This document shows, in pieces, positions 1 through 64,000 of a stretch of 64,000 nt of DNA. Source of the DNA: an uncultured Chroococcidiopsis sp. (GTDB lineage Bacteria > Cyanobacteriota > Cyanobacteriia > Cyanobacteriales > Chroococcidiopsidaceae); assembly GCA_964248365.1 (NCBI GenBank), contig CAXTYC010000014.1, positions 54,464 to 118,463 of the forward strand. The letters are read 5' to 3'. Under the pieces are notes generated by a model. It was not told the DNA's origin, made no database searches, and saw nothing but the letters and a program-made list of their open reading frames with translations. The translations under genes and the position numbers were made by a program. The stretch's first letter is position 1. Every line of letters begins with the position of its first letter.

Positions 1-197
1 CCTGTTGTGCCTGTACCTGTTCCAATGCCACCAGTGCCTGTGCCTGTTGTGCCTGTTGTGCCTGTAGCGCCGCCTCCCCCTGTGCCACCCGAAGAACCGC
101 TTGTTTGAGCAGAAACTGACGTAGTTAAGGTCATAGTAGCTAAACTTAATGCAAAGCTACTAGCCCAAACAATTTTGGATAACTTAGAATTCTTCAT
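1..197 (-). CDS. Secreted Gly/Thr-rich protein (5' part only; possibly WGxxGxxG-CTERM family)
   Basis: ATG at 197 reads MKNSKLSKIVWASSFALSLATMTLTTSVSAQTSGSSGGTGGGG...; signal peptide followed by GT-rich repeats; runs off the window. Confidence 0.6.
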   Translation of the reverse strand, partial: MKNSKLSKIVWASSFALSLATMTLTTSVSAQTSGSSGGTGGGGATGTTGTTGTGTGGIGTGTGTT

Positions 198-653
198 ACT
201 TTTTGGTTCCTTTTATGTTTTAAACTCGTGATACTTCTTGAAGATTAAAAACTATACTGTTAATTTATGGAAATAGTAATTAGATAAATTTACAGTTTGT
301 GGTTGTCAACTTTTACCCATTACCAACTTAAAAATCTAAATTGAGCTTCTTGCGCTTCTCCTCGCTGTTCACATATTGAGTTAACTAGGTTCGTCAGTTG
401 GGACACGCAAAGCGAAAAGCCCTTACAGAAAACGTGTATTCCCTACATTTTTAAATCGCTTCTAGTAGAATAACTCCTACTTTCTTCATCAACTTCTACC
501 AAAAGAATAGACCCACTTCTACCCAAGGAATAAATTTGGTAGGAAGTGAGTCTGTGAACAAGAATACAATTTCTATCAATAGAGTGATTCTTGGTGGGAA
601 AAAAAAATTAGGAGGACAGACAAGCAAAAGGGAGTGGGGGGCATCGAACACTC

Positions 654-710
654 ATCAATTATCAATTATCAATGAACAATGCACAATTGATAATTGATAA
701 TTGATAATTG
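654..710. repeat. STRR heptamer tract (ATCAATT/AATTGAT, partly inverted)
   Basis: tcaattatcaattatcaatgaacaatgcacaattgataattgataattgataattg just after the ileS stop. Confidence 0.8.
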
Positions 711-712
711 AA

Positions 713-3700
713 TTAAAATTGTCCTGCCAGAGCTGGTATGCATCTTTCGCACAACAACGGATGTTCTGCTGATTCGCCAACGTGTACAGAGTAATTCCAG
801 CAGCGATCGCACTTCTTCCCATCTGCTGCAACCACACCGATTCCCAAAGCATCTGTAGTAACGCTATATTTTACTCCTGCCAAATCTGGAGAATCCAACA
901 GTTCTACTTGGGAGGTGATAAACAAGTATCTCAGTTCATCCACTTTGTTGTTAGAGGGGTTTGGGGCTTGGAACGGTCGGCTAGTATTAGTGATGTTTGT
1001 GGGATTAAGTGCTTGCAACTGCTGACGTAACTTGGGATCGCTGACGTAGAGCAAAACTTTGGCTTCTAAGGAAGAACCAATCATTTTCTCAGATCGTGCT
1101 TTCTCCAGCACTTTATTAACTTCGGTGCGAATAAATCGTAGCTGTTGCCAGACTTGGGCTAATTCTGGATGATGCCATTTTTGATCTAACTGTATCCAGC
1201 CAGATTCAAACACTGATTTGTAGCCAGTTTGGTAGGGGAGATATTGCCAGATGTCTTCAGCCATATGGCATAAAACAGGTGCGATCGCACGAGCTAAATT
1301 TTCCAATGCGATCGCCAGGATGGTTTGACAACTACGACGGCGGTAAGCATCTGGGGCGCTGATATATAACCGATCTTTGGCAATATCTAAATAAAAATTC
1401 GATAGATCCACCACGCAGAAATTCTGCACCGTTTGGAAAAACCGGAAAAACTGGAACTTTTCAAAAGCTCCGGTTACTTCGGTAAACACCTCACTCATCC
1501 GGTGCAACATATAGCGGTCAAGATCGGGTAGTTGTTCATAAGGTACAGCATCCTTACTTGGGTCAAAATCATGCAAATTCCCCAATAAGAAACGAGCAGT
1601 ATTACGAATTTTATTCCTCACATCCCCCATCTGCTTGAGGATGTTCTTGCTAATTGGCACATCCGAGGAATAATCTACCGATGACACCCACAAGCGCAAT
1701 ACATCAGCACCGTAGGGCGGCTCGTCTTTTTGATTTTTGCCTCCCTCAATTACAACCGCCGGATCGATGACATTTCCCAGCGATTTACTCATCTTGCGTC
1801 CTTGTTCGTCTAGGGTAAAGCCATGAGTCAAGACAGTTTTGTAGGGCGCAATTCCCTCAGTAGCAACGCTGGTAAGTAAACTAGACTGAAACCAACCCCG
1901 ATGTTGATCCGATCCTTCCAGGTACATATCTGCTGGGTAGGATAATTCTGGTCGCTGCTTTAGCACAGCTGCCCAAGATGAGCCTGAGTCAAACCAGACA
2001 TCCATCGTATCAGTGCCTTTGCGGTATGACCGACCATTGTGGCGATATTTTTCGGGTAATAACTCCTCTACCGACAGTTCCCACCAAGCATCCGACCCTT
2101 TTTGGGCGAATATTGCCTGTACATAAGCAATGGTTTCCTCCGAGAGCAACGGTGAGCCATTTTCTTCATCGTAGAAAACAGGAATTGGCACACCCCAGCT
2201 GCGCTGACGAGAAATACACCAGTCAGAACGTTCAGATACCATTGCCGTAATGCGGTTTTCGCCTTGGGCGGGAATCCAGTTAACAGATGCGATCGCTTTG
2301 AGTGCTTCCTCCCTAAATCCCTCTACCGAAGCAAACCACTGTTCTGTCGCCCGTAAAATCACAGGTTTTTTGGTACGCCAGTCGTAGGGATACTTGTGGA
2401 CATAGGGTTCTTCCTTCAGCAATGAACCCGCCTCATCCAAAGCTTGAATTACCGCTTGATTACCATCACCTAAAACATTCGCTCCGGCAAACTGTCCCGC
2501 CTCTGAGGTAAAATTTCCATCTGCATCTACAGGAGAAAAAATCGGTAAATCATAGCGTTGCCCGACCTGGTAGTCTTCCTGACCATGACCAGGAGCCGTG
2601 TGTACTAGGCCAGTACCGGACTCAGTAGTAACATAATCGCCCCCAATCACAATTGGACTTTCGCGCTCAAATAGGGGATGACCATAGGTAGAATGTTCTA
2701 GCTGTGAGCCTTTCACAGTAGCTTTTACACTCAACCCCGTACCTAGCGTTGCTGACAAACGCTCCACCAAATCCGCCGCCACAATTAGGTATTTAAAAGG
2801 GGCTAGGGGCTTTGGCGCAGGGGCTAGAGAAGAATTTTGCTCTACACTCTCCCCGGATGGGGGGCAACTCTGCTGGGGGGCAACTCTGCCTGACTCCTGA
2901 CTCCCTACTTCTACCACCGCGTAGTTAAGTTCTGGATTTACAGCCACTGCTAAGTTGGCGGGAATTGTCCAAGGTGTGGTTGTCCAGATAGCTACACCTA
3001 AATGGGGCAAAAATTGCTCCAACTGTTTCACCCCTGCTGCCAAACTTGTCATCGGGAAGGCAGCATACAAACTGCGCGAGGTGTGACCTTCAGGATACTC
3101 TAATTCTGCTTCAGCCAGGGCTGTTTTGGAGCTGGGACTCCAGTATACTGGCTTGAAACCGCGATAGATGTAGCCTTTCAAAACCATCTGCCCAAATACA
3201 CCAATTTGCGCCGCTTCATATTCCGGCTTCATGGTGAGATAAGGATGCTCCCAGTCTCCCCAGATTCCATAACGCTGAAAGCTTTGGCTTTGTTCCTGTA
3301 CCGCTTTGAGGGCAAAATCCCGCGCTTTGTGGCGGAGTCCCAGAGGCGTTAGCTGTTGCCGTTCGGCTTGTTTCATGCCTTGGATGACTTTAAGTTCAAT
3401 TGGTAAGCCGTGACAATCCCAGCCTGGGACATAACGCGCCTTGCGTCCTTGTAGTAATTGAAATCGGTTGATGATATCTTTGAGAATTTTATTCAGAGCA
3501 TGACCAATATGTAACGAACCATTGGCATAAGGAGGTCCGTCGTGTAGAACAAATATTTCGCCCTTATTGTTCTGCGACAGGCGCTCATAAATTTGATTTT
3601 CTACCCAAAACTTTTGGATTTCTGGCTCTCGCTTAGTAGCGTTTGCCCGCATATCAAAATTGGTTTTGGGTAAGTTTACAGTGTCTTTGTAAGAAACGGG

Positions 3701-3751
3701 CGGCGAGGTGTCCTCGCCGACATTAGTTTCGTAGCTTCCTGGTTCTGTCAC
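713..3751 (-). CDS. ileS: Isoleucine--tRNA ligase
   Basis: HIGH (LHIGH), GWDCHGLP, WTTTPWT, KMSKS and C-terminal CDRCW...CERC zinc finger. Confidence 0.98.
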   Translation of the reverse strand: MTEPGSYETNVGEDTSPPVSYKDTVNLPKTNFDMRANATKREPEIQKFWVENQIYERLSQNNKGEIFVLHDGPPYANGSLHIGHALNKILKDIINRFQLLQGRKARYVPGWDCHGLPIELKVIQGMKQAERQQLTPLGLRHKARDFALKAVQEQSQSFQRYGIWGDWEHPYLTMKPEYEAAQIGVFGQMVLKGYIYRGFKPVYWSPSSKTALAEAELEYPEGHTSRSLYAAFPMTSLAAGVKQLEQFLPHLGVAIWTTTPWTIPANLAVAVNPELNYAVVEVGSQESGRVAPQQSCPPSGESVEQNSSLAPAPKPLAPFKYLIVAADLVERLSATLGTGLSVKATVKGSQLEHSTYGHPLFERESPIVIGGDYVTTESGTGLVHTAPGHGQEDYQVGQRYDLPIFSPVDADGNFTSEAGQFAGANVLGDGNQAVIQALDEAGSLLKEEPYVHKYPYDWRTKKPVILRATEQWFASVEGFREEALKAIASVNWIPAQGENRITAMVSERSDWCISRQRSWGVPIPVFYDEENGSPLLSEETIAYVQAIFAQKGSDAWWELSVEELLPEKYRHNGRSYRKGTDTMDVWFDSGSSWAAVLKQRPELSYPADMYLEGSDQHRGWFQSSLLTSVATEGIAPYKTVLTHGFTLDEQGRKMSKSLGNVIDPAVVIEGGKNQKDEPPYGADVLRLWVSSVDYSSDVPISKNILKQMGDVRNKIRNTARFLLGNLHDFDPSKDAVPYEQLPDLDRYMLHRMSEVFTEVTGAFEKFQFFRFFQTVQNFCVVDLSNFYLDIAKDRLYISAPDAYRRRSCQTILAIALENLARAIAPVLCHMAEDIWQYLPYQTGYKSVFESGWIQLDQKWHHPELAQVWQQLRFIRTEVNKVLEKARSEKMIGSSLEAKVLLYVSDPKLRQQLQALNPTNITNTSRPFQAPNPSNNKVDELRYLFITSQVELLDSPDLAGVKYSVTTDALGIGVVAADGKKCDRCWNYSVHVGESAEHPLLCERCIPALAGQF

Positions 3752-3796
3752 AGTCTTGTCTGAATTAGGGGCAAGGTATGTTCAATCTATTATAAA

Positions 3797-3870
3797 AAGG
3801 GAGTAGGGAGTAGGGAGTAGGGGAAATACCAGTTACCAGTTACCAACTACCAACTACCAACTACCAACTA
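3797..3870. repeat. STRR tracts (GGGAGTA)n and (AACTACC/AGTTACC)n
   Basis: Tandem heptamers seen directly. Confidence 0.85.
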
Positions 3871-4800
3871 CCTATCGGTTTGCTCCCCATTATGGTCTGC
3901 TGTTTCTGGGGGGTGAGCTTCCTGATGCTTTTCTTGGGCATCTTCAATAGCAGCTTCTACTAGTTCGGGATCGGGTGGATGAGGTCTAACTAGTTCAGGT
4001 GTTTCGGCGGTCGTGTCTTGAGCTAGAGTATTTTCTACTGCCAATGCGATCGCTTCTTCTTCTGCCAAAATTGGCTCATTTTCCGCTTCGGGTGAGGAAA
4101 CAACGAATGCCCCCCCTTTCGGTGTCTGTGGTTGGACTGTAGTAGCCGTGTCTACTGGTTGTTCTGGTACAGCCGTGTCTACTGGTTGTTCTGGTACAGC
4201 CGTGTCTACTGGTTGTGGTGGGAGTGTAGCAGCCGTGTTTGCTGTCTGTTGTGGTATAGGGGTACGATGATCGATCACCTGTACCTTTGGAGCAATTTCA
4301 GTTACTTGGGGTGCGGGAACTTCACCCAAGCCAGTTGCCCCTGGTGCGGTTGCGCTAGAAGCGTCCCCAGTGGTTTGGCGCTTGCTACCGTCAGTGATTT
4401 GCTCTAACCGATCTTTCGCGGTGGTAGCACTACCACTGGCTGATTTGCCAAACCCAAAAAGCCTTTGTGGTAAAGAGAACTTAGATATTTGCTTCCCAAC
4501 AGTATTCTTGACTTGGGCGGAACTTGGCAAAAGGGTTTGCCCACTGCTTGGCGTGAGTTGACGACGTAATTGCAGTGTTTGCGTAACTGACCAACCTAAT
4601 AAAGCCACGCCAGCTACTTGACCTAACAACAAACCCCCAGTAATGCGCCCAGCACACACCCATAGAACTAAGGCGTAGAACAGACCCACTCCACTCCAAA
4701 TAAAATCAAACTTCCGATGGATTTCTGGGAAGAAGAAAGCAGCTAAGTATATGCCAAGGCTGCCCAGAGCAACAGCCAACGCTAGGATGTATGCCAGCAT
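3868..4800 (-). CDS. Ycf66 family membrane protein with low-complexity tail
   Basis: N-terminus MLAYILALAVALGS...FFFPEIHRKFDFIWSGVGLFYALVLW typical of the Ycf66 family; PVDTAVPEQ 27-bp repeats in the tail. Confidence 0.8.
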   Translation of the reverse strand: MLAYILALAVALGSLGIYLAAFFFPEIHRKFDFIWSGVGLFYALVLWVCAGRITGGLLLGQVAGVALLGWSVTQTLQLRRQLTPSSGQTLLPSSAQVKNTVGKQISKFSLPQRLFGFGKSASGSATTAKDRLEQITDGSKRQTTGDASSATAPGATGLGEVPAPQVTEIAPKVQVIDHRTPIPQQTANTAATLPPQPVDTAVPEQPVDTAVPEQPVDTATTVQPQTPKGGAFVVSSPEAENEPILAEEEAIALAVENTLAQDTTAETPELVRPHPPDPELVEAAIEDAQEKHQEAHPPETADHNGEQTDR

Positions 4801-5303
4801 TTCGTAGGGACTCCTTAATGTATCTAAGGACTATAGCAACCCTGAATGATTCGTGAAATCTTCCATTGTGACTGTACGAGTGTTATTTGTCCTTTGTACG
4901 AGTGTCCGAGTGTCCGAGTGTTCTTAAGCTGTGAAACATCTAAGAAAGCTCCTACGCGCGAGAGGGGGAATCAGGGGAGAGGGGGAGAGAGATTTACGCT
5001 TTTCCCCCTCGATGAAAATATGCAATTTAACTGTGCATCAGCTTAACAAATGACTCTTGACTCAAAGGCGATTCTGTCTTGTGTATTTCATGACTCAAAT
5101 GGGATTGCTCTAGCTCTCTTTCCATTTTGCAAGAGAATTGTTGATTGAAATACAAATTAAAAATAAATAGCTGTTTATAACTAGTTGTAATTCTCAAAAG
5201 AAGTCTTAATCTCTTTTTTACGGGTGAAATTGAATCTTTCGAGCTACCCTGAAGGGGAATCGAACCGTGCTTCATAGTAGTGCAACAGTTAGCAAAGAAT
5301 CTT

Positions 5304-6800
5304 ATGGCACAACAAAGCTTTGGTGTGATTGGGTTAGCGGTAATGGGTGAAAACCTTGCCCTAAATGTCGAGCGCAATGGTTTCCCAATCTCAGTTTACA
5401 ATCGCACTCCAGAAAAAACCGATGCCTTTATGGCTGAGCGAGCGCAGGGCAAGAATGTTAAAGCTACTTATTCGATTGAGGAATTTGTTAAATCCTTAGA
5501 GCGCCCCCGCAAAATGTTGATTATGGTCAAAGCTGGAGCGCCAGTAGATGCAGTGATTAACCAGCTTAAACCCTTACTAGATGAGGGCGACATCATTATT
5601 GACGGTGGTAACTCCTTGTATGAGGATACCGCTCGTCGCACCCGTGAATTAGAGCCATCTGGCTTCAGATTTATCGGCATGGGTGTCAGTGGTGGCGAAG
5701 AAGGGGCGCTCAATGGTCCATCGCTGATGCCAGGCGGCACGAAAAGCTCCTACGAATATTTGGAGCCAATTTTTACTAAGATTGCGGCTCAGGTAGAAGA
5801 TGGTCCTTGTGTCACCTACATTGGTCCTGGTGGTGCAGGCCATTACGTCAAAATGGTACACAACGGCATTGAGTACGGCGATATGCAGCTAATCGCTGAG
5901 GCTTATGACCTACTTAAAAACGGTTTGGGGCTAGAGCATAATCAGCTACACGAAATTTTTGCCGAATGGAATACCACCGATGAACTTAATTCCTTTTTGA
6001 TTGAGATTACAGCGGATATCTTCACCTACATTGACCCAGATACTAATCAGCCCCTAGTCGATAAGATTCTAGATGCTGCTGGGCAAAAAGGCACTGGGCG
6101 CTGGACGGTGCAAAGTGCCTTAGAGTTGGGTGTGTGTATCCCCACAATCACAGCAGCAGTAAATGCTCGGATTATGTCTTCTTTCAAAAAAGAGCGGGTG
6201 GCAGCATCCAAAATTCTGACTGGTCCTACTGGGACTTATGAGGGAGACAAGCAAGCTTTTATCAACATGATTCGGGATGCTCTTTATTGCTCGAAAATCT
6301 GTTCCTACGCTCAGGGAATGGCGCTATTGGCTGCGGCATCAAAAGAGTATTGCTATAATCTCAATTTGAGTGAAATGGCAAGGATTTGGAAGGGTGGATG
6401 CATTATCCGAGCAGGATTTTTGGGTAAAATCCAATCTGCTTTTATAGAAAATCCCAATCTGCCGAACTTGCTGTTAGCCCCTGAGTTTAAGCAGACAATT
6501 TTAGACAGACAAACAGCTTGGCGCGAAGCATTGGCAGCAGCTGCGCGGCTAGGTATCCCAGTACCAGCGTTTAGCGCGTCGTTGGATTACTTTGATAGCT
6601 ATCGACGCGATCGCTTGCCTCAAAACCTCACCCAAGCACAGCGCGACTACTTCGGAGCGCATACCTACGAGCGTGTTGACAAGGAAGGCTTCTTCCATAC
6701 CGAATGGACACAGATTTCGGAACAGTCTGTGCAAACTTCAACTCCTCAACCACTGCAAGCCGAACAACCAACCATGCCGCAGCCTACTACGAAGTTGTAG
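5304..6800 (+). CDS. gnd: NADP-dependent 6-phosphogluconate dehydrogenase
   Basis: [38 protein letters not shown]; start taken as ATG of MAQQSFG. Confidence 0.97.
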
Positions 6801-6917
6801 GGGCTAGGGGCTAGGGGCTAGGGGCTAGAAAAAAGGGTAAAGGGTAAAGAGGTATTGCGGTAATTTCCCCTGATTCCCCCTCTCCCCTGATTCCCCCTCT
6901 CCCCTCACCCCTCGCCT

Positions 6918-7805
6918 CTAATCTGGAAAAGCTAACATTTGTAAAATTTTGGTGGCATTATCTAAATCACCGACAAGTCTTCGCGTTGGCGATGGCGATA
7001 CCTTAACCAAGGTTGGTGTAGCTGAAACAGAATCTGCTTCTGCTTGCTCTGGGTGCTTGAAAACATCCACAACTTTCAGCGTGTAAGGATGAGGAAGAGA
7101 TTGCTCTAATATTTGGTGTAAAGTTTGCAAAATCCGCTCTGTGTTGGCAGTATGCCCTGCCACAAATAAGCGGAGAACATAATTCAACTTTTCTGGTTGT
7201 TGATGCTCTTTAGGCTGTGGTGAGTTGCAATCTACTTCATCGGGCAACTCGTGACTGGGAGTTTGTGTATCCCCTTGGCGTAGCTTTTGTTCCTCCAGTG
7301 GGCTAGAAAGATGTAACTGTGTTTTTAGCAAATAATTTTCTACTAAATCGGACTTGTGCTTGAGCCGTGTTTTGCTCGTTGAATGCGAGTAACGTACAAT
7401 TAAATCGTGATCTTCCCAAAGTTGCCCAAATAAAGAACGATAAGTCGCCAGCGCGATCGGATCGCAAGAACCTTCAAACCACGAAGCTGCTTGCCAAACT
7501 AATTCCCCTGTTTCAAAAACTGCGTTCAGCAAAGCCTGATGGCGTAGTACCAATGGATAAGCTTCAGCATATGTTTGTACTTGTCCAGTACGTGGATTTA
7601 ACGTGCGATCAATCGTCGCGGTGAAGCAAGGAACCAAAAAGTGAGGCGGTTCTGGTAGGTCAAGAATTTCCTGTAGCCCAATGCATAAATGTAAATGCCA
7701 ACGTTCTTGCTTTGTAGGATCGATGCAGTAAATTAAATCTTCCCCTGGTGTAAAAAGGGCAATACCTTTGAATAGTTTGGGTAAAACTGATTTAGCTTGA
7801 CTCAT
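6918..7805 (-). CDS. KaiB-domain protein with long N-terminal domain
   Basis: C-terminal YVLRLFVAG...YTLKVVDV...ATPTLVK KaiB-like domain. Confidence 0.8.
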   Translation of the reverse strand: MSQAKSVLPKLFKGIALFTPGEDLIYCIDPTKQERWHLHLCIGLQEILDLPEPPHFLVPCFTATIDRTLNPRTGQVQTYAEAYPLVLRHQALLNAVFETGELVWQAASWFEGSCDPIALATYRSLFGQLWEDHDLIVRYSHSTSKTRLKHKSDLVENYLLKTQLHLSSPLEEQKLRQGDTQTPSHELPDEVDCNSPQPKEHQQPEKLNYVLRLFVAGHTANTERILQTLHQILEQSLPHPYTLKVVDVFKHPEQAEADSVSATPTLVKVSPSPTRRLVGDLDNATKILQMLAFPD

Positions 7806-7956
7806 TTAAAGAAGTGAGGAGCGCGCGGTAAGGGGCAGAGGAGCCACTTGCGTGCGGGGGGAACCCCCGCAGGGGCAAAGTGGCGTGGGCAGAGGGGTTC
7901 CAGGGGCAGAGGGGATAATCATCAATTTCCCTTTACCCTTTTCCCTTGCCCCTTCT

Positions 7957-9255
7957 TCAAACGCGCCCTCGCAGCATCATCGCCATCTCATTTGGCTTGG
8001 GCGCTGCCTCTAGGGCTGTTTCTTCAGTAATCAGTCCCTCTTCATAGAGATGGTAGAGCGATTGATTCATTGTACACATACCCTCAAAGCTACAGCGGGG
8101 AATGATTGCCTCAATTTCATCGACCTGATTACGTATAATGTAATCTTTAATTGCATCTGTATTAATCATAATTTCGTGAGCTGCTGCTCGTTTGCTGTCG
8201 GTCGTGCGTACCAAAGTTTGGGCAATTACACCCACCAGTGATTCAGCTACCTGAATCCGCATTGGTCCTTGCTCTTCTGGGTTATAAAGGTTTAAAATCC
8301 TTTCAATGGTTTTGACGGCGCTGTTAGTGTGCAAAGTACCAAAGACCAAGTGACCAGTTTGAGCGGCTTTGAGGGCTGTGTTAACAGTTTCACGATCGCG
8401 CATTTCCCCAATTAGAATAATGTCTGGATCTTCGCGCAGCGACGCTTTCAAGGCGTTGTCAAATTTCAACGTGTGGATACCTACTTCGCGCTGCTTAATC
8501 AGCGATTTTTGACTTCTATGCACAAATTCGATTGGATCTTCAATCGAGATAATGTGCTTAGGCATCGTTTTATTGATGTAGTCAATCATCGCCGCCATAG
8601 TTGTCGATTTACCAGAACCAGTAGGTCCAGTCACTAAAATCAACCCTTTATGGTAGTGACACAGTTCCCGAAATACCGACGGCAAATTTAGTTGTTCCAT
8701 TGTGAGAATTTTCAACGGAATCAACCGCAATACCATTGCTGGACCATTGAGTGCCACAAAAATATTAATCCGTACCCGCACTAACCCTTCATACTGTGTT
8801 GCTCCGTCGAATTCTAAATCCTCTTTAAACTGCTCAATTTGTTGCAGGGTGAGAACTTCCCTTAACCAGGAAAAAAAGGTAGCTTCGGTAATTTCTGGAT
8901 AATCTGTATGAATAATTTGACCGCGTTCACGAAAGCGAGGTACTTCACCGACTCCTAAGTGTAAGTCAGAAATTCCTTTGTCATAAGCCTCGCGCACTAG
9001 CTGCTCTAAGGTTAGTGAACTATTGCTAGAACTGGGGCGCACAGAACTGGGCATCGGCTGCGCAGTGGAGAGGCGAGGGCTAGTAGCTGGTAATGGCGGC
9101 GGTTCTATTGCCTGAGATTTGCTAGCCATCTGCTGCACACTCGTAACTCTTACTACCGTATCCTGATCAGACATCTGCCTTGGTGGTGGCGGTGGCATAG
9201 GGGGAACGCGGTTGGAGGGCGGTGGTGAAATTGACGTGCGCTGTGGTTCTGTCAT
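7957..9255 (-). CDS. pilT: PilT/PilU-family type IV pilus ATPase (PilT2-like, Pro-rich N-terminus)
   Basis: GPTGSGKST Walker A, EDPIE, LREDPD, GEMRD, TGHLVFGTLH; ATG at 9255 preferred. Confidence 0.9.
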   Translation of the reverse strand: MTEPQRTSISPPPSNRVPPMPPPPPRQMSDQDTVVRVTSVQQMASKSQAIEPPPLPATSPRLSTAQPMPSSVRPSSSNSSLTLEQLVREAYDKGISDLHLGVGEVPRFRERGQIIHTDYPEITEATFFSWLREVLTLQQIEQFKEDLEFDGATQYEGLVRVRINIFVALNGPAMVLRLIPLKILTMEQLNLPSVFRELCHYHKGLILVTGPTGSGKSTTMAAMIDYINKTMPKHIISIEDPIEFVHRSQKSLIKQREVGIHTLKFDNALKASLREDPDIILIGEMRDRETVNTALKAAQTGHLVFGTLHTNSAVKTIERILNLYNPEEQGPMRIQVAESLVGVIAQTLVRTTDSKRAAAHEIMINTDAIKDYIIRNQVDEIEAIIPRCSFEGMCTMNQSLYHLYEEGLITEETALEAAPKPNEMAMMLRGRV

Positions 9256-9852
9256 GTATTTACAATTTTTATGCAATGGCTGTGTAGATGCCGCCACCTT
9301 TGAGCTTTTGACAGATAGCTACTAGCGATTAAGCGCAATCGTCTGATTAATCATCTAGACATTCTTAGCGCGAGCCTGCTTTAAAGCAAATGCCAGCTAA
9401 ACTTGATCAGCTTCTACATATTTAGTTTTCCCAAGCTGTTGCTGTGTGTAACATAAAGGTCGCAAATCAGTTACCAGTTACCAACTACCCACTACCAACT
9501 ACCCACTACCAATACCGATTTTCAGCCATCAGCCTGATTGTGCGATCGCATCAGTTCATCAATTTTCCCCAACCCGTTTTTATTTTTATTTAATAATTCC
9601 GAAATAAATCAGCCCTTATAACATTCAGTTTTCTTCGCTATTGACCGAGTGAATTATGAGAGCAAGCAGTGGAAGTTATAAGAAATATTAAGTACGCCCA
9701 GCGTAGATAAATTGAGCTTTAGCCCAATAACATAGCAATTGCAGGAACTGTTAGGGGATCAAAAAGGAAATGCCGAGATCATAGGGCTTTGCGACTCTCT
9801 ACCTAAAGATAGAGGCATAGTTGTTAAACACATTTCAGCCAATTCTTATTTA

Positions 9853-9866
9853 GTATTCATGAATAC
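9853..9866. promoter_or_regulatory. Possible NtcA-type box
   Basis: Perfect palindrome GTATTCATGAATAC (GTA-N8-TAC) in the divergent intergenic region; no properly spaced TAN3T found. Confidence 0.3.
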
Positions 9867-10012
9867 AAATTATTAACTGTTAAGTTTATTAAATATCCGA
9901 TCATTTAATCAAGTTATATCTGTATACTTAATTTCAATAAGGTTGACTAGCGTGGACTAGTCCTACAGAATTTTACCAATCTCAATTTTTTTATTACCCT
10001 TGGAGGGGAATT

Positions 10013-10384
10013 ATGGCTTTAGCACCAAGCTCTAGTTTTGGAAAATCTGCTTCTTTGTTCATGCTCAAAAGCTTTTTGATCTGGACTTTCACACTGGCAG
10101 TTTGCTTGTTAGTAGTTGGTTTTCCGTTAGTTGTTTTAATGGCTACAGTAGCCTTTTTGCTGTCAATAGTTCTACAGTCAGTCATGCCAGTAAGCGCCGT
10201 TTTGTTGGTAGCAGGAAGCATAATTGCATTAAACGTATTGGCAGTAATTTTAGGTGCTGGTTTGTTAACTTTCAAAGGCGTTCATCCCCAAGAAGTGAGA
10301 TGGTTAAGCTGGCTGCATGGAGAGGCAGATGAGATTCAAAGTTCCGTCTACGCAGCTTGTCCGTTAACTTGTGATCTAAAGTAA
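10013..10384 (+). CDS. Small membrane protein of unknown function
   Basis: GGAGG RBS, hydrophobic helices, C-terminal ACPLTC, followed by a terminator. Confidence 0.75.
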   Translation: MALAPSSSFGKSASLFMLKSFLIWTFTLAVCLLVVGFPLVVLMATVAFLLSIVLQSVMPVSAVLLVAGSIIALNVLAVILGAGLLTFKGVHPQEVRWLSWLHGEADEIQSSVYAACPLTCDLK

Positions 10385-10447
10385 TAACGGAAGCTGAGTC
10401 AATGGAAATCTAACATAAGGTACGATTTTCATAGAATCAGTGCATCT

Positions 10448-10472
10448 GCCCGGTTAAAGCCGGGTTTTTTCA
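10448..10472 (+). terminator. Rho-independent terminator
   Basis: CCCGG-ttaaag-CCGGG hairpin followed by a T-run. Confidence 0.75.
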
Positions 10473-10644
10473 TTTTTTAGCTATTAGCAATTAGCTTTTA
10501 GTGATTGGCAAATGATTGACGCGCCCTCATGTTAAACATTCCAAAAGCTAGCTTCAAAGAGGATATACTAACAGCGCGCTTTACTAACAGCTAACAGCTA
10601 ACAGCGTTCTCGCAACAGCTAACCGCTAACTGATAATTGATTCA

Positions 10645-11772
10645 ATGACAAAGGAAACCCGAAAAATTTGTATCATCTTAGGTACTCGTCCAGAAGCGAT
10701 TAAACTTGCCCCAGTGATTCAAGCATTCAAGCTTGCGCCCGCTTTTGACACATTGGTAATTTTGACTGGTCAGCATCGGGAGATGGTTGAACAAGTGATG
10801 CAGCTATTCGAATTGAAAGCAGATCGGGATCTGGAAATCATGCTGCCAAAGCAAACGTTGCATGATATTACTTGTCGAAGTTTACAGGGGTTAGAAACAT
10901 TATTTGAGCAAATACAGCCTTCTTTAGTTTTAGTGCAAGGAGACACTACGACGGCTTTTGCTGCCACTTTAGCCGCGTTTTACCAAAAAATTCCTGTCGG
11001 TCATGTGGAAGCGGGATTAAGAACAGATGACTTGTTTAATCCATATCCAGAGGAAGCCAATCGGCGGCTGATTTCCCAACTATCTCAGTTGCACTTTGCG
11101 CCAACTCTTTTGGCTGCCGAAAATTTACAAAAATCTGGAGTACTAGGAGAAATTCACCAAACTGGTAATACTGTAATCGACGCTTTGCTGTCAGTTGCGA
11201 AGCGCCAGCCAGCTTGTGATATTGATGGTCTGGAATGGGATAAATATCGTGTTTTACTAGCCACAGTCCACAGACGAGAAAACTGGGGGGAACCACTTGA
11301 GGGAATTGCACAAGCATTTTTACAAATATTAAAAGAGTTTCCCGATACAGCTTTGCTATTGCCCTTACATCGTAATCCCGTAGTAAGAGAACCTTTAGAA
11401 AAGCTTTTGGGCAATCATCCGAGAATTTTCTTAACAGATCCATTAGACTACGCCCAACTAGTGGGTGCAATTGGGCGTAGTCACCTGCTACTAACTGATT
11501 CGGGTGGCTTACAAGAAGAAGCACCAAGCTTGGGAAAACCAGTGCTAGTGTTAAGAAAAACAACAGAACGACCAGAGGCTGTTGCTGCTGGTACAGCTAA
11601 ATTAGTAGGAACCGATTGTGAGCAAATTGTTGCTGCTGCAACTGATTTGTTAAGCAATAGAGATAGTTATCAAAAAATGGCAACAGCAATTAATCCTTTT
11701 GGAGATGGTCAGGCGGCAGAGCGAATTCTCAAAATAGTGGAAAATTACTTATATTCACCTGTCCCCTTATAG
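10645..11772 (+). CDS. wecB: UDP-N-acetylglucosamine 2-epimerase (non-hydrolysing)
   Basis: GTRPEAIK, QGDTTT, HVEAGLR, TDSGGLQEEAP, NPFGDG. Confidence 0.96.
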   Translation: MTKETRKICIILGTRPEAIKLAPVIQAFKLAPAFDTLVILTGQHREMVEQVMQLFELKADRDLEIMLPKQTLHDITCRSLQGLETLFEQIQPSLVLVQGDTTTAFAATLAAFYQKIPVGHVEAGLRTDDLFNPYPEEANRRLISQLSQLHFAPTLLAAENLQKSGVLGEIHQTGNTVIDALLSVAKRQPACDIDGLEWDKYRVLLATVHRRENWGEPLEGIAQAFLQILKEFPDTALLLPLHRNPVVREPLEKLLGNHPRIFLTDPLDYAQLVGAIGRSHLLLTDSGGLQEEAPSLGKPVLVLRKTTERPEAVAAGTAKLVGTDCEQIVAAATDLLSNRDSYQKMATAINPFGDGQAAERILKIVENYLYSPVPL

Positions 11773-11918
11773 ATATATTTTCGTTTATCCAAAGACTAGT
11801 TACTCAACAATCAATAAATTAACAAAGTCTATCTTTTGATTGAGTTGATAGCCAATCTTCTTTAAAATGATACAAACTTAAAAATTACTACTAGATTTTC
11901 TCTTGCCCAGGAGCAACC

Positions 11919-12875
11919 ATGAGCAATCGCCCCATCATTCTTGGTATTGTCGGAGACAGCGCAGCTGGCAAAACAACCCTAACTAAAGGAATTGCTCAGG
12001 TACTAGGCGAAGAAAATGTCACGGTCATTTGTACAGACGATTACCATCGCTACGATCGCACTCAAAGAGCAGAACTAGGAATCACAGCTCTACACCCAGA
12101 CTGCAACTACTTGGATATCATGCAACAGCACCTGTCATTACTACGGACAGGACAGCCAATCCTCAAACCAATATATAACCACAAAACTGGTACTTTTGAC
12201 CCGCCAGAGTACATAAAACCTGGTAAATTCGTGATTGTTGAAGGACTACTTGGTTATTCCACCAGGGGCGCACGAGACAGCTACGATGTAAAAGTTTACC
12301 TTGCTCCACCTGAGCATCTCCGTGCTACGTGGAAGATCAAGCGCGATACGATGAAGCGGGGCTACACACCAGAGCAAGTAATGGCGGAATTAGAAAAGCG
12401 GGAACCAGACTCAGAGGCTTACATCCGTCCCCAGCGTCAATGGTCTGACATTGTGGTCAGTTTCTACCCACCTAAAGACGATTCCCAAGAAAGTAATGGA
12501 CACTTGAATGTCCGGCTGGTACTGCGTCCCACAATTCCCCATCCTGATTTTACTGAAATTGTCAAGTGCAATAGTGCTGATTATACATCACCAATCCGCT
12601 TGGATTTAGACAGAGATATGAGCAAGCCCGTCGATGTCCTCGAAGTAGATGGCAATGCGACGAAAGAACACGTGATCCACCTAGAACATAGATTATGTCA
12701 TGAAGTACCGACCTTAATGCCTTTCTGTAACCGAGAAGGTAATCCAGATATAGGTAAGCTGATTGGTACAACTGGAGAAACACTTGAGAGTTATCCCCTA
12801 GCGTTGTCACAGCTATTGATTGCTTATCATATGCTCAAAGCTGCCAATATCCACCAGCCTCGCAACGTTAATTAA
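11919..12875 (+). CDS. Phosphoribulokinase-family protein (probably a secondary paralogue)
   Basis: GDSAAGKTT P-loop, CTDDYHRYDR, KIKRD; lacks the GDSGCGKST of canonical cyanobacterial Prk. Confidence 0.85.
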   Translation: MSNRPIILGIVGDSAAGKTTLTKGIAQVLGEENVTVICTDDYHRYDRTQRAELGITALHPDCNYLDIMQQHLSLLRTGQPILKPIYNHKTGTFDPPEYIKPGKFVIVEGLLGYSTRGARDSYDVKVYLAPPEHLRATWKIKRDTMKRGYTPEQVMAELEKREPDSEAYIRPQRQWSDIVVSFYPPKDDSQESNGHLNVRLVLRPTIPHPDFTEIVKCNSADYTSPIRLDLDRDMSKPVDVLEVDGNATKEHVIHLEHRLCHEVPTLMPFCNREGNPDIGKLIGTTGETLESYPLALSQLLIAYHMLKAANIHQPRNVN

Positions 12876-13029
12876 GCGTAGATCCAGCCTTGCTTCTGGT
12901 GCAAAGAGCGATCGCGCTCAGATCAAGCCAAGGTTGTTCGCCAACATTGAAGCAAATTGAATTGCACAGTGCTTTAATTACATTGTCGGTTGTAATTTAA
13001 ATTCTTACTTTTTTAGCAGCAATTCTCTT

Positions 13030-13317
13030 TTAAAGTGTGCTAACAAATGTAGCCCTTAACTGAGCGAATCTAGCTTGATTTTCAGCAAACTTTGCAGTTA
13101 AAAAGCGCTTTTGTTCAGCCAATTGGGAAGCGGTAGATTTTTTAATAGGGATTTTATCCTTATGATCGCAGACAATTTGCGCCTCGACTTCAAGCTCATT
13201 TTCATGCTCATAATCATTAATACTTTCAATTCCCAAAATTTTCTGCACTACTTCCAAGTTTTTCTGTGCTAGCTCCTGAAGTGCTTTAATCTCCTGAGAA
13301 TTTATGCCTTTAGTCAT
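13030..13317 (-). CDS. Hypothetical protein
   Basis: 95-aa ATG ORF, helical/coiled-coil composition. Confidence 0.5.
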   Translation of the reverse strand: MTKGINSQEIKALQELAQKNLEVVQKILGIESINDYEHENELEVEAQIVCDHKDKIPIKKSTASQLAEQKRFLTAKFAENQARFAQLRATFVSTL

Positions 13318-13479
13318 CTAAATGCCTTATACTTTGTGGTGAAATCACGGTTTAGTAACTGTAAATTTTCTTCATTTACACCCCGAACACATTTGCCATT
13401 AAACTAGAAACTTTGTTTGTACCATAGCGTACATTCATAATTCGTAAGGAAGGGAGTAGGGAGTAGGGGAAAGAGTAAA

Positions 13480-13848
13480 TTCACATATTGCACCAGTTTC
13501 AATAACCGCCCCTTACTTCTTTTTTGGGTTAATAGCTCAAGTCCATTGAAATGGACTGCAACCCAATGTTTAAGCATTTTGGAGCCATAAATTTTAGATT
13601 TTGCGAAAAGTTGAGCTAGGGAGGGTGCGGGGGTTCCCGACCTTGTGGCAACAATCGTGTGGGGTGTCGGTTTGGCTTGCGCCAAACTTTTCAAGACGGA
13701 TTTTGAAATGCTTGCTAGTAAACAGTTTCAGTGGTTCCAAATCTAGCAACAATAAAACCAATTGGTATTAGTCTTCTATAGAAGACTTTGGCTTGAGAGC
13801 CTGCTAATTAATTAGCAGGCGGACTATGGGATAGGTGCAAGATCTAAG
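13480..13848. mobile_element. MITE-like composite with nested REP-like hairpins
   Basis: Terminal IR TCACATATTGCACC / GGTGCAAGATCTAAG; internal hairpins AGTCCATTGAAATGGACT, AGTCTTCTATAGAAGACT, GCCTGCTAATTAATTAGCAGGC, GTTTGGCTTGCGCCAAAC. Confidence 0.6.
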
Positions 13849-13910
13849 TAAAGGTAATTTCTCCTCGGTCACCCCTCTCCCCAAGCCTTCCCCTGCTCTC
13901 ACGCGCGCCC

Positions 13911-14876
13911 CTAGTAAAAGACGGTACGGGTTCTATGACGTGGACGAGCCTTGTATTTGGGTTGTTGACCTCGATTCCAAAGGAAATAGTCTAACTTGAG
14001 AGATGATACTTTATGTCCCATCCTGCGTAATTCTTCTACCATGAGTTCGACAGCATAAACAGCTGATGCGCGGATCTCAATTTCTTCAGGGGAACCTGAC
14101 TCAATTAATTCTCCTGCGTCGATGCGAGAAGCAAGAGATTCTTCATACTGGAGAATGCCATCAAGTCGCAGTACGTGGGGGACAAGATTGTCTGCGAAAA
14201 TTGTTAAGCGTTGCAAATCATTAAAAAAGCCATAACTTTGATTGCCAAGTGCTAAGGATAGATCAGCAGCACACAGTTGAGCGCGTTTGTAAAATGGTAC
14301 TTGCAGGGAATCGTACTGTTCGACATCTTTAAAATAAGGCATTTTCGCCAATAAATGCACTAAACGCTCAGCCGATGATTCAGCTGCATTGACTATGCCG
14401 ACAAATTCTCCTTGAAAGTGAGTAATTAGGTGTTTTCCTAAGTCATTCAAGGCTCTAGCGTAAAGACTCATTAGTTCTCTGACAGGTTCTGTCTTGAGAT
14501 TTTGTTCAAATATTTTGGCACAATCTTGAGGCGTTAGGCGAGTCAGTTGATTAGCACTAAAAGGTCCTTGGATTTCAAATCGCTCTTTCAGGCAAGAAGC
14601 AATAGTAAAGTAGCCTGAGAGGTTAGGGCGTTTGCGAATGTGAGGAAAATAGCCAGAGCCAAAGTTAACTGCACTGAGCGTGAGAATATAGGCTACACTC
14701 TCGTGGGGATGAGACAAATAGTGATAGCGAGGATCGAGCTGGGGTGAGATAGTTTGTTCCACTGGGAAGGACTGGACGTAAGCTGGAATGCGATCGCTCT
14801 TAAGATGAATATGAGTCGCCTGGGCAACTACTTCTTTTGCAGCTGCACGAACCTGGTCTAGTAAACCTAAGTTCAT
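13911..14876 (-). CDS. Queuosine salvage protein (DUF2419 / Qng1-like queuosine-5'-phosphate N-glycosylase)
   Basis: AVNFGSG, PFYKRAQL, LTIFADNLVPHVLR, EIEIRA, LDYFLW motifs. Confidence 0.85.
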   Translation of the reverse strand: MNLGLLDQVRAAAKEVVAQATHIHLKSDRIPAYVQSFPVEQTISPQLDPRYHYLSHPHESVAYILTLSAVNFGSGYFPHIRKRPNLSGYFTIASCLKERFEIQGPFSANQLTRLTPQDCAKIFEQNLKTEPVRELMSLYARALNDLGKHLITHFQGEFVGIVNAAESSAERLVHLLAKMPYFKDVEQYDSLQVPFYKRAQLCAADLSLALGNQSYGFFNDLQRLTIFADNLVPHVLRLDGILQYEESLASRIDAGELIESGSPEEIEIRASAVYAVELMVEELRRMGHKVSSLKLDYFLWNRGQQPKYKARPRHRTRTVFY

Positions 14877-15300
14877 ACCACAATACCCTCAATCCTTAGC
14901 ATCGGCATCTTACACTATTTATCACAACTAACCTAAATGCCTTTTTTTGTGATTCCAGGGGCAAGTTCTTTTGGTAGCTCAAACTTGCCATCGACATCAG
15001 GGTCAAAGGAGTTGAACTTTAAAATAAGCATCCACCTTTAAATCACCATAAATGTGAGGAAATAACTTTTGTGTCTCTAATCCCTTATATTTAATTTCAG
15101 CCCCTACGCGATCGTAGTCAATACAAAGCAGTACTAATTCCTTTTGATTTGCAAAAAATGTATTTGCCACCTTAATTATTTGTAGCGGTGTCGAGCAGTG
15201 GATAAATCCTTCAGATTATAGTGTATCACCAAGATAAGCACAAGTAAGTTTTGCTTTGTCCCATTGTTGCCGCGCTTGTGATGTGTAAGATGAATGACAT

Positions 15301-15455
15301 TTATATTTGTTTCATCACAGGCTTTCCTGTCGAGATAGCTTGCTCGATAATATCTGCTGCACGACTAACTCCACCAGCCTTTTGAATTGCTCGCTGTAGT
15401 CTCAATGCATTCTGCTTAGAACAGTCTTCTGTTAATACGCGCTTTATTAAAATGA
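15301..15455 (-). pseudogene. 3' remnant of an MGT-family glycosyltransferase
   Basis: LIKRVLTED.SKQNALRLQRAIQKAGGVSRAADIIEQAISTGKPV resembles the GT1/MGT C-terminus; 5' part missing. Confidence 0.65.
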
Positions 15456-15516
15456 CGCAATGACCGCGTCGCTGTAATTCTCTTTCTAAAGCACACATCG
15501 GGTATCATCAAAGTTA

Positions 15517-15662
15517 TAGAAAATTTTGCCCTTTTCTCTATACCTGGGTTTTGAGGACTTAGCCCACGAACTATGTGGGGGAAAAGGAGCGGTTTATTAT
15601 CAATAAACCATGTTTTTGACAAAGAATACCGCTCCTTTTCCCCAAGGGGGCAAAATTTTCTA
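15517..15662. repeat. Nested inverted repeat (possible IS/MITE end remnant)
   Basis: TAGAAAATTTTGCCC (15517-31) / GGGCAAAATTTTCTA (15648-62) and GGGGAAAAGGAGCGGT (15578-93) / ACCGCTCCTTTTCCCC (15628-43). Confidence 0.7.
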
Positions 15663-15788
15663 CAGGTTTCTCCCCAGGGTTGAGATGACCAATTACTGCG
15701 GGACAGATAATACCAAAATGAGTCATATCGATTTTGGGGACCATAGATTTTGGATTCTAGATTAGATCTACACTAGTTAATACCAGAT

Positions 15789-16595
15789 TTACTGGAGTTT
15801 CTGAAACTTCTCTAAAGCTGCAACCATCGTGGGGGGCCAGCGGCGGATATTTGCTACCCAGTTGAGGTCTTTATAACGGTTGTCTAGTCCGACAGCTGCT
15901 ACCCAATTACTTTCTGCTTCGCCTCTTTTTCCTTGTTCCCAAAGGGCAGCAGTCAGAGCAGCTCGGACATCTGCAAATTGGGGATATTTACGAATAATAT
16001 TCCGCATCTGGTGAATTGCTTCGTCTTTTTGACCTGTTTGATAAAGGGCAAGAGCGTAGTTAGCACGGGCAAAGGCAAAATTGGGAGCAACGTCAGCTGA
16101 TTTTTTGTAGTCTGCGATCGCCAGATCCCAATCTCCCATCCCTGCTTCGGCATTTCCCCGATTGTTGTATGCCATTGCGTCTTTGGGGTCAAGTTCTAGC
16201 ACATGATTGTAATCTGCGATCGCCAGATCCCATTTCCCTAATCCCTCCAAAGCAGTACCACGATTTAAATAAGGATCGGTGACATTAGGGGCAAGTGTGA
16301 TCGCTTTGTTATAGTCAGCGATCGCCTCTTCTAGTTTGTTCTGACTCACCTTGGCATTACCTCTGTTGCTCCAAATAGCCGGATTCTCAGGATATTGCTC
16401 AATAATTTTTGTCCAGTAATCTTCAGCTTTAGCAAAATTTCCTTCATTTGTCAAGCTAAAGGCAGTGTCTGCTAATTCATCTATTTGTTGCAATTGCTCT
16501 GCACTCACAATAGTGGGCTGAGCCAGTGCGAGCGCACTCTCGACCCACCCGAACGTAAGCAAGACGCTTAATAAAATTACAATTACTCGCATCAT
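15789..16595 (-). CDS. Tetratricopeptide repeat protein with signal peptide
   Basis: Repeated WSNRGNA/YLNRGTA/YNNRGNA TPR units. Confidence 0.9.
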   Translation of the reverse strand: MMRVIVILLSVLLTFGWVESALALAQPTIVSAEQLQQIDELADTAFSLTNEGNFAKAEDYWTKIIEQYPENPAIWSNRGNAKVSQNKLEEAIADYNKAITLAPNVTDPYLNRGTALEGLGKWDLAIADYNHVLELDPKDAMAYNNRGNAEAGMGDWDLAIADYKKSADVAPNFAFARANYALALYQTGQKDEAIHQMRNIIRKYPQFADVRAALTAALWEQGKRGEAESNWVAAVGLDNRYKDLNWVANIRRWPPTMVAALEKFQKLQ

Positions 16596-16799
16596 AGGAA
16601 AATGAGTAATGGTCAATGGTCAATGGTCAAGGTTAATGGATGATGGAACCATTAACTATTAACTATTACCAACTACCAACTACCAACTACCAACTACCAA
16701 CTACCAATTCATCCTCCATCCTACCCAACGGGTGCAGCTAGACGCTACGCTACACTAACCCCTTCGCTCCTCGCGCTCGCGCTCGTGTTCACCTACATC

Positions 16800-17927
16800 C
16801 TACCCTTGGGGAACGCTTCGCGTACATCCTTCAAACTTTATAGTCAACTGTTGATTGGGAGGATTGAAACCTAGGTGCTTGTATGCTGATGGGGTAGCAA
16901 TGCGACCGCGTGGTGTCCGTTGGAGATAGCCTATTTGCATTAGGTAAGGCTCATAAACTTCCTCAATCGTTTGGATATCTTCACCTGTTGCAGCAGCCAT
17001 TGTCTCTATACCTACAGGACCACCACCAAACTGTTCGATCATGACACTGAGCATGCGCCTATCTGTCCAATCCAAGCCGCACGGATCTACCTGAAACAAT
17101 TCCAGTGCTGCTGCTGCTACTTCTTGAGTAATTACTCCTGTTGCTTTGACTTCTGTATAGTCCCGCACTCGTTTAAGCAATCGATTAGCAATCCGAGGCG
17201 TTCCTCTAGAGCGACGGGCAATTTCCAAAGCACCATCTGAGGTAATTGGTGTTTGCAATAACCCAGCGGTACGTAGGACAACTAGAATCAATTCGTCAGG
17301 CTCATAAAAACGTAATCTTTGAATTGAACCAAAGCGATCGCGCAACGGTGAAGATAATGCCCCCACCCTTGTCGTTGCACCTACTAAAGTATACTTTGGC
17401 AGCGGCAAACTGCGAGTTTTAGCACTAGAACCCTTGCCAATCGTAATATCCAAGCGGTAATCTTCCATTGCTGGGTAGAGGATTTCCTCTGTCATCCGAG
17501 ACAGGCGATGGATTTCATCGATAAACAAAATATCCCCAGGCTTCAGACTCACCAATAATCCCACAATATCCCTTGGACGTTCTAGGGCTGGCGCACTGGT
17601 AATTTTACAGTTTACCCCCATCTCGGATGCCAAAATTAACGCCATCGTAGTTTTTCCTAACCCAGGCGGACCATACAGCAGCAGATGATCGAGTGTTTCA
17701 CCTCTTGCTTTAGCTGCTTTAATGGCGATTTCTAACACTTCCTTGAGGTCTTTTTGCCCAATATAATCAGCAAAGCTTTGGGGTCTGATGCTTTGTTCAA
17801 GCTTACCTTGCTCATCTAGCTCTGCTTGGGGTTGCAGCAAATCTGATTGGGGAAGAACGCCATCGACCTTTTGTTTGCTTTCTTTTTGGGGTTCTTGCGG
17901 CTGTTTTTTAGAGGAGATGATTGCCAT
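16800..17927 (-). CDS. ruvB: Holliday junction branch migration helicase RuvB
   Basis: [38 protein letters not shown]. Confidence 0.98.
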
Positions 17928-17990
17928 GAATCAGTTAGTTCCAGTATTTAGATATAATCTCTGGAGTCATCAGGAGCGCAAAAATTAATC

Positions 17991-18764
17991 ATGCTAGCTA
18001 AGAGGATCTTACCTTGCTTGGATGTGAAAGCGGGGCGGGTGGTTAAAGGTGTTAACTTTGTCAATCTTCAGGATGCAGGCGATCCGGTAGAGTTGGCAAA
18101 AGTATATAACTCGGCGGGGGCTGATGAGTTAGTCTTTTTGGATATTACAGCAACCCACGAAGACCGTGACATTATCATCGATGTAGTTTATCGCACAGCC
18201 GAGCAAGTGTTTATTCCCCTCACTGTAGGTGGTGGAATTCAATCCTTAGAACAAATTAAAAATTTGTTAAGAGCAGGAGCGGATAAAGTAAGCATTAATT
18301 CTGCTGCTGTGCGCCAACCAGACTTAATTAATCGGGCAAGCGATCGCTTTGGCAATCAATGTATAGTTGTAGCTATCGATGCGCGACGGCGGCACGATCC
18401 TACTAATCCTGGTTGGGATGTCTATGTGCGAGGTGGACGCGAAAACACAGGTTTGGATGCCCTACTCTGGGCTAAAGAAGTAGCTGTTCGTGGTGCTGGC
18501 GAGTTGCTAGTTACAAGTATGGATGCGGATGGTACACAATCCGGTTATGACTTGGAATTAACGAGGGCGATCGCAAATTCTGTCGAAATCCCAGTTATTG
18601 CCTCTGGTGGTGCTGGCAACTGTGAACATATCCACGCTGCCCTAACCCAAGGCAAAGCAGAAGCTGCCCTACTAGCCTCACTTTTACATTATGGACAATT
18701 AAGCGTCGGGCAAATTAAAACCTATCTGAGCGATCGCGCTTGTCCAGTCCGGCAAATCTCGTAG
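17991..18764 (+). CDS. hisF: Imidazole glycerol phosphate synthase subunit HisF
   Basis: [38 protein letters not shown]. Confidence 0.98.
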
Positions 18765-18871
18765 TATTAAGAATTCAGATTACTGTATCAGGAAAAACTT
18801 AATCTTAAATTAAGCACTATTTTATGAGAGAGAGTTAAGATATATGAAATATGTTTTAATTTTTTTTAAAA

Positions 18872-19063
18872 ATGCTGACATTTATTCTAGTTTTTGATGT
18901 GGCTTTGGTGGCTTGGTCACTGCACCTAATGGAAGAAGCTTTCGCAAGCAAACAATTCTCTCATATGCTGGCTGGTTGTCTTGTGGCTGCCAGTGCTGCT
19001 GCTATGCTAGTAGTCTACTTCTTGATGAATAACTGTATGAGCTATTTGCTGCATGGGTATTAG
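18872..19063 (+). CDS. Small hydrophobic hypothetical protein
   Basis: 63-aa ATG ORF with two hydrophobic segments. Confidence 0.6.
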   Translation: MLTFILVFDVALVAWSLHLMEEAFASKQFSHMLAGCLVAASAAAMLVVYFLMNNCMSYLLHGY

Positions 19064-19076
19064 CAGCTTTTGGGGA

Positions 19077-19106
19077 TTGACTGATTTACAAACAAGAAGC
19101 TATAAT
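19077..19106 (+). promoter_or_regulatory. Sigma70-type promoter of tRNA-Ala
   Basis: TTGACT-18 bp-TATAAT ending 13 bp upstream of the tRNA. Confidence 0.7.
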
Positions 19107-19119
19107 AGTATACGCTCAA

Positions 19120-19192
19120 GGGGTTATAGCTCAGTTGGTAGAGCACTACAATGGCATTGTAGGGGTCAGCGGTTCGAATCCGCTTAGCTCCA
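19120..19192 (+). tRNA. tRNA-Ala (GGC)
   Basis: GGGGTTATAGCTCAGTTGGTAGAGC..., anticodon arm CTACA-atGGCat-TGTAG, T-arm GGTTCGAATCC, G3.U70 pair; CCA not encoded. Confidence 0.97.
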
Positions 19193-19223
19193 TAAAATAT
19201 TTATCTTTAGCTGGCGCGCTGTT

Positions 19224-19803
19224 TGTGACTTAACCCATAAAATTGCCGCTTTGGCATGGTTATCGTTCCATTTAAGCGTGGCAAACTTATGGTTCCAGTC
19301 CAAGCTCATGCCTAGCTTCGCGTAAAGCAGTTCGGACTTTCTTGGAGCAAAAGTATTCAGGTTTGGAGATTAGTTGTGAGACAAGAGCTTCAATTGGATA
19401 TTTGCCTTCGTTATGTAGTCTAAATACGATCTGTCGCACTTCAAGGCAGTATTGCTCTATTGTTTCTTGATGGTAATGTTTCTGATAAAAGAGAACAAGG
19501 TTCTTTAACTAGACAGGTAGCAAAACTACACAATAGACTCAATGAAGAAATAAAAAGGACGGATTCCCTAGAAATGCAACTGGCAGAACTGAATCGCATA
19601 CTGGCTGTTTTCTTAGGGCGGCTGAAGTAAAATAATAATATATACTCGTGGCAAGTTTATGGTTCTATTTTGTACTTGCGGCAAGCTTATGGTTCATTTC
19701 TATAGAATTCTTTTAACGAAGTCTGAACGAGAAAAGGAGCTTTTAAACTCATTTTTGGCAAAGTTATGGTTCCTGTAGCGGCAATCTTATCGGTAAAGTC
19801 ACA
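19224..19803. mobile_element. Non-autonomous (internally deleted) Tn7-like element at tRNA-Ala
   Basis: Ends TGTGACTTAACCCATAAAATTGCCG and (rev. comp.) TGTGACTTTACCGATAAGATTGCCG; 5-bp TSD CTGTT (19219-23 and 19804-08); seven GAACCATAAnnTTGCC-like repeats. Confidence 0.9.
19287..19500 (-). pseudogene. 3' remnant of a probable TniQ/TnsD target selector
   Basis: Reads ...IEQYCLEVRQIVFRLHNEGKYPIEALVSQLISKPEYFCSKKVRTALREARHELGLEP*, resembling C-termini of cyanobacterial TniQ/TnsD; the stop codon lies inside a TnsB-type site. Confidence 0.65.
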
Positions 19804-20014
19804 CTGTTAGCATTTAGCTGTTAGCCCAGCCGTGTAGCGAGATTTCTAGCTTCCCTTGTGTCTTTAATACTTATTAGTCAATTGTGTTGCTACTGGCGCT
19901 CTAGCTAATCGCGCGCCAGCTAACAGCGCGCCCGCTCTTTCTGAGGAAATAAATGCTTTGATCAACCCGAATATTCACAATAAGATCACAAAATAAGCGC
20001 GATCAAGATACCAA

Positions 20015-21730
20015 GTGAACACAGACGAGTTTGTTAAGCAGATTCAAGACCTGCACAAACGGATGGCTGAACTGCAACACGATGCCAGCCAATTACCGTT
20101 ACAGCAGCAAAGCCAGATGAGCCAAGCCCTGAAAAGATTAAGTACTACTTTAAGGGACTTGCAGGTAACGGAGGAAACCATCAGGCTCTTGCTGTCTGCC
20201 GTCCAACAATCCAAAGATTCGATTATCATTACTACAGCAAAAATTGATCCACCGCACCCTAAGATTGTCTTTGTCAATCCAGCTTTTAGCCAGATGACTG
20301 GTTACACGATTGAGGAAGTGGTGGGCAAAACTCCGCGTTTGCTGCAAGGTCCCAATACTGATCGTGGCGTTCTAGATGACTTACGTCAACATTTGTCTGA
20401 CGGAGAACCTTTTCACGGCGAGGCAATCAATTACCGCAAGGACGGCAAGCAATTTTATATCGAATGGCATATTACCCCAATTCGTAATATTAACGAAACG
20501 ATCACGCATTTCGTAGCCATTCAAAGAGACATTACCCCTCGCAAAAACATCGAGTCAGAACGCGATCGCCTGCTAGAGCGCGAGCAAGCTACCCGCGCCC
20601 AAGCAGAAGCGGCAAACCGAGTCAAAGATGAGTTTTTGGCAACGCTCTCCCACGAACTGAGAACCCCACTTACGCCAATCTTAGGCTGGTCAAGGTTGCT
20701 GCAATCAAACAAAATATCGGAAGCGAAGTTGCAAGAGGTACTGGCAAAAATCGAGCTGCACGCCAAACGTCAGATGCAACTGGTCGATGACTTGCTCGAC
20801 CTCTCACGGATCATACAGGGCAAATTGTCACTCAATCTAACTGCTCTCACCCTAGACGAACCGATCAACGCTGCTCTGGAAACGGTTCGTCTAGCAGCTG
20901 AAGCGAAGTCAATTCATATTAAAACGATGCTCGATATGACTGTGGGACAAGTCATGGGCGATGCAGGTAGACTGCAACAAGTCATGTGGAACTTGCTTTC
21001 AAATGGAATCAAATTCACGACCGAGGACGGTTGGATCGTGGTGACACTAGAACGAGTGGATCGCTATGCCCAAGTCACAATCAGTGACACTGGGCAGGGT
21101 ATTCACCCAGACTTCTTACCGTTTGTGTTTGATCGTTTCCGGCAGGAAGATAGTTCGATCACGCGCCGATTTGGGGGCTTGGGGTTGGGGCTGGCGATCT
21201 CCAGGCAAATAGTCGAAGCGCATGGCGGAACGATCACGGCAAAAAGTCCAGGTGTTGGACAGGGAGCAACCTTTACTGTCAGACTACCGCTAATGACGAC
21301 TTCTTTACAAACAAACTCAAACAGCGAACAGCCTAAGCCTTCCCTGGATTTGAGTGGGATAAAAGTCTTATTGGTAGAGGATGACCCTGGTACACGGGAA
21401 TTTGTCGCTTTCGTACTCGAACAGTATAAAGCTGATGTAACCGTCACCTCATCAGCAGGGGAGGCGCTACAAGCCCTGGCGCGGTCAAAGCCAGATATAC
21501 TGGTGGTTGATATTGGGATGCCCTTGGTGGATGGCTACACGCTGATGCGTCAGATCCGCTCGCTGACTCCAGAGCAAGGAGGGCTGATTGGGGCGATCGC
21601 CCTCACAGCATACGCAGGAGAGCAAAACCAGCAACTTGCCCTAGCGGCAGGTTTTCAAATGCATATCCCCAAGCCTGCTGAGCCAGAGGAGTTAGTTGCA
21701 GCTGTTGCCCAACTTAGTGGTAAAGAGTAA
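20015..21730 (+). CDS. PAS-domain hybrid histidine kinase/response regulator
   Basis: PAS ([17 protein letters not shown]), His[10 protein letters not shown], HATPase [20 protein letters not shown] domain with DIGMP. Confidence 0.95.
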
Positions 21731-21799
21731 TGAAAGGAAAAGAATTTATTGCCAGGTGAAAAAAAGTAGTCAGCAATGCCAGCTATATAAACTAAAACT

Positions 21800-22559
21800 A
21801 TGGCATCCACTTCAATTCCTCGCTTAATTACCATTCCTGTAAGCCATTATTGCGAAAAAGTACGGTGGGCAATGGAATGGTTGAATATTCCTTATGTCGA
21901 GTCACGTCTCCCGCTATTTCATCTACTATATACTCGTCTTTGTTGGTGGAAGCAGTGTCCCAGTTTTAGTTACTCCTCCAGCCACTTTTGTTGATTCGGC
22001 TGACATTTTGCATCATCTTGATGAAATGACATCTTCTGATAAAAGGCTTTATCCTACCAATCCCGAATTACGCCGCTCTATTGATGAACTTGAAGATACT
22101 TTTAATCACGAACTAGCTCCCAATGTGAGATGCTGGGGATACTTCTACGCTTTTGAAGATTGGAAACTGATGCAGCAAGTTTGGTGTGATGGAGTACCCA
22201 CATGGGAGCGAGCATTATTTCCAATAGTCTTTCCTTTGGCTCGTAGGAAGGCTCGGAAACTCTACAATATCAACTTTGATAGTGCGATCGCTTCCCATAG
22301 TAGAATTCAACAGATTTTTTAGGCTGTGGGCGATCGCCTTGCAGATGGGCGTAAATATCTACTTGGCAATGACTTTTGGGCAGCTGACTTAACCTTTGCT
22401 TGTTTGGCGGCTCCTACAGTCTTTCCGGCTGAATATGGTGTGCCATTTCCTCAACTCGATCAAATTCCCCACCAATGGGCAAAACAAATTCAGGAGTTTC
22501 TCGAAAATCCTGCCGGAAAGTATGTCTTACGTCTGTATCGTGAGAGACAAAAGCAGTAG
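21800..22559 (+). pseudogene. Glutathione S-transferase family pseudogene
   Basis: SHYCEKVRWA N-terminus, SVPVL and AADLTFA split across frames; frameshift near 21905-21950 and TAG at 22320-22. Confidence 0.85.
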
Positions 22560-22686
22560 TCAACTATATCTATTTATGCAAATTAATGTAACAGCTAAGT
22601 CGAATTACCGCCTATGAGGATGATTAATTCTCAAACAATTTACGATCACACCCTAACCAATAGTAGGATACGATCGCCCATGCTGC

Positions 22687-23427
22687 CTAATGCTCTACAA
22701 TGCTCAAGTACTCTGCCAGTGCCTCAGAACCACCAATATACTTACCATCAATAAATACCTGGGGAACTGTTGTTGCACCTGTGACAGCCCGTAAAGACTG
22801 AGTTGTTACATCCTTACCCAAAACAATTTCTTCGTAATCTATATCATGTTCCTTGAGCATCTCTTTAGCATTAGCACAGAACGGACAACCCACTTTTGCA
22901 AACAGAGAAACACATTTGGGTTTCGTTGCTTCGGGGTTGATATAGTTAAGCATTGTCTCTGCATCAGACACCTTAAAAGGATCGCCTGGTTCGTTTGGCT
23001 CAATGAACATCTTTTCAATCACGCCGTCTCTGACTAACATAGAATAGCGCCAAGACCGCTTGCCGAATCCCAAGTCTAATTTGTCTACCAGCATTCCCAT
23101 GCCTTCGGTAAATTCACCATTACCATCAGGCATGAGAGTGATATTATTTGCCTCTTGAACTTTTGCCCATTCATTCATTACAAAGGTATCATTGACGGAA
23201 ATACAAATGATGTCGTCAATGCCATTTTCTTTGAAAGCCTTTGCCATTTGGTTATAACCAGGCACATGAGTAGATGAGCAAGTAGGAGTAAATGCCCCAG
23301 GCAAAGAAAAAACAACTACGTTCTTACCAGCAAACAAATCATCAGTGGTAACATTCACCCACTGGTTGTCCTTACGAGTACGAAAGGTAACATTAGGAAC
23401 TCTTTGCCCCTCTCTATTAGTCAGCAT
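22687..23427 (-). CDS. Peroxiredoxin-glutaredoxin hybrid (type II Prx-Grx, glutathione-dependent peroxidase)
   Basis: [11 protein letters not shown]rx5 motif plus C-terminal CPFC / TVPQVFI Grx domain. Confidence 0.93.
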
Positions 23428-23546
23428 GAATTCGTTTCCTCAGACCAGTTTGATTAAATTTATGTCGCGTTGTGTCGCGCAATGCAAAGACGCAAAGTGT
23501 TTTCTTTATGTCTTTGCGTTTCGGAGTTACTAAGATTTACAAATAA

Positions 23547-23575
23547 AGCGTACTCGTTATGAATACAAATGTCAA
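23547..23575 (-). promoter_or_regulatory. Sigma70-type promoter for the Prx-Grx gene
   Basis: Minus strand TTGACA-17 bp-TACGCT. Confidence 0.6.
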
Positions 23576-23602
23576 TAGATAGAAACGTAAGATCTTACGT
23601 TT

Positions 23603-24475
23603 CTACAATCTGGCTACCTCAAGAAAGCGTTGTACGGTAGGGGATGTATCGTTTTGCCGCCAGATCATAGCGATCGCTACTAGGGTAGTAGACTGTTGGA
23701 TAGGTTTGTAAACTACTCCAGTCCGCTGAAGATGTTGCAGAGACTGTGGTACGATCGCTACTCCCATTTCTGCTGCTACCAAGCTGACAATTGTTTGCAT
23801 TTGAATTGCTTGTTGTGCTACAATAGGGCTGAAATCGGCTTGCTGGCAAAGACTGATAATTTGATCGAAAAGTCCAGGGGCTAAAGTACGAGGAAACAAG
23901 ATAAAAGGATCATTAGAGAGCGATCGCAAAGACACACTCGATTGATTCGCTAGCCCATGAGCCTCTGGTAAAGCGACGACTAGCGCCTCCTCAAAGATAA
24001 TCTCAAAGTTGAATAGATCTTCTTCCACAGGAGGACGAAGAAACCCTACATCAATTCGACCTTCCCGTAACCACTGTGATTGCTCGTTTGTGGTTAGTTC
24101 GTGCAGTTCTAGGCTAACTCCAGGGACACGAGTGCGAAACGTCCGTAGGATAGTCGGTAGAACATTATACGCCGCCGAACTAACAAAGCCAATCACCAGC
24201 TGTCCCATTTCGCCCCGACTGGTTTGTCGTCCTACTTGGATAGCTTGCTCTAATTGTCTAAAAATCCCTTGGACAGAGGCAAGAAAAACTTGCCCAGACT
24301 GGGTTAGCTGCACTGTTCTTTTGGTGCGGTGAAAAAGTTGAAAGCCCAATTCTGTCTCTAGCTGACGGATTTGTTGACTGAGGGGAGGTTGAGCAATATG
24401 CAATCGCTCTGCTGCCCGTCCAAAGTGCAGTTCTTCCGCCAATGTGACAAAGTAGCGTAAATGTCTTAGTTCCAT
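23603..24475 (-). CDS. LysR family transcriptional regulator
   Basis: MELRHLRYF...HFGRAAERLHIAQPPLSQQIRQLE HTH. Confidence 0.95.
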   Translation of the reverse strand: MELRHLRYFVTLAEELHFGRAAERLHIAQPPLSQQIRQLETELGFQLFHRTKRTVQLTQSGQVFLASVQGIFRQLEQAIQVGRQTSRGEMGQLVIGFVSSAAYNVLPTILRTFRTRVPGVSLELHELTTNEQSQWLREGRIDVGFLRPPVEEDLFNFEIIFEEALVVALPEAHGLANQSSVSLRSLSNDPFILFPRTLAPGLFDQIISLCQQADFSPIVAQQAIQMQTIVSLVAAEMGVAIVPQSLQHLQRTGVVYKPIQQSTTLVAIAMIWRQNDTSPTVQRFLEVARL

Positions 24476-24544
24476 TATGATTTTAGATTTGCTTTTCGTT
24501 TTTAAGCTTTTGTCTGGGAACGAATGCGGATGATTGATTAAATA

Positions 24545-24559
24545 ATATGTTTTAAATAT
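24545..24559. promoter_or_regulatory. LysR-type T-N11-A box
   Basis: ATAT-GTTTTAA-ATAT dyad between the divergent LysR and methyltransferase genes. Confidence 0.5.
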
Positions 24560-24662
24560 TAATTAGTAGTTAAAAATATATTGGACATTGATAAAAACTT
24601 TTCCTACCGTAATGGTTAAGCCTTCAAACACAATTGCGTTGCCAAAAAGGGAGAATTTATCA

Positions 24663-25430
24663 ATGCCTGAGAATCGTTGGGATACAAACCTCTACGAAAG
24701 TAAACACGCCTTTGTTTGGCAAAATGCCTCAGACGTAGTTGAATTACTCTCACCTGTGCCTGGAGAGCGCATTCTCGATCTCGGATGTGGTACAGGACAA
24801 TTAACAGCAAAGATTGCCCTTGCTGAGTGTGAAGTATTGGGAATTGATCGGGATGCTGCCATGATTGAGAAGGCAAGACAAAACTATCCTCATCTGTCTT
24901 TTGCGATCGCAGATGCTAGAGATTTCCAAGTTGAAGGGCAGTTTGATGCTGTTTTTTCTAACGCCGTCTTGCATTGGATTCCAGAATCTGATGCTCCTGT
25001 GAGGAGTGTTTACACTGCACTCAAGCAGGGGGGACGCTTTGTAGCAGAGTTTGGCGGTAAGGGAAATATTGGGGCGATCGCACTCGCACTTACCAACGTT
25101 CTCGATACACTTGGTTACGCTTCTTGTGCGATTAGTCCTTGGTATTTTCCCAGTATCGCACAGTATGCCACTGTGCTAGAACAGCAAGGATTTGACGTAA
25201 CTTACGCAGTTCTATTGGATCGTCCCACTCCTTTGGAAGGAGACGCAGGAATGAGAAACTGGATTGAGATGTTTGCTAGTCGTTTCCTTGAAAAATTATC
25301 CTCTCAACAACAAACAGAAGTAATTCAAGCAATTGAACATCAATTGAAACCTACCCTTTATCGGGATGGCAAATGGTGGGCAGACTACCGCAGAATTCGT
25401 GTAGTTGCCATCAAAGCGGGTATTGTGTAG
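24663..25430 (+). CDS. Class I SAM-dependent methyltransferase (trans-aconitate MT-like)
   Basis: ILDLGCGTG, FDAVFSNAVLHW; ATG of MPENRW preferred as start. Confidence 0.9.
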   Translation: MPENRWDTNLYESKHAFVWQNASDVVELLSPVPGERILDLGCGTGQLTAKIALAECEVLGIDRDAAMIEKARQNYPHLSFAIADARDFQVEGQFDAVFSNAVLHWIPESDAPVRSVYTALKQGGRFVAEFGGKGNIGAIALALTNVLDTLGYASCAISPWYFPSIAQYATVLEQQGFDVTYAVLLDRPTPLEGDAGMRNWIEMFASRFLEKLSSQQQTEVIQAIEHQLKPTLYRDGKWWADYRRIRVVAIKAGIV

Positions 25431-25541
25431 GGAGTGTCAATTATCAGTATGCCACCCATCCCTCCGCCCCGTGTAATACGGGGCTTCGCCCACTATCAAT
25501 AATTTAGAGGGCAATGCCCACTAGACTAACTGGAGTTACCC

Positions 25542-26540
25542 TTGGCAGACACACAACTATCTAAAAATGTTACCCGAAGTTCAGCGCTGGATGTATTTAA
25601 GGGTTTGTTACTTTTTGGCATGATATTAGCACATATTATTCAAATACTAGAAATAACAAATAATTCGTTATTAAACGCTGTATCCAAGTATATTAATCTC
25701 ATTAGTTTTTCAGGTTTTCTGTTTGCCTTTGGATATGGAAACTATTTTGCATATTTTAGTAAAGATTTTCGTTCTTGTAAATTAAGAATGCTCAATACAA
25801 GCTTCAAAATCCTCATAGCTTTCTACATTTCTGGAATTGCATTTAGAACTCTTTTTGAGAAAAAGGCAATACATTTATTAGATATTCTCAAAATTATCCT
25901 TCTTATAGATATACCAGGTTATTCTGAATTTCTTGCCTCTTTTGCAGTTATTACTTTATTAGCAATTATTTTATTTAAACCAATTCAAATAATCATCGAA
26001 GATAAAAAGTATTTTTTGCTCACAAACATTTTACTTCTTTTGACTACATATATACCTTACCAGTGGATAAATATAAATCAGATAGGCTTGCTGATTGGTA
26101 CAAATAAATTTTACTGCTTTCCTGTAATTCAATATTCACCGTTCTATTTAGTAGGTATATATTTTGCTAGACATAAAATTAAATATAGTAAAATAACACT
26201 AATACTATCAAGTGTATTTACATTAAGCTTTATACTATACTTAATCTATCATCATAAATTGCCAAATCGATTTCCACCATCTTTGTTTTGGATTATTGGC
26301 TCATGTTTTTTCTTGTATATCTATTTTATTGCGTCTAACTTATTGTCTAGTAAGCTGAAAAAAATTGAATTTCTAGAGAAACCTGGGAGAAACGTTCTTT
26401 TTTACTTGCTGAGCAGCAATATCTTTATATTTGCCATACACAATATATACGGTAAGATGTATTTGGGTATTAACGTTATTACACTAACAGGAGTAATATT
26501 ATTCGTTATAGATTATCTACAAAATATTACTCGAAAATAA
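25542..26540 (+). CDS. AT-rich multi-pass membrane protein (acyltransferase-3/OpgC-like)
   Basis: RSSALDVFKGLLLFGMILAH N-terminal motif; many TM segments. Confidence 0.65.
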   Translation: MADTQLSKNVTRSSALDVFKGLLLFGMILAHIIQILEITNNSLLNAVSKYINLISFSGFLFAFGYGNYFAYFSKDFRSCKLRMLNTSFKILIAFYISGIAFRTLFEKKAIHLLDILKIILLIDIPGYSEFLASFAVITLLAIILFKPIQIIIEDKKYFLLTNILLLLTTYIPYQWININQIGLLIGTNKFYCFPVIQYSPFYLVGIYFARHKIKYSKITLILSSVFTLSFILYLIYHHKLPNRFPPSLFWIIGSCFFLYIYFIASNLLSSKLKKIEFLEKPGRNVLFYLLSSNIFIFAIHNIYGKMYLGINVITLTGVILFVIDYLQNITRK

Positions 26541-26606
26541 AGTTACAGCAGTTAACGTGAGCATAAAAAAATATTCTGAGTGGGCAGTGTCTACCACTAG
26601 CTTAAT

Positions 26607-26732
26607 CTCAGATCTTGCACCTGACTCTTGCCACCAAAGTAGGCAGAGCATCCCTTGCCTCGTTCCCACGCTGAGCCTGGGAACGAGGCAGGTAGAGGCG
26701 AGACCAAGGGTTGTACTGGTGCAAAATGTATG
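26607..26732. mobile_element. MITE-like element with the same ends as 13480-13848
   Basis: CTCAGATCTTGCACC ... GGTGCAAAATGTATG ends; internal hairpin TGCCTCGTTCCCA...TGGGAACGAGGCA. Confidence 0.55.
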
Positions 26733-26809
26733 TTAATACCAAATCTTCCAAGAAAATAAAGTTAAATCAATTAAAATATATACAGCAGATAAAATTTTAT
26801 ATATAAATT

Positions 26810-27100
26810 ATGCAAGTCAACGAAACTCCTAATAACTTCCAACAGCAAGTATTAGATCGGCTGGACAAACTAACGACTGATGTAAAGAAACTAGCAACCG
26901 ATGTAGAGAAACTAGCAACTGATGTAGAGAAACTAGATTACAAGTTTGACACTTACCAGAAAGCATCAGACCAAGTTGTCAGACTAGCAACTACAATTAT
27001 TGTAGCGGCAGCATCTGTAGGAATTCTCTCGCCAGTTCTACAGGCTCTAGCCTCAGCCATTAGTGCTTTGGTTTCTGGTTTATCTCCTGCTGCAACGTGA
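26810..27100 (+). CDS. Small coiled-coil membrane-anchored hypothetical protein
   Basis: Heptad LATDVEK repeats (21-bp DNA repeats) plus C-terminal TM helix. Confidence 0.7.
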   Translation: MQVNETPNNFQQQVLDRLDKLTTDVKKLATDVEKLATDVEKLDYKFDTYQKASDQVVRLATTIIVAAASVGILSPVLQALASAISALVSGLSPAAT

Positions 27101-27139
27101 TTTATAATTTCACTTAACACGAATATATAATTGAAATAT

Positions 27140-27862
27140 CTACACTTGAGATAAGATTTGCAAGTATGCTTTGACTGCTGAAGATAACCCCATTTCCAAA
27201 GCATCAGCAATTAGGGCATGACCAATAGAAACTTCTAAAATGTTGGGAATAGAACAGAATTTTCGCAAATTTTGCAAGTTCAGATCGTGTCCAGCATTTA
27301 TCCCTAAACCACAATTTTGGGCTGTTTGAGCTGCTGTTGCATATAGCCTAAATACAGCTTCTACATCACCTTGCGCGAATGCAGCAGCATAGGGTTCTGT
27401 ATATAATTCAATGCGATCCGCTCCCAGATCCTTCGCCTGTTGAAACTGTGTCGAGTCGGCATCCATAAACAAACTAACTCGAATTCCTAGCTTTTTTAAC
27501 TCATCAATAACGGATATTAGCCGATGTGCGTCTGTTACCAAATCCCAACCATGATCTGAAGTGAAAGTATCAGGCGCATCTGGTACTAAAGTACATTGCG
27601 TAGGCTTAACTTCACGAACTATATCCATAAAAGGGGGTTGAAACGGATTTCCTTCAATATTGAACTCAACCGTCAATATCTTCGCCAAATCATATACATC
27701 GGAAGGGCGAATATGACGTTGATCTGGGCGGGGATGCACTGTAATACCATGCGCCCCTGCTTCCATACAAATCTTTGCAGCCTTAGTAACGCTTGGTATT
27801 TCCAAATTGCGCGTATTTCTAACTAAAGCAACTTTATTGAGGTTAACACTAAGATTAGTCAT
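27140..27862 (-). CDS. pdxJ: Pyridoxine 5'-phosphate synthase
   Basis: LSVNLNKVALVRN, GITVHPRPDQRHI, NAGHDL, EVSIGHA. Confidence 0.97.
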   Translation of the reverse strand: MTNLSVNLNKVALVRNTRNLEIPSVTKAAKICMEAGAHGITVHPRPDQRHIRPSDVYDLAKILTVEFNIEGNPFQPPFMDIVREVKPTQCTLVPDAPDTFTSDHGWDLVTDAHRLISVIDELKKLGIRVSLFMDADSTQFQQAKDLGADRIELYTEPYAAAFAQGDVEAVFRLYATAAQTAQNCGLGINAGHDLNLQNLRKFCSIPNILEVSIGHALIADALEMGLSSAVKAYLQILSQV

Positions 27863-28135
27863 TTTTTAATGCTGCTCTTACACTTGCTGAATTAGCCGTT
27901 GTACAAATAAGTAAGCTGTTATGCATTTAAATTGCACTGTGTTGGCAGCAGAGGGGCTTCAGGGGCAGAGGGAGAGAATTTGACGGGTTTTGCCAAAATC
28001 TCAGATTATGCTGCGTTGAATACCCTTTAGCTTAATAACTTCCCCTTATCACCTTTGCGCCTTTGCGTCTTTGCGTGACACTAAATTAAATATAATCTGG
28101 GTGTTGGGTAAAACGCTGTAATTCCTCAAAATCCC

Positions 28136-29188
28136 ATGCAAATCAACGCCGAACTGTTCACAGTACACAAGCGGTTTCCACTAACGATTAGTCGCGGTAC
28201 AACAGCACAAACAACGAATGTTTGGGTAAGAGTAGAACAGGATGGAATTGAAGGCTGGGGGGAAGCATCGCCGTTTTCCCTGGGAAATCATCGCCAATCT
28301 ACCGAAATGCTCAAGGATGCGATCGCCACAATTACACCCCAACTAGCTAAAATTAATCCTTGGCAAAGGCAGCAAATTGAATTGCTGTTGCAAAACAATC
28401 AAGTACCATCTTCGGCAAAAGCAGCATTAGATATGGCGCTGCACGATTGGTTAGGCAAGCGTTTGGGATTACCATTGTGGCAACTGTGGGGATTAGATTG
28501 CTCGCGCATTGTGCCAACTTCGGTGACAATTGGGATTAATACGCCCGAAGCAGCAAGGGCAAGAGTACGAGACTGGCTACAATTTACCCATGTACGTGTT
28601 CTGAAAGTAAAGTTGGGTAGCCCAGAGGGAATTGAAGCAGATCGAGCTATGTTGATGGCAGTAGGGGAAGAAGCACCAGATGTAGAACTGTTTGTAGATG
28701 CAAATGGCGGTTGGAGTTTAGAAGATGCGATCGCAATGTGCGACTGGCTAGCCGAACGAGGTGTAAAGTATGTAGAACAGCCATTGCCTAGAGGAGAGGA
28801 AAAAAGTTTACTTCAATTGAAAAAGCGATCACCTCTACCTATCTTTGTAGATGAAAGCTGCCTCACTAGCATTGATATTCCCCAGCTGGCAAATAGTGTA
28901 CATGGGATTAATATCAAATTAATGAAAGCTGGTGGTTTAACTGAAGCAATGCGAATGGTACATACAGCAAGAGCATCGGGATTACAAGTGATGTTCGGTT
29001 GCTATTCTGATAGTTCCTTGTCAAATACAGCTGCGGCGCATTTAGCACCATTGGCTGATTATCTCGATTTGGATAGTCACCTCAATTTAACCGATGACCC
29101 CTTCAGTGGTGCAATAATCGGGGCAGGGCGGTTATTACCAAATAATAAACCAGGATTGGGAGTAGAACGCAGTGCATTTGCAGCCTAA
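28136..29188 (+). CDS. Dipeptide epimerase (L-Ala-D/L-Glu epimerase, enolase superfamily)
   Basis: GWGEA, KVK, VDANGGW, VEQP, VDES, NIKLMK, DLD. Confidence 0.9.
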   Translation: MQINAELFTVHKRFPLTISRGTTAQTTNVWVRVEQDGIEGWGEASPFSLGNHRQSTEMLKDAIATITPQLAKINPWQRQQIELLLQNNQVPSSAKAALDMALHDWLGKRLGLPLWQLWGLDCSRIVPTSVTIGINTPEAARARVRDWLQFTHVRVLKVKLGSPEGIEADRAMLMAVGEEAPDVELFVDANGGWSLEDAIAMCDWLAERGVKYVEQPLPRGEEKSLLQLKKRSPLPIFVDESCLTSIDIPQLANSVHGINIKLMKAGGLTEAMRMVHTARASGLQVMFGCYSDSSLSNTAAAHLAPLADYLDLDSHLNLTDDPFSGAIIGAGRLLPNNKPGLGVERSAFAA

Positions 29189-30218
29189 TCAACGGGTAGC
29201 CATTTTGTTGCATGATGGCATTAAAGGAATTCAGGGTAAAACTGGACTTGCCCTTTTACGCTACAGTGAAGCTCAATTTGTGGTAGTGATCGATCGCCAA
29301 TGTGCTGGAGGATCATTACCCCATTTGACTGGGATTGCCCGTGATGTGCCGATTGTAGCAACCCTTGCCGAAGCTTTGGCTTATGCACCAGATGTATTGA
29401 CAATTGGTATCGCCCCATCTGGAGGAGTGCTACCTGATGAATGGTGGCAGGAAATTAGGCAAGCAGTAGCAGCTGGAGTATCTATAGTCAATGGCTTGCA
29501 TACACCAATGAGTAGTATACCAGAACTACGCAATAGCTTGCAAGCGGGGCAATGGATTTGGGATGTGCGACAAGAACCGCCTAACTTGCCTATCGGCAGC
29601 GGTAAGGCGCGATCGCTTACTTGTCGGCGTGTCTTAACTGTGGGTACAGATATGGGAGTTGGCAAAATGTCAACTAGCCTAGAGTTGAATAAGGCAGCCC
29701 AAAAACGAAATTTGCGTTCCAAATTTCTTGCTTCAGGGCAAGCAGGTTTGATGATTGCTGGGGATGGTGTGCCACTCGATGCCATACGGGTGGATTTTGC
29801 TTCTGGTGCTGTTGAACAAATGGTAATGCGCTATGGCAATGATTACGATATTCTGCATATAGAAGGACAAGGATCTTTGTTGCATCCAGGCTCGACGGCA
29901 ACTTTACCACTGATTCGCGGTTCCCAGGCAACCCATTTGATATTAGTCCATCGAGCCGGACAAACTCATATTCGCAACCATCCCCAGGTAGAGATTCCCC
30001 CTTTGCCTGATGTGATTAAGCTGTATGAGATGGTTGCTAGGGGTGCGGGGGCGTTTGCAACTGTGAAAGTAGTGGCGATCGCGCTCAATACGTTTCACTT
30101 AAATATAGCAGATGCTCAAAAGGCGATCAAGCAAGTAAAAGTAGAGACAGGGCTACCTTGTACAGATCCTGTGCGGTTTGGGGCTGATACTTTGTTAGAT
30201 CCGGTGATGCAAAGTTAG
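29172..30218 (+). CDS. DUF1611 domain protein
   Basis: GKTG, VNGLH, VGTDMGVGKMST, EGQGSL; overlaps the epimerase stop. Confidence 0.9.
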   Translation: MHLQPNQRVAILLHDGIKGIQGKTGLALLRYSEAQFVVVIDRQCAGGSLPHLTGIARDVPIVATLAEALAYAPDVLTIGIAPSGGVLPDEWWQEIRQAVAAGVSIVNGLHTPMSSIPELRNSLQAGQWIWDVRQEPPNLPIGSGKARSLTCRRVLTVGTDMGVGKMSTSLELNKAAQKRNLRSKFLASGQAGLMIAGDGVPLDAIRVDFASGAVEQMVMRYGNDYDILHIEGQGSLLHPGSTATLPLIRGSQATHLILVHRAGQTHIRNHPQVEIPPLPDVIKLYEMVARGAGAFATVKVVAIALNTFHLNIADAQKAIKQVKVETGLPCTDPVRFGADTLLDPVMQS

Positions 30219-30309
30219 GTTTTAAAGATGGTGAGTGCGATCGTCCAACAATACTACAGCAGTTTTTATTTGTAGAAGAACACTAGTTTGTCTTGTACTT
30301 CGTTCATTA

Positions 30310-33300
30310 TTACTTGCTATTTTTCACACGAGCTTGACTCAAACGCCATTGCTTTAGCATCTGGGCGCGATTTTGCCGCAAATCTGCACGATTACGTTCT
30401 TCTGGGTAAGGCACATGATCGCCCTTAATCCCAGCCCATAGAACACGGTTGAAGGCATCGGAGTCAAGCTTATCTTCAACTCCAAAGTAGAAGCCTTTAC
30501 TTGCCTGCGCCCACCAATTTTTGTCCTTTAATAAAGGAACAGCAGCCGTTTTCACAGCACTAGGATCTTTACAGGCTGGTACTAGGTTCTCATCGGTGGG
30601 AGACTGGCATAAATTACCAGGAACGATCGCTGTGTATGGTGTAAAATTGGGTTCCTTTGTGAATGCATCTGACATTGGCTCAGCATTGGCATCATTTATA
30701 CCCAGGTAGCCAATGCCTAACAAATCCTCCATTGTTCGCAGCAGACTGACAGTGTTGTAGTTAGTGCTAACAACAGCTTTGCGCCGAGTATAGGGTGAGA
30801 TAATGTAAGCAAGCGATCTGTGCGAATCGACGTGATCGGGTCCGTCTTGGGAGTCATCTTCAATGATAAAAATGGCAGTCTCTTTCCATTGGGGAGTCTT
30901 GGAGATTGCTTCTACAAACTTGCCGACAGCATAGTCATTATCAGCCATTTGCAGTGTAGGAGTATTTAGCCCAGCTACGGCGTTTTTGAAGTCACCAAAG
31001 TGATCGTGGGCAAAACGTACCATCATCAAGTCGGGCATCCCATTCTGCGCGAAGTCACGCGCCCACTCGTTGTATAGGTAGACATCAGGGTTCTTTTGGT
31101 CGAAACTGCGGAAGTAAATGTCAGTTTTATCCTCTAAATCCCCCTTGGCAATTGGAGCTTGAGGAATACCTGATGTGAAGGGTGTTGGCGTAATCGGGAT
31201 GTAGTATGGGTTGTTAGAGTCTGGTCTAGTTGGATCGGATGGATTGGTACTGATATTGTAGTATGCCTGATCGACGAAGAAGCCATAATTGCGTACTGTC
31301 TTGCCCGATCGCAGCGCAGCATCCCAAAGATACCCACCAACAGCATTTTCTTCGAGATCGCCATCTCCCTCTGGGGCGTTCACATCTTTGGCTCCAGGCA
31401 GAATCGAAGACTTGCCAGACGGATCTAGCAACCCTGTCACTCGGACGTTTAACTGTGAGGGATTAGTTGAAGTTTGTGGTAGTGCAATATTAATGTTGCG
31501 GTTAGTTCCTTCATAATCGTAGGTTAAACCATTAAAGCTAGCATTACCATATAAAACTGATTGGCTTTTCTCGGTGTATTCTGTGGTTCGGGCAAAGGTA
31601 GACCAGCTCCAGCCTACACCGCTCGACTCCCCGCTGTCGTAAAAGTTATCGAAAGTTACAAAGTCGCTAGCCAGCTTATGATGATTGGGTGTGACGGGTT
31701 GGGGAAAAAACGTTAGTTCTGGATCTCCATTACCGACGGGCAAATCGCCAAGTACCTGGTCGTAGGTGCGATTTTCTTTGACTATATAGATGACGTGCTT
31801 AATCTTAGTTCGTAGAAAGCTCATCATCGGATCTGGGCGGCGGTTGTAAAAACCGTTATTTTTATCTACCTGCTTTGAGAGAGTAGCTAGGGTTTTGCGA
31901 TCTGGAACAGGAATTACTGCAATACCTGCTTTTTCTAAAGCCCAAGTATACTCGTTCCTGAAAGTGGTGTTTCGTGCTATCCCAGCTGGTGTAGTACGGG
32001 TATTTAGCAAGTTGGTGCTGCTATTCGGATTTGAAGGGTTGGAACCAGAATTGCTTTTAGCATTGACGACGTAGAGGCTTTTTCCATCTCGACTCACACT
32101 CACCGAGTTAGGATACCAGCCTGTGGGGATACGTCCAATTACCCGACCGTTTCTTAAGTTCACTTGTGCGATCGCATTTTCACCACCCAAAGTAACGTAG
32201 AGAGTTCCATCTGGGCTAAGAGCTAGGGAATTTGGATTCGCCCCTTTATACTTTTCACCTGGTCGAGACAGTGAGATTATTTGTACGACGCGATCGCTGT
32301 TTGTATCGATTACCGAAACCGAATCGCTATTACCGTTAGCCACGTACAGCAGTCTAGAGTCAGGAGAAAGCAGGATTTTGTTGGGCTGACTACCCACAGG
32401 AATGCGAGTAATTGCTTTACTCGCAATATCAACAGCAAGCACTTCATCGTCGCGCTGACTGCTAACATAAGCTTTGGCGGCTGCACCGCTTTGGGTGCTT
32501 TTAATAGCAACATCAAAAGGAAACTCCCCAGTTGCAACGTCACTACCTGGGACAAATAATTTGATCTCCTGAAGGATATGGCGAGTGGCAGTATCAACGA
32601 TTGATACCGAGTCATTTTCAAAGTTGGCAGCAACCATTGTTTTGCCGTCTTTACTCACGGCGATTCCCGCTACAACTGCTCCTGTTACTACAGCAGGTTC
32701 GCGATCGCCTGCTGGCGTACCCTTTAGCTGACCGCCGTCGTATTTTGGAAAGGGGGCAGAAGAGTTTGAGTTGTGACCTAGTAGGATAAAGGGAGCATTA
32801 GCGACATACTGATTGCCATTGTTAGTATATACATAAACGCGATCGTCAATCCCACCCGATACGTAGAAACTCTTGCCGGAGGCTGACCAAGCTAAACCGT
32901 TATAGGTATTGGGAATATTAATTTGCTGCTTCTTAACTAAACTACCGCTGCTGACATCAAACACAAACACCCATTCGGCTTTAGGGGTTGTCACATCGCT
33001 TGGCTGTCCAGTCTGCGGATCTAACACTGGATATGTAAATCGGGTTCCAGTCTCTTCATTATTAAAGTTTTGGTTATAGCCACTAGTCAGAACCAGTAAA
33101 GTTTTACCATCTGGACTTAGCGCAGTTGTTACAGCTTCGGCTGCGTTAGCATTATCATCCTTACGCAAACCAGTGGCAAGAGGTGCAAAAGTCGAGTTTG
33201 GTGTCGCTGCGGGTGTAATAATCTGACCTGTGGGTAATAACGCTGCGCCACCCTCTAAGTCACCTACAATACTAGTTGTCCGAGCATTAGCTGCTTGCAT

Positions 33301-33366
33301 ATTAGCACTCAAGGCAGTGGCAGCTAATAGACTCAATATATTCTTCGTATTCTTGCCAGTCAGCAT
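30310..33366 (-). CDS. Secreted YncE-type beta-propeller / phosphoesterase (alkaline phosphatase family) fusion
   Basis: Signal peptide, YVTN repeats (LYVAN, LYVTL, IPTGWYP), IKHVIYIVKENRTYDQ, EDDSQDGPDHVDSHRS. Confidence 0.88.
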   Translation of the reverse strand: MLTGKNTKNILSLLAATALSANMQAANARTTSIVGDLEGGAALLPTGQIITPAATPNSTFAPLATGLRKDDNANAAEAVTTALSPDGKTLLVLTSGYNQNFNNEETGTRFTYPVLDPQTGQPSDVTTPKAEWVFVFDVSSGSLVKKQQINIPNTYNGLAWSASGKSFYVSGGIDDRVYVYTNNGNQYVANAPFILLGHNSNSSAPFPKYDGGQLKGTPAGDREPAVVTGAVVAGIAVSKDGKTMVAANFENDSVSIVDTATRHILQEIKLFVPGSDVATGEFPFDVAIKSTQSGAAAKAYVSSQRDDEVLAVDIASKAITRIPVGSQPNKILLSPDSRLLYVANGNSDSVSVIDTNSDRVVQIISLSRPGEKYKGANPNSLALSPDGTLYVTLGGENAIAQVNLRNGRVIGRIPTGWYPNSVSVSRDGKSLYVVNAKSNSGSNPSNPNSSTNLLNTRTTPAGIARNTTFRNEYTWALEKAGIAVIPVPDRKTLATLSKQVDKNNGFYNRRPDPMMSFLRTKIKHVIYIVKENRTYDQVLGDLPVGNGDPELTFFPQPVTPNHHKLASDFVTFDNFYDSGESSGVGWSWSTFARTTEYTEKSQSVLYGNASFNGLTYDYEGTNRNINIALPQTSTNPSQLNVRVTGLLDPSGKSSILPGAKDVNAPEGDGDLEENAVGGYLWDAALRSGKTVRNYGFFVDQAYYNISTNPSDPTRPDSNNPYYIPITPTPFTSGIPQAPIAKGDLEDKTDIYFRSFDQKNPDVYLYNEWARDFAQNGMPDLMMVRFAHDHFGDFKNAVAGLNTPTLQMADNDYAVGKFVEAISKTPQWKETAIFIIEDDSQDGPDHVDSHRSLAYIISPYTRRKAVVSTNYNTVSLLRTMEDLLGIGYLGINDANAEPMSDAFTKEPNFTPYTAIVPGNLCQSPTDENLVPACKDPSAVKTAAVPLLKDKNWWAQASKGFYFGVEDKLDSDAFNRVLWAGIKGDHVPYPEERNRADLRQNRAQMLKQWRLSQARVKNSK

Positions 33367-33770
33367 TGGCTTTTCCTATCACCAAGATAGTAACTAATAT
33401 ATAGAAAATATTGTGATCTATGGGTTAAGAAAATACTAACAACAGGATAAATAAAGTTAGATTTAATATAATTTAACGAAATAGGCGTACCTGAAGTTGC
33501 TAACATAAATTAACCTGCTATATATACCTAATTACACTTTATATTAATCTAATAATGATAATTTTTAAACAAATACATGAATATAAATCTAGAGATATAA
33601 ATAATTAAAGAGGACAGAAATTTTAGTTTTTCAATAAGACTTAGCTAATTGTTTAGTTATTTAAATTGATTCAAACACACTGTTTAATGAAAGCTACAGA
33701 TGCTATAAAAGTTTAATCGTTTATTCTATAATGTAATTTATGCTTATTCTATGGAATTAGTTTTTAGGTA

Positions 33771-34723
33771 TAGCAATGTTCTTTAAGGTTAGGACGAAGC
33801 TGCCACAGAACGATCAACTTTTTCTCGGAAAGGTTCGCTGCTGGAAGCCATTTTTCTGACTCGGTTTTTAATGGGAAACCATTGATGTTCTATCTCCCGC
33901 GCGGTCGGGAGAATAGGGTGGCAAATACTTAAGGATGCACTGAGCTTTATCAATCAGTTTTTGGATTTTTTCTGACTTATGAAAAGTAGCATTATCTAAA
34001 ATAATTGTTTGACCAGGTGACAGCTTTGGAAGCAAGCTATCTTCAAGCCATTTTTCAAATACCATTAGATTGCATGAACCTTCAAATGTGAGTGGAGCTA
34101 TCAACTTTTCCTGATTTAAAGCTGCTATAATACTTCCTCTTACACTTCTCTTACCTTCTTTCAAACCAAAAAATCTTTTTCCTTTTTCATTCCATCCATA
34201 ATCATAAGTGTCTCGATTATCTATGCCTGTTTCATCCACGTAAATCAGGGTGCCTGGGTCTTTTTGCTGGATGTCAAGTCGGAATGAGTCGCGCAGTTGT
34301 TCATCTCTTTCTTTATAGCCATATGTCTTTTTTTTCGAGTAAAATTAATCTTTTTTAGTCCGCGACTAATTGTATGGCGACTAACTTTCTGTTCCCAGAC
34401 CTCAGCCATCTCTGCTTGGGTAAGTTCGCCGTGAGCTTGTGCAAACTCTCGCAACGAGTCCCAGTTGGGAATTTTATGCCCACTTCCTTTTTGATAGCCC
34501 ATATGAGCTTGAAACTCTTGGGTTGTTTCTCTTCATTTTAGCCACAGGTCGATGGTATTACGACTAAGGGCAAACACTCGACTAGCTTCACTTTTCCTCA
34601 TGCTATTATCAATAGCTTGAATCACTTTTTGGCGTAAGTCATAGCTGTAAGGAGCAGCCATTGTCAATACCTTTTTTGAGCTTTACTTTTTCCATTATGT
34701 CCTAATCCTTATGCTCTTTGCTA
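33771..34723 (-). mobile_element. IS630-family element with inactivated transposase
   Basis: TIRs TAGCAATG...TTAGGAC / GTCCTAA...TTGCTA flanked by TA; ORF from 34661 MAAPYSYDLRQKV, A7 slip site, DETG, DNATFH, LPPYSPD; premature stops. Confidence 0.9.
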
Positions 34724-35102
34724 TAAGTGGCGATCGCACTACTATAAAAAATACCGTAGCGTTGAAGCACTACGAGAATTTATGAGATTAAATTTAACGT
34801 AGGGCTAACTATGCCAAGCTTTGTAGAAATCTGGATAAGTCATATTTTGGGCGCAATGCCAAATGATGTTATAAATAGCCTCGTAGCGATAAGAACTGTT
34901 CTTGTAGTGTTCTCCTAGATAATCTTTTAAGGCTATGACAACTTGAGGCATTTGATCGCTTGGCAATATTTTTCTCAGGTAATTAGCTGTGTATAGGAGC
35001 AAGTCTTCATAATAGAGCCAAGTTTGGGCAAAGCAGATTTCATCGTCATCAAATTCATTGTCATCATTATCCTGATAGGTTTGAATCAATCGGACAAGGG
35101 TA

Positions 35103-35132
35103 GCGATAACTACGCTCACGCTTCGCTAACGC
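35103..35132. repeat. 22-nt SDR5-like insertion in a HIP1 site
   Basis: GCGAT-[AACTACGCTCACGCTTCGCTAA]-CGC. Confidence 0.85.
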
Positions 35133-35760
35133 TATTTCATTACCAAGATCAATTTGCCCTAAACTATAAGCTGCTTCTTGACGAATATCTGTATTCTCAC
35201 TAGTTTGAATTAGTTTAACAAGGGTAGCGATTGCTTTTTCATTACCTGGATCAATTTGTCCTAGACTATAAGCTGCTTCCCTCAAAATAACTTCATCTTG
35301 AGAGGTTTGCAGCAATTGAGTTAAAGCAGCCATTGTAACTTCACTCCCTACACCTATTGCCCTTAACTCAAATGTTGTATTCAAAATAGTCCCTTCATCC
35401 TGAGTGTTTTCCAGTAAATGAACTAGAGTATTGAATGCTGCTACATTACCTGGCTCAAACGCCAACAGGCTTACTGCAACATGACGACGAAGACGCTCAT
35501 TTTCTGTTGCTTCTAGTCTTTGGTTTAGAATGGTAATTGCCGCTTTGTTACTTGAGTCAATTTGCAAAAGATATTCAGCAGCCGTAAAGAAGAGAGATTG
35601 GCTCCCAGTAGCTTCAAGAATTTTAACTAAAGTATTGATCGCAACTACATTACCTGGATCAATTTGCCACAGATCCCTAGCTACTTCCAACAGAACCTCA
35701 TCTGTCTCAAAAAAACCAATGTATACGGCTTTATTCGTCTGTAAGAACTCAACAAGGGTT

Positions 35761-35790
35761 GCGATAACTACGCTCATGCTTCGCTAACGC
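35761..35790. repeat. 22-nt SDR5-like insertion in a HIP1 site
   Basis: GCGAT-[AACTACGCTCATGCTTCGCTAA]-CGC. Confidence 0.85.
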
Positions 35791-36246
35791 ACTTTGACTT
35801 CCCTAACCAATTTGCCCCCAAGTTTTAACTGCTAACCAATAAATGTCTTCATTGGGTGGTGTTTGTATCAGGTAGATTAAAGTAGCGATAACAGTTTCAT
35901 TGCCGCAGCCAATTTCCCCTAAACTACCAATTATATACCAACATTCATCATCAGAAACCTGCATTAACAGTACCAAAGCAGCGATCGCACTCTTATTGCC
36001 CAGATCTAGTTTCCCTAACTTCTCTGCTGCAATGTGGAGAATCGAACGACTTTGGTAGTATGAATCAAATGGGTGTAAGCTGCAATTACCCGCCTTCTAT
36101 CTGTTACTTCCAGTGCGACTCTTGCTGATTCAACCAGTGGTTGCGGATATATCTTCCAGTCTCGCTTATCCTGTCTGAAATAGGCATAGCTCGATTTAAG
36201 GATCTGTTCTACAATTGCATCACCTATACTACAATCTGGAAAGTAG

Positions 36247-36276
36247 GCGTTAGCGAAGCGTGAGCGTAGTTATCGC
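36247..36276. repeat. 22-nt SDR5-like insertion in a HIP1 site (opposite orientation)
   Basis: GCG-[TTAGCGAAGCGTGAGCGTAGTT]-ATCGC. Confidence 0.85.
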
Positions 36277-36599
36277 CTCTGCTGCTAGGAAATAAACGCG
36301 ATATCGATAAAACTCTCCGCAACTGTCGTCAAAGTCTATTGAAACCTTGACAAAATCTTCTTTTTCTGCTTTTGCTACATCTTCTCTTGCAAACCAGTCC
36401 AGAATTTCTGCTTTCCTGAAGTTTAAACCCCAGGCTTGCGGTTCAAAGATGCGATAGACACCTGCGTCTAGATTGTGGGAGTGGTGAAAGAAATAGTGCC
36501 AATCATGCATAGCCTCCTATCCACTTTAGATGTGGTGCGAAAGGAACTGATATTATGATACATCGGTTTCTAGCTGGGTAACTTAGGAGCAAACAAATT

Positions 36600-37103
36600 G
36601 TGCTGAAGATTATTCAAGCTGATTCAAAAGAACATAGCTGTTATATACGAGAACTGTTTCGGGAAAATTTAAGTGAGACTAAGTTGTTGCTTAGCCGCGA
36701 ATTTAACATTAGTTTTGATGTTAATACATTACTAGAGCAACAGATAGCGAAACTCCAACAATTTTCTCCGCCTTCAGGATGCTTACTTTTAGCAGAATAT
36801 CAAGGAAAGATAACAGGTTGTGCTGGCTTGAGAAAGATTGGCGAAAACGTTGGCGAAGTTAAAAGGATGTATGTACAACCTGAGTATCGCAGAAAAGGTA
36901 TAGGTCGGTCTTTATTACAAGCCATCATCACTGAAGCTCGTCAGATAGGTTACTCTCAGATTCGTTTAGACAGCGCCCCTTTTGCCCCCGAAGCACAAGC
37001 ACTGTATTATTCAGTAGGCTTTCAGAATATCAAGCCGTATCTCGAAAGTGAGATTCCTGAAAAATATCATCCACGCTGGGTATTTATGGAAATGGTTTTC
37101 TAA
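36600..37103 (+). CDS. GNAT family N-acetyltransferase
   Basis: EVKRMYVQPEYRRKGIGRSLL, ALYYSVGF; AGGAG RBS. Confidence 0.9.
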   Translation: MLKIIQADSKEHSCYIRELFRENLSETKLLLSREFNISFDVNTLLEQQIAKLQQFSPPSGCLLLAEYQGKITGCAGLRKIGENVGEVKRMYVQPEYRRKGIGRSLLQAIITEARQIGYSQIRLDSAPFAPEAQALYYSVGFQNIKPYLESEIPEKYHPRWVFMEMVF

Positions 37104-37339
37104 AGCTTTGTAGTAAAAATTGTCGCCGTTGGGTCGATTGTGATCAAAAACACATAAGCCGTTAAAACTATTGATAGAAGACACTTGTGGTTGCACTTGC
37201 CTAATCTTTAGTCATCCCATTTCACGACATCTATACTGACCAGAAAAACTGCTGGTCAGCGCTAACTTCTTATTTTCTTGGTAGGCAAAACCGCATGGTA
37301 ATTCACTCGAATGAATTTTACAGCCGAAGGCAACCGCAC

Positions 37340-37666
37340 CCATAATTATCACATCAGCCGAACTGGACGAACCAAGTCCCCAAATCGTCTTTGTCTAACT
37401 CTGCTTTTACTCAGATGACAGGCTACAGCATGGAGGAGATTGCTAGTAAAACACCGCATATCCTGCAAGGATCTAAAACAGATCGCTCAGTCTTAAGTCA
37501 ATTACGTTGTAACCTGTTACAGGGACAATCTTTTCAGGGCGAAATAATAAACTACCGCAAAGATGGTGCTGAATATAACGTGCAAATATATTGCTCTCCC
37601 ATCCGCAACGATCGCGGCGAAATCACCCCTTTTATGTCCATACAAAGGCACAACATGGTTGAATAA
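37340..37666 (+). pseudogene. Isolated, frameshifted PAS-domain remnant
   Basis: IIITSAELDEP /frameshift/ NSAFTQMTGY...NYRKDG...SIQR, similar to the PAS domain at 20015. Confidence 0.7.
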
Positions 37667-37748
37667 TAGCGGTTAGCTATTAGCAGTTACCAGTTACCAG
37701 TTACCAACTACCAACTACCAACTACCAGTTACAGCTAAAAGCTAATAG

Positions 37749-38011
37749 CTATCGCACAATTGGTGCTGATACTATACCCTTGGCTTCCAGATTGGCAGCA
37801 ACTCGTAAAATCAACGCTTCATTTTATGGCTCGAATATTGGGAAGATTCGATGTTATCTGGTAAGGAAAATTCGTTTACCAAAAAGGCGATCGCTTTAAT
37901 TGTGGCAAAATTCTCTATTACCCCGATGCGATATTCTGGGTTGAGTGGCAAATCCAATACCATAGCCATCTGATCTACATATTCAGCTATTGATCATGTG
38001 TTTTTTTCCAT
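37749..38011 (-). pseudogene. Degraded DUF4089 gene joined to the last codons of an AtzE-type amidase
   Basis: EYVDQMAMVLDLPLNPEYRIGVIENF...LVNEFSLPDNIE, then EALILRVAANLEAKGIVSAPIVR*. Confidence 0.55.
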
Positions 38012-38076
38012 TTTTTCAACCTCAGATTCGATATAAATGCTGTCCCAATTAAAGCGATCGTTGACAAGCTAAACTT

Positions 38077-38808
38077 CTAGATCTGATCTGGATCAATGTT
38101 TAACTCTCTCAGTTTAGCGGCTAATCGCTGCGCTCTTTCCTCGGCTTGTTGTTGTGCTGCTTGGGCTTGTTGTTGTGCTGCTTGGGCTTGCACTCTTGCT
38201 GCTGCTTCTTCCTCATAGGTTAAAAGATTTTGCTTTGTCGCTGGATCGTAAAAGCGCATTTCTCCAGATTTCACTCGCAATTCTAGCCCTAATACTTCAC
38301 TGGGTAGCGACAGTGTACCATCTGCCAAAGTATTTGTTGGTACTGGGAAATAATTACCTTCAACTAGGCGTAAACCCTGGAGTTGGGGAGTGAGATAATC
38401 GCCTGTGGGGTCATATTGAAAATATTCACGGATGCCAAGAAAGGCATAAATTCCTTTTTTTGCGCCTTGGTCTTTGGTGCGGGTGGTTTTTGAGGTAATT
38501 TCTAGGACAAAATCAGGTGTTTTATCTTGTTCTTCCCATGTTTTATACGTGCGGCGATCGCGCTTCTCAACTCCAAAAATTACAAATACATCTGGTGCTA
38601 TAACTGATTCTGGATTACCCTGTTCGTAGTAGATGAATAAATTACCTGCGACGTATACATCTGGACGATTTTGGAAATAAAGCCGCAGCGCACTTCGCGC
38701 ATAAATCAGATAACTGCACTGCACATCACCTTCAGCCATCGGTTTACCATCTTCATCTGGATACTCAATCAGAGTTGGGATATATTCCACTGAAATTGTC
38801 ATAGCCAT
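38077..38808 (-). CDS. Uma2 family endonuclease
   Basis: YPDEDGKPMAE, APDVFV, PDFVLEITSK, EYFQYDP; 21-bp QAQAAQQ repeats near the C-terminus. Confidence 0.92.
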   Translation of the reverse strand: MAMTISVEYIPTLIEYPDEDGKPMAEGDVQCSYLIYARSALRLYFQNRPDVYVAGNLFIYYEQGNPESVIAPDVFVIFGVEKRDRRTYKTWEEQDKTPDFVLEITSKTTRTKDQGAKKGIYAFLGIREYFQYDPTGDYLTPQLQGLRLVEGNYFPVPTNTLADGTLSLPSEVLGLELRVKSGEMRFYDPATKQNLLTYEEEAAARVQAQAAQQQAQAAQQQAEERAQRLAAKLRELNIDPDQI

Positions 38809-38923
38809 ATCCCTCAATTCAACTGGGGCTAAACTCAATCTAGCACCTGTATTGCTCGGCTAAAAAGTCATAAAAAAGGATAGGCATCTTGCCTATCCCA
38901 CAAATCATAACAGGGTGAAGAAT

Positions 38924-39919
38924 TTAGAAATTCATCTCAGCAGCTTGGACTTTTTCAACTTGCTTCTTCTTCAGCACTAGCAGCACTTGACATAACATGA
39001 TCGCAGCCAAGAACGCTAGTAACCACTGAATTCGTGTAGAGCTTTGCAGGACGATTTCACCATCATCTTGTCCAAAACCACCCACGTTCGGGTTGTTTGT
39101 TAAAGCTTCACCAGCAGCGACTTTTTGCCCTTCAGAAACGAGCAGTTCTGGTCCTTGGGGAATTTTATCAACTACGTCACCAGATTCAGTCTGGATGGTC
39201 ACTTCGTTTTTGGTTGTGCCATCTTCTTGTTCTGCTTGAGTGATCTTGGTAATTGTGCCAGCAGCGGAGGCATTGTATACGCCGTTGTTGCTCTTTTCAC
39301 CAGTGGGGTAAACTTGACCGCGACCCCGATTACCACCTACATGAACGGCATACTTACCAAAGTGAATATTTTTGTCTTTTGCCGGATCGGGTGAAAGGAC
39401 TGGGAAGACAAGTTCTTGATATTGTTCACCTGGTAATGGTCCTACGATGACGACGTTTTCCTGATCTTCCCTATAGGGTTGGAAATATAAGTCGCCAACT
39501 TTTTCTTTCATTTCCTCGGTCATTCTTTCAGGCGGAGCAATTTTGAAGCCTTCGGGCAACATTAATACCGCACCTACCTGAAGCCCACCTTTTGAACCAT
39601 CGGCGAGTACCTGCTGCACGTTGGTGTCGTAAGGAATTTTTACTACTGCCTCAAATACAGTATCGGGTAGCACAGATTGAGGCACTTCCACTTCTGTAAG
39701 TTTGGCTGCTAGGTGGCAGTTGGCGCAAACAATACGTCCTGTGGCTTCACGGGGAGTTTCTGGGGCTGTTTGCTGCGCCCAGAAGGGATAAGCAGCAGCA
39801 GACTGGGGAAGGGCTAGATCGCTAGTGAAGAAGAAGGTAATAGTGGCGATCGCTAAAATCGCACTCTTCACAATTGCTCTAAAACTACGAGTTAATCTCG
39901 TCGGTAACACTTTTCTCAT
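38924..39919 (-). CDS. petA: Apocytochrome f
   Basis: YPFWAQ, CANCH heme motif, [22 protein letters not shown]. Confidence 0.99.
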
Positions 39920-40024
39920 CTCTTAAGGCAAGGATTGGGGAAGCAACGTCAAATAATACACAAATTGTGGATCTTAAATTCTTGATTTGTAACTTCAATC
40001 TTTAAATCTAAAATCCAAGCATCT

Positions 40025-40567
40025 TTATGCCCACCAAGGGGCTTCGCCTGTACGAAAGTCAGTTTCTGTCCAAGGAGTCAAAGTAATCTTGTCGTCCTCA
40101 ACCTTGGCGTGAACCAGTGCGAGGGACAATGGAGCAGGACCGCGTACTACCTTGCCAGTGTTATTGTATTGGGAGCCATGACAAGGACACATAAATTTGT
40201 TCTCGGCGGCATTCCAGGGAACGACACAACCCAGGTGAGTGCAGATCGCATTGATGCCGTAATCGGCAAGTGCTTGCTCTCCTTCGACCACAATATAAGT
40301 GGGGTCGCCTTTGAGTCCTTGTACCAAAGCGCGATCGCCTACACCTGGATGACTTGCTAAGAATTTATTTACACTCACGTCGTTTCCTAGCTCGTCTTTT
40401 GCGATCACGCCGCCGCCCGATCCAGCACTAGAAGGCGGAATAAAGTACTTGACAACTGGATACAATGCCCCTAGTGCCGTTCCTGTAATTGTCCCAAAAG
40501 TGAGAAAATTCATAAATTGACGACGACCCATATTTGGGACATTCATGGATTCAGAAACTTGAGCCAT
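40025..40567 (-). CDS. petC: Cytochrome b6f Rieske iron-sulfur subunit
   Basis: GRRQFMN Tat signal, CTHLGC and CPCHGS. Confidence 0.99.
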
Positions 40568-40863
40568 ATTTTTCGTTTGCGTGTTTATCTTTGTTTACAA
40601 CTCTAACAATGAGTTTTTTTGAATCTTGCCAACCCTTAAAGGTTAATCGGGCGATCTTTAACATCAGAATTCTGAACACTCAAAAACAAGATTGTTAAAC
40701 TCGCCCATAGCACGACCCACAAGCATGATAAAATTCCTCAGATTAAGGATGTTGCCAGCCTTGTTTAGTGAGGAACATTACATTTCTTTATATTGGTATC
40801 ATACCTGAGTTACGCAGCTTCACCTTGTAACGAAATGTAAAAGGGTTACGGCAAAAAAAAGCT

Positions 40864-41172
40864 ATGACAGGAAAGGATTTACGCCAGCTGCTACTAAATA
40901 AGTGGGGACGCTCATACGATGTCCAGCTGCGACGTACTGGAGGTAAAGTTTTTTTACAAGTAATGTGGAAGTACTTGGAGCAAGCATCTTTTCCTCTGTC
41001 GGAAGCAGAGTATCAGGCACATTTAGATAATGTTGCTAGTTATCTCCATGAATTTGGTGGAGTGGCGATTGTGCAAACATTTATTACTCAAACCCGCGAT
41101 CGCCCTCGTTTAGGTAAAGCAGTTAGCATTCCCTTAGATTTAGGAGAACGCGCCTCTGAATGGCTACTGTGA
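40864..41172 (+). CDS. DUF3067 family protein
   Basis: KWGRSYDVQ, MWKYLEQASFPL, RPRLGKAVSIPLD; divergent from petC. Confidence 0.85.
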   Translation: MTGKDLRQLLLNKWGRSYDVQLRRTGGKVFLQVMWKYLEQASFPLSEAEYQAHLDNVASYLHEFGGVAIVQTFITQTRDRPRLGKAVSIPLDLGERASEWLL

Positions 41173-41559
41173 AGTTAGGGGAGAGGGGGAGAGTGGGGGA
41201 GGGGGAGCAATGAACAATTATCAATTGTTCATTATTCATTGATAATTGTTCATTGTTTATTGATAATTGATTCCTTTTCCCTTTACCGCAATACCTCTTT
41301 ACCCTTTCCCCTTAAGTTATTTACGTGTTTTTACGTATTAGCTAGTATTTTTTTATATTTAAGCTTGATTTTATAAAATCTTAATCATTCACCTCGGTAT
41401 TAGCAGTTAGACTTTACGTTAGTTTTATACAAAACCGATAATTTTATGTAAGTAGGTGGACATAATTAAATATAAGATGCGCTCCTGCCCAAAACCTGGC
41501 AGTAAAAGTCAAGTCCCTTTTCCCTTCTACTTATGAACTGTTACTTGATAAAGCGAAAT

Positions 41560-41860
41560 GTCTATGATAGAAGTACCTAAGTCAAGAAAGTCAGTAGCAT
41601 AATTTACACAGAAAAAACAAAAGCGCGGCTCATGTTGCGTTTGCTAGTAGGTGCAAGAATGCTGTCTTTAAGGGCAGTAGCAGCAGCTATAGGAGTTACT
41701 TCTATCGGGTATCGCCTGACACACATTGTAGTTGAGAATGGATTAATTAACGCTCGAATTGTGCGGCTACAAGCTCCTGTTAGTGGAGATATTAAAGCCT
41801 TATATGCACGACTTGGTTCGTTGGTTAAAACAGGACAAGTACTAGCTCGAATGTTTCCTA
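41560..41860 (+). pseudogene. 5' remnant of an HlyD-family secretion protein
   Basis: GLINARIVRLQAPVSGDIKALY...VKTGQVLAR biotinyl-lipoyl-like half; truncated. Confidence 0.55.
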
Positions 41861-41999
41861 AAATGGGGGCGCGCACGACAGAACTACTGGGCAGCAATGG
41901 CAACGTTTTGCAAAGTTTGACTTTTGTTGCTACTGGTGTTAACGATCAGGAGATTATTGAACAAGCGATCGCGGATCTTGGTTCTAGAGGTGGTACTGT

Positions 42000-42370
42000 C
42001 TTACTACGAGTCCGAGTCACGGTAGGGCTAGCCTCACCTGCCAGGTAGCCAACTCGTAGTACCTTAGAAAATTTATCACTGCCAGTGGCGATCGCCTCTA
42101 TATTTTTTAGTCCCCAATCACCGTTGTTTCTAACACTTGGGTGCTGCATCCAGTCATTCGTATCAAACCGATCAGACCAAATAACAGCAAGTGTTTGTAG
42201 CATTATAGGTAACGTGGGGAAGGAGCGCAGTAGCTGCTATTTGAGCATTTAAGGTAGGGCGATCGCAACCACTCAAACCCAGTTCTAAATACGCAACAGC
42301 CGTGTAGCAGGCAGCAGTCAAAAGCCCCTGCCATACAACTTTCCTAAACCAAAACAGGCAAAAAGTCAAG
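42000..42370 (-). pseudogene. Remnant of a polysaccharide-lyase-like gene
   Basis: Signal-like N-terminus then WSDRF..DW...WGLKN...KVLRVGYLAGEASPTV; frameshifted and truncated. Confidence 0.45.
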
Positions 42371-42405
42371 CCAAATTAACTTATCTTGCCTGCGAATGGC
42401 AAATT

Positions 42406-43227
42406 TTATTTACCAAACATTTTGACTAAGCCAATTCCACCAAAGTAAAGCGCCAGTACTGCACCAGCCAACAAGCTCTGAGTCAACGGATCAGTCGAAG
42501 GTGTCAAGACAGCTCCCAACACAACCGCCCCTAAAAACACATAGCGCCAAGCAGCAAGCATTGTTGCTGAAGAGACAATTCCCAACCAACCGAGCAGTGC
42601 TTGGATGATGGGAATTTGAAATGCTAAACCAGTGCTAAACAATAAGAGCAAGACAAATTCAAAATAGCGGTCAATTGACCACAACTGCTCTACAACATCC
42701 GCTCCGTAGTTAATAAAGAAATTGAGCGCAGCGGGGATGAGCAATACATAAGCAAATACTAGCCCCGCCGCAAACAGAACCGTAGAACCCAAAACAACAG
42801 GAGCAATCAAGCGGCGTTCACGCCTCGTCAGCCCTGGTAAGACAAACTGAATAATTTGGTAAAGCACAAACGGACTAGCCAGCAGCAAGCCGCTGTAGCC
42901 TGCTACTTTCAGCGAGACAAAAAAGTATTCGCCAGGAGCTAATTGGAGAAATTTGACTCCCTGTGCTGGCACTTCCAGCAATTGGACAATTGGCTTGACA
43001 GCAATAAAGCAGCCGAGCACACTCAGCACAATGGCAATCAGAGCATAGAAAATCCGTTGTCGCAATTCCTCTAGGTGGTCAAACAGAGACATTTCGACTT
43101 CATCGGGTAGCTCATTGAGATAAGCATCGTCTTGATTGCCGTTCCCTACCTGTGCATTAATTCCCGGTTTCAAGTCGGTGGTTGAACTAGGAGTGGTGAC
43201 AGTATCTATGTCTGAGGGTTGCCTCAT
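42406..43227 (-). CDS. tatC: Twin-arginine translocase subunit TatC
   Basis: [38 protein letters not shown]. Confidence 0.97.
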
Positions 43228-43372
43228 GGTTTTGCTTAGTCCAAGGTTTGTTAACTATTTTATCGGGGCAGCAGTAGCGTTAAGTAAAAAAATAGCAAAA
43301 GCAACTAAAGCCAAAAAGCAAACATGGTATATTGCTTCCCAAGAAAAAAATAAACAGATTGCCAGAAAAATA

Positions 43373-44407
43373 ATGACATTGTTATCTGCAACGACCTCAA
43401 AAACATTTAACCTATTGAGTATTGGTCAAAGGGGAGTAGGCAAAACAGTCTTTCTCGCTGGCAGCTACACAGAATTACAAGCTATTAATCAGATAAACAG
43501 TCCTCAAACTGAAGAGTTTTGGTTCGATTGCAGGGATACACAGGTGCAGCAAAACATGGATCATCTTTTGGGCTACATTGCTCAAACTGGTCAATACCCA
43601 CCAGCTACGATGAAAATTAGCAACTTTAACTTCAGTCTGAAACGACAGGATACGTGGAGTGAAAAAACACTTTGCCATTTCCGCTGGTGGGATATTCCTG
43701 GGGAGATCTGCGACATAAGCAATAATCGTGACTTTCAAAGGATGGTGCTTACTTCTCATGGCTGCTGTGTGTTTATTGATGCCGATGCGCTTGTACACGA
43801 AAGAGCTTACCTAAAGTCACTGGAAGAAATGATGAGACAAGTGATGGGAATTGCCTCTCTAGTTTACCAGCGTGGTTTAAAATATCCCTTGGCGCTGATC
43901 TTTACTAAGTGTGACTTGATTCAACTCGGTCCTATCAGCCAGTTACAAATTGAGCAGAGTGTACAACCACTCATTACTGTCCTTGATAGTGTACAAGCTA
44001 ACTATAAAAGGTTTTACTCAGCCATACCAATTGTTTCAAGCGAAGGTGTTTCAACCATAAAAGCTAAAGGTGCAGCTGCTCCACTTCTATGGGTGACGTT
44101 GGAATTGAAAAGAATCAATAATGTGCAGTTGCAGAAAGATTTGGGTAGTGGATTGATGCAGAACTCGCCCGAATCGATAGGCAAAGCATCCGCAGTTAAA
44201 AAGACACCCGATCTAAATTTGCTACCAAGTATCTACAATTACATTTTACCTTTGCTCTTGGCAAGCATTAGCTTATTGAGTGTTAGCCTTACCATATTTT
44301 TGGCTTTCAGTCAATATAAACTTGGTAGTGAACAGGCTTTCAAAAATCAGTCAAATATTTTGCCGCAAGCAGTTAAGAAACCTCCCGATTATGCAGGTAG
44401 AGAGTAA
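43373..44407 (+). CDS. Membrane-anchored TRAFAC-class GTPase-domain protein
   Basis: G1 GQRGVGKT, G3 DIPGE, G4 TKCD, C-terminal TM helix; ATG at 43373. Confidence 0.7.
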   Translation: MTLLSATTSKTFNLLSIGQRGVGKTVFLAGSYTELQAINQINSPQTEEFWFDCRDTQVQQNMDHLLGYIAQTGQYPPATMKISNFNFSLKRQDTWSEKTLCHFRWWDIPGEICDISNNRDFQRMVLTSHGCCVFIDADALVHERAYLKSLEEMMRQVMGIASLVYQRGLKYPLALIFTKCDLIQLGPISQLQIEQSVQPLITVLDSVQANYKRFYSAIPIVSSEGVSTIKAKGAAAPLLWVTLELKRINNVQLQKDLGSGLMQNSPESIGKASAVKKTPDLNLLPSIYNYILPLLLASISLLSVSLTIFLAFSQYKLGSEQAFKNQSNILPQAVKKPPDYAGRE

Positions 44408-44511
44408 TTTTGTAGCAGGCTAGCAGCAAACAACGCCTTTGGTTAATCCGCATAATGTATCAGGTTGTAGTGGGCATGGGTGGCATACTTAAATTTATAG
44501 GTAGGCAAGAC

Positions 44512-46686
44512 CTATAGGGATGGTAATTTTGGATGGATAGATGAATGTTGTGCTACTAATTGGGAAATCTGGGGATTATATAGTCGTAGATAATTCCAAT
44601 AGTTACCGAAAACTTGTCTAACATAGCCTTTGGTTTCATCAAATGGGATGGCTTCGACAAACTCATCTGGATCTCTGTTATTCAATGTTTGTAGCCATTT
44701 TGACACCTGGTTAGGACCTGCATTGTAACTTGCGATCGCAAGCATCGAGTGATTGTCATATTTCTTATGAGTGTAATCCAAATACCAAGTACCCAGTAGA
44801 ATATTATCTTGCGGATTTTCCATATCGTACCTTGGTAAATTGATTTTTTCAGCTATATATCTAGCAGTATCAGGCATTACCTGCATCAATCCCACTGCAC
44901 CAGCAACCGAGCGAATTTTTGGCTCAAACCGCGATTCTTGTCGAATTAAAGCTGTTACCAGCAAAGGATTAAGCTGATTTCGTTGTGACTCTTTTTCAAT
45001 TTCCTTAAGATAGGGAAATGGATAACGTGCTTGCCAATAAGTCAATTGTTGACTTAAAGCCTGGTATTGGGCTTTTTCTGCTGGGGTTTCTCGATCTTCT
45101 AAAGTAGAAATTTCGGCAATTCCGATTAAATTTTCTCCCTTCATCAAATGCATCAAACCGTCGGTGAATTGTTCTGCTACCGTTGGTGTCTTGTTTTGAA
45201 ATTCTACTTGCCAAAGCGTCCCAGCATCTGTATCTTGTCTTAGCTGGTAGAGTTCTTTTAGTGCAGGGGAACCAGCAGGCGGTACTATACGTTCTGGTGG
45301 AACAACGGAAGGATTTAGCTGGCGCACAGTTTTGAAATTTCCTACATCTAGCCCCAAAATCGCTGCCGATCGCCATGCATAATAAGACTGTGGGAACTGG
45401 CTTAAAACATACTCAAAAGCAGCTTTCGCATCTGACTGGCGTTTCAACTTCATCGCCCATTTGCCCACCCAAAAGGTAGCTCTGGGAGCCAAAATACTAT
45501 TAGAGTTACGTAGCGCAATGGGCGCAGCCCATAGCCATGCACCCTTATAATCATTAGTTGCTGCTTTGGCTTGTGCTACTTTCCAACGATATTCTGCTGC
45601 TGCATCTGTTTCACCATACCGATTCAGCAATAGTTGACGCAATGACGCAGCTGATTGCCCACTGTGCATAGAATCAAGAATATCGGCTTCTTGTACTAGT
45701 GCTGTTCCCGCTAGCTTCGGGAAGCGACTGATTACCAAGTCGAGATAAGCGATCGCCTCAGATTTTTGTGTTATCCTCGCTAGATGCATTAAAGCTGTGC
45801 CAGTTTCTTTGGCGTTGGGAAAGGCGGTGATTAGCTGCTTGTATGTAGTTATTGCTTGTGGCTTGTTGCGACTTAGTTGCCAGGATCGTGCTTGACGATA
45901 AAGATTCTCAGGTGTGCGAGGTGCTTTAGTGTAAGCAGTTGCAGCTTTAGCATATTGTTTATTTTCCCAGTAGGCGAGGGCGATCGCTTCCCAATCTTCA
46001 GGTTGCAATTGCGCCGCCGATTTACTTACCAGGTTGTCTAAGACTGGCACAATCCCAGGTTGAGTATAAGCATATTTTGCCAAGAGTAACTGTAACTGGG
46101 GCTGATGGGGATTTTGTTGCAACAACAAGCGAGCAATTTCTATTGTGCGGGGATGGCTGGGGAATTGCGTCACTGCTTGCAGCCAATATTTCGGTTCAGT
46201 TCTACCCAACACATATAAAGCTTCAGCTGCTATAGGGTTATTCAGATAGTGGTTGAGTAAATCTTGCCACGCTATCTGAGTTTTGGCTTGATCGTTTGTG
46301 AGTTCCAACGCTTGAGCGCGTTTTAAGGCGATATGTGGGGCGAGGACGGAATAATCTTTTTCTAAATCTTGTAAAACGGCGATCGCTTTATCACCCTGCC
46401 GTTGTAAAATCAGATCGCTTGCTAAAAGATAACGGGCGCGATCGCGCTCTATTGATGGCGGTAATTGAGCGATCGCACTCAGTTGCACCATCCGCTCACC
46501 AGGGGAGAGTGACACCAGTCGCAAAACGCTTGATTTGGGGTTTTCCAATCTGATTTGTGCCTGAGACTGGCTTGGGTTTGTCGATTGCGCCAGCCAGTTG
46601 ACAGACTGCGTTACTAACAAAGGAACCCCAACTAGAAAACATAGCCCCGCCCCAGCAGCAAGAGGAATTGACCGTCGCTGCAACAT
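44512..46686 (-). CDS. slt: Soluble lytic murein transglycosylase (TPR + SLT)
   Basis: IRQESRF, GAVGLMQVMP, ASYNAGP, ETKGYV. Confidence 0.92.
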   Translation of the reverse strand: MLQRRSIPLAAGAGLCFLVGVPLLVTQSVNWLAQSTNPSQSQAQIRLENPKSSVLRLVSLSPGERMVQLSAIAQLPPSIERDRARYLLASDLILQRQGDKAIAVLQDLEKDYSVLAPHIALKRAQALELTNDQAKTQIAWQDLLNHYLNNPIAAEALYVLGRTEPKYWLQAVTQFPSHPRTIEIARLLLQQNPHQPQLQLLLAKYAYTQPGIVPVLDNLVSKSAAQLQPEDWEAIALAYWENKQYAKAATAYTKAPRTPENLYRQARSWQLSRNKPQAITTYKQLITAFPNAKETGTALMHLARITQKSEAIAYLDLVISRFPKLAGTALVQEADILDSMHSGQSAASLRQLLLNRYGETDAAAEYRWKVAQAKAATNDYKGAWLWAAPIALRNSNSILAPRATFWVGKWAMKLKRQSDAKAAFEYVLSQFPQSYYAWRSAAILGLDVGNFKTVRQLNPSVVPPERIVPPAGSPALKELYQLRQDTDAGTLWQVEFQNKTPTVAEQFTDGLMHLMKGENLIGIAEISTLEDRETPAEKAQYQALSQQLTYWQARYPFPYLKEIEKESQRNQLNPLLVTALIRQESRFEPKIRSVAGAVGLMQVMPDTARYIAEKINLPRYDMENPQDNILLGTWYLDYTHKKYDNHSMLAIASYNAGPNQVSKWLQTLNNRDPDEFVEAIPFDETKGYVRQVFGNYWNYLRLYNPQISQLVAQHSSIHPKLPSL

Positions 46687-46940
46687 AAACGTTCGCGCTC
46701 AATATGATGGTGTAATTTCCTGCCAATCTAGCATTGCTCCCCCTGAATCATCAGCTGGTTGGCAGAGAAATTTTGCTACTTTCCGCCTACATCAGCACAA
46801 GGGTAGATTTGTCAGAGGCGATGTAGTAGATTTAGATTCACTTAAGATATGCGCATTTTGTCTAGGTGAGTCGAAAAAGCAGCAATTAGGGTGAGCGTTT
46901 GTCCACTGACTAAATATTAAGTTTTGTAAGCAAGCAACGT

Positions 46941-47834
46941 GTGAGTAATAAAACACAACTGTTAAAAAATATCTATGGCTTCGATTTCCCCAGTAGCTTC
47001 TTCGAGTTTTGGGAGTTTGTCTGCTCTCTACCACCGAAATTGATTGAAGATGTTTTAGAAGTTCAATTTATAGGAGCTTTTAATATTTTCAAAGCTGATT
47101 ATGATGCTCAAACACATAATTTGTTATGGGACAGATACTACAATGATCCACCAGAGTTTTTTACGCTGATGGCTGGATGGGCTGATGGTTTACATTAGGG
47201 ATATTATCTAGACGATCCAAATCATCCTATCCCAGTAGCTTATTACTACAGTAATGACGCTTTTGAACTTACAGTAAGCGGAGATAATTTATTTGAAACC
47301 CTTAGAGGAGTAGTAGAAGAACACTACAAAATGTGTTTAGCAAAAATAGAGTATTATTCTGACCAAACAAAGGACTATAAGGAAAAAATTCAACAACTGA
47401 ATGCTTTATGAACCGAAATTCAGAAATATTACACCGCAAACCGCTTGGAAACAGGTGAAATCTACTTAGGTAAATATCAGGTAGCAAAAGTGCGGCAGAC
47501 AGTAGCTCAAACGAGGGATGGCATGGGAATTGTTGTTTCTCGCAGTTTGTACAAACTATTGAGTGGCGACGATAAATTTCAGATGTGGAATTACGAACCA
47601 ACACACGAAGAAGTTCAGCAAATGACAAATGAGGCAATGAATGCTTTGAAAGAAGGCTATCCTCCAACAGCACTAAAGCTGGGAAAAGATTTGTGGATTT
47701 ACCAACAATATAGAGCGCAATGTTATGCTTTATTAGATTCTGCCTACGCAGCTTTAGGCAGAGACATCGTCAGAAAAATGCTAGGGATTGCTAAAGAATA
47801 TAGAGAATATTGCGATAGATGTTCTAGATATTAG
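46941..47834 (+). pseudogene. HPF1/DUF2228-like protein with two in-frame stops
   Basis: YGFDFPSSFFEFWEF, RYYNDPPEFFT, LH*GYYLDDP, TRDGMGIVV; TAG at 47196-98 and TGA at 47409-11 in one frame. Confidence 0.7.
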
Positions 47835-47887
47835 TGATTAATAAAAAAAGCAATTTGAAAAAAAATCGACTTAAAAATAGAAGTTGC

Positions 47888-48017
47888 TTGAAATGCGCTG
47901 AAGAATATGGTATGATTTACTTCATAATGGGAATCTGTGCAAAAATAATAAAAACGAAAAGATTTCCATTATTAAGCAGCATAGTAAAAGTATACAGCTA
48001 AGTTGCCCCAAGCGCAA
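47888..48017. promoter_or_regulatory. Convergent promoter pair enclosing a hairpin (repeat copy 1)
   Basis: + strand TTGAAA-17-TATGAT (47888-916); stem ATAATGGGAATCT / AGATTTCCATTAT (47924-36, 47960-72); - strand TTGCGC-17-TATACT (48017-47989). Confidence 0.6.
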
Positions 48018-48141
48018 GATTAAAAGCGATTTTTTTTAAGCAAATTTTTTTGTTGTACACCTGGTTGAGAAAGATAAATTTAAAATTCAGAATTTCAGTT
48101 TCGCTGTAACATCACAACAGACTCAATAGATTAAATCTGCT

Positions 48142-49992
48142 GTGGCTGACGTGAGTAACTTCTCTAGGTGTAAGCGGTTATCGCTGGTAGTGTTTCATTT
48201 GTGCTTTTCTGTCTCGCTGATTGCAACTCAGGAACCGATACAAGCTGCTTTTGTCCAACCACTGCGAAGTAAACGGGCGATGGTTGTCTCTGCTCATCCC
48301 TTGGCGAGTGAGGCGGGGTTGGAGATGTTACGCAAGGGTGGTAATGCAGTAGATGCAGCCGTAGCAACGACATTTGCTATCTCTGTACTAGAACCGTTTA
48401 GTGCGGGGATTGGTGGCGGCGGGTTTTTACTTTTACACTCTGCCAAAACTGGGGAAATCAAGGCGCTGGACTTCCGCGAACGCGCACCTTTAAAAGCCAC
48501 TCGTAATATGTACCTGGATGCACAGGGAAAGGTGCGCCCCCAGGCGAGTGTAGATAGTTATTTATCAGTAGCAGTACCTGGGACAGTGGCTGGACTGTAC
48601 CAGGTGCATCGTCAGTATGGAAAATTACCTTGGGCGACCCTAGTAGCACCTGCTATTGGTTATGCTCAAAATGGGTTTGTGGTGTCAGAGCGTTTTGTTG
48701 AGGCAACCGCAAGGCGAAAAGAAGCGATTTTAAGAAATCCGGCTGCTCGTCAAATTTTTACTCGCAACGGCAGAGGGTATCAACCAGGAGACAAGCTAGT
48801 ACAAAGAGATTTGGCAGAGAGTTTAAGAGCGATCGCTCGCAACCCCTCTAGTTTTTATACCGGAAAAATTGCCTCTGCGATCGCCAGGGATATGGCTAAA
48901 AACGGAGGACTAATTAGCCTACAAGATCTCAAATCCTACAAACCGATTTGGCGCACTCCTATTTGTGGTAACTTCCGCACAAGCCGTATCTGCTCCATGC
49001 CACCGCCTTCTTCAGGAGGTGTCCACCTATTACAGATATTAAACATAATTGGTGACACCGATCTCAAATCTTTAGGATGGCATCATCCAGACGCACTGCA
49101 CCTGATGGTAGAAGCGATGAAAATTGCCTATGCCGATCGCTCCGAATATTTAGGCGATCCAGATTTTGTCAAAGTACCAGTCCAAGAACTAATTAATCCG
49201 GCTTATGCTAAAAAACGGCGACAAGAAATCACAATGGATCGGGCTAAACCATCAAGTGAAGTCAAACCGATAGACAGGGAAACATTACAACGTTTCACTC
49301 AACCCGTACCATCCTCTCGTAACCAGGCTGAGCCTAAGAATCTTAGCGCCTTTGCGTCTTTGCGCGAAACAAATCCCTTATCCAAAATCCCTTATCCAAA
49401 ATCCTACGAGTCTCCCGACACCAGTCATTTAACAGTAGTAGATAGCCAACGTAATGCTGTTAGCTTGACATTCACAGTTAACTACGGCTTCGGTTCGGGT
49501 GTAGTAACGCCTGGAACTGGAATTTTACTAAACGACGAGATGGATGATTTTGCGGCGGCGGCTGGTGTACCCAATGCTTATGGACTTGTAGGGGGAGATG
49601 CTAACGCGATCGCGGGGCATAAAACACCCCTATCGAGCATGACACCCACCATTGTCACAGAAAATGGACGGCTACGCATGGCAGTTGGATCGCCAGGTGG
49701 TAGCACAATTATTACCACCGTGCTGCAAGTACTCCTCAACGTACTTGAATACGGTATGAATGCTGGTGCAGCAGTTTCCGCACCCCGTATACATCATCAA
49801 TGGCTACCAGATCAGCTTAGAGTAGAACCTTGGGGCTTAGATGCTTTGACAGTGCAAGAACTACGTCGTCGCGGACATCAAATTAAAGAGGAACCAGGCT
49901 GGGGTAATGCTAACGCGATCGTAGTCACACCAGATAACACGCTAGAAGGATCTGCCGATCCGCGCGGCGAAGGTTCCCCTAGAGGTTTCTAA
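48142..49992 (+). CDS. ggt: Gamma-glutamyltransferase
   Basis: GGNAVDAAVA, LDFRERAP, PPPSSGG, autocatalytic TSH, LNDEMDDF, SSMTP, GSPGGS, ADPR. Confidence 0.96.
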   Translation: MADVSNFSRCKRLSLVVFHLCFSVSLIATQEPIQAAFVQPLRSKRAMVVSAHPLASEAGLEMLRKGGNAVDAAVATTFAISVLEPFSAGIGGGGFLLLHSAKTGEIKALDFRERAPLKATRNMYLDAQGKVRPQASVDSYLSVAVPGTVAGLYQVHRQYGKLPWATLVAPAIGYAQNGFVVSERFVEATARRKEAILRNPAARQIFTRNGRGYQPGDKLVQRDLAESLRAIARNPSSFYTGKIASAIARDMAKNGGLISLQDLKSYKPIWRTPICGNFRTSRICSMPPPSSGGVHLLQILNIIGDTDLKSLGWHHPDALHLMVEAMKIAYADRSEYLGDPDFVKVPVQELINPAYAKKRRQEITMDRAKPSSEVKPIDRETLQRFTQPVPSSRNQAEPKNLSAFASLRETNPLSKIPYPKSYESPDTSHLTVVDSQRNAVSLTFTVNYGFGSGVVTPGTGILLNDEMDDFAAAAGVPNAYGLVGGDANAIAGHKTPLSSMTPTIVTENGRLRMAVGSPGGSTIITTVLQVLLNVLEYGMNAGAAVSAPRIHHQWLPDQLRVEPWGLDALTVQELRRRGHQIKEEPGWGNANAIVVTPDNTLEGSADPRGEGSPRGF

Positions 49993-50124
49993 AAGCTATT
50001 AGCAATTAGCTAATTTTCTCTAAAATATCCATCGTCAACCGATAAGTCGATTAAACCCTGTCTTGTTCCCAAGCTTAACCTGGGAACAAATAGTGAATAA
50101 CCCTCTTTTACAGATAAACCCATC

Positions 50125-50382
50125 CTACGTCCTAACCTCGGCGCTTGCTTTACTAATAGCAAATTCTTGAGCGCGAGAGCTAGGTACTAAAGTCCAGCCA
50201 GCTTTAAGTAACTTCTGGTAAGTAGCCCAGCCTTTAGAACCTCCTGGTATGCGGTAGTCTGGGACAGCGTATTGTGGAAAAGCTGTATAAGGTCGCCAAG
50301 CCTCATGGGGTGCAGTTTGTAAGTGTAAGATTTTCTCACCATCACCACTCGTCTTGGATAACCAGCACATTCTTTTAAGCAT
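50125..50382 (-). CDS. Small hypothetical protein
   Basis: GGAG RBS; WRPYTAFPQYAVPDY...SKGWATYQKLLKAGW. Confidence 0.7.
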   Translation of the reverse strand: MLKRMCWLSKTSGDGEKILHLQTAPHEAWRPYTAFPQYAVPDYRIPGGSKGWATYQKLLKAGWTLVPSSRAQEFAISKASAEVRT

Positions 50383-50652
50383 AAATACTCCAAAGTTTAA
50401 TTAAGATATGTTACTTTCACTTGCTTTTAGCGATCAGTAGTGAATGTAACAACTATAAAAGTTAAGCCAGAAAGTATAGTTGCCGTCAAAAAAAGCACAG
50501 GAAAAGGGAGCAAAAGCAAGCAAAAGGAAGACAAACTAGACCTTCTAGCCTCTAGTCCTACCAATTACCCATTACCAGGAAAGACGTAGCACTGCTACGT
50601 CTTTTCTACCAACTACCAATTACGAATTATGAATTACAAATATATGCTTTTG

Positions 50653-51249
50653 TTATATAGAGGGAATGTAAGAATCTTTATTGTGGGTAACTATTGCACC
50701 TATTTCTGAAGTTATTTGGTTGTAGGTGGTATCATTTAAAACTGGGACTGAATTTTCAATCGCAATTGGTTGAAGCAAATCAATCCATGACTTGCAACCA
50801 CCGTATGCAGACTCGTAGGGAATCATTTGTACTTGAGCTAACTTGTAAGTCCGCAGCAAGAGGATGTAAAGTGGTTGACGCGGTTTCCATTTGAGGCGAT
50901 CGCTAATAAATTGCTCATTCCAAATATGAAATGGTAACAAAGCATTCACAGTTGTTTCGTCAGCCACTGGGAAAATATCAGTAACAGTAGCAAAACTACC
51001 AATCCGAATTGTTTCTGGATGCCAACCGGATGTAACTGGAGTTACCAGAGGGGCAGATTCAGGTTTAAGTAAAAAAGGCTGTTGATGTTCGTAGGTGGGG
51101 TAAAGTAAAACTCTTTCATGGGCAACTTGAAAACGTCCACCTCGTTCATAAATACCACCCTTACGCAGCAGCATAATTGTTTTACCCTGTTCTAGAGCAT
51201 CGACGGCAACAGCCCATTCTTTGAGTGCAGCAGTAGTGGTTGATGGCAT
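50653..51249 (-). CDS. DUF1802 family protein
   Basis: ALKEWAVA, LLRKGGI, LYPTYEHQ, YGGCKSWI. Confidence 0.88.
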   Translation of the reverse strand: MPSTTTAALKEWAVAVDALEQGKTIMLLRKGGIYERGGRFQVAHERVLLYPTYEHQQPFLLKPESAPLVTPVTSGWHPETIRIGSFATVTDIFPVADETTVNALLPFHIWNEQFISDRLKWKPRQPLYILLLRTYKLAQVQMIPYESAYGGCKSWIDLLQPIAIENSVPVLNDTTYNQITSEIGAIVTHNKDSYIPSI

Positions 51250-51550
51250 GAGTGTTTATAGGGGCGCTGTGCGAGAGAAAGGCTAAAAGCAAAAAGGATA
51301 AAGGTTAAAGGATGAAGGATAAAGGCGATCGCGCAGAAGGATAAAGATTGAAATTTCACCCTTGGTCACTTCCATCCTTCATACTTCATCCTTCACACTT
51401 CACACTTCTTTAATTTCTAAACTGATTAGATATCTAAATTACGCTAACGGCACAAAGCATAGTTAGATAACTCACTTAAGGAAGATTAATTAAACTTTTT
51501 AAAACATTAGACATATACAAAGGTAGACTATTAAAGGTAGAAAGTTAGAC

Positions 51551-52516
51551 ATGGAGAAGCGCTCGCTTGGCACATCAGACATCAAGATTACCCCCATCCT
51601 AATGGGAACTTGGCAAGCTGGTAAAAAACAGTGGGTAGGAATTGAAGATGCAGACACTATCAAAGCGATAAGGGCAGCATTTGACGCAGGCATGACAACG
51701 GTTGATACTGCTGAGGTTTATGGAGCAGGACACTCAGAGCAAATTGTCGCTCAAGCTTTATCTGATGTAAGAGATCAGGTAGTATACGCTACTAAAGTTT
51801 TTGCCAATCATCTAAAACATGACCAAGTGATTGAGGCGTGTGAGCGATCGCTCAAAAACTTGAATACCGATTACATCGATCTTTACCAAATTCACTGGCC
51901 CTCTGGCTCTTTCGATAGTGAGATTGTCCCAATTGAAGAGACAATGAGCGCCTTGAATCAGCTAAAACAGCAAGGGAAAATTCGGGCTATAGGCGTTTCT
52001 AATTTTTCCCGCAGCCAGCTTGAAGAAGCCGCCTCTTACGGACGGATCGATAGTCTACAACCGCCTTACTCTTTGTTTTGGCGTTGGGTAGAACAAGATG
52101 CGATGCCCTATTGCGTCCAGAATAATATTTCTATTCTTGCCTACTCTCCCTTGGCGCAAGGATTACTAACTGGAAAATTTGAAAGAGGGCATAAATTTGC
52201 TCCCGAAGATAACCGATCAAAAAATAAGCTGTTCCAGGGAGAAAATTATCAAAGAGCGCAGCAAGCACTCGATAAACTGCGTCCAATAGCCCAACGTCAT
52301 CAAACCTCCCTGGCTAATTTGGCACTAGCTTGGTTAATTGCCCAACCCCAAACCAATGCGATTGTAGGTGCAAGAAACGCCGAACAAGCAGCAGCAAACG
52401 CTCTTGCCGCAGATATTCAACTTTCTGCTGATGATCTACAAGAAATTGATGCCATTGGTAGAATTGTCACCGATCATCTAGACGACAATCCTGTGATGTG
52501 GAACTGGAATTCTTAA
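51551..52516 (+). CDS. Aldo/keto reductase
   Basis: DTAEVYG, YIDLYQIHWP, GKIRAIGVSNF, AYSPLAQGLLTGK. Confidence 0.95.
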   Translation: MEKRSLGTSDIKITPILMGTWQAGKKQWVGIEDADTIKAIRAAFDAGMTTVDTAEVYGAGHSEQIVAQALSDVRDQVVYATKVFANHLKHDQVIEACERSLKNLNTDYIDLYQIHWPSGSFDSEIVPIEETMSALNQLKQQGKIRAIGVSNFSRSQLEEAASYGRIDSLQPPYSLFWRWVEQDAMPYCVQNNISILAYSPLAQGLLTGKFERGHKFAPEDNRSKNKLFQGENYQRAQQALDKLRPIAQRHQTSLANLALAWLIAQPQTNAIVGARNAEQAAANALAADIQLSADDLQEIDAIGRIVTDHLDDNPVMWNWNS

Positions 52517-52572
52517 TTGCGGTCATTGGTAGACGTAGCACTGCTACGTCTTTCGGCGGTAGTTGGTAATTG

Positions 52573-53192
52573 CAGGGTAAGCTCATCTTAATTGGTATAG
52601 CGTGTACTTGACAAATAAGACAGAATAAGCATTACCCCCTGGGAGAAAAAGTACTTGACGACCGAGCAAGAGCAGTGAGATGAAAGCAATACCGTAGTTG
52701 AAAATTGTCAGGATTTACGCCTGATGTCAGAGGGTTTTGAAAGAGAATCGTTAGGTGGCAAGAAAATTTCTCGTACTATGAGAAAGCAAAAACAAGTGGC
52801 ATCGATGGGAACGATTCAACAAAGTCTAGTCAAGCATTTTGCTGATATCAAAGATACCACAGTAGCGCGAACAAAGAAACATCGACTCACAGATATCTTA
52901 GTCATTGCGATTTTAGCAATCATAGCCGGAGAGCAAGGGTGGGAAGACATCGAGAATTATGGCATCAGTAAGCAGCAGTGGTTAGAAGAGTTTTTGCCAT
53001 GACCAAAGGGCATTCCATCGGATGACACCTTCCGTCGGGTATTTGAGTTCATCGACTTGGAAGCATTGAATCTGAAACGCGCTGCTATGGATAATAATTA
53101 TCTGATTCAAATTCTCGGTTGTTGTTTCCTTGACAATACATTAGATTCTTCTGATTCCTTGTGTCAAGCCTGATTGAGATGCTCTTACCCTG
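52573..53192 (+). mobile_element. Internally deleted ISAs1-family element
   Basis: TIRs CAGGGTAAGCTCATCT / AGATGCTCTTACCCTG; near-direct flanks GTTGGTAATTG / GTTAGTAATTG; remnant KKHRLTDILVIAILAII...GIPSDDTFRRVF joined to a C-terminal tail. Confidence 0.88.
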
Positions 53193-53309
53193 GTTAGTAA
53201 TTGCCTTTTAAATTACGAATTACGAATTGTTGTTTGAGACTTTTCAAGACTTGTTAACTTTAGTAAAAAGGGGATTACTGTTAGTAGATTGCAGTGCTAT
53301 CTTAATTAG

Positions 53310-53590
53310 TAGGACACAAACAAAAAAGAAACCAAGCAAACAAGGGCAAATGATTCTGTGTCCCCTGTCAAAAGCCCACTTGTAGCAAATCCAAGCATAG
53401 ATATAGAGGCAAAATACCTAGTTTTAATTGAAAGGTAGAGCCACACCTACGGTCTGGAAAGACGCAACTATGCTGGAATTACAAGAGTTGTAAACCTTAG
53501 ATGTCGTGTAAATTTAAACACCTAGTTGAAAAATTTGAGTTTTGTAGCCCTGGGTCTAGTGAAAACCGACTAGACCCCTAAATTTTTTTA
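53310..53590 (+). ncRNA. Candidate structured small RNA
   Basis: Extended -10 TGcTATCTT upstream, several hairpins, terminator GGGTCTAGT...ACTAGACCC plus T-run, no sizeable ORF. Confidence 0.35.
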
Positions 53591-53597
53591 GGGATGC

Positions 53598-54017
53598 ATG
53601 AATATCTTTGCCATGAAGGTAGATCGAATTGACCACGTACTCACGGTTGGCAACATAGAGGTAAGTTGTGAGTTTTATTCCCGTGTTCTGGGAATGCAAG
53701 TGGTTACTTTTGGGGGCGAAAGCATCGCACTTCAGTTCGGACAGCAAAAGATTAATTTGCATCAAGCAAGCATTGAGTTGGAACCAAAGGCAAGAAAACC
53801 CACCCTAGGTTCGGCAGACTTTTGTTTACTTATCAGCATCCCCCTGTCATACGCGATAGCGAGTATCCAATCTTGTCTTGGGGAAATTATAGCCCTTCCT
53901 GTCCAGAGGACAGGCGCAACAGGAGCGATTCTACCTATATATATACGCGATCCTGATGGAAATTTAATCGAGATCTTAAACTTAATAGATCGAGTAGGCG
54001 ATCGCCACTCTAATTAG
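53598..54017 (+). CDS. VOC/glyoxalase family protein
   Basis: IDHVLTV, FYSRVLGM, QKINLHQ, YIRDPDGNLIE. Confidence 0.85.
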   Translation: MNIFAMKVDRIDHVLTVGNIEVSCEFYSRVLGMQVVTFGGESIALQFGQQKINLHQASIELEPKARKPTLGSADFCLLISIPLSYAIASIQSCLGEIIALPVQRTGATGAILPIYIRDPDGNLIEILNLIDRVGDRHSN

Positions 54018-54367
54018 CAAAAGTTATAAATAAAAATCAATGCACAGCATTAGGTTGGTCTAGTGAATAGACAATTATCAATAAATATCATAAAATAAAT
54101 CCAAGGAATTGAACTATACTATAGATAAGTAGCAATACTTAGCATAATTTATATTCAATCCTCACCCTAAATCATAAGGAAATTTTATGTAATATATCTG
54201 GTAGTTGGCTAATTAAATAATTTATTTTTAACTCCTAAGCGTGTAAGCTTTTATTAGAAAATTAAAACAACATTAATTTCCCTCGTTAAAGTTAGTAAAT
54301 TTTATCGAGCAGAAGCAAAGTTGTTCTGAAAACTTTGAGTAGTCATAAAAACTGAGAATTTATAGCG

Positions 54368-56209
54368 ATGGCTGAATTTTTCTTGCCAACCATCTGGCTA
54401 GTACCCTGCTATGCCTTAATAGGGGCAATTTTAAGCATACCTTGGTCGCCTGGAATTATCCGACGTACAGGACCTCGTCCGGCTGGGTATATCAATTTAT
54501 TGATGACTTTCTTAGCCTTCATACATGGTTTAATCGCTTTGCCAGCTACCTGGAACCAGCCAGCACAACACTTAATATTTCCCTGGCTGCGTGTAGCTAA
54601 TTTAGATCTTTCCCTAACCTTAGAAATTTCCTCAATCACTGTCGGCGCTATTATCCTGGTGACAGGGATGAATTTGCTAGCGCAAATATACGCTGTCGGT
54701 TATATGGAAATGGACTGGGGTTGGGCGCGGTTTTATGCGCTGTTGGCACTGTTTGAATGTGGGATGTGTGCCTTAGTCCTATGTGATTCATTGTTTTTCA
54801 GCTATATAATTCTAGAAATCCTGACGCTGGGGACATACCTGCTAGTCGGTTTGTGGTTTAGTCAACCTTTGGTGGTAACGGGGGCTAGAGATGCTTTCTT
54901 AACCAAGCGTGTGGGAGACTTGGTGTTGTTAATGGGAGTAATTGCCCTATTGCCCTTAGCCGGAACTTGGAACTATTCAGAGTTGGCACAGTGGGCAAAG
55001 ACAGCAAATGTAGATCCCAAAGTAATTACATTGGTGTGTCTTGCCTTAATTGCAGGTCCAATGGGTAAGTGCGCCCAGTTCCCGCTACATCTATGGCTAG
55101 ATGAGGCGATGGAAGGTCCTATTCCTAGCACGATATTACGGAACTCGGTGGTAGTAGCAACTGGGGCTTGGGTGTTGATTAAGCTGCAACCAGTTTTAGC
55201 ACTGTCACCAGTGGCTATGTCTGCATTGATTTCAATTGGTGCGGTGACAGCGGTAGGTGCTTCAGCGATCGCAATTGCCCAAATCGACACCAAACGCGCT
55301 TTATCTTACTCGGTCAGTGCCTACATGGGATTGGTATTTATTGCCGTAGGTAGTGGGCAAAACGAAGCAGCGCTGTTATTAGTATTAACTCATGCCCTAG
55401 CTATGGGATTGTTGGTAATGACGACGGGCGGTATCATCTGGAACAACATTACCCAAGACTTAACCCTACTAGGCGGGCTGTGGTCACGCCGTCCCGTCTC
55501 AGGTATAGCCTATATCGTCGGTACGCTGGGCTTAATCGCTTGTCCCCCATTTGGTAGCTTTTGGGCATTGCTGAAACTAACAGATGCTTTGTGGGAAACA
55601 CAGCCTGCATTAGTGGGAGTGATCGTGTTAGTAAATGCTTTAACAGCGTTTAGTTTAACCAGAGAATTCAGTTTAATTTTCGGTGGTAAACCCCAACAAA
55701 TGACAGTGCGAGCGCCAGAAGCTTTATGGCTGATGGTATTACCCATGACATTTTTACTCGGCTTCAACCTCCACCTTCCCTTAGTTTTACAAAGCTTGTC
55801 CTTACTACCTGATTGGGAAACTTTGAATAAAGACGTGGCAATGCTGCTGATTTGGTCGAGTATCTTTGGTTGCAGCATTAGCGGCGCAATTTATCTGGGT
55901 AATGCTTTGCCCAAACCTGTAAAACTGCCCCTAAAACCTTTGCAAGATCTGTTTGCCTACGACTTTTACACACCCAAACTTTACCGCCTGAGTATTGTTT
56001 TTGCAGTTGACCTAGTTTCAAAGATTACAGCTTGGGTTGACCGCTATATCGTTGATGGCGTTGTAAATTTGGTTGGCTTGGCTTCAATTTTTGGTGGAGA
56101 AACTTTAAAGTACAGCACTTCAGGACAATATCAGTTTTATGCACTAACAATTCTGCTTGGTGTTGGTGTTTTGGGATTTATCTTAAGCTTGCCTTACTGG
56201 TCTTTTTAA
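54368..56209 (+). CDS. ndhF3: NDH-1 subunit F3 (inducible CO2 uptake)
   Basis: RTGPRPAGY, GKCAQFPLHLWLDEAMEGP; operon with cupA. Confidence 0.92.
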   Translation: MAEFFLPTIWLVPCYALIGAILSIPWSPGIIRRTGPRPAGYINLLMTFLAFIHGLIALPATWNQPAQHLIFPWLRVANLDLSLTLEISSITVGAIILVTGMNLLAQIYAVGYMEMDWGWARFYALLALFECGMCALVLCDSLFFSYIILEILTLGTYLLVGLWFSQPLVVTGARDAFLTKRVGDLVLLMGVIALLPLAGTWNYSELAQWAKTANVDPKVITLVCLALIAGPMGKCAQFPLHLWLDEAMEGPIPSTILRNSVVVATGAWVLIKLQPVLALSPVAMSALISIGAVTAVGASAIAIAQIDTKRALSYSVSAYMGLVFIAVGSGQNEAALLLVLTHALAMGLLVMTTGGIIWNNITQDLTLLGGLWSRRPVSGIAYIVGTLGLIACPPFGSFWALLKLTDALWETQPALVGVIVLVNALTAFSLTREFSLIFGGKPQQMTVRAPEALWLMVLPMTFLLGFNLHLPLVLQSLSLLPDWETLNKDVAMLLIWSSIFGCSISGAIYLGNALPKPVKLPLKPLQDLFAYDFYTPKLYRLSIVFAVDLVSKITAWVDRYIVDGVVNLVGLASIFGGETLKYSTSGQYQFYALTILLGVGVLGFILSLPYWSF

Positions 56210-56272
56210 AGTACTCTTTTTAATTACCCAAAAGAGTCAATTATCAAGATTGGAAATAAAGGTAAACAGGAG

Positions 56273-56986
56273 ATGAACGGAAAAATTCAGCCTGACAACA
56301 TTTCCAGAAGAAGACTAATCCAATTCGGTGCTGGTGCTATAGGGACAGGAGCGTTAACTCTAGGACTAGGTTATAAGGGTTTTAGTCAAACAGCTCCTGC
56401 CAAAACTGATCTAACTCCTGATCAGGCGCTGCAAAAGTTAATGGAGGGAAACGATCGCTTTGTCAACCGAAAAACTCAAAATTCTACTAACCGAGACATT
56501 ACACGCATTAAACAAGTTTCAAAAACTCAGACTCCGTTTGCGTCTATTCTCGGCTGTGCAGATTCACGGGTTCCTTCGGAGATTATTTTCGATCAAGGAT
56601 TTGGGGATTTATTTGTCTGCCGTGTTGCTGGTAATATAGCTACAACAGAGGAAATTGGTAGCCTTGAATTTGGCACTTCAGTATTAGGCTCTAAAGTGAT
56701 TATGGTAATGGGGCATAAAAGATGTGGAGCAGTAGCAGCTGCTATCAAAGGCGCTCAAGTACCAGGTCAAATTGGTAGTTTAATTGAGGCAATTAAGCCA
56801 GCCGTAGAAAGGTCAAAAGGGCAAGCAGGCGATCAGTTAGAAAATGCTTGTAAAGCTAATGTTCTGCTTCAAATTGAAAAATTGAAAACATCGCCAGTTA
56901 TATCTGGGCTAATTAATGAAGGCAAACTAAAAATTGCTGGTGGTTACTATGACCTAGACACTGGGACAGTAAGTATGGTGAGTTAA
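56273..56986 (+). CDS. Beta-carbonic anhydrase with Tat signal (EcaB-like)
   Basis: SRRRLI twin-arginine signal, CADSRV, RVAGN, HKRCGA. Confidence 0.92.
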   Translation: MNGKIQPDNISRRRLIQFGAGAIGTGALTLGLGYKGFSQTAPAKTDLTPDQALQKLMEGNDRFVNRKTQNSTNRDITRIKQVSKTQTPFASILGCADSRVPSEIIFDQGFGDLFVCRVAGNIATTEEIGSLEFGTSVLGSKVIMVMGHKRCGAVAAAIKGAQVPGQIGSLIEAIKPAVERSKGQAGDQLENACKANVLLQIEKLKTSPVISGLINEGKLKIAGGYYDLDTGTVSMVS

Positions 56987-57108
56987 ATAGGTAATAGCAG
57001 AACAGCAAAAGGGACTCGGAACTCGGGACTTGGAACTTAACCAACCTTTCACCAACTACCAACTACCAATTATTAATTAGCAATTAGCAAAGAAAATAGG
57101 ACAAATTT

Positions 57109-58620
57109 ATGCTTAGTACTTTGATTTGGTTGCCTATATTAGGCGCTGCTATAGTTGGGTTTTCGCCCCAATTAACTGCTAGTCGAGTGCGTTTGCTTGC
57201 TTTGGCGATCGCCAGTACTGTTATACTCTGGTTATTCTGGCTGGGAAGTCAGTTTAATACCAGCCAGGTGGAATTGCAGTTTCACGAGTTTTTGCCTTGG
57301 ATTGAATCTTTAGGCTTGAACTATCAACTAGGAGTTGATGGTTTGTCCTTTCCTTTACTTGCTTTAAATGGTCTACTAACCTGGATTGCCATTTATAGTA
57401 GTAGCAAATCAGTTGAGCGTCCCCGCCTTTATTACGCTTTGATTCTGCTAGCCAGTGCTGGGGTAGCTGGTGCTTTTGCTGCTAGGAATCTGATGCTGTT
57501 TTTCTTGTTCTACGAACTAGAACTGATTCCCCTTTACCTATTAATTAACATCTGGGGTGGTTCTAAACGTGCCTATGCGGCAACAAAATTTCTGATTTAT
57601 ACAGCCGTTTCCGGCATTATAATTCTGGCAGCATTTTTGGGTATCACTTGGCTAAGTGGTTCTGCTACGTTTGATTACGAGTCGCTCAAAACTGGGGAAT
57701 TATCCCTACAGACACAGTTAATCTTGCTCACGATGGTGCTAATCGGGTTTGGTATCAAAATTCCTTTAGTACCTTTGCATACTTGGCTACCAGATGCTTA
57801 CGTTGAAGCTTCCCCCCCAGTAGCTATTGTCTTAGGTGGCATATTAGCTAAGTTGGGAACTTATGGCTTGTTGCGGTTTGGATTAGGGTTATTTCCGCAA
57901 ACATGGGCAATTGTAGCTCCTGGGTTAGCAATTTTGGGGACTGTGAGTGTATTGTATGGGGCATTAAGTGCGATCGCCCAAAAAGATATCAAACGCATGG
58001 TAGCCTATAGTTCTATCGGACACATGGGCTATGTAATGTTAGGTAGTGCAGCTGCTACTTCCCTTAGCCTTGTCGGTGCAGTTTCCCAAATGATTGCTCA
58101 CGGCTTGATTTTGGCACTGCTGTTTCATCTAGTGGGAGTAATTGAAACCAAAGTCGGTACGCGCGATATAGATGTACTCAACGGTTTAATGAATCCAATT
58201 CGGGGCTTACCTGTCGTCAGCAGTTTACTAGTGTTGGCGGGTATGGCTAGTGCTGGTATTCCGGGTATGGTGGGCTTTATCTCTGAATTCATCGTATTTC
58301 AAGGCAGTTACCCAGTCTTTCCCCTGTTAACGCTGTTATGTGTGGTTGGAACTGGTTTAACAGCAGTTTATTTCGTGATTTTGCTCAACCGTACTTGTTT
58401 CGGCAAATTGGACAATTACAAGGCTTATTATCCCACAGTTAACTGGGCTGAGCGTCTACCAGCTTTGGTACTAACAGCGCTGATTATCGTCTTGGGAGTA
58501 CAACCGAATTGGCTAGTGCGTTGGAGCGAACCAACTACAACTGCAATGGTTACTGCTGTGCAAATAAATAGCAATCAGCAATTAGCCTCTGATCTAGCAC
58601 CCACAATACAGGATTTGTAG
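57109..58620 (+). CDS. ndhD3: NDH-1 subunit D3 (NuoM family)
   Basis: KIPLVPLHTWLPDAY, KRMVAYSSIGHMG, GLMNPIRGLP. Confidence 0.92.
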   Translation: MLSTLIWLPILGAAIVGFSPQLTASRVRLLALAIASTVILWLFWLGSQFNTSQVELQFHEFLPWIESLGLNYQLGVDGLSFPLLALNGLLTWIAIYSSSKSVERPRLYYALILLASAGVAGAFAARNLMLFFLFYELELIPLYLLINIWGGSKRAYAATKFLIYTAVSGIIILAAFLGITWLSGSATFDYESLKTGELSLQTQLILLTMVLIGFGIKIPLVPLHTWLPDAYVEASPPVAIVLGGILAKLGTYGLLRFGLGLFPQTWAIVAPGLAILGTVSVLYGALSAIAQKDIKRMVAYSSIGHMGYVMLGSAAATSLSLVGAVSQMIAHGLILALLFHLVGVIETKVGTRDIDVLNGLMNPIRGLPVVSSLLVLAGMASAGIPGMVGFISEFIVFQGSYPVFPLLTLLCVVGTGLTAVYFVILLNRTCFGKLDNYKAYYPTVNWAERLPALVLTALIIVLGVQPNWLVRWSEPTTTAMVTAVQINSNQQLASDLAPTIQDL

Positions 58621-58691
58621 AAAAGTTGACTGCAACATCTGTACAAACAATAGGCAATCCAAAATTCAAAATCCACGCATAGTATAAAACC

Positions 58692-59990
58692 ATGACAGCA
58701 ACTTTAACAAAAGCTAAATTGCCTCCTTCCAAGCATGAATTTGCCCACGTAATTCATCGCTTAGAGGCTGGTGGCGCGATGCTACCAGACACACCAGAAA
58801 ATTTGATGCAAATTATCGGTTTATATAAGGCTTATGCCGTACCAATGGACTTCTATTGGCGGGATCTTCTTTATATTGCTGAACATGTATTTTTAAATCC
58901 CATTCCTGCCTTTAAATACTTCTTACCCAAAGAGTATTTAGATCTACATAACCATTACGCCGGAGATGATGCCGATTTAAGAATTTGGCAAAAAGGTGCA
59001 GCCACTGCCCATCCTGAACTATTGGCATTTATGGAAAAAGGTGAAACTTTGAAAATGCCAAAGTTATTACATCATTTATGGCATGATAGGATAAACATGG
59101 AGTTTGCCGAAGCCTGTATGCAAGCAATGCTGTGGCACGGCAGAAACATGGGCATGGGGCTATTTGACTCTTACCTAGATTCGGAAGAATACAAGGCAAA
59201 CGCAGATAGAGCGATTAAGGCTTACTTCCAGGGTAATCCGGCAATGCTGGGAATGTATAAGTTATTCCCTGAAATGTTCTTAGAACAGTGCCGTATGATG
59301 TCTTACTACAGTAATCTGGGCTTGTTCTGGGAAGTGATGGCTCCAGTTTTCTTTGAAATGAGCGATCGCTATGACGCTGGAGACATGAAAAGTGTACCTG
59401 ATGCGATGAATTTTTTGGTAAATGGAATATTTGCGATCGCAGGTCGTCCCATTTATCATCATGTTTATATTCGAGGTGAACGCTACGAAATCATTCCCAA
59501 ATCAAAAGGCTTCACTTGGTTATATGAAGCAGCATTACCTTATGTAGAAGCTGTTTTCTATCGCACTGCACCGTTTAGGGGAACAAAATCATATAACGCT
59601 CAAGCAAAGCAAGTACCTGACGATCAAAAAGATTTTCATTATGGCATTCTCTATGCTGATGTATTCCCTGTCGGTACAGCTGGCATTCCCCCCACACTGC
59701 TGATGCAAGATATGTTGCATTTTCTTCCCCCCTATCTTGTTGATTACTACAGCAAACATTGTCGGGGTGAACAGGATATGTTAATTCAGCTAGGTATCAG
59801 TTTCCAACGCTCAATGTATTGTGTTACTTCAGCAGTAATTCAAGCTTTGCGGGCTGCACTTTTGTATCCTTTAGACGATCCAAATCCCAAGCATTTACAA
59901 GCAAATCGCGCTTTTTTTGAAAGTCAAATGGATCGATTCAAGCGTCCTGAATCTCGTTTACGAGAAATTCAGAGTCAAGATTATAGATAA
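58692..59990 (+). CDS. cupA: CO2 hydration protein CupA (ChpY)
   Basis: RLEAGGAMLPDTPENL, HDRINMEFAEAC, GIPPTLLMQDM; 432 aa fits CupA rather than CupB. Confidence 0.95.
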   Translation: MTATLTKAKLPPSKHEFAHVIHRLEAGGAMLPDTPENLMQIIGLYKAYAVPMDFYWRDLLYIAEHVFLNPIPAFKYFLPKEYLDLHNHYAGDDADLRIWQKGAATAHPELLAFMEKGETLKMPKLLHHLWHDRINMEFAEACMQAMLWHGRNMGMGLFDSYLDSEEYKANADRAIKAYFQGNPAMLGMYKLFPEMFLEQCRMMSYYSNLGLFWEVMAPVFFEMSDRYDAGDMKSVPDAMNFLVNGIFAIAGRPIYHHVYIRGERYEIIPKSKGFTWLYEAALPYVEAVFYRTAPFRGTKSYNAQAKQVPDDQKDFHYGILYADVFPVGTAGIPPTLLMQDMLHFLPPYLVDYYSKHCRGEQDMLIQLGISFQRSMYCVTSAVIQALRAALLYPLDDPNPKHLQANRAFFESQMDRFKRPESRLREIQSQDYR

Positions 59991-60026
59991 GAGATCTCCC
60001 TCAACCTCACTTGAAAACAGGATTTA

Positions 60027-60179
60027 ATCCCCCCAACCCCCCTTTTTAAGGGGGGCTTTTTTTATTCCTAGTAAATTTACGGTCGCTTTTTTAAGTACCT
60101 GTAGTTTAATTTTAGCAAAGATAATTTACTAAATTATATGCTCTAATTCCCCCCTTAAAAAAGGGGGTTAGGGGGGATC
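60027..60179. repeat. G/C-tract inverted repeat pair upstream of DUF559
   Basis: ATCCCCCCAACCCCCCTTTTTAAGGGGGG ... CCCCCCTTAAAAAAGGGGGTTAGGGGGGAT. Confidence 0.8.
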
Positions 60180-60200
60180 AACCTCACAATCATCCTACAA

Positions 60201-60587
60201 ATGTCTAAAGAAAAAAGCTTACTCACCACAAATTTTTACCTACCCTATAATCCAAAACTTGTGGAAAGAGCAAAAGCACTGCGAAAAAACATGACACAAG
60301 CAGAGAAAAAGTTATGGAATAGCTATCTCAAAAATTTTAACTTCCGAGTTTTAAGGCAAAGACCAATTGATAATTTTATTGTTGATTTTTATTGTGCAGA
60401 GCTGAAATTGGTAATTGAGGTTGATGGAGACAGCCATTTTACGTTTGAAGGCAAAGATTATGATAGGGCAAGAACAGCGATATTAGAGGGCTATGGGCTT
60501 AAGGTAATCAGGTTTACTAATTATGAGGTGTTGCAAAATTTAGCAGGTGTGTCCAAAAAGATAGAGGAGTTAATTCCCCCAAGTTGA
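60201..60587 (+). CDS. DUF559 (Vsr-like) endonuclease domain protein
   Basis: ERAKALRKNMTQAEKKLW, RQRPIDNFIVDFYC, VIEVDGDSH, VIRFTN. Confidence 0.92.
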   Translation: MSKEKSLLTTNFYLPYNPKLVERAKALRKNMTQAEKKLWNSYLKNFNFRVLRQRPIDNFIVDFYCAELKLVIEVDGDSHFTFEGKDYDRARTAILEGYGLKVIRFTNYEVLQNLAGVSKKIEELIPPS

Positions 60588-60596
60588 TGAGGATTT

Positions 60597-60675
60597 GATC
60601 CCCTCAACCCCCCTTAATACTAATAGCGTAGCTTCCTTTAGTTTCCCCCTTTAAAAGGGGGATGGAAGGGGGATC
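60597..60675. repeat. Second G/C-tract inverted repeat pair downstream of DUF559
   Basis: GATCCCCTCAACCCCCCTTAA ... CCCCCTTTAAAAGGGGGATGGAAGGGGGATC. Confidence 0.75.
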
Positions 60676-60736
60676 AAGCGGGGCTTTTGATTGCCTTTAT
60701 GACTTATACACGTTGCTCGACAAATTATCAACTTTT

Positions 60737-61147
60737 TCAGTCAATAGCAGTCATCAGGTTGACCGGAGTTGTTAACAGAAAATAGAGAACTCCTGACCCA
60801 ATTAGTGCTATACAGACGCTGAATATTACTACCCACCATCTGGCTGGTTCATAATTGTCTTCATCGATCGCATTACAGACGCTAAAGTAGTGCAATGTTG
60901 AAAGCAATACTGTCAGCAAACCTATTACAGCGAACATTAACCCTAATTTCCAGCCCTGACCTGTACGAGGGACTTGCGGTGGAATTAGGTAGCGTAAGCG
61001 CAAGATGACTACGCCAAAGCCCATCAGAGCAACCGCAGTACGCATCCATGCTAGATAAGTGCGCTCATTTGCTAGATGATCTCTTACCCTGGATGGATTA
61101 TGACTGGCTTTTGTTTGTGTATTGCTCAATTCCGGCTCCTCGTGCAA
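60737..61147 (-). CDS. DUF202 / YidH family membrane protein
   Basis: RDHLANERTYLAWMRT. Confidence 0.9.
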   Translation of the reverse strand: MHEEPELSNTQTKASHNPSRVRDHLANERTYLAWMRTAVALMGFGVVILRLRYLIPPQVPRTGQGWKLGLMFAVIGLLTVLLSTLHYFSVCNAIDEDNYEPARWWVVIFSVCIALIGSGVLYFLLTTPVNLMTAID

Positions 61148-61217
61148 AGCGTGATGTTTATCAACGCAAATCCAACATTGACAAGGATTTTAGCAGATAA
61201 TCGACTGATAAAAGCAT

Positions 61218-61324
61218 ATCCCGATAGACAAACCGTAGTTTAAGCGCTTGCTTTTTGTCTCCTAGCTGTGACATACTCGCTTTAATCCTTAAATAACAGT
61301 ATTCCGACCGATTTATCGTAGATT
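61218..61324. promoter_or_regulatory. Two related 24-bp putative operators
   Basis: ATCCCGATAGACAAACCGTAGTTT (61218) and ATTCCGACCGATTTATCGTAGATT (61301), 16/24 identical. Confidence 0.45.
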
Positions 61325-61402
61325 TAAGTAAACCTTCTACTCAAATCGATTTGGCTAGTCTGGATACCTGTTCTGGATTGAAACCTGTAATAGGGACAGT
61401 GA

Positions 61403-62713
61403 ATGTTAACAGACGCTCAAGGACTGGAAGTTACAACTTTTTCGGCTGAGGCGATCGCCTTTATTAATCGCTTTGTCGAGCAATCACTCAGCTACGGCGA
61501 TGATGCACTGGTAATTTTGAAAGCAATTGCAGCAGATCCGACTTGTGCAATCGCTCATGCTCACGCAGCAGCTCATTACCTCTCGTGGGAGAGTACAGCA
61601 GGTAACAATGCAGCAATACCTCATTTGCAAGCGGCTAAAAAGTACCTGTCAAAAGCTTCAGAGCGAGAAAAGCTTTATGTGTGGGCGATTGATGCTTGGG
61701 CGAAAGGAGATAGTTCGTGTGCGATCGCCTACCATGAAGAAATTGCCCAAAAGTATCCCCGTGACATTGTTTCTGTGCAGCAGGGACAATATCACTATTT
61801 TTACCAGGGAAACAAAGAAAAGTTACTGCAAATTGGCGAAACAGTTTTACCTGCAAACAGAGAAAATCACTACCTATACGGCATGATTGCTTTCGGTTTA
61901 GAGCAATGCCATCATCTGCAAGCAGCAGAAGCAATGGGACGAAAGGCAGTAGAAATGAACCGCCACGATCCTTGGGCGCACCATGCTGTAGCTCATGTGA
62001 TGGAAATGCAGGGAAGACTCGACGAGGGAATTGCTTGGATGGAAAGCCTGTGCGACACTTGGGAGAATTGCAACTCAATGCTTTTCACTCATAATTGGTG
62101 GCATATCGCCCTCTATTATTTAGAAAAAGAAGAGATTCAGAAGGTATTAGAGCTATATGATAGTCATGTTTGGGGACGAGCTGTTAAGGATTCTTCTAAA
62201 GATCAAGTTGGTGCAATTTCACTACTATTGCGCCTGGAATTGAGAGGGATAGATGTAAGCTCACGCTGGCAGAAACTCGCTACATATCTCACTGCCAGAA
62301 TTCACGAACACGCCTTGCCTTTCCAAGATTTACACTATATATATGCTTTGGCACGAGCAGGTAGGACTGAGCTAGTCAACGAAATGCTATTTAGTATGCA
62401 GGCTTATACCACAAAAGTATTTCCCTATCTGCAAAAGAGATGGGCGGAGGTAGCGATACCAGCTGCAAGAGGAATGGCTGCTCACGCTATGGGAAAATGG
62501 GAAAGCGCGATCGCACACATAGGAGTAACTTTGCCACGCTTACACGAAATTGGTGGTAGTCATGCCCAAAGAGACTTGTTTGAGCAAGTGTATCTCGATG
62601 CTTGGCTACGCGAAAGGCACAATCATGAAGCGCTGCGGCTACTGGAAAAACGGGCTGCATTAGGTCGTTATATTCCTTCCGAGGGGCATCAGCTAGCATT
62701 GAGCAATCAATGA
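61403..62713 (+). CDS. TTC38-like tetratricopeptide repeat protein
   Basis: AFGLEQ, DPWAHHAVAHV, HNWWHIAL, IGGSHAQRDLF. Confidence 0.85.
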   Translation: MLTDAQGLEVTTFSAEAIAFINRFVEQSLSYGDDALVILKAIAADPTCAIAHAHAAAHYLSWESTAGNNAAIPHLQAAKKYLSKASEREKLYVWAIDAWAKGDSSCAIAYHEEIAQKYPRDIVSVQQGQYHYFYQGNKEKLLQIGETVLPANRENHYLYGMIAFGLEQCHHLQAAEAMGRKAVEMNRHDPWAHHAVAHVMEMQGRLDEGIAWMESLCDTWENCNSMLFTHNWWHIALYYLEKEEIQKVLELYDSHVWGRAVKDSSKDQVGAISLLLRLELRGIDVSSRWQKLATYLTARIHEHALPFQDLHYIYALARAGRTELVNEMLFSMQAYTTKVFPYLQKRWAEVAIPAARGMAAHAMGKWESAIAHIGVTLPRLHEIGGSHAQRDLFEQVYLDAWLRERHNHEALRLLEKRAALGRYIPSEGHQLALSNQ

Positions 62714-62784
62714 ACAATTAGCTTTTAGCTATTAGCTTTTAGCTTTTAGTAGTAGTATGCCACCCATGCCCACAACAATCTAAC

Positions 62785-63591
62785 CTAAGTACCAATAATC
62801 TTATAACCTGCCTTGACTACTGTATCATAGATCGTGCCAAGTGGGGCATAATCTTCAGACTGCACCACATCATAGCGCCGGATATGTGCCTGCTCCATTG
62901 CACATAGCAATTCTGGATCTGGTTGGCATAAGGCAGACTTTAACTCTTGAATACAATCTAAGCGCTGTGATGCAATAATTGGTGGCATTGGGCATGGTCC
63001 AATTGACTCGATTACCCGCAGATGATTTCCTAATTCGGGTGTATCGCGCAATTGTTGTTCTAACACAGTGCTATCAATTGCCGAACAATCAGCTAGTTCT
63101 TCAACCACTAGTTTGATAGAATTTTGATGCGAACCAGATTGAATTACTTTGCCAAAAAAACTACTTGGATACCCAGAGTGCATCAGTCGTTGGCACATCA
63201 AGTTGTAACCACTGTTAGATCCTAGATCGTTGTAGCAGAATGTTTTACCTGCCAAGTCCTTAAAAGTGGTGATACTGTGTGTGTTGACAATAATATCAGA
63301 AAAGTAAACTGGGCGATCGCCATAACGACTTGCTTGCATTACAGGGGCGACTATTGCTTGCAATTGACCAGGAACAAATTGATTGAGCTGTACAAATGGC
63401 AAGCCACAGATAAACGCAATATCTAGTTTATCTTGCAATATTATAGGATCTGATAGCGAATCACACTGACTCTGCACGATCTCTGTTTCTACACCAAACA
63501 CCCGCCCTAAATATGCTGCAACTGCCTGGTAAAACCAAAACATATTTGGAGCAAGATAAGAAACTAACCTTAGCTTTTTTAATTCACCCAT
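62785..63591 (-). CDS. PhnD/SsuA/transferrin-type substrate-binding protein (no obvious signal peptide)
   Basis: DIAFICGLPF, PVYFSDIIV, SNSGY, SGSHQNS, AIDS. Confidence 0.85.
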   Translation of the reverse strand: MGELKKLRLVSYLAPNMFWFYQAVAAYLGRVFGVETEIVQSQCDSLSDPIILQDKLDIAFICGLPFVQLNQFVPGQLQAIVAPVMQASRYGDRPVYFSDIIVNTHSITTFKDLAGKTFCYNDLGSNSGYNLMCQRLMHSGYPSSFFGKVIQSGSHQNSIKLVVEELADCSAIDSTVLEQQLRDTPELGNHLRVIESIGPCPMPPIIASQRLDCIQELKSALCQPDPELLCAMEQAHIRRYDVVQSEDYAPLGTIYDTVVKAGYKIIGT

Positions 63592-63759
63592 CGATTTAAC
63601 TGCAAAAGGGCGCCAGAAAAGGCAGAAATTATGAATTTAGCTTGGGATTTTGAATTTTAGATGGTTTGCCACTAATAAGTTTCACTAATTTTTATCTAGC
63701 AGCCATCAAACAACATCTTATAATAAGCTGCACTGCTGTTACTATGCTGGCGACCGAAT

Positions 63760-64000
63760 TTTTTCTTTAATTCAATCTGCGAAAACCAGAGGTGTTGTAT
63801 AATTGTATTACTGAATAATGGAAATCCATTCTCTTTTTTTTAAATTGCACATATTTCCATTATAAAATAATCATATCAGAAAACTCTCGGCATTTCAACC
63901 TCTTCCTAAATTTTTAAATTTTTTTTTAATTTTTTCAGCTGTAAAAAGCGGAGGGGTTGTATAATTGTATTACTAAATAATGGGAATATATTTGCTTTTT
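63760..64000. repeat. 162-bp tandem repeat of the promoter-hairpin module (copies 2 and 3; runs off the window)
   Basis: GAGG(T/G)GTTGTATAATTGTATTACT(G/A)AATAATGG(A/G)AAT near 63789 and 63951; stem 63815-25 / 63853-63; minus strand TTGAAA-17-TATGAT at 63898-63870. Confidence 0.75.

Follow-up and report, generated by a model that had tools for sequence, protein, structure and literature searches.

The window, a stretch of 64,000 nucleotides from an uncultured Chroococcidiopsis sp., carries a tRNA-Ala(GGC) gene at 19120-19192 on the forward strand (called with ARAGORN), the 3′ part of which is the attachment (homing) site of the short element described here. The element begins 31 bp past the 3′ end of the tRNA and spans 19224-19803 (580 bp), with a TGT at its start (19224-19226) and an ACA at its finish (19801-19803). 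Its termini form an inverted repeat of 27 nt that is 89% complementary, and on the forward strand it is flanked on the left (19219-19223) and on the right (19804-19808) by copies of CTGTT, a target-site duplication (TSD). The extent, the terminal repeats, the duplication and the distance from the tRNA had been proposed in the initial annotation and are confirmed here. The surrounding genes have housekeeping and signalling functions (hisF-like, ruvB, PAS histidine kinase), and none is a transposition gene.

Site comparison resolves the element into two ends, both read on the forward strand. In the left, tRNA-proximal end (19224-19297), three TnsAB sites of mixed orientation come after the TGT, the first reversed (19232-19247) and the other two forward (at 19253 and 19280), with a spacing of −9/+29/+56 that is common to most related ends among the matches listed. 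The right end (19650-19803) aligns with the far end of a complete relative (L212) and contains four sites of the same orientation, at 19650, 19680, 19757 and 19780, ahead of the ACA; their spacing of 30/77/23 is that of the loci L042 and L047. The total of seven sites, one reversed and six forward, matches the number first annotated, with positions agreeing to within 1-2 bp. When the 5.58-Mb genome was scanned with a site matrix trained on 295 sites from other loci, 31 matches exceeded the cut of 11 bits and formed two clusters only, both at the element. Six of the seven sites lie above this cut. The second left-end site (19253) falls below it and the terminal right-end site deviates at a matrix position that is 96% conserved, so the earlier description of the ends as intact needs qualifying at these two. 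In 2000 simulations under a dinucleotide model, at most three sites were obtained versus the seven observed, a weaker test because the site pattern was drawn from the element itself. The clustering of sites is not due to chance.

The matching pentamers carry little weight by themselves, because CTGTTAGC, an 8-mer, is present 400 times in the genome. The host repeat that flanks the element is rich in CTGTT, and the right flank, itself part of a dispersed repeat, has many homologs in the same genome, as would be expected if the duplication were a coincidence of this repeat and the boundaries had been produced by rearrangement rather than transposition. Against such an origin, the insertion split a dispersed host repeat unit, with its left half at 19207-19223 and its continuation from 19809; joining this left half to 19809-19811 restores an exact 20-bp junction, of which 13 exact copies exist elsewhere in the genome. 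Likewise, in one of four metagenome runs (X1), a contig joins 19218 to 19804 and omits exactly 585 bases, the element plus one TSD, with five letters at the joint that fit either side. The distance of 31 bp from the tRNA is also the mode of the family among the matches listed. A rearrangement is largely refuted as the source of the TSD, and we give it hardly any credence. The X1 contig, which supplies the empty site with a single CTGTT that had been suggested as a check, is the only one of its kind, with a depth of 3.1 and 85% likeness, and such joints may stem from other organisms or repeats; it favours a real TSD, short of proof. Support for the duplication therefore comes from the rebuilt repeat and the empty-site contig together.

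A second X1 contig, joining 19199 to 19807, was not counted, since it has other letters in between and the flank of another strain. Over 19252-19330, a further X1 contig has a related yet different left end, and at its loose end it encodes the C-terminus of another tnsD; judged by this contig, the sample contains a further element of the TnsAB family. At 19 tRNA-Ala loci from sister species (L002-L020), one of which ends at a contig edge, the flanks could not be aligned to the window. The host repeat around the element (19207-19223 and 19804-19936) is an abundant dispersed short-unit repeat with TTAGC-type arrays and GC-rich palindromic cores, found in many intergenic regions and also downstream of other tRNAs.

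No open reading frame had been reported to cover the element, and none of at least 80 aa does; the interior nevertheless consists of the remains of two genes. The first (19287-19486, reverse strand), recognized by tblastn and six-frame translation, is the 3′ stump of tnsD, comprising the last 66 codons and the natural stop. It corresponds to the C-terminal DNA-binding region, forms an open frame with no ATG and is 47% identical to residues 426-491 of the TnsD of L044 (tblastn, E 4e-18). The second (19487-19630, forward strand; tblastn) is the 3′ stump of a ribbon-helix-helix (RHH_1, PF01402) gene. Its last ~47 codons match residues 60-106 of homologs of ~106 aa at 43% (E 2e-11 to 5e-13), and the DNA-binding N-terminus is gone. 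Complete homologs of this protein occur in four of 300 other genomes, in each case adjoining the same end sites. The two stumps meet head to head at a deletion junction (19484-19490) with no visible filler DNA: the protein matches to tnsD and to RHH break off at one base, element base 264 (~19487), and the DNA alignments to L129, L114 and L212 switch at the same base. No stop interrupts either stump, which is compatible with a recent deletion and equally with selection. Elsewhere, a gene encoding an RHH_1 protein of ~106 aa with a coiled-coil-like part recurs immediately inside the right end (L055, L056, L057, L058, L212 and L085). By analogy, the RHH gene of TnsAB-family elements is a candidate regulator; RHH-type (Arc-type) repressors have been reported in type V-K CASTs (PMC9938897).

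The same ends border TnsAB and TnsC genes in L044, L114, L129 and L212, an association that the initial annotation had asked for. L212 is a complete element of 8,498 bp with the TSD CGTAC, located at tRNA-Lys(TTT), in which the order is left end, tnsD, tnsC, tnsAB, cargo, RHH gene and right end; a second TniQ was not found in it. Because the two genes left as stumps lie outermost in full-length relatives, L212 among them, collapse through one deletion is the simplest account of the interior. Decay at attachment sites is the rule: of the tRNA-adjacent ends among the matches listed, 40 come with 1.8 kb or more of interior sequence, and in these tnsD is intact in 17, broken in 15 and missing in eight. 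Other remains were also encountered. L040 (genome G027; at tRNA-Val(GAC)), L061 and L069 are 80-bp relics in which the left end is closed by an inverted site, and L042:6552-12674 (G201) is a decayed 6.1-kb element at tRNA-Ala(GGC) whose flanking 5-mers do not match; its interior contains MYXAN-type cas8/cas5 fragments (below the cut-off), one CRISPR repeat, a tniQ fragment and cargo.

The related ends, recovered by a pattern scan, come from at least 119 loci that yielded 122 oriented ends. A tRNA lies within 60 bp of 63 of the 122, and in 53 of these 63 the distance is 30-32 bp; tRNA-Ala(GGC) accounts for six of the 63, at offsets of 28-32 bp (both counts among the matches listed). The ends in L042, L002 and L179 likewise lie 28-32 bp past tRNA-Ala(GGC). 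At 39 of the at least 119 loci the flanks were only 300 bp long, so intron-bearing tRNAs may be missed in these counts, and calls of ‘Ser(aga)’ with an intron are probably tRNA-Leu(UAA). Downstream of the other 51 tRNA calls in the element's own genome there is no such end. In L114 and L129, both at tRNA-Ala(GGC), the same end is backed by an intact tnsD together with tnsC and the terminal part of tnsAB. The tnsD stump is 59%-61% identical to four TnsDs from tRNA-Ala sites and at most 53% to those from other tRNAs, among the matches listed; a fifth Ala-site TnsD (L100) reaches 67% over a shorter match. In a tree of 52 rows and 66 columns, which excluded three short matches (L100, L134 and L097), the stump groups with the four Ala-site TnsDs with a support of 94/91, just under the starred threshold. 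A second search brought up Ala-site TnsDs that are more distant from the stump (L179, 56%; L184, 40%; L190, no match), so closeness of TnsD is an imperfect predictor of the attachment site. The offset, the Ala-site loci, the affinity of the stump and the joined site bear out the proposal that tRNA-Ala(GGC) is the att site. As a separate observation, the elements L210 (G213), L186, L185 and L182 each have a tandem pair of long TnsD-like genes at a single tRNA site, which in L210 is tRNA-Ala(GGC).

On the strength of the ends, the TSD, the offset, the stumps and their junction, the Ala-site affinity of the tnsD stump and the architecture of parental elements, it is very likely that a full-length Tn7-like element at tRNA-Ala(GGC) collapsed by deletion into an inert 580-bp relic, and the following order of events would account for it. 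A parent with a fused TnsAB, TnsC and a TnsD recognizing tRNA-Ala(GGC) would have inserted 31 bp past the tRNA, duplicating CTGTT, with its left end facing the tRNA. As established for relatives, TnsD binds the 3′ part of the tRNA gene and loads TnsC, which recruits end-bound TnsAB, and the same steps presumably operated here. A later deletion, most simply a single one, would have spanned the interval from about codon −66 of tnsD to about codon 60 of the RHH gene, and would have taken tnsC and tnsAB along with the cargo and whatever second tniQ or cas genes were present. Since the searches turned up no close parent (61% protein identity at best), the junction is placed only to a few bases and several deletions are possible. 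The remainder would be an inert, single-copy relic, immobile on its own and with no helper in the assembly.

The genome of the host (5.58 Mb, 99.97% complete, 102 contigs) contains no second copy of the relic and no parent by blastn, motif, matrix, tblastn and family searches. No TnsAB, TnsC or TnsD was found in the 102 contigs by tblastn and family searches, and a search with PF08722 proves little, as it gave no match in this genome and none in any control genome either; with the assembly in 102 contigs, the sequence of a helper may be missing from it. Near a contig end (C19:1-2700; L059, L215) lies a broken tnsB/tniB/tniQ set that belongs to another Tn7-like type. It is 25%-28% like TnsAB, is accompanied by no cluster of relic-type sites and presumably resembles a type V-K CAST. 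In 400 other genomes, neither a full-length copy of the relic nor its junction was detected; 14 non-self matches were obtained, of which five (family f42) are short and internal and were treated as chance. In a plasmid collection, short matches resembling the ends came from 32 Bacillus records, and none of them spanned 80% or more of the query. The relic-type end motif extends far beyond cyanobacteria, to Bacillus plasmids (H1-H30), L072, L137 and loci of Acidobacteria and Chloroflexota, where, among the matches listed, it lies mostly away from tRNAs and in some cases near tniQ/tnsD-like genes.

These searches bear on whether the element is a working mini-transposon that could be mobilized, as first suggested. 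That suggestion is not supported, given the single copy, the failure to find a cognate transposase and the joining of the outermost genes by deletion; movement in trans is possible in principle. In a related scenario, the relic arrived ready-made as a member of a MITE-like family and was moved to tRNA-Ala as a mini by a TnsAB-TnsC-TnsD helper. Its ends and their spacing are near consensus, engineered minis of the family do move with proteins supplied in trans (PMC9881144), and short two-ended elements with perfect TSDs exist (L038, 613 bp; L219, 484 bp; L085, 708 bp; L113, 1260 bp). However, the relic is single copy in its genome, where no helper was found, its junction has no second copy in the 400 genomes or in the compared minis, each of which has a distinct interior, and the similarity of the stump to Ala-site TnsDs is what a parent resident at this site would have left. 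We regard arrival as a mini as distinctly unlikely. Collapse in place is the best reading because decay is common and the other short elements differ in their interior.

Among the short elements, two genomes from the host family yielded three minis with relic-type ends, all of which interrupt a DUF3268 zinc-finger gene and none of which is at a tRNA: L038:6785-7397 (G024, 613 bp), L243:1501-2671 (G024, 1171 bp) and L219:1070-1553 (G681, 484 bp). Each is gene-less or nearly so and has two to three CRISPR repeats and a 36-nt spacer that matches the element's own flank 47-52 bp outside the element, at 30/36, 27/36 and 26/36 positions, respectively. Across copies, the spacer-flank matches reach 31/36; other comparisons give 13-17. 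L038 and L219 occupy the same position with perfect but different TSDs, which suggests independent guide-directed insertions. Judged from their spacers, the three minis look like relics of natural guide-directed insertion and are candidates for natural mini-CASTs bearing their own guide. The repeat of these minis has no match in the relic's genome.

Perhaps the relic has instead been retained as a plug of the att site, either through end-based target immunity or through a TnsD C-terminal piece that competes for the tRNA. Target immunity is a property of Tn7 ends (PMC11406308), the stump corresponds roughly to the ~60-aa TnsD C-terminus reported to be essential for tRNA targeting (PMC11837452), and all seven sites have been kept. 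The part of PMC11406308 that treats immunity does not, however, show it for the TnsAB family. The stump also lacks an ATG, and the minus strand shows no promoter-like site (two sites in the region versus 2.3 expected). Among five tRNA-Ala loci of the same genus, four have no end and one (L002) retains a single left end, which is decayed and lies 32 bp past its tRNA-Ala(GGC). In other broken elements the remaining TnsD pieces start anywhere from residue 227 to 411 of 455, and because their lengths vary so widely there is no preferred stump boundary; preferential retention of the C-terminal piece was accordingly rejected. Retention as a plug is very unlikely, and collapse in place is preferred over it.

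The clade with a TnsAB fusion, a tRNA-targeting TnsD and a left end of mixed orientation was defined by Hsieh and Peters (PMC9881144) and includes the I-B2 PmcCAST and the I-D McCAST and CyCAST. For McCAST the offset is 29 ± 1 bp (PMC9881144) and for CyCAST 30-33 nt (PMC10293859); tRNA-Val, -Ala, -Leu and -Leu* are named as targets in the legend of Fig. 6 of PMC11837452, and the I-B2/I-D family is treated along with target immunity in PMC11406308. The relic shares with the cyanobacterial members of this family the TGT/ACA termini, the 5-bp TSD, the asymmetric multi-site ends and a left end that lies beside a tRNA at ~30 bp with tnsD ending there, and its initial placement in a tRNA-homing Tn7-like family of cyanobacteria stands. 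Unlike them, it has lost the transposition genes save for the 66-codon tnsD stump, has no cas genes or array and measures 580 bp as opposed to 8.5-19 kb. As fused TnsAB and TnsC are absent from the relic, and were not found in its genome, it is a derivative of the family and not an autonomous member. The proposed relation to I-B2/I-D CASTs holds at the level of the family; within the 580 bp there is no cas gene, CRISPR repeat, array or Cas-coopting TniQ. The nearest members are those at tRNA-Ala in Nostoc, Rivularia, Mojavia and Stigonema, which share the class of att site and, among the matches listed, have the TnsDs closest to the stump. In Table S1 of PMC9881144, the left end given for an element of Mojavia pulchra has the same start as relic-family ends, and L154, from Mojavia pulchra, is located at tRNA-Ala(GGC). 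The relic differs from these members in that its stump is ~40% diverged from their TnsDs and its stop codon lies at element base ~65, as against ~100 or ~247.

Two other classes resemble the relic in part. Type V-K CASTs also have TGT/ACA termini, a 5-bp TSD and cyanobacterial tRNA sites, but they home to the tRNA by a truncated guide and use TnsB without TnsA together with Cas12k, whereas the ends of the relic's relatives border tnsD-tnsC-tnsAB and the stump is a TnsD. Bacterial MITEs are non-autonomous deletion derivatives of transposons and, like the relic, are short and gene-less with terminal repeats and a TSD. MITEs occur in several copies at different sites; the relic is present in one copy in its own genome and in none at full length in 400 others, with no spread seen, and it has long asymmetric multi-site ends and a fixed att site. 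No publication on gene-less shells of this TnsAB-fusion family was found among those judged by title or the start of the abstract.

The relic is thus a well-preserved deletion derivative of a known family at an att-site class that has already been published. It documents cleanly, in a natural setting, the homing of TnsD to tRNA-Ala(GGC) in a host family of which 27 other genomes yielded no full TnsD at E 1e-40, and it supplies a natural minimal end pair (74 bp left, 154 bp right) of a family used in genome engineering. Shells of this kind are overlooked by surveys keyed on tns genes. That they make up a real non-autonomous class using helpers by both pathways, as att-site shells at tRNAs and as mini-CASTs of ~0.5 kb with their own guide, is rather unlikely; if true, shells moved in trans or blocking att sites would form a non-autonomous layer in CAST ecology.
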